Assembly (NCBI RefSeq): GCF_003334815.1
Contig: NZ_QOWO01000097.1
Direction: 5' to 3' (one strand)
From: Escherichia coli
GTDB lineage: Bacteria; Pseudomonadota; Gammaproteobacteria; Enterobacterales; Enterobacteriaceae
DNA length: 1,692 bases
In this document: piece after piece, positions 1 through 1,692 of the stretch
How positions within the stretch are numbered: position 1 is the stretch's first letter
How the letters are laid out: each line of letters opens with the position of its first letter
Made by a program: the position numbers and the translations under genes
The notes under the pieces: generated by a model
Databases searched by the model: none
What the model was told of the DNA's origin: nothing
Seen by the model: only the letters and a program-made list of their open reading frames with translations

Positions 1-23
1 GAAAAACGAGTATTTTTAGTCAT
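1..23 (-). CDS. IS3-family transposase OrfA, 5' partial (first 7 codons, M-T-K-N-T-R-F), continues beyond the window
   Basis: ATG at 23..21 on the minus strand, preceded by GAGG (Shine-Dalgarno-like) in the IS leader. Mirrors the partial CDS at 1673..1692. Confidence 0.7.
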
Positions 24-77
24 CCTGTTTACCTCTTTCTCAGGAAGTTTAGTCTCCAGGATTCCCGGGGCGGTTCA
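1..77 (-). mobile_element. IS3-family (IS629/IS1203-like) left terminus: terminal inverted repeat plus leader and start of orfA; element extends leftward out of the window
   Basis: Minus strand reads TGAACCGCCCCGGGAATCCTGGAGACTAAACTTCCTGAGAAAGAGGTAAACAGG-ATGACTAAAAATACTCGTTT, which I recognise as the IS629/IS1203 left end (IS3-family TG...CA terminus; OrfA begins MTKNTRF). Positions 4-77 are the perfect reverse complement of 1619-1692. Identification is from memory, not a database search. Confidence 0.8.
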
Positions 78-467
78 GCGCCACTGATGCAGTCACTGTA
101 TGACTGGATACAGACTCAGATGAAAACACTGTCGCGTCACTCGGATACGGCAAAAGCGTTCGCATACCTGCTGAAACAGTGGGAGGCCCTGAACGTGTAC
201 TGCAGTAATGGCTGGGTGGAAATCGACAACAACATCGCAGAGAACGCCTTACGGGGTGTGGCCGTGGGCCGGAAAAACTGGCTGTTCGCAGGTTCCGACA
301 GCGGTGGCGAACATGCGGCGGTGTTGTACTCGCTGATCGGCACATGCCGTCTGAACAATGTGGAGCCAGAAAAATGGCTGCGCTACGTCATTGAACATAT
401 CCAGGACTGGCCGGCAAACCGGGTACGCGATCTGTTGCCCTGGAAAGTTGATCTGAGCTCTCAGTAA
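78..467 (+). pseudogene. IS66-family transposase (TnpC-like), 3' fragment of about 129 codons, 5'-truncated at the IS629 junction
   Basis: Translation ...[84 protein letters not shown] carries the hallmark C-terminal motifs of IS66-family transposases ([28 protein letters not shown]). The frame stays open leftward to the IS629 end at 77/78, so the gene has lost its 5' part. TAA stop at 465-467. The Met at 87 used by the ORF track is internal, not a real start. Confidence 0.85.
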
Positions 468-469
468 AT

Positions 470-497
470 ATCAATACGGTTCTGGTGAGCCGCTTAC
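470..497 (+). mobile_element. Probable right terminal inverted repeat of the IS66-family element
   Basis: Sequence ...GGTGAGCCGCTTAC ends at 497, about 30 bp after the transposase stop. IS66-family termini are 5'-GTAAGCG...; on this strand the right end should read ...CGCTTAC-3'. The inner boundary of the repeat is not determinable without the left end. Confidence 0.55.
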
Positions 498-592
498 GCT
501 GAAATTTACACCAGATAAAAAACATACAGAAACAATCCTGTTATGTAAAATCCGGAAAAAATGTCAGAAATGTGATCAGAGTTGTGTTTTAC

Positions 593-749
593 GGAGGGGA
601 GTGCACTGCGCACGGACTAATCGGAACCTATCGGCTGAGCGATATCGATCCGGAAGCGTATCTGCCTCATATACTGAGAGTTTTGCCGGAATGGCCTTCC
701 AACCTGTTGATGAACTACCTCCATGGAACGTAGTGCTCACCAATAAATA
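593..749 (+). pseudogene. Second IS66-family transposase 3' relic, frameshifted
   Basis: One frame gives GGECTAHGLIGTYRLSDIDPEAYLPHILRVLPEWPSN, paralleling [39 protein letters not shown] in the first fragment. After about position 703 the homology continues only in the +1 frame (PVDELPPWNVVLTNK*, TAA at 747-749), paralleling [15 protein letters not shown]. This implies a 1-bp deletion. No clean ...CGCTTAC terminus follows. Confidence 0.6.
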
Positions 750-791
750 AGCGTCATGCCTAACTTAAAGTAAATAGAATAGCAGATATGC

Positions 792-1319
792 TTAATCCTT
801 TTTGTTGAGTGTCACTGGACCATAGACCATAAAAACACAAGTTGAACCAGATACTCCCCTATAACCTCCCTGTCCATCGCCGAGATAACAGGCAAGAGCA
901 GTAAATTCCCAGGCATCATCCATAGACGCAGCAATTTTGCGTGTGGTTAGTGTTTCTTTGCCATATTGCTCACCAAAGTCGTGCACGCGCCGGGCATATT
1001 CTCCAAGTGACTCGCTGACTGACGGATGGTCCCACCCCCATAACCAGGTGCTGTCTTCAGTATCGTAAGTGCCAACCACTTGAACAGGTGCTGTGACCAT
1101 GATCTCTTTTTCATCATTGGTGAAGGTGATTGTACCTGTATTAAGATCAACATCCCACGCAGCAGTATCAAGTCCCCACATTTCTATAGCGGCTTGTGTG
1201 AGTAACTGCATTTCGTTATTCGCTCGTGCAATTGTGAGATCTGGCTCTGAAAGAATTGCTGTGTTAGCACTGGAATCTTTATTCTTTCTGCCAAAAAGCT
1301 TCTTGAATAAATTAGTCAT
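792..1319 (-). CDS. Hypothetical protein, 175 aa, family not recognised; predicted soluble
   Basis: Uninterrupted minus-strand ORF. ATG at 1319..1317 is preceded by GGGAGAG with about 5-7 nt spacing. TAA stop at 794..792. The ORF track's 192-aa version begins at an upstream TTG (1370..1368) with no Shine-Dalgarno, so the ATG start is preferred. Protein: MTNLFKKLFGRKNKDSS...WDVDLNTGTITFTNDEKEIMVTAPVQVVGTYDTEDSTWLWGWDHPSV...DDAWEFTALACYLGDGQGGYRGVSGSTCVFMVYGPVTLNKKD. No long hydrophobic segment (no transmembrane helix or signal peptide evident). Confidence 0.75.
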   Translation of the reverse strand: MTNLFKKLFGRKNKDSSANTAILSEPDLTIARANNEMQLLTQAAIEMWGLDTAAWDVDLNTGTITFTNDEKEIMVTAPVQVVGTYDTEDSTWLWGWDHPSVSESLGEYARRVHDFGEQYGKETLTTRKIAASMDDAWEFTALACYLGDGQGGYRGVSGSTCVFMVYGPVTLNKKD

Positions 1320-1324
1320 TCCTA

Positions 1325-1331
1325 CTCTCCC
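1325..1331 (-). promoter_or_regulatory. Shine-Dalgarno sequence (GGGAGAG) for the 175-aa CDS
   Basis: Minus strand ...AACGGGAGAGTAGGA-ATG. Purine-rich GGAG core 5-7 nt upstream of the start codon. Confidence 0.6.
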
Positions 1332-1397
1332 GTTTTCTGCAAACACTTTGGCTGAATTATTAACGTTCAAATTTTGTCAGACATGTGTATACCCTAA

Positions 1398-1414
1398 CCT
1401 GACATCAGGCCTGA
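1398..1414. promoter_or_regulatory. Nested dyad symmetry upstream of the 175-aa gene; candidate operator or promoter-associated site
   Basis: CCTGA(1398-1402)-CA-TCAGG(1405-1409)-CCTGA(1410-1414). TCAGGCCTGA at 1405-1414 is a perfect 10-bp palindrome. Lies about 80-95 nt upstream of the ATG in an AT-rich region. A -35-like TTGAAC (minus strand, 1370..1365) and a -10-like AATAAT are nearby but not at canonical spacing. Confidence 0.3.
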
Positions 1415-1618
1415 TAATGAAAAACTATCAGAATAAAATCGTCATGAGTATTTATTGAGACAAGTAATTAAAGGTCATAGATTCATTTATGACATATTCA
1501 GGCGTGATAGCGGCATCGTGGTAGTGACTCAGTCCTTTAAACCCGCAATATAAAACGAAAAAACAGACCGTTTTTCAGAAGATTAGCGCATTTATTGAGA
1601 AGTTTAAAGGCGTGGGAG

Positions 1619-1692
1619 TGAACCGCCCCGGGAATCCTGGAGACTAAACTTCCTGAGAAAGAGGTAAACAGGATGACTAAAAATACTCGTTT
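1619..1692 (+). mobile_element. IS3-family (IS629/IS1203-like) left terminus: terminal inverted repeat plus leader and start of orfA; element extends rightward out of the window
   Basis: TGAACCGCCCCGGGAATCCTGGAGACTAAACTTCCTGAGAAAGAGGTAAACAGGATGACTAAAAATACTCGTTT. Exact reverse complement of window positions 4-77. Confidence 0.8.
1673..1692 (+). CDS. IS3-family transposase OrfA, 5' partial (M-T-K-N-T-R...), continues beyond the window
   Basis: ATG at 1673-1675, 54 nt inside the IS terminus, preceded by GAGG. Same codons as the left-hand copy. Confidence 0.7.

Follow-up and report, generated by a model that had tools for sequence, protein, structure and literature searches.

Two independent IS629 insertions very probably account for an inverted IS629 pair around a DUF6882 gene on an IncI1-type plasmid of Escherichia coli

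Composite transposons of the Tn5/Tn10 type carry two inverted copies of one insertion sequence (IS) around a short cargo. In Tn5 and Tn10, one target-site duplication encloses the entire unit, which occurs in many contexts; they move by cut-and-paste, whereas IS629 moves by copy-out-paste-in. A precedent for IS629-type elements around cargo is Tn3411, a citrate-utilisation transposon flanked by IS3411 copies as direct repeats and shown to transpose. IS3411 is among the described isoforms of IS629 (PMC3271280), and IS1203 is another. Insertion of IS629 duplicates 3-4 bp, as found in O157:H7 genomes (PMC3271280). IS3-family elements in general move by copy-out-paste-in via a circular intermediate (preprint 10.1101/2023.06.07.543989); because of this mode of movement, each insertion makes its own duplication and the donor copy stays. 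Elements with circular intermediates can form working compound transposons, as illustrated by Tn6330 (ISApl1-mcr-1-ISApl1), which is enclosed as a whole by a characteristic 2-bp duplication and has been demonstrated to transpose (preprint 10.1101/2023.06.07.543989).

Here we examine a 1,692-nucleotide stretch of E. coli DNA (assembly GCF_003334815.1, contig NZ_QOWO01000097.1), hereafter the window, in which a short interior is bracketed by inverted IS629 ends. The arrangement very probably reflects two independent, simple IS629 insertions, nested in an older IS66-bounded transposon and seen on a contig that breaks in repeats. Compared with known simple IS629 insertions, the present copies are alike in their length of 1,310 bp, their TG...CA ends, their orfA/orfB content, and their 3- and 4-bp target duplications; they are unlike them in that two identical, oppositely oriented copies are separated by 1.5 kb and one of the two sits within another IS, and in nothing else substantial.

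Inspection of the whole 1,692-nt window reveals that positions 4-77 and 1619-1692 form a perfect inverted repeat of 74 nt, with arms that start TGAACCGCCCCGGGAATCCTGGAGAC. Our own arithmetic puts the chance expectation for a perfect 74-nt inverted repeat in 1.7 kb at about 1e-38; this repeat cannot be a chance product. The left arm (1-77, minus strand) is the reverse complement of IS629 positions 1-77 and contains the left inverted repeat, the leader, and the first 23 nt of orfA, while the right arm (1619-1692, plus strand) equals IS positions 1-74 and contains the left inverted repeat, the leader, and the first 20 nt of orfA. The orfA ATG lies at 1673 on the plus strand and is mirrored at 23 on the minus strand (start codon 23-21); both orfA genes point outward, away from the interior, in agreement with the annotated CDS ends in the finished plasmid discussed below. 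The preliminary description of this DNA had seen the same 74-bp repeat and read its arms as IS629 left ends with orfA facing outward, and that reading holds. A repeat scan of the window returned somewhat longer inverted arms, 4-84 and 1612-1692 (81 nt, 96% complementarity); the 7 nt past the perfect part are flanking DNA, GCGCCAC against CTCCCAC, and match at CCAC only (4 positions). We considered this common CCAC flank as a possible IS629 target preference and set the idea aside; a published IS629 survey found no target preference (PMC3271280).

The element is IS629, and the earlier label of 'IS629/IS1203-like' is correct. The full element, taken from the finished plasmid, is 1,310 bp long and is covered in full (1,310/1,310 bp) at 99.5% identity by elements in Stx phage records that carry the depositors' annotation 'insertion sequence: IS3 family IS629'. 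Its OrfA matches positions 1-86 of the IS3 transposase model (NCBIfam NF033516), and its OrfB matches positions 98-369 (E 4.6e-92). The finished plasmid annotates the IS3 family transposase as a single CDS of 1,214 nt, and 'IS3-like element IS629 family transposase' is the PGAP name of the feature over one finished-genome match to the 77-nt end.

The window is contained without a mismatch in NZ_LT985321.1 (1692/1692), the sole record with 100% coverage and identity. This record is RCS85_pI, a conjugative IncI1-type plasmid of 117.8 kb from E. coli ECOR 3, in which the 1,541-bp interior lies between two complete IS629 copies of 1,310 bp each—these are exact reverse complements of one another, with their left ends facing the interior. 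The annotation places an IS3-family transposase gene to either side of the interior, and the module of IS629, interior, and IS629 totals 4,161 bp. No further IS629 termini were found in the approximately 97% of the plasmid examined. The window itself holds the inner junctions only; the outer junctions and the full copies are read from this one perfectly matching public plasmid record. Whether full IS copies stand on both sides had been a point of doubt, and RCS85_pI answers it with two complete 1,310-bp copies: in this finished record at least, the segment is truly linked to two full IS629 elements.

Between the two IS629 copies lie the remains of older elements and one gene. Positions 78-497 (plus strand) are the 3'-terminal 420 bp of a 2,704-bp ISCro1-like element of the IS66 family and contain the C-terminal end of tnpC, with its stop codon at 465-467 (NF033517, E 1.6e-38, profile positions 284-386 of 387); the rest of tnpC is severed from this part by the left IS629. 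The right terminal repeat of the ISCro1-like element (reverse complement GTAAGCGGCTCACCAGAACCGTATTGA...) finishes at 497, and chromosomal matches to the remaining interior start at window position 498. Further along, 572-733 (plus strand) is a C-terminal relic of another IS66-family transposase, with 38% identity over 45 aa to the ISCro1-like TnpC, and carries the RefSeq annotation 'transposase domain-containing protein'. The only intact gene between the IS629 copies occupies 792-1319 on the minus strand and encodes a DUF6882 protein of 175 aa (PF21813, E 1.2e-33), or of 184 aa with the upstream start at 1346 used in one record. As to the function of this protein, the Pfam DUF6882 match stands alone, with no NCBIfam match, no PADLOC match, and no significant PDB match (best E 0.085). 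The right IS629 sits in the spacer between the DUF6882 gene and lutC, upstream of the former and downstream of the latter.

A direct duplication of 3-4 bp at each copy is the mark of IS629 insertion, and such a duplication is present at both copies, GCG on the left and GGAG on the right. The inner copy of the 3-bp duplication lies at 78-80, and its outer copy stands directly past the left IS629 in RCS85_pI (L004 8765-8767), where the sequence reads ...GCCAGAGCT GCG-IS-GCG CCACTG.... The inner copy of the 4-bp duplication lies at 1615-1618, with its outer copy directly past the right IS629 (L004 12929-12932), in the order ...GGCGTG GGAG-IS-GGAG GGCATC.... The outer junctions to be expected in the source genome of the window are ...GCCAGAGCTGCG/TGAACCGCCCCGGGTTTCC on the tnpC 5' side and GGAAACCCGGGGCGGTTCA/GGAGGGCATC on the lutC side, the slash marking the point of joining. 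We calculate a chance joint match of the 3- and 4-bp duplications at about 1 in 16,000; a chance match of such short duplications is in any case needless as an explanation, because the empty sites can be reconstructed exactly.

This reconstruction was made by deleting each IS, together with one copy of its repeat, in silico. The resulting 40-mers over both healed sites occur exactly in three plasmids: CP123239 (IncF), CP024481 (IncI1), and CP043827 (L001-L003). A 13.5-kb stretch of the healed sequence is colinear with the IncI1 sister plasmid CP024481 at 99.86% identity, and RCS85_pI and CP024481 have a trbABC-hok backbone in common. In a further three records (JBSQGZ010000003, CP057464, and CP057972), the 1,541-bp interior is also uninterrupted and lies between an IS66-family tnpC and lutC. 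All told, the other plasmids with the interior have no IS629 at either site (6/6), and in them the interior has tnpC, intact or frameshifted, on one side and lutC on the other. These six IS629-free plasmids are colinear with both the outer DNA and the cargo; therefore, the cargo was at the site before IS629 came. No single-insertion intermediates were found between the sole 100% record and the 91% IS-free records. Among the checks proposed in the preliminary description were a comparison of duplications at the outer ends with those at each copy and a search for the cargo with or without the IS. The first shows a separate duplication at each copy, which had been named beforehand as an outcome that would refute a composite; the second returned one plasmid with both IS629 copies and six plasmids without them. 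Two independent insertions, which had been offered there as an alternative, are borne out by the per-copy duplications and by the exact empty sites.

We propose that the window stems from an IncI1-type plasmid that belongs to the ECOR 3 RCS85_pI lineage and would have been struck twice, independently, by IS629. One IS629 would have entered tnpC of the resident ISCro1-like IS66 element and duplicated GCG; the other would have inserted 1,541 bp away, in the DUF6882-lutC spacer and in the opposite orientation, and duplicated GGAG. The IS629-cargo-IS629 layout would then have been built in place, not delivered as a unit. The second copy may be a local hop from the first, or both may come from the same donor, possibly a chromosomal one—the copies are identical and are the sole ones seen in the roughly 97% of the plasmid examined, which suggests either that one derives from the other or that they had a common donor.

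It had also been suggested that the pair forms a Tn5/Tn10-style composite transposon that could mobilise the enclosed gene, in which case the two IS629 copies and the 1.5-kb cargo would have arrived together via the two outer IS ends. The layout itself lends this some appeal, since two identical, intact, inverted copies bracket the cargo in a finished plasmid, 1,541 bp apart, and compound transposons made from copy-out-paste-in elements do exist, such as Tn6330 with ISApl1 (preprint 10.1101/2023.06.07.543989). However, a composite transposon is expected to have a single duplication around the whole unit and none at the individual IS copies; here the outer flanks, GCG and GGAG, hold no common duplication, and the match to each is found at the interior side of the IS copy that it borders. 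It is because each IS629 copy has its own target-site duplication that the suggestion fails, and the colinearity of the outer DNA and the cargo with six IS629-free plasmids also goes against it. Both outer ends would, moreover, be right ends, unlike the left-right pairing expected at an IS3-family circle junction. Nor has the module been seen in any other context: the junctions occur in one record, RCS85_pI, of about 93,000 finished records (0/20,395 E. coli records and 1/72,556 plasmids), and neither junction was found in any other record of these two sets. An exact search of a metagenome collection gave no match to either inner junction, and the left inner junction, the only one scanned there, gave no match in species-representative genomes. 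Set beside the described systems, the IS629 pair differs from Tn5 and Tn10 in having a duplication per IS, a cargo native to its site, and a module confined to one plasmid lineage; neither the enclosing duplication nor the demonstrated transposition of Tn6330 is seen for it; and it is inverted, unlike the direct repeats of Tn3411, with no sign of movement as a unit. We regard joint arrival of the pair and its cargo as highly improbable. An inversion mediated by the IS copies had been raised as well. Such a flip could come from recombination between two inverted copies of IS629, or from a replicative transposition within the molecule that gave rise to the second copy too. Inverted repeats of 1.3 kb can recombine and flip the DNA between them, and since such a flip leaves the inner junctions unchanged, the source of the window could be in the flipped state. 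In RCS85_pI, however, the interior is oriented relative to both outer flanks as in the six IS-free plasmids, that is, in the ancestral orientation, and each IS has a direct, matching duplication without swapped or reverse-complemented halves. Intramolecular replicative transposition was considered as the source of the second copy and rejected; it would invert the segment and split the duplications, and neither is seen in RCS85_pI. Judged by its flanks and duplications, inversion is excluded for this finished plasmid, and we give it very little weight overall. From short reads alone, one cannot tell which way round a 1.5-kb segment lies when 1.3-kb inverted repeats flank it; for either orientation of the interior, two separate insertions would still follow from the four junction sequences.

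A more mundane concern is that the contig merely ends in a repeat and that the segment does not truly lie beside two IS629 copies. The left window end holds exactly 77 nt of IS sequence and the right end 74 nt, or a 77-mer if the adjoining GAG is counted; at least 25 finished genomes also have this second 77-mer (GAG plus 74 nt of IS) at unrelated loci. Should a second GAG-IS629 junction exist in the source genome, the window ends would be the terminal 77-mers of a k=77 de Bruijn graph, with which both are compatible. The IS629 left end is a typical contig-breaking repeat because 3,553 of the 5,426 finished E. coli genomes contain it, with a median of 3 and a maximum of 50 places per genome; presumably the window stops where it does, within the IS copies, because short-read assembly cannot carry a contig through a high-copy repeat. 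An earlier caveat that the ends look like a contig break inside a repeated IS was a reasonable one. A contig break, however, accounts for where the window stops and not for what lies beyond; junction reads put an IS629 left end on each side, and the finished plasmid with the perfect match has two complete copies. That the bracketing is an artefact of assembly is, in our judgement, scarcely credible, and two independent insertions remain the preferred explanation. Even if built in place, the 4,161-bp IS629-DUF6882-IS629 module might now move as a unit by its outer right ends, or might flip-flop and so alter expression of DUF6882 or of the downstream lactate-utilisation operon—we see only a slim chance of either.

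The interior belongs to a larger block of 11,397 bp, which comprises the ISCro1-like element, DUF6882, lutCBA, an L-lactate permease gene, and a second, different IS66-family element. The block is found on three plasmid backbones at 99.6-99.8% identity. Its ends in pMB7355_2, an IncF plasmid free of IS629 and with an intact tnpC, are GTAAGCG... and ...CGCTTAC, with a perfect 8-bp direct repeat, TATTCCAC, on both sides; an 800-nt empty site constructed in silico with one copy of TATTCCAC is 100% identical to, and contiguous in, many IncF plasmids. An 8-bp duplication together with a confirmed empty site is what a composite transposon leaves when it inserts as one unit, and on sequence grounds the 11.4-kb IS66-bounded block is the real composite of this neighbourhood. 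It is bounded by IS66-family elements and not by IS629, and the IS629 pair is a later addition inside it. The three sister records that were checked all give the tnpC of the right IS66 element as frameshifted, and the ECOR 3 gene table, which omits pseudogenes, lists no tnpC for this element. In the ECOR 3 plasmid the 11.4-kb unit is probably not capable of autonomous movement, because IS629 breaks the left tnpC and the right tnpC is frameshifted in the sister records. Our literature search found no work on an IS66-bounded lactate transposon.

The IS629 insertions themselves amount to ordinary plasmid IS traffic, already contained in a public annotated record. The practical point is to withhold the term composite transposon from a gene bracketed by inverted IS copies until target-site duplications and sister sequences without the IS have been examined; here both could be examined and both indicate two independent insertions, a result with little import past housekeeping. 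Of greater interest is the 11.4-kb unit, most of which lies beyond the window—it may be a route by which lutABC and the lactate permease gene spread among IncI and IncF plasmids.

The interior of the window belongs to an 11,397-bp unit in which two different IS66-family elements enclose the DUF6882 gene, lutCBA and an L-lactate permease gene. This unit, which includes window positions 78-1618 and extends beyond them, was located at 7898-19294 on the IncF plasmid pMB7355_2 (L010), at 3717-15112 on an IncI1 backbone (L008) and at 3718-15113 on p3RM8082 (L009, reverse complement); identity across the three plasmid backbones is 99.6-99.8%. In pMB7355_2 one copy of an 8-bp direct repeat, TATTCCAC, borders the unit at each end. 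The empty site, built in silico, is contiguous at 100% in many IncF plasmids. Judged from these sequences, the lactate unit looks like a genuine composite transposon; a literature search found no publication on it.

The annotated state of tnpC differs among copies of the left, ISCro1-like element—the gene is frameshifted in CP024481 (L002 4819-6389) and CP043827 (L003 4820-6390), and intact in CP123239, JBSQGZ010000003, CP057464 and CP057972. The tnpC of the second IS66 element (L008 13537-15071) is frameshifted in all three records whose annotation was seen (CP024481, CP043827 and CP123239).

No 8-bp duplication is present around the unit on the IncI1 and p3RM8082 backbones. On both, a truncated IS66 transposase gene adjoins its right end (L008 15105-15446; L009 12058-12399), and on p3RM8082 the unit is flanked on both sides by hok/mok/sok modules (L009 11565-11991 and 24089-24515) whose Hok proteins share one accession. 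This suggests that the unit was gained via recombination or a duplication, not by simple transposition.

Counted outward from the IS, the flanks of the two IS629 left ends (window 78-84 and 1612-1618) both have CCAC at +4 to +7, which is why the repeat finder stretched the inverted arms to 81 nt. The shared motif may reflect chance or a weak preference of IS629 for certain targets; no such preference emerged from a published survey (PMC3271280). In the ECOR 3 plasmid NZ_LT985321.1, the IS629 copy at L004 11619-12928 shares 100% identity across its 1,310 bp with an insertion recorded in AF017626.1 (phage 21 int-region, from E. coli EC38); its identity to the copies in O157-type Stx phages is only 99.5%. 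The same plasmid also carries a Tn21-like region (L011 1-22800) with a class 1 integron (aadA1, qacEdelta1, sul1), a mer operon and tet(A), which seemed notable given the place of ECOR 3 in the old ECOR collection.

Annotation of the DUF6882 start codon on the minus strand varies among records (window 1319 or 1346), giving a protein of 175 aa in WP_000182867.1 and of 184 aa in WP_001312357.1; the longest version returned by the ORF finder, 192 aa, begins with TTG at window 1370. Many E. coli chromosomes, from diverse origins, contain this gene together with the relic IS66 transposase fragment (window 601-1525 for the two combined) at 99.8-100% identity, and in two chromosomes the match spans window 498-1618. 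The plasmid cargo was probably acquired from a chromosomal locus.

Follow-up and report, generated by a model that had tools for sequence, protein, structure and literature searches.

Interruption of a resident ISCro1-like IS66-family element by IS629 on an IncI1-type plasmid of Escherichia coli ECOR 3

Source and layout of the locus

The window, that is, the whole 1,692-bp stretch of DNA that was analysed, is found with 100% identity at positions 63168–64859 of RCS85_pI (NZ_LT985321.1), a conjugative IncI1-type plasmid of 117.8 kb from E. coli ECOR 3. The public record of this plasmid already annotates the transposase genes, as IS3 family and IS66-like. The gene order is hok–tnpA–(tnpB and the 5' part of tnpC)–IS629 (minus strand)–window 78–1618–IS629 (plus strand)–lutC. 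The source plasmid sequence (L003) was compared with relatives that lack IS629, one of which (L002) served as reference; such relatives match window positions 78–1618 exactly. An 81-nt inverted repeat joins both ends of the window. IS629 accounts for positions 1–77 and 1619–1692, and the few bases of the repeat that match beyond the IS629 termini do so by chance. The features of the window are as follows.

1–77, minus strand: left IS629 copy, 77 bp of its IRL end; the whole 1,310-bp copy runs leftward from the window (L003 10768–12077); recognised by its termini (TGAACCGCCCCGGG...) and its identity to annotated IS629.
78–80, no strand: GCG, the window's copy of the 3-bp duplication made at its target site by the left IS629, corresponding to tnpC codon 395 (Ala); uninterrupted relatives have a single GCG.
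78–497, plus strand: last 420 bp of an ISCro1-like IS66-family element (element positions 2285–2704 of 2,704), placed by mapping the element onto the plasmid.
78–467, plus strand: 3' fragment of tnpC, the IS66-family transposase gene (codons 395–523 of 523, and the stop), with profile matches and 100% identity to the intact tnpC of L001, L008, L009 and L011.
477–497, minus strand: right terminal inverted repeat of the ISCro1-like element (read inward, GTAAGCGGCTCACCAGAACCG), which pairs with the left end; chromosomal homology begins at 498.
572–750, plus strand: remnant of the C-terminus of an older IS66-family transposase from an unrelated copy, cargo and not part of the ISCro1-like element; 38% amino acid identity to the 78–467 tail (E 2e-10).
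792–1319, minus strand: gene for a DUF6882 domain protein, cargo, from the annotation and the open reading frame; an alternative start is annotated at 1346.
1615–1618, no strand: GGAG, the window's copy of the 4-bp duplication made at its target site by the right IS629; relatives have a single GGAG.
1619–1692, plus strand: right IS629 copy, 74 bp of its IRL end; the whole 1,310-bp copy runs rightward from the window (L003 13619–14928) and is identical to the left copy, inverted.

The annotation treats the older remnant at 572–750 as a "transposase domain-containing protein" that is frameshifted and truncated at the N-terminus. It lies 75 bp past the right end of the ISCro1-like element and accompanies the DUF6882 gene in many STEC chromosomes. 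An NCBIfam profile search returned no family for this remnant or for the DUF6882 reading frame. The 91 bp at window 1526–1616 are 93% identical to part of the type I restriction hsdR genes of many E. coli chromosomes, and are a gene fragment lying in the spacer that separates the DUF6882 gene from lutC.

The tail of an ISCro1-like IS66-family element

The sequence-only reading had described an IS66-family transposase frame that stays open up to an IS629 terminus at 77/78 and whose 3' end and right terminus are intact, and the comparison bears this out. The frame is open from 78 to the stop at 465–467, with a product of 129 aa, and the terminus at 77/78 is fixed by the IS629-free relatives. In Pfam, the 129-aa tail matches DDE_Tnp_IS66 (PF03050; model positions 207–283 of 284, E 1.1e-24) and the IS66 C-terminal element (PF13817; E 1.4e-16). 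It also matches the NCBIfam profile for IS66 family transposases, NF033517, over profile positions 281–386 of 387 (E 1.2e-39), with a score of 136.5 bits; the whole-protein cutoff of 180 bits is not reached because the tail comprises no more of TnpC than its last 129 aa.

At the nucleotide level, 78–497 is identical at 420 of 420 positions to the 3' end of intact 2,704-bp elements on related plasmids (IncI and IncF); an exact match of 420 bp lies far beyond chance expectation. The right terminus of the element is at window 497 (...GGTGAGCCGCTTAC, that is, ...CGCTTAC), and it forms an inverted pair with the left end, GTAAGCGCATC.... The two inverted repeats (left, GTAAGCGCATCATTTAAACCG; right, read inward, as listed above) are imperfect and both start 5'-GTAAGCG. 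Homology between the window and a chromosomal locus without an IS66 element here begins only at 498.

The tnpA, tnpB and tnpC genes are all intact at the corresponding position in L001, L008, L009 and L011, the last three sharing with RCS85_pI both the IncI backbone and the site. In RCS85_pI, tnpA is annotated upstream, and the three-gene organisation tnpA–tnpB–tnpC is present. Classic IS66 members have these three ORFs, and GTAAGCG-type termini are the family pattern (PMC12888890); the inverted repeat of ISPsk01, for instance, starts GTAAGCGTCC... (PMC12888890). The NCBI annotation pipeline names the intact 2,704-bp elements "IS66-like element ISCro1 family transposase", and our term "ISCro1-like" rests on this naming, not on identity to the ISfinder type sequence of ISCro1. 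The ECOR 3 copy shares with other ISCro1-like elements the tnpA–tnpB–tnpC organisation, the length of 2,704 bp, the imperfect GTAAGCG repeats and the TnpC tail that matches PF03050, PF13817 and NF033517. It differs from them in being split by IS629 and in carrying a 17-nt deletion in tnpC and an additional G in tnpB.

The frame of the tnpC tail is also open leftward across the whole visible end of IS629 (window 3–467, plus strand), which is probably meaningless; any read-out transcription from the left IS629 end would be in frame with the tnpC tail.

Two identical IS629 copies, each with its own target duplication

IS629, a member of the IS3 family with the isoforms IS1203 and IS3411, is abundant in E. 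coli O157:H7 and Shigella. The element that had been called IS629-like at positions 1–77 proved to be IS629: both copies at the locus are 99.5% identical over 1–1310 to features annotated "insertion sequence: IS3 family IS629". The two copies are 1,310 bp each, lie in opposite orientations and show 0 mismatches between them, and each is annotated as a single 1,214-nt "IS3 family transposase" CDS. In IS629, orfA and orfB are joined by a programmed −1 frameshift, whose site falls outside the window. The left junctions read ...agagctGCG / TGAACCGCC...(IS629, reverse orientation)...GGCGGTTCA / GCGccactg..., and the right junctions ...gcgtgGGAG / TGAACCGCC...GGCGGTTCA / GGAGggcat.... The second GCG thus lies beyond the far end of the left IS629, outside the window. 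Target-site duplications of 3–4 bp have been reported for IS629 in O157:H7 genomes (PMC3271280), and the duplications found here, GCG on the left and GGAG on the right, fall within this range. In length, identity and target duplications the RCS85_pI copies are thus like IS629, from whose annotated copies they diverge by 0.5% only, with no structural difference. They mark two new IS629 insertion sites on the ECOR 3 IncI1 plasmid. In RCS85_pI, searched with positions 50001–51167 left out (1,167 bp in an ABC transporter gene), these two are the only IS629 copies.

A simple insertion of IS629 into tnpC

BLAST alignment of the source plasmid with the IS629-free reference (L003 vs L002) gave three collinear blocks separated by two 1,310-bp insertions, with overlaps of 3 bp and 4 bp. 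Mapping of the 2,704-bp element gave the same picture, element positions 1–2287 corresponding to plasmid 59664–61934 and positions 2285–2704 to plasmid 63245–63664, with an overlap that is the 3-bp duplication. The homology breakpoint falls exactly at 77/78 and no base is missing at the junction. The insertion point is codon 395 (GCG, Ala) of the 523-codon tnpC. IS629 thereby divides the DDE domain in two and severs both the C-terminal element and the right inverted repeat from the rest. The sequence-only reading had suggested a search for the missing 5' part of the element beyond the left IS629. It lies directly there: the left inverted repeat, tnpA, tnpB and tnpC codons 1–395 of the same IS66 element.

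Viewed alone, the window is also compatible with 78–497 being a dead-end remnant whose 5' part was lost by an IS629-mediated adjacent deletion or by recombination between the IS629 copies. Elsewhere in E. coli, IS3-family ends do abut N-terminally truncated IS66 tnpC fragments that have no 5' parts. In RCS85_pI, however, the 5' part stands immediately past IS629, the 3-bp duplication is present and the junction is complete, which refutes this explanation and leaves it with a negligible probability.

The two identical, inverted IS629 copies bracket a segment of 1,541 bp, as they would in a composite IS629 transposon that had moved as a unit into the site. Two observations refute such a history and make it hardly credible. 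The bracketed segment is collinear with, and 99.6–100% identical to, the arrangement of its neighbours in six relatives without IS629, and each IS629 copy has a separate matching duplication in place of one around the pair.

We also considered whether the arrangement, or the orientation of the 1.5-kb segment, could be an artefact of assembly. Identical inverted repeats of 1.3 kb that lie 1.5 kb apart are a classic site of assembly ambiguity, the junctions are known from the deposited assembly, and no second record with either junction exists in PLSDB or among the complete RefSeq E. coli genomes. The pairing of the duplications would nevertheless be disrupted in an inverted or chimeric assembly, whereas all four junctions are consistent, with duplications matched in direct order and relatives collinear. 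We consider an artefact highly unlikely. The matched target duplications and the collinearity likewise rule out an inversion of the segment between the IS629 copies, and the pairing of the duplications shows that the 1,541-bp segment is now in its original orientation. This segment could invert by homologous recombination between the identical copies.

We conclude, with a probability of about 0.96, that a resident ISCro1-like element was split by a simple insertion of IS629 and that a second IS629 inserted separately, as had been suggested for the first from the letters of the window. Both copies are taken as simple insertions because each has its own duplication and because the six IS629-free relatives are collinear with the RCS85_pI locus. 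The most probable course of events is as follows. A 2,704-bp ISCro1-like IS66-family element resident on the IncI1 plasmid was struck by the 1,310-bp IS629, by ordinary transposition into tnpC codon 395 that duplicated the 3-bp target GCG. This insertion cut off the last 129 codons and the right inverted repeat (78–497) from the remainder of the element. A second, identical IS629, facing the other way, inserted 1,541 bp farther along and made a 4-bp duplication of its own, GGAG.

Neither the left nor the right IS629 junction occurs in any other record of PLSDB or the complete RefSeq E. coli genomes. Since the two copies are identical and their junctions are absent from all other records in these two collections, we infer that both arrivals are recent; the lack of any other IS629 copy on the searched part of the plasmid and of any other record with the junctions fits recent, lineage-specific events. 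Full-coverage matches to the left junction in RefSeq E. coli were rejected as instances of the same event, being composed of two pieces in which an IS3-family end lies near an IS66 tnpC fragment with a different breakpoint. In 21 genomes, one place covers 80% or more of window 1–200. In L014 (3501–3879) and L015 (3501–3741), the left end of an IS3-family element adjoins an N-terminally truncated IS66 tnpC at other breakpoints, on E. coli chromosomes and plasmids. From these alignments, the nesting of IS3-family elements in IS66 elements looks recurrent.

Nested insertion of mobile elements, as seen here, is an ordinary and known phenomenon. Like other IS-in-IS insertions on plasmids and genomic islands, the RCS85_pI locus has the transposase gene of one IS interrupted by another with the target duplication intact, and it shows no categorical difference from them. 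The nested insertion is therefore of little import in itself, insertion of one IS into another being routine on plasmids; in practice it can serve as a strain-specific marker of the plasmid lineage of ECOR 3.

Further lesions in the same IS66 copy

The IS66-family element had also been described as inactivated by IS629. The interruption of tnpC stands, and we infer that the RCS85_pI element can no longer supply TnpC. That IS629 was the inactivating lesion is not demonstrable, because the same copy carries two other changes. Once IS629 and one copy of the duplication are taken out in silico, these two changes are all that sets the ECOR 3 element apart from the intact one of L011. The first change is an additional G in tnpB at element position 1064 (L003 9560 region), 20 nt before the end of the gene. 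The second is a 17-nt deletion in tnpC at element positions 1788–1804 (L003 ~10284), flanked by GCTG microhomology. Both lie outside the window, are private to the ECOR 3 plasmid and are absent from the six relatives. IS629 is thus one of three disabling lesions in this IS66 copy, and no intermediate with only one of the three was found among the relatives compared.

The element could have been non-functional before IS629 came, the 17-nt deletion, the additional G or both having arisen first and IS629 having entered a pseudogene. The presence of both lesions in the same copy and their absence from the six relatives speak for this order, as does the GCTG microhomology, which makes the deletion look real. 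On the other side, all three lesions are private to this plasmid, so that the relatives do not fix their order, and the additional G could be a sequencing error. We give this order close to an even chance.

A proposed IS66-bounded unit with a lactate-utilisation cargo

An 8-bp target-site duplication is a defining feature of the IS66 family. None was found directly around the 2,704-bp element in the seven ISCro1-like copies compared. In RCS85_pI its flanks differ (left, AGTTTTTT; right, GCTGAAAT), and the seven copies have a common right flank (GCTGAAAT...) and three different left flanks. Membership of the element in the IS66 family is not in doubt despite its having no 8-bp duplication of its own.

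A duplication is found at a greater distance. In the IncI1 plasmid, a distal IS66-type right end at L003 22868 is directly followed by the same 8 bp as stand at the left flank (AGTTTTTT). In pMB7355_2, an IncF plasmid, the left flank is TATTCCAC, and these letters are seen again past the right end of a nested IS66-family element. The unit so delimited spans 8497–22868 of L003, with window 78–1692 inside it, and also L001 3717 to L012 2294. Empty sites reconstructed from 150 + 150 bp with one copy of the duplication are found at 100% identity over 300 bp in other plasmids of each backbone; the IncI1 site has 1,365 records, and the IncF site 2,306, that cover at least 80% of the empty-site query. 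These comparisons suggest that the unit would have entered the IncI1 and IncF backbones separately, with an 8-bp duplication each time (AGTTTTTT and TATTCCAC, respectively).

The cargo comprises the old IS66 tail remnant, the DUF6882 gene, the 91-bp hsdR-like fragment, an orphan IS66-type end, lutCBA and the L-lactate permease gene. The ECOR 3 unit appears to encode no intact IS66-family transposase, because the left element carries IS629 and the other lesions and the tnpC of the right-arm element is frameshifted.

Since the 8-bp duplication surrounds this larger unit and not the ISCro1-like element alone, the element may be an arm of a composite unit. We tentatively propose, at somewhat less than even odds, that it forms the left arm of a composite transposon of ~11.4–11.7 kb, apparently not described before, with IS66-family ends and a DUF6882/lutABC/L-lactate permease cargo, which may have transposed at least two times (IncI1, IncF) and which in ECOR 3 would be without its own IS66-family transposase. 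Our literature search found no paper linking ISCro1 with lactate. The unit appears to move a lactate-utilisation module among plasmids of the IncI1 and IncF types, which adds something modest but concrete to what is known of plasmid cargo mobility, and it is the sole part of the locus that might merit follow-up. The sequence-only reading had also taken the locus for a zone of IS accumulation, typical of plasmids or genomic islands, and this is apt for a conjugative IncI1 plasmid locus full of insertion-sequence ends.

Several further IS66-type ends were noted around the cargo. L003 19933–22868 holds a nested pair of IS66-type elements. The outer one, of ~500 bp, is internally deleted, has ends GTAAGCGTCAACGG... 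on both sides and is interrupted by a 2,436-bp IS66-family element (L003 20069–22504). This inner element has its own 8-bp duplication, GAAAAAAT, and a frameshifted tnpC. The orphan IS66-type right end (...CCGTATTGACGCTTAC) lies at L003 15007–15036, 108 bp right of the right IS629 and before lutC; it has no partner nearby, and the chromosomal version of the module has it too (L006 6225).

In p3RM8082 (L010/L013), the IS66-bounded unit stands in a third backbone context, with left flank TGCTGCCC and a matching 8-bp duplication at neither candidate right end. Copies of hok/mok/sok lie on both sides of the unit in this plasmid, which suggests that its arrangement is presumably a later rearrangement.

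Follow-up and report, generated by a model that had tools for sequence, protein, structure and literature searches.

Insertion sequences of the IS66 family make an 8-bp target-site duplication, and an isoform of a named insertion sequence shares roughly at least 90% nucleotide identity with it (the ISfinder threshold). The terminal inverted repeat of the family ends in ...CGCTTAC (GTAAGCG... at the left end), and members with passenger genes downstream of the transposase have been described, an example of these tIS66 elements being ISPa75, which carries fosZ (PMC12888890). ISEc43-type elements, represented by WP_000080172.1 in Escherichia coli O104:H4 and by related copies on pIP1206 and on an E. 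marmotae plasmid, are intact IS66-family elements of ~2.5 kb.

The locus described here lies in a window of 1,692 nt (the whole stretch of DNA that was analysed), which is 100% identical to positions 63168-64859 of NZ_LT985321.1, the IncI1-type plasmid RCS85_pI of E. coli ECOR 3. Positions 601-756 on the plus strand are very probably a non-functional 3' remnant of an ISEc43-type IS66-family insertion sequence, made up of the last ~49 tnpC codons, the stop codon, and the first 6 nt of the terminal repeat region. Like the ISEc43-type elements, with which it shares 84-85% nucleotide and ~85% amino acid identity over these codons, the relic has the same stop codon and the same first 6 nt after it. 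Unlike them, it retains ~156 nt of the ~2.5 kb, carries two 1-nt deletions, and lacks tnpA, tnpB, the DDE region, and the centre of the right inverted repeat. The locus resembles tIS66 elements in that the 3' end of an IS66-family tnpC is followed by a gene not involved in transposition, but this gene is convergent, an enclosing pair of terminal repeats is not demonstrable, and sister relics point to an ancestor free of cargo.

Identity and reading frame of the remnant

Four intact ISEc43-type elements served as references, three plasmid copies (L004-L006) and a copy that PGAP names ISEc43 family (L009), and 601-756 was 83.5-85.5% identical to them at the nucleotide level (BLASTN E = 9e-43). 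A tblastn search of plasmids likewise returned intact IS66-family transposases ~85% identical to the relic peptide. For the protein comparisons, the two frames of the relic were joined into a 49-aa peptide with one residue, an arginine of our choice, inserted at 704/705. The joined peptide matched Pfam PF13817 (DDE_Tnp_IS66_C) over model positions 2-39 of 39 with an E value of 6.1e-11, to which the inserted arginine contributes a single column, and its alignment to the C-terminal 46 residues of the TnpC encoded by the other IS66-family copy in the window (copy 1) was free of gaps and ended at the same final residue, with 41% identity (E = 3e-14). The original prediction of a second, divergent IS66-family transposase 3' relic was therefore borne out, the similarity to IS66-family references being far beyond chance, with the relic assigned to the ISEc43-type lineage and copy 1 being ISCro1-like. 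Neither the 49-aa peptide nor a 53-aa relic peptide matched NCBIfam NF033517 (transpos_IS66), a miss that says little since this model mostly ends before the retained part (its end at model position 387 corresponds to residue 104 of 126 in copy 1); copy 1, for comparison, scored 132.8 bits on it.

The identity to the PGAP-named ISEc43-family copy is 84.3%, below the isoform threshold, and the alignments place the relic as a separate lineage at ~15% nucleotide divergence and not as an ISEc43 isoform. In two E. coli chromosomes (L002 and L003), PGAP labels the same bases [quoted passage not shown]. The relic is thus an ordinary IS pseudogene fragment that was already known from RefSeq annotation, and nothing we found contradicts this reading. 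It has kept neither tnpA nor tnpB nor the DDE catalytic region, and little or nothing of the terminal inverted repeat, and where a complete IS66 element would have its tnpA, tnpB, and full tnpC with the DDE domain, position 601 is preceded by DNA that belongs upstream of cdiB. A predicted 53-codon open reading frame with a GTG start (572-733) spans the relic. Searching the whole window against Rfam at permissive E-values found nothing, and a scan of 450-1450 returned no terminators and promoter-like sites at background level. We infer that the relic can no longer transpose, specifies no useful product, and serves no purpose for the neighbouring gene.

When 572-790 is translated, one frame gives ...GLIGTYRLSDIDPEAYLPHILRVLPEWPSN and the +2 register gives PVDELPPWNVVLTNK* from 703; continued to their ends, the frame from 572 reads ...GGECTAHGLIGTYRLSDIDPEAYLPHILRVLPEWPSNLLMNYLHGT* and the frame from 574 reads ...PVDELPPWNVVLTNK* from 703 onward. 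Alignment with the four intact elements places a 1-nt deletion at 704/705, where the relic has AACC-TGTT against AACCGTGTT or AACCGAGTT, and the missing base falls in the Arg codon of ...EWPSN-R-VDELLPWN. The frameshift that had been proposed near 703 is thus confirmed, and restoring one base there gives a continuous C-terminus that runs ungapped to the last residue of copy 1. A single frameshift was, however, too few. The same alignments revealed another 1-nt deletion at 608/609 (GCACTG-CGCACGG against GCACTGTTGTACGG), which was absent from the first account and whose restoration keeps the upstream A-L in frame. With both bases restored, a single frame, AL?HGLIGTYRLSDIDPEAYLPHILRVLPEWPSN?VDELPPWNVVLTNK*, ends at the same codon as in ISEc43-type elements, the original tnpC stop codon TAA lying at 748-750, and 41 of its 48 residues are identical to theirs. 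Of the 20-22 nucleotide differences to ISEc43-type elements, 13-14 are at third codon positions, which argues that most of the divergence accrued in a separate parent lineage whose gene still worked. The indels and the seven amino acid changes would then be later damage.

Edges of the remnant and the surrounding elements

The left edge of the relic is at 601. It had been set at 593, where GGAGGGGA was read as G-G-E, but these bases proved to be cdiB-upstream sequence. Positions 498-600 are intergenic DNA that is not IS66-derived and is 94-99% identical to the conserved DNA upstream of cdiB in the contact-dependent inhibition operon of genomes that have no IS66 relic after it, and ~540 further complete E. 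coli genomes carry 498-600 at 90-99% identity with different DNA following. The 103 nt, including the terminal ...TACGGAGGGGA, are found upstream of cdiB in hundreds of genomes, ST131 among them, with no IS66 sequence after them. Because the cdiB-upstream DNA ends identically in these genomes, the G-G-E at 593-601 is a coincidental mimic of IS66. The pseudogene annotated by PGAP in strain 88-3493 starts at L002 6093, equivalent to window 590, and takes in this coincidental "GGE". A weak MAFFT alignment had suggested 573-600 as a more diverged piece of tnpC; this candidate was rejected, the same bases being present upstream of cdiB without an IS66 relic.

Two chromosomal contexts clarify how this edge is built. 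On the chromosome of strain 88-3493 (L002), homology to the window starts exactly at 498, where the ISCro1-like element ends, and 498-600 is there the DNA upstream of cdiB. On chromosomes of the commoner, L003 type, homology starts at 601 and is preceded by 34 more nt of genuine tnpC (…VFFGS…). Since the L003-type loci keep these 34 nt, the arrangement in the window is a secondary fusion at 600/601.

At the right edge, homology to the intact elements continues 6 nt beyond the stop codon, through GCGTCA (751-756), and then stops, whereas the intact elements have 24 more nt up to ...CGCTTAC, a motif also present in copy 1 at 491-497. Only GCGTCA is clearly kept of this terminus, and the claim that the relic has no recognisable end was essentially right, as the canonical 30-nt terminus is not intact. 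Positions 757-764 on the plus strand, TGCCTAAC, are perhaps its degenerate tip, to be compared with TGCTAAC in a sister relic (L011) and CGCTTAC in intact elements. In that sister relic the terminal repeat is full length but degenerate and ends ...TAATGCTAAC, and window 755-764 reads CATGCCTAAC. These alignments are suggestive only of a 16-17-nt deletion in the centre of the repeat with a degenerate tip ending at 764; our own rough estimate that the tip resemblance arises by chance is ~0.02. The terminus may therefore have been lost by a deletion inside the inverted repeat and not by one running outwards. The original element's left end is gone at every locus examined.

The convergent gene (792-1319, minus strand) encodes a DUF6882 protein of 175 aa that matches Pfam PF21813 with an E value of 1.2e-33 over model positions 12-139 of 142 and with 10 residues to spare, and homologues on Streptomyces plasmids, at 31-33% identity, align to its very last residue. 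Judged from these alignments, the coding sequence is complete and not truncated. The distance of ~40 bp that had been given between the relic and the stop codon of this gene (792-794) agrees with the 41 nt counted from the relic's own stop codon, but homology runs on to 756 and leaves 35 nt. We found no support for the further proposal that the deletion which removed the relic's end defines the 3' boundary of the 175-aa gene, the domain being essentially complete and separated from the relic by a spacer of 27-35 nt. The annotated start of the gene differs among records, most giving the 175-aa protein (WP_000182867.1, start 1319) and the ECOR 3 plasmid a 184-aa version (WP_001312357.1, start 1346). 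Plasmid-borne DUF6882 relatives outside Escherichia were seen only in Streptomyces and Comamonas (29-33% identity), and one non-Escherichia relative (L010) is likewise convergent with an IS gene, istB of IS21.

Copy 1 occupies 78-497 on the plus strand as the 3' 420 nt of an IS66-family element. It matches NF033517 with an E value of 1.6e-38, has its tnpC stop codon at 465-467 and a right inverted repeat that ends ...CGCTTAC at 497, and is named "IS66-like element ISCro1 family transposase" by PGAP. Its left part is cut at 77/78 by the insertion of an IS3-family element, and plasmids that lack this IS3 copy match 78-1618 only. The left end of the IS3-family element, pointing out of the window, fills 1-77 on the minus strand as an inverted repeat of 1612-1692 and includes the first codons of orfA (MTKNTRF, minus strand). 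The left end of a second copy, inverted with respect to the first, fills 1619-1692 on the plus strand. Both copies are annotated in NZ_LT985321.1, where the element at 1-77 is named "IS3 family transposase", and we take both to be IS629/IS1203-like. The right-hand copy is a simple insertion, with a target duplication of 3-4 bp (GGAG/GAG). A handful of other plasmids from E. coli and E. fergusonii, none with the IS3-family copies, match the stretch between the two, 78-1618, at 99.6-100% identity, and the exact IS3-bracketed arrangement occurs in a single PLSDB record, the ECOR 3 plasmid RCS85_pI. The inverted IS3-family left ends bracket the end of copy 1, the relic, and the DUF6882 gene in an arrangement like that of a composite transposon.

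A further IS66-type sequence lies beyond the window on plasmid pMB7355_2 (L001). At 6611-6644 of this record, equivalent to window 1688-1721 and between the DUF6882 gene and lutC, there is a solitary, near-palindromic 34-nt IS66-type end, GTAAGGCATTAACGGAGTCCGTATTGACGCTTAC, which shares 85% identity with the terminal repeat of ISEc43 and lacks an 8-bp duplication at its borders. It is present in plasmids without the right-hand IS3 copy and may be what is left of a collapsed mini-element, or else mark where a third IS66 relic ends.

Sister relics, rival readings, and the order of events

A megablast probe across 704/705 detected this deletion in 144 complete genomes, where it occupies three kinds of locus. 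These are the locus beside DUF6882 (A; L003 5967-6165), one beside an inovirus-type Gp2 gene, as in 13P460A (B; L011 1427-1623), and one near rarD, as in YC21-F17 (C; L012 1471-1682). The fragments are ~190-215 nt long, and their 5' break in tnpC falls at 2399 in A, 2399 in B, and 2403, 4 nt later, in C (coordinates of the ISEc43 extract). The 704/705 deletion is common to all three, the 608/609 deletion is common to A and C, and B carries further private deletions. Relics B and C are 81-91% identical to relic A, the copies differing by 10-20%, but unlike A they have a full-length, degenerate terminal repeat directly after the stop codon, and the flanks of the three loci are unrelated on both sides. 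As the 704/705 deletion is shared with two unrelated loci, the frameshift predates the locus in the window and is not the result of local decay; the fragment had been truncated, too, by the time it reached this place. Relic A is nearer to C in its 5' half and nearer to B in its 3' half, which hints at recombination between relics.

An exact scan for the frameshift motif GGCCNTCCAACCTGTTGAYGAAC gave 0 matches in 100,044 species-representative genomes (GTDB). The same scan of metagenomes gave 12, of which 9 correspond to the three known relic loci, all with the same truncation point; the others (L021, L023, and L025) were set aside as chance matches in unrelated high-GC genes of soil-type contigs. 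A motif of 22 specified bases still gives chance matches at this database size. A full-length parent with the 704/705 deletion was not found in the 5,426 complete E. coli genomes, the 100,044 species representatives, or the metagenome collection. One metagenome contig (L018) carries at 5735-6525 a piece of ~800 nt that is 90.5% identical to the 5' part of ISEc43, ~2.3 kb from a type-A relic and in opposite orientation to it.

The recurrence of the fragment raises the question of whether a dead, 5'-truncated, frameshifted IS66 right end of 190-215 nt has been dispersed as one unit over at least three unrelated E. coli loci, which we consider improbable. A near-identical 5' break, the shared 704/705 deletion (with 608/609 also shared by A and C), flanks that are unrelated on both sides, and the absence of a full-length parent from the E. 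coli genomes, species representatives, and metagenome collection would all suit a 3'-terminal fragment that was copied or mobilised after its truncation, by one-ended or trans-acting transposition or by repeated recombination, or that was kept for a non-coding function. This explanation nevertheless seems very unlikely to us. The inspected sequences showed no target-site duplications around copies A, B, and C, and nothing like a left repeat at the 5' break, so a MITE was also rejected; the 10-20% divergence and private deletions are what neutral decay would be expected to produce, and no Rfam match, terminator, or promoter signal was found. Three loci are moreover a small sample, and their differing surroundings may reflect turnover of flanks within islands and prophage remnants. 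Such turnover would be the dull explanation for the fragment standing at three places, and some form of one-ended copying the interesting one. Were it true, spread as a unit would mean either that one-ended IS fragments can be copied by an unrecognised route, whether trans-mobilised from an internal pseudo-end or multiplied by recombination, or that the IS66 right end is under selection for some non-coding role.

The association with DUF6882 could also be read in another way, with the gene as passenger of an old tIS66 element whose actual right end would be the 34-nt repeat of 1688-1721, on the far side of the cargo. Passenger genes in this position are known from the IS66-family members cited above (PMC12888890), the relic and DUF6882 are always found together, homology to ISEc43-type elements ends 6 nt past the stop codon, and an IS66-like terminal sequence does follow ~930 nt further right in L001. 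Relics B and C, however, share the break and the deletion, yet in both the stop codon is immediately followed by the terminal repeat and no cargo intervenes, which indicates that the common ancestor had no passenger. In addition, relic B has a repeat tip similar to 757-764, and in L003-type chromosomes the shared module reaches only to window 1525, short of the distal repeat. No intact tnpABC-DUF6882 element was present in complete E. coli genomes or PLSDB plasmids, and none of these placed DUF6882 between tnpC and a right inverted repeat belonging to the same element. There is accordingly only a slim chance that DUF6882 was a passenger. Chance or low-complexity resemblance to IS66, of which the coincidental "GGE" in unrelated cdiB-upstream DNA is a small instance, has a vanishing probability as the source of 601-756 and is ruled out by the BLASTN (9e-43) and Pfam (6.1e-11) E values, the conserved stop position, and the 41 of 48 conserved residues. 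We thus return to the reading of the relic as the decayed 3' end of an ISEc43-type element.

Copy 1 resembles this remnant in family and C-terminal domain, and the two proteins align ungapped to the last residue at 41% amino acid identity. It differs in belonging to another lineage, with 69% nucleotide identity over 39 nt only, in its intact reading frame and right inverted repeat, and in its later arrival. Over 601-1000, the relic and DUF6882 occur together at at least 99.8% identity in 53 of the 5,426 complete E. coli genomes, among which the DUF6882 gene was never seen without the relic. This identity fits recent shared descent, and selection is not needed to account for it, though it may have played a part. 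Chromosomes without the ISCro1-like copy make up 49 of the 53 carriers, and in such chromosomes the relic is 100% identical; the ISCro1-like copy adjoins at 497/498 on just a few plasmids. The proposal that the two IS66-family 3' ends stem from separate acquisitions is upheld by these 49 carriers and by the low, short nucleotide identity, and on this evidence the relic is to be regarded as older than the ISCro1-like copy and independent of it.

The likely course of events would begin with a truncated, already frameshifted fragment coming to adjoin DUF6882. In one lineage, a rearrangement at 600/601 would have cost the fragment another 34 nt and joined it to cdiB-upstream DNA, the order of these two steps being deduced from which locus retains more tnpC sequence. 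In the lineage that went on to plasmids, an ISCro1-like IS66 element would then have arrived at 497/498, which is 103 nt upstream, and in the ECOR 3 plasmid 77/78 and 1618/1619 would each have received an IS3-family copy. The complete ISCro1-like element on pMB7355_2, with ends at 2717 and 5420 of L001, is not flanked by an 8-bp target duplication (TATTCCAC on the left and GCTGAAAT on the right). This indicates that the ISCro1-like copy did not get there by simple insertion but marks where recombination joined an F-type backbone, on the finO side, to a captured chromosomal segment with the relic, DUF6882, lutCBA, and a lactate permease.

Meaning of the relic for the DUF6882 module

For annotation, the locus carries two caveats, namely that the "GGE" start is coincidental and that there are two frameshifts instead of one. 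Its wider curiosity is limited to the same truncated, frameshifted fragment standing at three unrelated loci with no full-length parent found. The relic itself is a useful historical marker of limited importance. It records that an old ISEc43-type scar accompanied the DUF6882 module on its travels and that this module passed between chromosomal islands, in the CDI and lactate-utilisation region, and IncF and IncI plasmids, with the ISCro1-like and IS3-family elements being layered onto the module afterwards.

Follow-up and report, generated by a model that had tools for sequence, protein, structure and literature searches.

A DUF6882 gene among insertion-sequence remnants on an Escherichia coli plasmid: a candidate orphan immunity-type protein

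Among the systems described so far, those closest to the gene studied here are the YezG-like proteins, Imm-NTF2 (PF15655) and the orphan cdiA-CT/cdiI modules, as found in the EC869 o1–o11 array with its CdiI-o11. EsaG and YezG, which belong to the YezG-like family (DUF600, PF04634), have been shown experimentally to inhibit EsaD and YeeF (PMC9616950, PMC7033585). The family of the gene itself, DUF6882, is already catalogued; two adjacent DUF6882 genes have been described in a Fusobacterium island, and the literature searched mentions the family only in passing. What is proposed here is a link between this family and immunity, which we infer from the observations set out below.

The locus was compared with each of these systems. 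DUF6882 is repeatedly fused C-terminal to a YezG-like domain, and such fusions are found in the immunity position after genes for EsaD-like nucleases. Imm-NTF2 is the commonest fusion partner, with an Imm-NTF2-like domain following DUF6882 in 23 of 50 fusions. What the gene has in common with orphan cdiA-CT/cdiI modules is that its chromosomal copies in E. coli are embedded in an array of them. By contrast with these modules, the gene stands 206 nt from the nearest CT remnant, has an IS66 remnant attached and looks inserted, and the copy analysed here lies by a lactate operon on an IncI1-type plasmid, with no CDI genes nearby. Compared with Pfam DUF6882 as represented by WP_000182867.1, the E. 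coli protein is a full-length member that shows no difference, and the identical protein is so annotated in 50-odd E. coli genomes. We propose, with a probability that we put at roughly 45%, that the gene encodes an orphan, immunity-type toxin-binding protein of polymorphic-toxin systems.

The gene and its insertion-sequence surroundings

The window, by which we mean the whole stretch of DNA that was analysed, is 1,692 bases long, and all of them are 100% identical to positions 63168–64859 of RCS85_pI (NZ_LT985321.1), an IncI1-type conjugative plasmid of E. coli ECOR 3. The DUF6882 gene occupies positions 792–1319 on the minus strand (ATG 1319–1317, stop codon 794–792), a frame of 175 codons with zero internal stops. 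The bases preceding the ATG are cGGGAGAGtaggaATG; the Shine–Dalgarno core GGAG (1327–1330, minus strand), within GGGAGAG at 1325–1331, ends 7 nt before the start codon. A first-pass annotation of this DNA had described an intact 175-aa gene with an ATG start, a strong Shine–Dalgarno sequence and no internal stop, and the ORF list and the sequence bear this out. The peptides that it quoted (KKLFGRKNK, TWLWGWDHP and GDGQGGYRGVSG) were all found in the translation, and its description of an intact, single-domain, non-transposase gene was likewise correct.

RefSeq records differ in the start codon that they assign to the gene: WP_001312357.1, the form given for RCS85_pI, is 184 aa long and starts at GTG 1346, whereas WP_000182867.1, the form given for most genomes, is 175 aa long and starts at ATG 1319. 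A further in-frame TTG is present at 1370. The 175-aa form is the correct one, because the conserved MxxFLKKLFG N terminus starts at this ATG in an alignment of 54 homologues. Inside the coding region, an imperfect 26-nt direct repeat (77% identity, 1029–1054 and 1069–1094) spans the codons for STWLWGWD and APVQVVGT and is probably due to chance.

The gene's neighbours are insertion-sequence debris, as had been noticed from the letters: two IS3-family ends, a cut ISCro1-type tnpC and a frameshifted transposase fragment. The inverted repeat arms at 4–84 and 1612–1692 are 96% complementary, which places the same IS3-family end at both edges of the window. The first end (1–77, minus strand), recognized from the annotation and the inverted repeat, is inserted into an IS66-family tnpC. 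The second (1619–1692, plus strand) is annotated as an IS3 family transposase in RCS85_pI, and its first ORF (MTKNTR..., from 1673) is directed away from the DUF6882 gene. We take both ends to be IS629-like. The tnpC belongs to the 3′ part of an ISCro1-type element of the IS66 family (78–497, plus strand, ORF 87–467), annotated as 'IS66-like element ISCro1 family transposase'. It is cut at 77/78 by the IS3-family end, and its C terminus continues in frame up to the stop codon at 465–467; the element ends near 497, and the chromosomal matches H5 and H6 begin at 498. The C-terminal remnant of a second IS66-family transposase, with its presumed element end, occupies 572–763 (plus strand, ORF 572–733). 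RefSeq describes the stretch at about 568–751 as 'transposase domain-containing protein, frameshifted, incomplete', and we read the end of the remnant from the letters as presumably lying near 763, approximately 30 nt past the DUF6882 stop codon. An IS66 accessory protein (TnpA or TnpB) was considered for the gene and rejected, as the gene is situated past the ISCro1 end (497) and the second remnant, is read from the opposite strand and has no NCBIfam match.

Upstream of the gene, the non-coding region at 1320–1525 (minus strand) accompanies it in every E. coli copy, and the chromosomal matches end at 1525. The intergenic DNA that follows (1526–1618, unstranded) is common only to plasmid-type copies and to copies of the type found in strain 88-3493, in which it continues to lutC of lldP–lutABC. 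The plasmid-type order is lldP–lutABC, approximately 490 bp, the DUF6882 gene and the IS66 remnants, and it is also present on the chromosome of strain 88-3493. Matches to relatives of these two types span 78–1618 and 498–1618, and the match to IS-free relatives breaks off at 1618. The region 1320–1618 is AT-rich in composition (37% G+C) and gave only stops when translated in three frames in search of a toxin remnant. A simple scan for sigma-70 promoters and terminators upstream on the gene's strand returned no consensus site, which says little either way, and an Rfam search of the window returned no match.

The first-pass annotation had suggested that a partner gene upstream was removed by the insertion at 1619. 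In uninterrupted relatives, however, the sequence past 1618 runs for approximately 490 bp and then reaches lutC, and the 300 bp upstream of the gene contain stops in all frames, and no loss of a partner is supported there. Judged from these alignments, the insertion at 1619 parted the DUF6882 gene from the lactate operon and not from a partner gene. The IS66 remnants and the DUF6882 gene form a 1,541-bp piece bracketed by two inverted, outward-reading IS3-family ends, and this piece resembles the core of a composite transposon because inverted copies of the same IS3-family end lie on both sides. The flanking order in RCS85_pI is that of the IS-free relatives, which indicates two independent IS3-family insertions and not an inversion. 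We read the window, on sequence comparison, as the plasmid-type arrangement with two later IS3-family insertions. A complete lldP–lutABC operon (L-lactate permease and utilization) is carried beside the gene on conjugative plasmids, where it is bounded by IS66-family elements (L095, 11123–15573; L001, 9732–14182).

Family membership, conservation and predicted structure

The first-pass annotation had assigned the protein to no recognized family. This does not hold: the protein matches Pfam PF21813 (DUF6882) with an E value of 1.2e-33 and 116 bits, residues 39–165 aligning to model positions 12–139 of 142, and RefSeq names it accordingly (WP_000182867.1). An NCBIfam search of the protein returned no match. 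PF21813 is also the precomputed Pfam domain in nearly all of the 120 homologues listed. The homologues comprise 377 close clusters, and 2,453 representatives were obtained at 50% identity (E ≤ 0.001).

Comparison with orthologues from Affinibrenneria, Pectobacterium, Superficieibacter, Brenneria, Snodgrassella and one Enterobacteriaceae MAG gave dN/dS values of 0.06–0.14, with dS near saturation, which indicates a real gene under purifying selection. With a Pfam match, many homologues and a low dN/dS, the gene is evidently not a chance ORF. The earlier suggestion that the gene is maintained stands in so far as it rests on the low dN/dS between genera; the argument originally given for it, intactness among IS debris, is weak evidence.

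Members of the E. coli protein's own clade are approximately 175 aa long, with an identity of 50–80% from Enterobacterales to Sphingomonadales. The 54 aligned homologues share 14 invariant columns, which include W94, H98, P99 and S100; the invariant polar residues are D58, Q80, H98, S100 and Y153, and WLWGWDHPS (residues 92–100) forms a near-invariant motif. Approximately 9% of the representatives have a Sec/Tat signal peptide or a lipobox instead of the basic N-terminal tail (examples are P0100, P0106, P0127, P0128, P0150, P0176, P0181 and P0219, among others), and some DUF6882 members are probably periplasmic proteins or lipoproteins, as these predicted signals suggest.

A confident AlphaFold2 model was obtained with the 54-sequence alignment (pLDDT 89.8, pTM 0.82). 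In this model, residues 1–19 form a disordered basic tail, and residues from approximately 22 to 175 form the alpha/beta DUF6882 domain. The modelled domain begins with a long helix (25–48) and four strands (54–94), continues with two longer helices (103–119 and 133–146) that have a short helix and a short strand in between, and ends with three more strands (151–173). Comparison of the model with the PDB and an AlphaFold sample returned no structural match, and a PDB sequence search, with the single sequence and with the 54-sequence profile, returned nothing meaningful. Among the solved structures and profiles searched, none ties the DUF6882 fold to a known immunity family. We also considered DUF6882 as a diverged YezG-like domain and rejected this, as it has neither sequence-profile nor fold similarity to DUF600 (PF04634).

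Rapid diversification, a trait that is typical of the immunity class although not obligatory in it, is absent here, given the 50–80% identity, the 14 invariant columns and the dN/dS of 0.06–0.14. Such conservation is unusually high for an immunity protein and counts against assigning the gene to that class. It favours instead a conserved stand-alone cytoplasmic protein unrelated to immunity, either a small-molecule-binding or protein-binding factor or an enzyme, whose fusions reflect a shared process and not a shared function. D58, Q80, H98, S100 and Y153, together with WLWGWDHPS, resemble a ligand-binding or active site and point the same way; however, no match to an enzyme family or fold was found. 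We consider this, the main alternative, possible, although doubtful, and return to it with the gene neighbourhoods.

Copies in E. coli and the orphan cdiA-CT/cdiI array

The gene is present in 53 of 5,426 complete E. coli genomes (approximately 1%), at 55 places, of which 51 are chromosomal and 4 are on plasmids. None of the 53 E. coli copies falls below 99.7% identity, a sign of recent spread. Two disrupted copies were found, one with an internal stop (LR-24) and one that is split (Eco_70239). As the copies are near-identical and two of them are disrupted, intactness within E. coli tells little. These features, and an IS66-family remnant that always abuts the gene in E. coli, would fit a passenger or accessory gene of an insertion sequence that is functionless in E. 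coli and intact merely through recent arrival. We judge this to be extremely unlikely, because purifying selection acts on the orthologues in other genera, which lack IS neighbours, and because the gene is situated beyond the ends of the IS66 elements and has its own ribosome-binding site.

Chromosomal-type copies share bases 601–1525 of the window only, a block of 925 bp. In all four loci of this type that were inspected, the block lies within an orphan cdiA-CT/cdiI array downstream of cdiA, surrounded by VENN pre-toxin fragments and CdiI-o11. Directly upstream of the block is a cdiA-CT remnant cut by an IS3 element; the stop codon of the remnant coincides with the breakpoint, and 206 nt separate it from the ATG of the DUF6882 gene. 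On the other side, 62 nt past the end of the block, a Cys-rich ORF of 89 aa begins, the location of which fits that of a cdiI gene.

This arrangement raises the possibility that the DUF6882 protein is the cognate CdiI of the upstream orphan cdiA-CT, which is now disrupted by IS3: the stop of the CT remnant coincides exactly with the onset of homology to the plasmid form, and remnant and gene occur together in 48 genomes. Several observations make a cognate pair very unlikely. A spacer of 206 nt is long for a cdiA-CT/cdiI pair. Without the 925-bp block, the CT stop would lie 62 nt from the 89-aa ORF that fits the cdiI slot. The gene and the same 206 nt are found beside lutC, without a CT, on plasmids and in strain 88-3493, and no CdiA gene adjoins the orthologues in other genera. 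Finally, a search with the tail of the CT remnant (about 44–51 aa) against an index of 5.8 billion proteins returned one 61-aa fragment and no full-length homologue; among complete E. coli genomes, no IS-free version of this orphan CT was found. The CT stop at the breakpoint and the Cys-rich ORF in the cdiI slot are most simply explained if the block was inserted into an orphan module, separating the CT from its immunity gene. The CDI surroundings of the chromosomal copies are suggestive and may, on this reading of the loci, be incidental.

The orphan cdiA-CT that precedes the DUF6882 gene on the chromosome (L096, 7750–7881 and 9606–9991) is Gly/Ala-rich past the VENN motif and split by IS3. 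The 89-aa Cys-rich ORF, MHKNNEFYVCRVCG...ICNCCGVEFGYED, is located at 6478–6747 in both L096 and L098, and related small ORFs are located at 9663–9938 in L002 and 6472–6747 in L097. By eye it resembles the Cys_rich_CPCC family, which also occurs in a planctomycete array of small genes; such a soluble, zinc-ribbon-like product, encoded where CdiI is expected, may merit separate attention. The island that holds the DUF6882 gene in L002 and L097 also contains decayed T6SS genes (TssE, ImpA-N and VasL fragments), a 3′–5′ exonuclease gene, an Ail/Lom-family gene and ibrB-like genes; overall it appears similar to the LAA-type pathogenicity islands of LEE-negative STEC.

Domain fusions, gene neighbourhoods and the proposed function

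Fusion proteins were collected as relatives longer than 230 aa, which gave 50 proteins, approximately one-third of the top 150 representatives. The recurrent partners that Pfam detects in these all belong to immunity families, namely Imm-NTF2 and YezG-like domains, with Imm48 and DUF4259 as single cases. When the partner regions were clustered, three families accounted for 34 of the 50 fusions. Cluster A, which is C-terminal (n = 12), matches Imm-NTF2; cluster B, also C-terminal (n = 11), is related to cluster A (hhalign probability 95%, E 3.6e-8); and the N-terminal cluster (n = 11) is YezG/DUF600-like (PDB BH3703, E 0.005; Pfam). In two proteins, DUF6882 is present in tandem copies. Fusion with recognized immunity domains, a trait of the immunity class, is thus present in 34 of the 50 multi-domain relatives.

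Seven distinct cases of YezG-like–DUF6882 fusions were examined, and in five of them the fusion gene is the next one downstream of an Endonuclea_NS_2 protein: L014 (936 aa, PT-HINT), L061, L100/L101, L102/L103 and L076. The toxin domain in L061 resembles S. aureus EssD/EsaD (PDB 8GUO, E 1.7e-17). In the planctomycete locus L043, an Imm-NTF2-like gene comes after a gene for an EsaD-like nuclease, and this pair has a stand-alone DUF6882 gene beside it on the convergent strand. The YezG-like fusions and the L043 pair together show each of the two main partner families in the place of an immunity gene for EsaD-type nucleases. An immunity protein was among the hypotheses listed in the first-pass annotation, and the fusions, the EsaD-like toxin neighbours and the position in the CDI array favour it. 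However, the YezG-like half already explains immunity in the toxin-adjacent fusions, so that DUF6882 could have a different, accessory role there. Among the members examined, this copy included, no stand-alone DUF6882 gene lies directly downstream of a toxin gene.

Gene neighbourhoods outside E. coli were compared in 80 loci, one genome per species, in 79 of which the DUF6882 gene was callable. No neighbour is conserved across the 79 genomes. When shared neighbours were clustered, no cluster exceeded six members; those of the largest all come from Sphingomonas or Achromobacter and can be put down to lineage synteny alone. The neighbours are mostly housekeeping genes: a Pfam search of 212 neighbour proteins and 89 small ORFs from arrays returned mostly housekeeping or mobile-element families among the best 20 families listed, and an NCBIfam search of the genes upstream of Imm-NTF2-type fusions returned housekeeping matches only. 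Streptomyces plasmid contexts were uninformative.

These neighbourhoods bear on the alternative of a conserved cytoplasmic protein unrelated to immunity. Many members are single copies in core-genome settings, for example overlapping the stop codon of a phenylalanine hydroxylase gene in Sphingomonas, after formate dehydrogenase or beside hrcA–grpE, and there are fusions beside pufM or ubiG, all of which would suit such a protein. Yet the neighbours show no conservation other than lineage synteny and hence point to no pathway; occurrence in only 1% of E. coli genomes is the behaviour of an accessory gene and not of a housekeeping gene; and the recognizable fusion partners are almost all immunity domains. 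In Sphingomonas and relatives (L026, L027, L030, L032, L033 and L052), a conserved upstream gene has a stop codon that overlaps the start codon of DUF6882; this upstream gene is phenylalanine-4-hydroxylase (Biopterin_H) where Pfam hits are on record. The overlap suggests co-transcription of DUF6882 with this gene in the Sphingomonas-type lineage only.

Planctomycete DUF6882 genes occur in long arrays of small same-strand ORFs (L043, 1–10114; L035, L060, L072, L080 and L084), which also hold HigB/HigA-like toxin–antitoxin pairs, GNAT genes and an integrase. Such arrays may consist of chromosomal integron cassettes. Two relatives bear the UniProt name 'putative integron gene cassette protein'.

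A component of anti-phage defence, or an anti-defence factor of a phage or plasmid, was the other function suggested by the first-pass annotation that we examined. A homologue with 63% identity (L108, 2858–5558) lies directly after Abi_2 and AbiTii genes in an apparent mobile element, with a ParA gene nearby, and the patchy, mobile-element-associated distribution would agree with such a role. Against it, the protein matches 0 PADLOC families and 0 PHROGs families, tblastn found no match in 50,697 phage records, only 12 of 72,556 plasmids carry the gene, and defence genes are not recurrent neighbours. A defence or anti-defence role is consequently most improbable. The candidate of a phage gene was dropped on the same PHROGs and tblastn results.

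We therefore favour an orphan immunity-type protein, at the strength stated at the outset. The mobile, patchy distribution (1% of E. coli, integron-cassette names, planctomycete arrays) counts for it. The approximately 9% of representatives with a signal peptide or lipobox would do so by analogy, as these occur likewise in immunity families for periplasmic toxins. In this proposal, the product of the E. coli gene would be a soluble cytoplasmic DUF6882 protein that is kept without a cognate toxin gene and that would bind and neutralize a toxin domain delivered by competing bacteria. The candidate targets would be EsaD/YeeF (Endonuclea_NS_2) nuclease toxins, the sole class to which the data point. 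The DUF6882 domain itself would be the toxin-binding part, the conserved WLWGWDHPS surface could serve as the binding site, and the stand-alone E. coli protein and the fused domains would do the same job.

A bolder form of the proposal, which we consider unlikely, is that DUF6882 is a new immunity family, with a fold absent from the PDB, that directly inhibits beta-beta-alpha-metal nucleases of the EsaD/YeeF type through WLWGWDHPS, the stand-alone form acting as a pre-emptive 'orphan' shield in many Proteobacteria, this plasmid included. A family of that kind would explain both the fusion to two other nuclease-immunity families and the high conservation.

As its fold is apparently missing from the PDB, DUF6882 is a reasonable target for structure determination. 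If the immunity proposal is false, the gene is an ordinary conserved hypothetical protein shifted about by IS activity. If it is true, a widespread domain, with approximately 2,450 representative clusters at 50% identity, would acquire a part in competition between bacteria, and its carriage on an IncI1-type conjugative plasmid and in CDI islands of Shiga-toxin-producing and other E. coli would mark strains with protection from a class of nuclease toxins that they do not make themselves.

Follow-up and report, generated by a model that had tools for sequence, protein, structure and literature searches.

The locus raises the question of what lies upstream of a gene for a 175-residue protein in a 1,692-nt stretch of Escherichia coli DNA (the window). 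An initial annotation had seen nested palindromes there and suggested that they are bound by a dimeric regulator of this gene. All motifs of that annotation could be recovered by a script search of the window (Table 1), and two further features were found, i.e. GTATAC at 1387–1392 and a larger dyad with arms TGTCAG (1375–1380) and CTGACA (1399–1404). Comparison with other sequences makes it very probable that positions 1375–1494 are a relic res of a Tn3-family transposon of the Tn21 subgroup, lying beside a former passenger gene that encodes a DUF6882 protein. The element type is already known, and no new mechanism is implied. The value of the identification lies mainly in annotation, as the segment is without annotated feature in all records examined and could naively be taken for an operator of unusual type that precedes an 'orphan' gene.

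The window is a mosaic of IS ends, IS66 fragments, the DUF6882 gene, the res segment and an hsdR-like fragment. In the IS3-family element whose ends border the window, orfA starts with MTKNTRF, which looks IS629/IS1203-like. The whole window was found in no complete E. coli genome of the collection, the best matches covering only 78–1618, so that its composite-transposon-like arrangement seems rare or strain-specific. Within it, a module of 925 bp (601–1525), comprising an IS66 fragment, the DUF6882 gene and the res relic, occurs as a fixed unit with at least 99% identity, and adjoins cdiA/cdiB and VENN/adhesin fragments on E. coli chromosomes. The IS66-like fragment at 572–740 sits directly downstream of the DUF6882 stop codon and is separate from the remnant at 78–497, while the hsdR fragment occupies the stretch from the res relic to the end of the IS3-family element. 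An Rfam search gave no match at E-values up to 1. A degraded 3' end of a cdiA-CT/toxin gene was considered for positions 1320–1525, since the module occurs in CDI-like arrays on some chromosomes; this candidate was rejected because stops fill all six reading frames and the res homology accounts for the segment.

Table 1. Features of the 1,692-nt window
Feature	Position	Strand	Description	Basis or remark
Inverted repeat	4–84 and 1612–1692		81 nt; two inward-facing ends of a multi-copy IS3-family element	96% complementary
IS66/ISCro1 transposase gene, 3' end	78–497		ISCro1-type tnpC	terminal ...CGCTTAC at 497
Second IS66-like fragment	572–740		frameshifted C-terminal transposase piece	annotated 'transposase domain-containing protein'
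DUF6882 gene	792–1319	-	175 aa; RefSeq WP_000182867.1	Pfam PF21813, E 1.2e-33
Candidate DUF6882 promoter (weak)	1356–1384	-	-35 ATGTCT (1384–1379), 17-nt spacer, -10 AATAAT (1361–1356)	
Putative res site I	1375–1404		TGTCAG-N18-CTGACA, 30 bp, dyad centre 1389.5	arms complementary 6/6
CAGACAT motif	1378–1384			
ACATGT palindrome	1381–1386			
Segment homologous to res region of Tn3-family (Tn21-subgroup) transposons	1389–1501	+	83–88% identity	11 plasmid copies
Central AT of site I, putative crossover point	1389–1390			left boundary of homology with plasmid res
CCTGA/TCAGG dyad	1398–1402 / 1405–1409			
CTGACAT motif	1399–1405			
10-bp palindrome	1405–1414		TCAGGCCTGA	extends to 12-bp palindrome ATCAGGCCTGAT, 1404–1415
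I–II spacer	1405–1425		contains TCAGGCCTGA	leading (A/G)TCAGG mirrors site I right arm back-to-back
Putative res site II (degenerate)	1426–1460		35 bp, centre 1443; consensus TGTCAG...TTGACA, window TATCAG...TTGAGA	dyad scoring
Putative tnpR promoter relic	1455–1483	+	TTGAGA-17-TAGATT; -35 in site II right arm, -10 in site III left arm	9/12
Putative res site III	1473–1494		centre 1483.5; plasmids GGTCAT...CTGACA, window GGTCAT...ATGACA	dyad scoring
hsdR 3'-end fragment (type I restriction)	1526–1617		85–93% identity to HsdR genes	>1,300 E. coli genomes

The identity of the segment follows from its relatives outside E. coli chromosomes. When positions 1260–1525 were used as query in a sensitive search of the plasmid collection, the region from about 1372 or 1390 to 1501 matched, besides the E. 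coli module itself, 30 plasmids at 82–88% identity; these come from Yersinia, Serratia, Citrobacter, Klebsiella, Enterobacter, Pectobacteriaceae, Brenneria and E. coli (eight genera counted). The DUF6882 gene is absent from these ~30 plasmids and the match itself lies under no annotated feature. In the plasmids, the matched stretch makes up the ~115 bp that immediately precede a serine resolvase gene (tnpR), with a gene for a Tn3-family transposase beyond it. Eleven of the plasmid loci were retrieved, and their alignment with the window is free of gaps. In seven of them a resolvase gene of 561 bp is intact and begins 13 bp past the match, followed by an annotated Tn3-family transposase gene in five of these seven; in the other four loci the tnpR start codon and first codons are still visible in the alignment. 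All 11 copies continue with GGAG-N-ATGAAAGG, the start of tnpR. The product of the 561-bp gene matches the Pfam domains Resolvase (E 2.7e-36) and HTH_7 (E 1.4e-12), the resolvase linked to this window-type res is 78% identical to Tn21-type TnpR, and the linked transposase scores 769 bits against the NCBIfam model transpos_Tn3 (cutoff 500).

The homology has sharp boundaries on both sides. Identity between the window and the plasmids is 24–39% at 1330–1388, rises to 83–88% at 1389–1501 and falls to 23–28% past 1501, and the BLAST matches start at window positions 1386–1390 in the 29 full-length diverged plasmid hits. On the right, the homology stops just before the ribosome-binding site of tnpR, and both this site and the start codon are missing from the window. 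The region is also collinear with the native Tn21-type res upstream of tnpR, and what is conserved between the window-type family and Tn21 is concentrated in GTCAG, ATACCCTAACCTGA, GTCAG, TTTATTGACA, AAGGTCATAGA and CTGACA, so that it falls on the subsite arms and the core of site I. In the Tn21 subgroup res occupies just this place, immediately ahead of collinear tnpR and tnpA genes, and site III is nearest to tnpR (PMC7157771). A near-repeat of 12 nt was also noted, with TCAGGCCTGATA at 1405–1416 and TCAGGCGTGATA at 1498–1509, the second copy lying where the homology to plasmid res ends; it may be due to chance or mark the deletion by which tnpR disappeared.

Three dyads could be recognized in the 120 bp from 1375 to 1494. 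The half-sites of site I are inverted around AT, and positions 1389–1399 (ATACCCTAACC) are identical to the central AT and right half of the 20-bp Tn21 core GGTTGAGGC-AT-ACCCTAACC, which has been used experimentally (PMC4587366 Table 1). The arms of site II are invariant in the 11 plasmid copies and conserved in Tn21 res, AAGGTCATAGA and CTGACA of site III are common to the window-type family and Tn21, and in all resolvase-linked copies site III is the one nearest to tnpR. The centres of sites I and II are 53.5 bp apart, i.e. about five helical turns, which is close to the ~53 bp of gamma-delta. The 53.5-bp distance and the span of 120 bp with three dyad subsites agree with the general rule for res, by which sites I and II are spaced by integral helical turns (PMC12217951). 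The boundaries of sites II and III were drawn from symmetry and from conservation across two independent res families rather than from footprints. Plasmid locus L031 was discarded as an independent third family: its right half is identical to that of Tn21, and hence the cross-family conservation comes from two families. For site II, an alternative dyad in the consensus (TGTCAG-N-CTGACT, 1426–1449) was discarded, since the copies vary in its right arm. The promoter-like site that runs from site II into site III has a homologue in a resolvase-linked copy, where it reads TTGACA-17-TAGATT (10/12).

At the start of the I–II spacer, GTCAG (1404–1408) is kept in 11 of 11 plasmid copies and in Tn21 res. 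The half-site-like motif TCAGG (1405–1409) has the form CCTGACGTCAGG in the majority of copies and CCTGATGTCAGA in Tn21. A fourth half-site-like motif, YGTCAG (CCTGAC|GTCAGG), can be discerned at 1403–1409 and at the homologous positions of loci L012–L022 and L030. It is conserved in both the window-type family and Tn21, whose I–II spacers are otherwise unrelated. No inverted partner was found for it at a dimer-like distance. That resolvase makes a fourth contact here, so far undescribed for res of the Tn21 subgroup, is a conceivable but unlikely reading.

The left boundary of the homology coincides with the centre of site I, and the same break is seen among the plasmids themselves: the median identity of plasmid pairs is 34% to the left of AT versus 89% to the right of it. 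Their left flanks carry different genes (metal ATPase, class 1 integrons, NmrA, EVE, DUF6530, GyrI-like, MFS and others). In 8 of 10 distinct and mutually unrelated left flanks a TGTC/CGTC-type arm is present at the offset of TGTCAG in the window, the recurring arm being YGTCAR. Copies from C. freundii, C. pasteurii and one K. pneumoniae combine a Tn21 left half with a right half of the window-type family, and hybrid site I sequences are present in Cfre, Cpas, Kpn_AR152 and L031. Recombination takes place at the central AT/TA of site I, and homology between elements that breaks there is a signature of exchange (PMC7157771). As the homology of the window breaks exactly at AT, the half of site I on the DUF6882 side was probably joined to the rest by resolvase-mediated exchange between two transposons. 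Resistance plasmids (L013, L019, L022 and L031) carry a left half of Tn21 type or other origin joined at AT to the right half of another family, and some hybrid copies adjoin class 1 integrons with blaVIM-1 or aac(6')-Ib-cr; these hybrid sites are natural examples of res-mediated module exchange.

The gene abuts site I and is transcribed away from res. Its description as an orphan was mistaken, since its product belongs to Pfam family DUF6882, has 377 homologues and is annotated in RefSeq. The homologues include many Enterobacterales proteins with 65–83% identity. No hit was obtained with NCBIfam or PADLOC, and the PDB offered no informative solved structure. The DNA around seven graded homologues was retrieved, and the gene neighbourhood proved to be different for each. 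Elsewhere, DUF6882 homologues neighbour SMI1_KNR4, DUF6707, DKNYY and DUF6387 genes; together with the CDI setting these neighbours hint at an immunity-protein-like role.

It had been reasoned that a genuine operator should be conserved upstream of homologues. At six loci with ~74–79% protein identity the upstream DNA is unrelated, and the dyad is absent upstream of DUF6882 in L005–L011. Upstream DNA that can be aligned to the window was found only in L004, an enterobacterial chromosome (83% protein identity). There the right arm of site I and ACATGT are lost and the third arm of the palindromic array has become TTAAT; on the gene strand TCAGGCCTGA reads TCGGGCCTGA. These changes are one-sided and destroy the arms, so that no operator dyad is kept upstream of orthologues by compensated changes. 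The copies of 1320–1525 within E. coli and in metagenomes are all at least 99% identical, and thereby uninformative on conservation. In L004 the DUF6882 gene and its res relic (2244–3750, corresponding to about 755–1500 of the window) lie between yhbP-like and yhbQ-like (GIY-YIG) genes, and no terminal repeats or IS were found near this ~750-bp unit.

There is no tnpR, tnpA or resolvase ORF in the window and no Tn3-type terminal repeat around the DUF6882 unit. The L004 locus likewise contains no tnpR, no tnpA and no Tn3-type 38-bp terminal repeat, so that in both cases the transposon origin is read from homology. With neither a cognate resolvase gene at site III nor a transposase gene and 38-bp repeats, the segment is to be regarded as a res relic and not as part of a functional transposon. 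An intact element with DUF6882, res, tnpR and tnpA was found neither in the plasmids nor in 100,044 species genomes nor in JGI metagenomes. A tblastn search of the plasmids with DUF6882 gave only the module of E. coli/E. fergusonii and distant Streptomyces genes, and a search for the leader pattern gave nothing in the 100,044 species genomes and only copies with at least 99% identity in the metagenomes.

Signs of decay can be seen in the accessory sites, where the GTC core that a functional res needs is no longer conserved in all arms (TATCAG, TTGAGA and ATGACA in the window). The changes include G1427A (TGTCAG to TATCAG), C1459G (TTGACA to TTGAGA, which also alters the -35 of tnpR) and C1489A (right arm of site III). 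Of the 76–78 columns that are invariant in the 11 plasmids, the window differs at 8, these three changes among them, compared with 0–4 in a leave-one-out comparison, an excess that could partly reflect distance and not relaxed selection, since the window is the most diverged sequence of the set. L004 differs at 11 invariant columns and shares only one derived base with the window; between the two, the subsites are 70–77% identical and the leader and spacer 86–87%. Taken together, this is suggestive of independent decay after tnpR was lost. Site I is still a perfect 6/6 dyad, and residual binding of resolvase is thus possible.

The palindromes that first drew attention must be judged against this background. 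CAGACAT, ACATGT and CTGACAT lie inside site I, and CCTGA at 1398–1402 is its right arm, whereas TCAGGCCTGA falls outside site I, in the I–II spacer. Could the symmetry be no more than chance palindromes in AT-rich intergenic DNA, without biological meaning? Perfect 10-bp palindromes are common: the window has two, the other being at 198 inside the transposase gene, against a mean of 1.59 in dinucleotide shuffles, and at least one occurs in 81% of the shuffles, so that TCAGGCCTGA alone is not significant. Chance does not explain, on the other hand, why ~30 plasmids have the segment with 83–88% identity and always at the same place with respect to tnpR, or why the TGTCAG/CTGACA arms either are invariant or turn up again in flanks that are unrelated; it is ruled out for the region taken as a whole, and as an account of the locus it is barely credible. 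It fits only the symmetry of TCAGGCCTGA, which by its look is most likely incidental. The third arm (CCTGA, 1410–1414) reads CCAGA, CCCGA, TCAGA or CATGA in 4 of the 11 resolvase-linked copies, without compensation, and ATGCC in Tn21; since it is unconserved, the 10-bp palindrome is best seen as incidental and the wider TGTCAG-N18-CTGACA as the dyad predicted to bind protein. The same variation weighs against the initial proposal of an operator in which nested palindromes are bound by a dedicated dimeric transcription factor controlling the 175-aa gene. That proposal had in its favour the alternating 5-mer arms upstream of the gene, the missing canonical leftward promoter and the rarity of the three-arm pattern: a 10-bp palindrome with a third arm at most 11 nt away was seen in 2.2% of cases when the whole window was shuffled and in 0.75% when the intergenic segment was, in a test that was picked post hoc, once the pattern had been seen. 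However, similarity is lacking upstream of the gene at six homologue loci and the arms are broken one-sidedly in L004, the same sequence occurs in ~30 plasmids with tnpR and without DUF6882, and in no context does a regulator gene lie adjacent. A dedicated operator is therefore very improbable. What stands of the proposal is that the alternating arms resemble half-sites of a dimeric protein, namely the serine resolvase TnpR; what does not is their assignment to the 175-aa gene, the element being in all likelihood the res of a tnpR that was formerly on the other side, on the plus strand, and is now gone.

Another possibility is that the res relic is still in use, either as promoter/operator of DUF6882 or as a target for recombination or for res-hunter elements, with co-resident Tn21-type resolvases binding site I in trans and thereby repressing the gene or recombining the locus. 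As the initial annotation had remarked, there is no sigma70-like site (at least 9/12) on the minus strand here, and those on the plus strand are at 1411–1439 and 1455–1483. A relaxed scan gave one leftward candidate of 8/12, below the 9/12 threshold, and whatever promoter drives DUF6882 would overlap the left half of site I, as this best candidate does. Site I has perfect 6/6 arms and a core half identical to that of Tn21, and Tn21-type elements are common, with 2,725 plasmid records that match site I together with a Tn21-like left flank. The E. mori copy has a divergent passenger gene whose start is only ~17 bp away from site I and whose promoter must therefore lie within res, and control by resolvase of passenger genes beside site I has been raised as an open possibility (PMC7157771). 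These points have to be set against the mutation of both site II arms at invariant GTC positions, the essential role of accessory sites in recombination (PMC12217951), the weakness of the promoter candidate, whose -10 reads AATTAT in L004 and whose -35 is not kept there, and the destruction of the right arm of site I in L004 next to an intact gene, from which it follows that the gene does not need the dyad. Overall, continued use of the relic is unlikely. The narrower idea that the relic has been kept as the control region of DUF6882, with site I overlapping the -35, is somewhat less likely still; if true, co-resident Tn21-type resolvases acting in trans would tie the expression of DUF6882, a widely scattered passenger gene, to transposon load.

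The relic res is thus preferred, and the observations on which it is built are the extent and limits of the homology, the arrangement of the dyads, the occurrence beside tnpR/tnpA in other replicons, the hybrid junction at AT and the lack of conservation upstream of DUF6882 homologues. In the ancestral element, dimers of the serine resolvase TnpR would have bound the three dyad subsites I–III, two copies of res in a cointegrate would have formed a synapse, and strand exchange would have occurred at the central AT of site I (1389–1390). Occupation of sites II and III would at the same time have repressed the overlapping tnpR promoter; repression by resolvase of promoters within res is well established in the Tn3 literature (summarised in PMC7157771). 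DUF6882 would have been a passenger gene just outside site I, its module having been joined to the window-type res family by an exchange at AT. Both tnpR and tnpA would have been lost afterwards, leaving a site that now appears to be decaying, with both arms of site II and the -35 of tnpR mutated. As the accessory sites are required, the present copy is presumably inactive for recombination. The identification as a res relic accounts for the palindromes, the plus-strand promoter-like site and the sharp homology boundaries at 1389 and 1501, and it also explains why, in pathogenic E. coli, a DUF6882 gene moves between IS elements, plasmids and chromosomal islands as one small unit. It would add another case of a passenger gene captured beside res site I through an exchange mediated by resolvase; the same route has been described before for toxin-antitoxin modules.

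The closest known system is the res of Tn21, which was footprinted by Rogowsky, Halford and Schmitt in 1985 (as cited in PMC12217951). The two are collinear over ~125 bp with one gap, are identical in AT and the right core half ATACCCTAACC, and share GTCAG/CTGAC arms at three subsites and a tnpR promoter of the form TTGACA-17-TAGA(T/G)T. They differ in the I–II spacer and the interior of site II, which are unrelated (GCCTGATAATGAAAAACT here, ATGCCATGTGTAAATTGC in Tn21); moreover, unlike Tn21, the window is without tnpR and tnpA, the left half of its site I stems from another element, and its site II arms and -35 are mutated. With the res of Tn3 and gamma-delta (Tn1000) the window has in common the three dyad subsites, the AT crossover in site I, the position of site III nearest to tnpR and the embedded promoters that are repressed by resolvase (PMC7157771, PMC12217951). 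The half-sites of Tn3 are different, its core being CGAAATATT-AT-AAATTATCG, and tnpA and tnpR diverge from res in Tn3, whereas in the window-type family tnpR and tnpA are collinear and the passenger gene is on the other side. IS101 and TIME244, non-autonomous Tn3 derivatives (PMC13367494), resemble the window in having a Tn21-type res-like sequence without a resolvase gene of their own, but they are bounded by Tn3-type terminal inverted repeats; such repeats are not detectable in the window or in L004, which therefore contain a relic and not a miniature transposable element. The nearest parallel for the DUF6882 side is provided by the passenger genes at site I described by Lima-Mendez et al. 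2020 (PMC7157771). Those passengers are toxin-antitoxin pairs, where a DUF6882 gene is found here and the transposition module has since been lost; in both cases a small gene directly flanks site I on its outer side, with transcription running away from tnpR, and, as in the module exchange described there (PMC7157771), homology between elements breaks at the central dinucleotide of site I.

Follow-up and report, generated by a model that had tools for sequence, protein, structure and literature searches.

The res sites of Tn3-family transposons are about 120 bp long and consist of sub-sites made of inverted 12-bp half-sites, with the centres of sub-sites I and II about five helical turns apart (PMC12217951). 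In Tn501/Tn21-type elements res lies upstream of tnpR, with sub-site III next to tnpR and recombination occurring within sub-site I, and elements that exchange at sub-site I share sequence only on the tnpR side (PMC7157771). A working site of the Tn21 subgroup, lying directly upstream of tnpR-tnpA, carries the tnpR promoter and is bound by resolvase as three dimers, one at each of sub-sites I, II and III; it recombines at the centre of sub-site I to resolve cointegrates. Footprints of the Tn21 and Tn1721 res sites are reportedly to be found in Rogowsky 1985 and are said to be given in Liebert 1999 as well. The target-site duplications made by Tn3-family transposons are 5 bp, sometimes 6 bp, in length (PMC13367494).

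Here we examine a window (the whole stretch of 1,692 nt that was analysed) that matches, at 100% identity, positions 63168-64859 of RCS85_pI (NZ_LT985321.1), an IncI1-type plasmid from E. coli ECOR 3, and in which a first-pass annotation had reported an 11-bp direct repeat. The repeat is indeed present: ATTTATTGAGA occurs without mismatch at 1450-1460 (copy 1) and 1590-1600 (copy 2), both on the plus strand. As short exact direct repeats in IS-rich DNA, the two 11-mers resemble the target-site duplications of transposons and insertion sequences. We conclude, with a probability of about 0.9, that they are coincidentally identical parts of two unrelated relics that are joined at 1525|1526. Copy 1 lies in a decayed res of the Tn21 subgroup and copy 2 in the last 31 codons of the type I restriction gene hsdR, and their exact identity required both a decay mutation in the first relic (TTGACA to TTGAGA) and the particular synonymous codon choices of the present hsdR allele. 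The repeat is not real as a biological feature, and the finding is an ordinary one.

The repeat and its surroundings

The two copies are 140 nt apart from start to start, with 129 nt in between. The region had been described as free of ORFs, which is fair: between 1371 and 1618, where A+T amounts to 63%, the sole open reading frame is one of 32 amino acids with a TTG start (1455-1553). The interval between the copies (1461-1589) is composed of two parts: its left 65 nt form one run of Tn21-type res with copy 1, and its right 64 nt form one run of hsdR 3' end with copy 2. A repeat search of the window revealed no terminal inverted repeats at 1461 or 1589, the ends of the interval, and a scan of the window revealed no terminators. 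The best Rfam match at a permissive E-value (2dG-I, 17.8 bits against a gathering score of 51, E = 3.3) straddles an IS end and is insignificant.

Other similarities in the window are of little consequence. A third copy of the 11-mer with one mismatch (ATTTACTGAGA, 459-469, minus strand) overlaps the stop codon of the IS66 tnpC relic, and we judge it, like the other short repeats of the window, to be a product of chance. A 26-nt direct similarity (73%) between the first codons of the DUF6882 gene on the minus strand (1294-1319, ATGACTAATTTATTC...) and the left part of res sub-site II (1420-1445, ATGACGATTTTATTC...) is probably also due to chance in AT-rich DNA.

The features of the window are listed in Table 1. 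The two IS629-like copies (3768-5077 and 6619-7928 in the 11.7-kb region around the window, L015) bracket a segment of 1541 bp, 78-1618. Their target-site duplications are visible by comparison with uninterrupted relatives, and because these duplications, GCG and GGAG, are separate, the two copies must have inserted independently; both insertions are found in one plasmid record only. The bracketed segment is potentially an invertible or composite-transposon-like unit. In about 45 E. coli chromosomes the module corresponding to 601-1525 lies downstream of haemagglutinin/CdiA, VENN-domain and 'adhesin' fragments (in L001, with DUF6882 at 4192-4719), and in L002 the DUF6882 module adjoins cdiB-cdiA. 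The DUF6882 protein matched no NCBIfam model, and its gene may once have been a transposon passenger or may be an immunity-like orphan.

The first-pass annotation had offered an old target-site duplication as one origin of the repeat, in which case 1461-1589 would be a small mobile element. Exact direct repeats 140 nt apart in non-coding, IS-rich DNA do fit such an origin, but the interval has no terminal inverted repeats and is a chimera of res and hsdR, its halves belonging to different families. Using an artificial empty-site query (130 nt of left flank ending in one 11-mer, followed by 130 nt of right flank), we searched 5,426 complete E. coli genomes and found no site at which the two flanks adjoin a single 11-mer; the query's two halves were covered together only in records of the filled arrangement, which match in two pieces that span 400 nt. 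Moreover, a length of 11 bp fits no element present, the IS629-like copies having made duplications of 3-4 bp. True duplications such as GCG and GGAG abut the ends of their elements and have an element-specific length, whereas the 11-mers abut no element and sit in different older sequences. The comparison with homologous loci that had been suggested thus finds the intervening 129 nt to be no insertion, with a breakpoint inside them and no empty site, and we give a target-site duplication practically no credence.

Table 1. Features of the 1,692-nt window (coordinates of the window; boundaries within the res relic are predicted)
Feature	Position	Strand	Remarks
IS629-like end, second copy, inverted	1..77	-	100% identical to the other copy; target-site duplication GCG
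IS66-family tnpC 3' end and terminal repeat	87-499		terminal repeat GTAAGCG... on the minus strand, ends ~499; cut by IS629-like insertion at 77|78
Second IS66 transposase relic	572-733		frameshifted C-terminal fragment, separate from the 87-499 relic
DUF6882 gene	792-1319	-	WP_000182867.1 (RefSeq); abuts res sub-site I on its left
Relic res segment (putative)	1375-~1512	+	decayed, Tn21-type Tn3-family
Relic res sub-site I, crossover (predicted)	1375..1404	+	30 bp, TGTCAG...CTGACA, central A|T at 1389|1390; dyad in all eight aligned sequences
Relic res sub-site II (predicted)	1426..1460	+	35 bp; half-sites TGTCAGAATAAA and TGTCAATAAATA in intact elements
Copy 1, ATTTATTGAGA	1450..1460	+	right half-site of sub-site II (predicted), overlapping mutated tnpR -35 (TTGAGA, 1455-1460)
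Relic tnpR promoter (predicted)	1455..1483	+	-35 TTGAGA, 17-nt spacer, -10 TAGATT; from consensus scan and alignment
Relic res sub-site III (predicted)	1473..1494	+	22 bp, GGTCATAGATTC...TGACA, nearest tnpR; holds -10 TAGATT (1478-1483)
Decayed tnpR leader and first ~9 nt of tnpR	1497..1525	+	start codon lost, cut at 1525
Novel joint	1525..1526	.	left-module matches stop at 1525, hsdR matches start at 1526
Type I restriction R-subunit gene (hsdR) 3' fragment	1526..1618	+	31 codons, frame from 1528
Copy 2, ATTTATTGAGA	1590..1600	+	gcA TTT ATT GAG Aag = A-F-I-E-K, near the C-terminus of truncated hsdR
IS629-like (IS3-family) left end	1619..1692	+	terminal inverted repeat and orfA start; 1310-bp element, target-site duplication GGAG

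Copy 1 and the putative res relic

The segment 1388-1501 matches unannotated DNA at 82-88% identity in about 30 plasmids of Klebsiella, Citrobacter, Serratia, Yersinia, Enterobacter and Pectobacteriaceae, and the BLAST homology of the left module fades past 1501. In each of the five intact loci examined (L009-L013) the segment ends about 12 nt 5' of a gene for a serine recombinase of 186 aa (MKGQRIGYIRVSSFDQNPERQ...), and in four of them a co-oriented Tn3-family transposase gene comes next (none is listed downstream in L010). The transposase scores 1024 bits against the NCBIfam Tn3 model NF033527 and the recombinase matches the structures of the Tn3 and gamma-delta resolvases over its full length; NCBIfam holds no TnpR-specific equivalog model.

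We located the sub-sites by symmetry analysis together with an alignment (A1) of the window, L001 and six homologous elements from other plasmids that are either intact or cut by IS26. The half-sites of the three dyad-symmetric sites begin with (T/C/G)GTCA, and 53.5 bp separate the centre of sub-site I from that of sub-site II. Invariant columns start at 1390, the centre of sub-site I, and on its left side the elements all differ from one another in sequence and in adjacent genes, which is the signature of resolvase-mediated exchange of left-hand modules (PMC7157771). The intact elements read ATTTATTGACA with a perfect TTGACA, and their sigma-70 promoter (TTGACA, 17 nt, TAGATT) spans sub-sites II and III, a placement that resembles that of the tnpR promoters of Tn3 and gamma-delta (PMC12217951). 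Their tnpR start consists of GGAGG, a spacer and ATGAAAGGTCAACGT.... The sub-site boundaries and the promoter assigned here are predictions drawn from dyad symmetry, spacing, conservation and consensus, and for the promoter it is the position and the consensus match that point to tnpR. Judged by position, architecture and exchange point, each read through the homologues, the left relic appears to be a res of the Tn21 subgroup, and it lacks integrity, so that we call it a relic.

Decay of the site is evident at eleven otherwise invariant positions at which the window differs from all intact elements, including 1427, 1459 and one core of sub-site III (1489). Both GTC cores of sub-site II are mutated in the window (G to A at 1427 and C to G at 1459). 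At 1450..1460 the six homologous elements read TTATTGACA, and only the window and L001 have the G at 1459; through this change, seen in the E. coli relic only, the hexamer TTGACA has become TTGAGA and the TGTC core of the half-site TCTC. No tnpR was found in the 11.7-kb region around the window, and the relic res site is probably inactive.

L001-type genomes lack the hsdR fragment and already have the G at 1459, which argues against conversion between the two copies. Past the breakpoint, L001 matches tnpR in register at 10 of 12 further positions of A1, a match that is not significant by free local alignment, and tnpR seems to extend 12 nt further in L001-type genomes than in the window. As to the order of events, we infer that the mutation completing the 11-mer identity most likely predates the juxtaposition of res and hsdR.

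If the 11-mers were a functional pair of protein-binding sites, copy 2 might serve, for example, as an extra resolvase half-site or as the site of a DUF6882 regulator. Copy 1 does lie, in intact elements, within the predicted resolvase-binding half-site, but the GTC core has been lost from the window's version and the locus is without a resolvase gene, and copy 2 is explained by codon conservation, all of its differences being synonymous. The arrangement is found, moreover, in a handful of near-identical records and so shows no independent conservation. We consider a functional pair very unlikely.

Several observations were made on the homologous loci themselves. In Citrobacter freundii p680_1 (L012) a class 1 integron (1931-3613, with intI1, blaVIM-1, aac(6')-Ib-cr and aadA1) borders the homologous res on the left, a placement that fits the res-hunting insertion of Tn402-type elements beside Tn21-type res. 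The res relic may resemble the Tn5036/Tn1696 backbone, in which an integron sits beside res as it does in this plasmid. In two further loci (L007, 2950-3095, and L014, 3501-3611) IS26 cuts the res segment just past sub-site III, upstream of an ABC-F ATPase gene (WP_065813436.1), which is another independent truncation of the res/tnpR module.

A CdiA toxin tail was also considered for the segment around copy 1, where a minus-strand frame ending in ...DYHDAAITPEYVINESMTFNYLSQ* (with copy 1 read as S-Q-stop) abuts a CdiA-like 'adhesin' fragment in L001. A joined query of 76 aa matched the adhesin part only and recovered no homologue with the tail, and a longer homologue of the adhesin part (P0002) continues with a different sequence. 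This candidate was dropped because the res homology explains the segment.

Copy 2, the hsdR fragment and the joint

To the right of the joint, intact hsdR genes are collinear with 1526-1616 over their last ~100 nt and end 13 nt past the match, and the segment is found at 84-93% identity within annotated HsdR coding sequences in more than 1000 records. The IS629-like insertion cuts the fragment 11 nt before the stop codon, and the sequence 5' of 1526 is the res/tnpR relic, so that no complete hsdR coding sequence is present. Compared with HsdR of strain RSHH22, all 30 of 30 amino acids are identical and 7 of 90 nt differ, every one of them synonymously. Other hsdR alleles read ATTTATTGAAA (L004) or GTTTATTGAGA (L005 and L006) at copy 2. 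A metagenome-assembled genome of Wohlfahrtiimonas, a distant gammaproteobacterium, has the exact 23-mer GCATTTATTGAGAAGTTTAAAGG around copy 2 in the 3' end of its hsdR as well; there the hsdR frame runs off the end of the fetched DNA and no second copy of the 11-mer lies nearby. Together, the synonymous-only differences and the Wohlfahrtiimonas 23-mer indicate that copy 2 is conserved coding sequence.

An unannotated hsdR 3' relic was also noticed in E. coli HH194M (L006, 3001-3076), between an IS903B copy and a tRNA-Leu gene, which shows that stray hsdR tails recur at rearrangement-prone sites.

We counted the classes of matches to the window in the 5,426 complete E. coli genomes. About 45 genomes (at least 24 among the matches listed) match 601-1525 only and then diverge; they have copy 1 but lack copy 2. 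Another class, of more than 1000 records, matches 1526-1616 only, within annotated HsdR coding sequences, and has copy 2 but lacks copy 1. The joined arrangement occurs in six records. The joint is clean, without microhomology, and copy 1 is 65 nt and copy 2 64 nt away from it; it is the scar of a rearrangement that brought the hsdR 3' fragment next to the res/tnpR relic, and it owes nothing to the 11-mers. The homologies on either side, the breakpoint between them, the codon pattern and the geometry of the sub-sites are all direct observations. Since the copies belong to two unrelated relics that are joined between them, the repeat is coincidental and no trace of an insertion or deletion.

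Chance expectation and comparison with known systems

An exact direct repeat of at least 11 nt was present in 28% of dinucleotide-preserving shuffles of the whole window, and one with its copies within 200 nt in 6.9% of local-composition shuffles. Restricting the analysis to the 248-nt stretch lowers the frequency of an exact 11-mer repeat to 0.4% of shuffles, a restriction chosen post hoc. In real DNA (83 kb of unrelated loci) there are 0.37 close exact 11-mer pairs per 1692 nt. With two gaps, the match of the 11-mers extends to 21 of 25 nt (ATTTATTGAG--AAGT--TTAAAGG) at a Smith-Waterman score of 28. A score of at least 28 was reached in 2% of shuffled windows (0.7% if the separation is at most 240 nt), and an equal or better gapped similarity was found in 7 of 49 (14%) real windows of 1692 nt, real DNA being more repetitive than shuffled DNA.

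The 25-nt gapped similarity is thus nominally unusual against naive shuffles, and the repeat exceeds chance only weakly, and not against real DNA. Statistics alone are insufficient to settle the origin of the repeat, which is decided by the comparative evidence. Chance in AT-rich DNA, which had also been put forward in the first-pass annotation, is the only one of its readings that is supported, the repeat being found in 28% of shuffles and its copies in unrelated relics.

The gapped extension over 21 of 25 nt might be taken to mean that both copies arose from one sequence by local duplication and diverged afterwards. The flanks, however, share nothing beyond those 25 nt, and each copy has a deep family of its own in which the other is absent (res throughout the Enterobacterales, hsdR as far as Wohlfahrtiimonas). 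Ancestral res also differs at position 10 of the 11-mer, and a local duplication is extremely improbable.

A connection between the repeat and the rearrangement could take the form of res-hsdR microhomology that guided illegitimate recombination or deletion, or of a pair that is itself a deletion scar. The joint does fall between the copies, and the gapped 25-nt similarity is rarer in shuffles, but the joint is more than 60 nt away from either copy and has no microhomology of its own, and similarity as good or better is found in the 14% of real windows given above. Recombination at the 11-mers would leave one copy. The deletion scar that had been proposed fails in the same way, as a finished deletion between direct repeats leaves a single copy and two are present here; we hold any such connection to be highly unlikely. 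It is likewise highly improbable that the relic res is a hot spot for res-hunting elements of the Tn402/Tn5053 type or for a resolvase acting in trans, or that the 25-nt similarity favours juxtaposition or recurrent 140-bp deletions, and we saw no support for these possibilities.

The preferred reading, a coincidental identity between parts of two relics, serves mainly as a caution, since in AT-rich plasmid DNA riddled with IS elements a short exact repeat mimicked the footprint of transposition. The coincidence is one between two independently constrained motifs, a resolvase half-site with a -35 box on one side and the codons for A-F-I-E-K on the other. As a by-product, a stretch of ~250 nt that is blank in all records examined can be annotated as a probable res relic with the tnpR promoter, joined to an hsdR tail. 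Besides the IncI1 plasmid of ECOR 3, related plasmids and chromosomes carry the stretch, which documents a history of nested rearrangements. Neither relic is new in kind, and knowledge of Tn3-family resolution and of type I restriction is unchanged.

As two short direct repeats 140 bp apart, the 11-mers resemble the substrates of slipped-strand or RecA-independent deletion. Direct repeats of 11 bp at this distance could in principle mediate a future 140-bp deletion. They differ from such substrates in that no single-copy deletion product was found among the genomes searched, and a deletion of this kind would at most result from the repeat and would not account for its origin. The fragment to the right of the joint differs from hsdR in that 31 of ~1038 codons remain, with no promoter and no N-terminal part, and resembles the hsdR 3' end in being collinear with it, in keeping the frame and in having synonymous changes only. 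The left relic differs from Tn21-type res in that tnpR and tnpA are gone, the start codon is lost, and both sub-site II cores and the -35 box are mutated in the window. Its homologues share with the res of Tn21, Tn501 and Tn1721 a length of ~120 bp, three dyad sub-sites, a position 5' of co-oriented tnpR-tnpA and what appears to be an embedded promoter.
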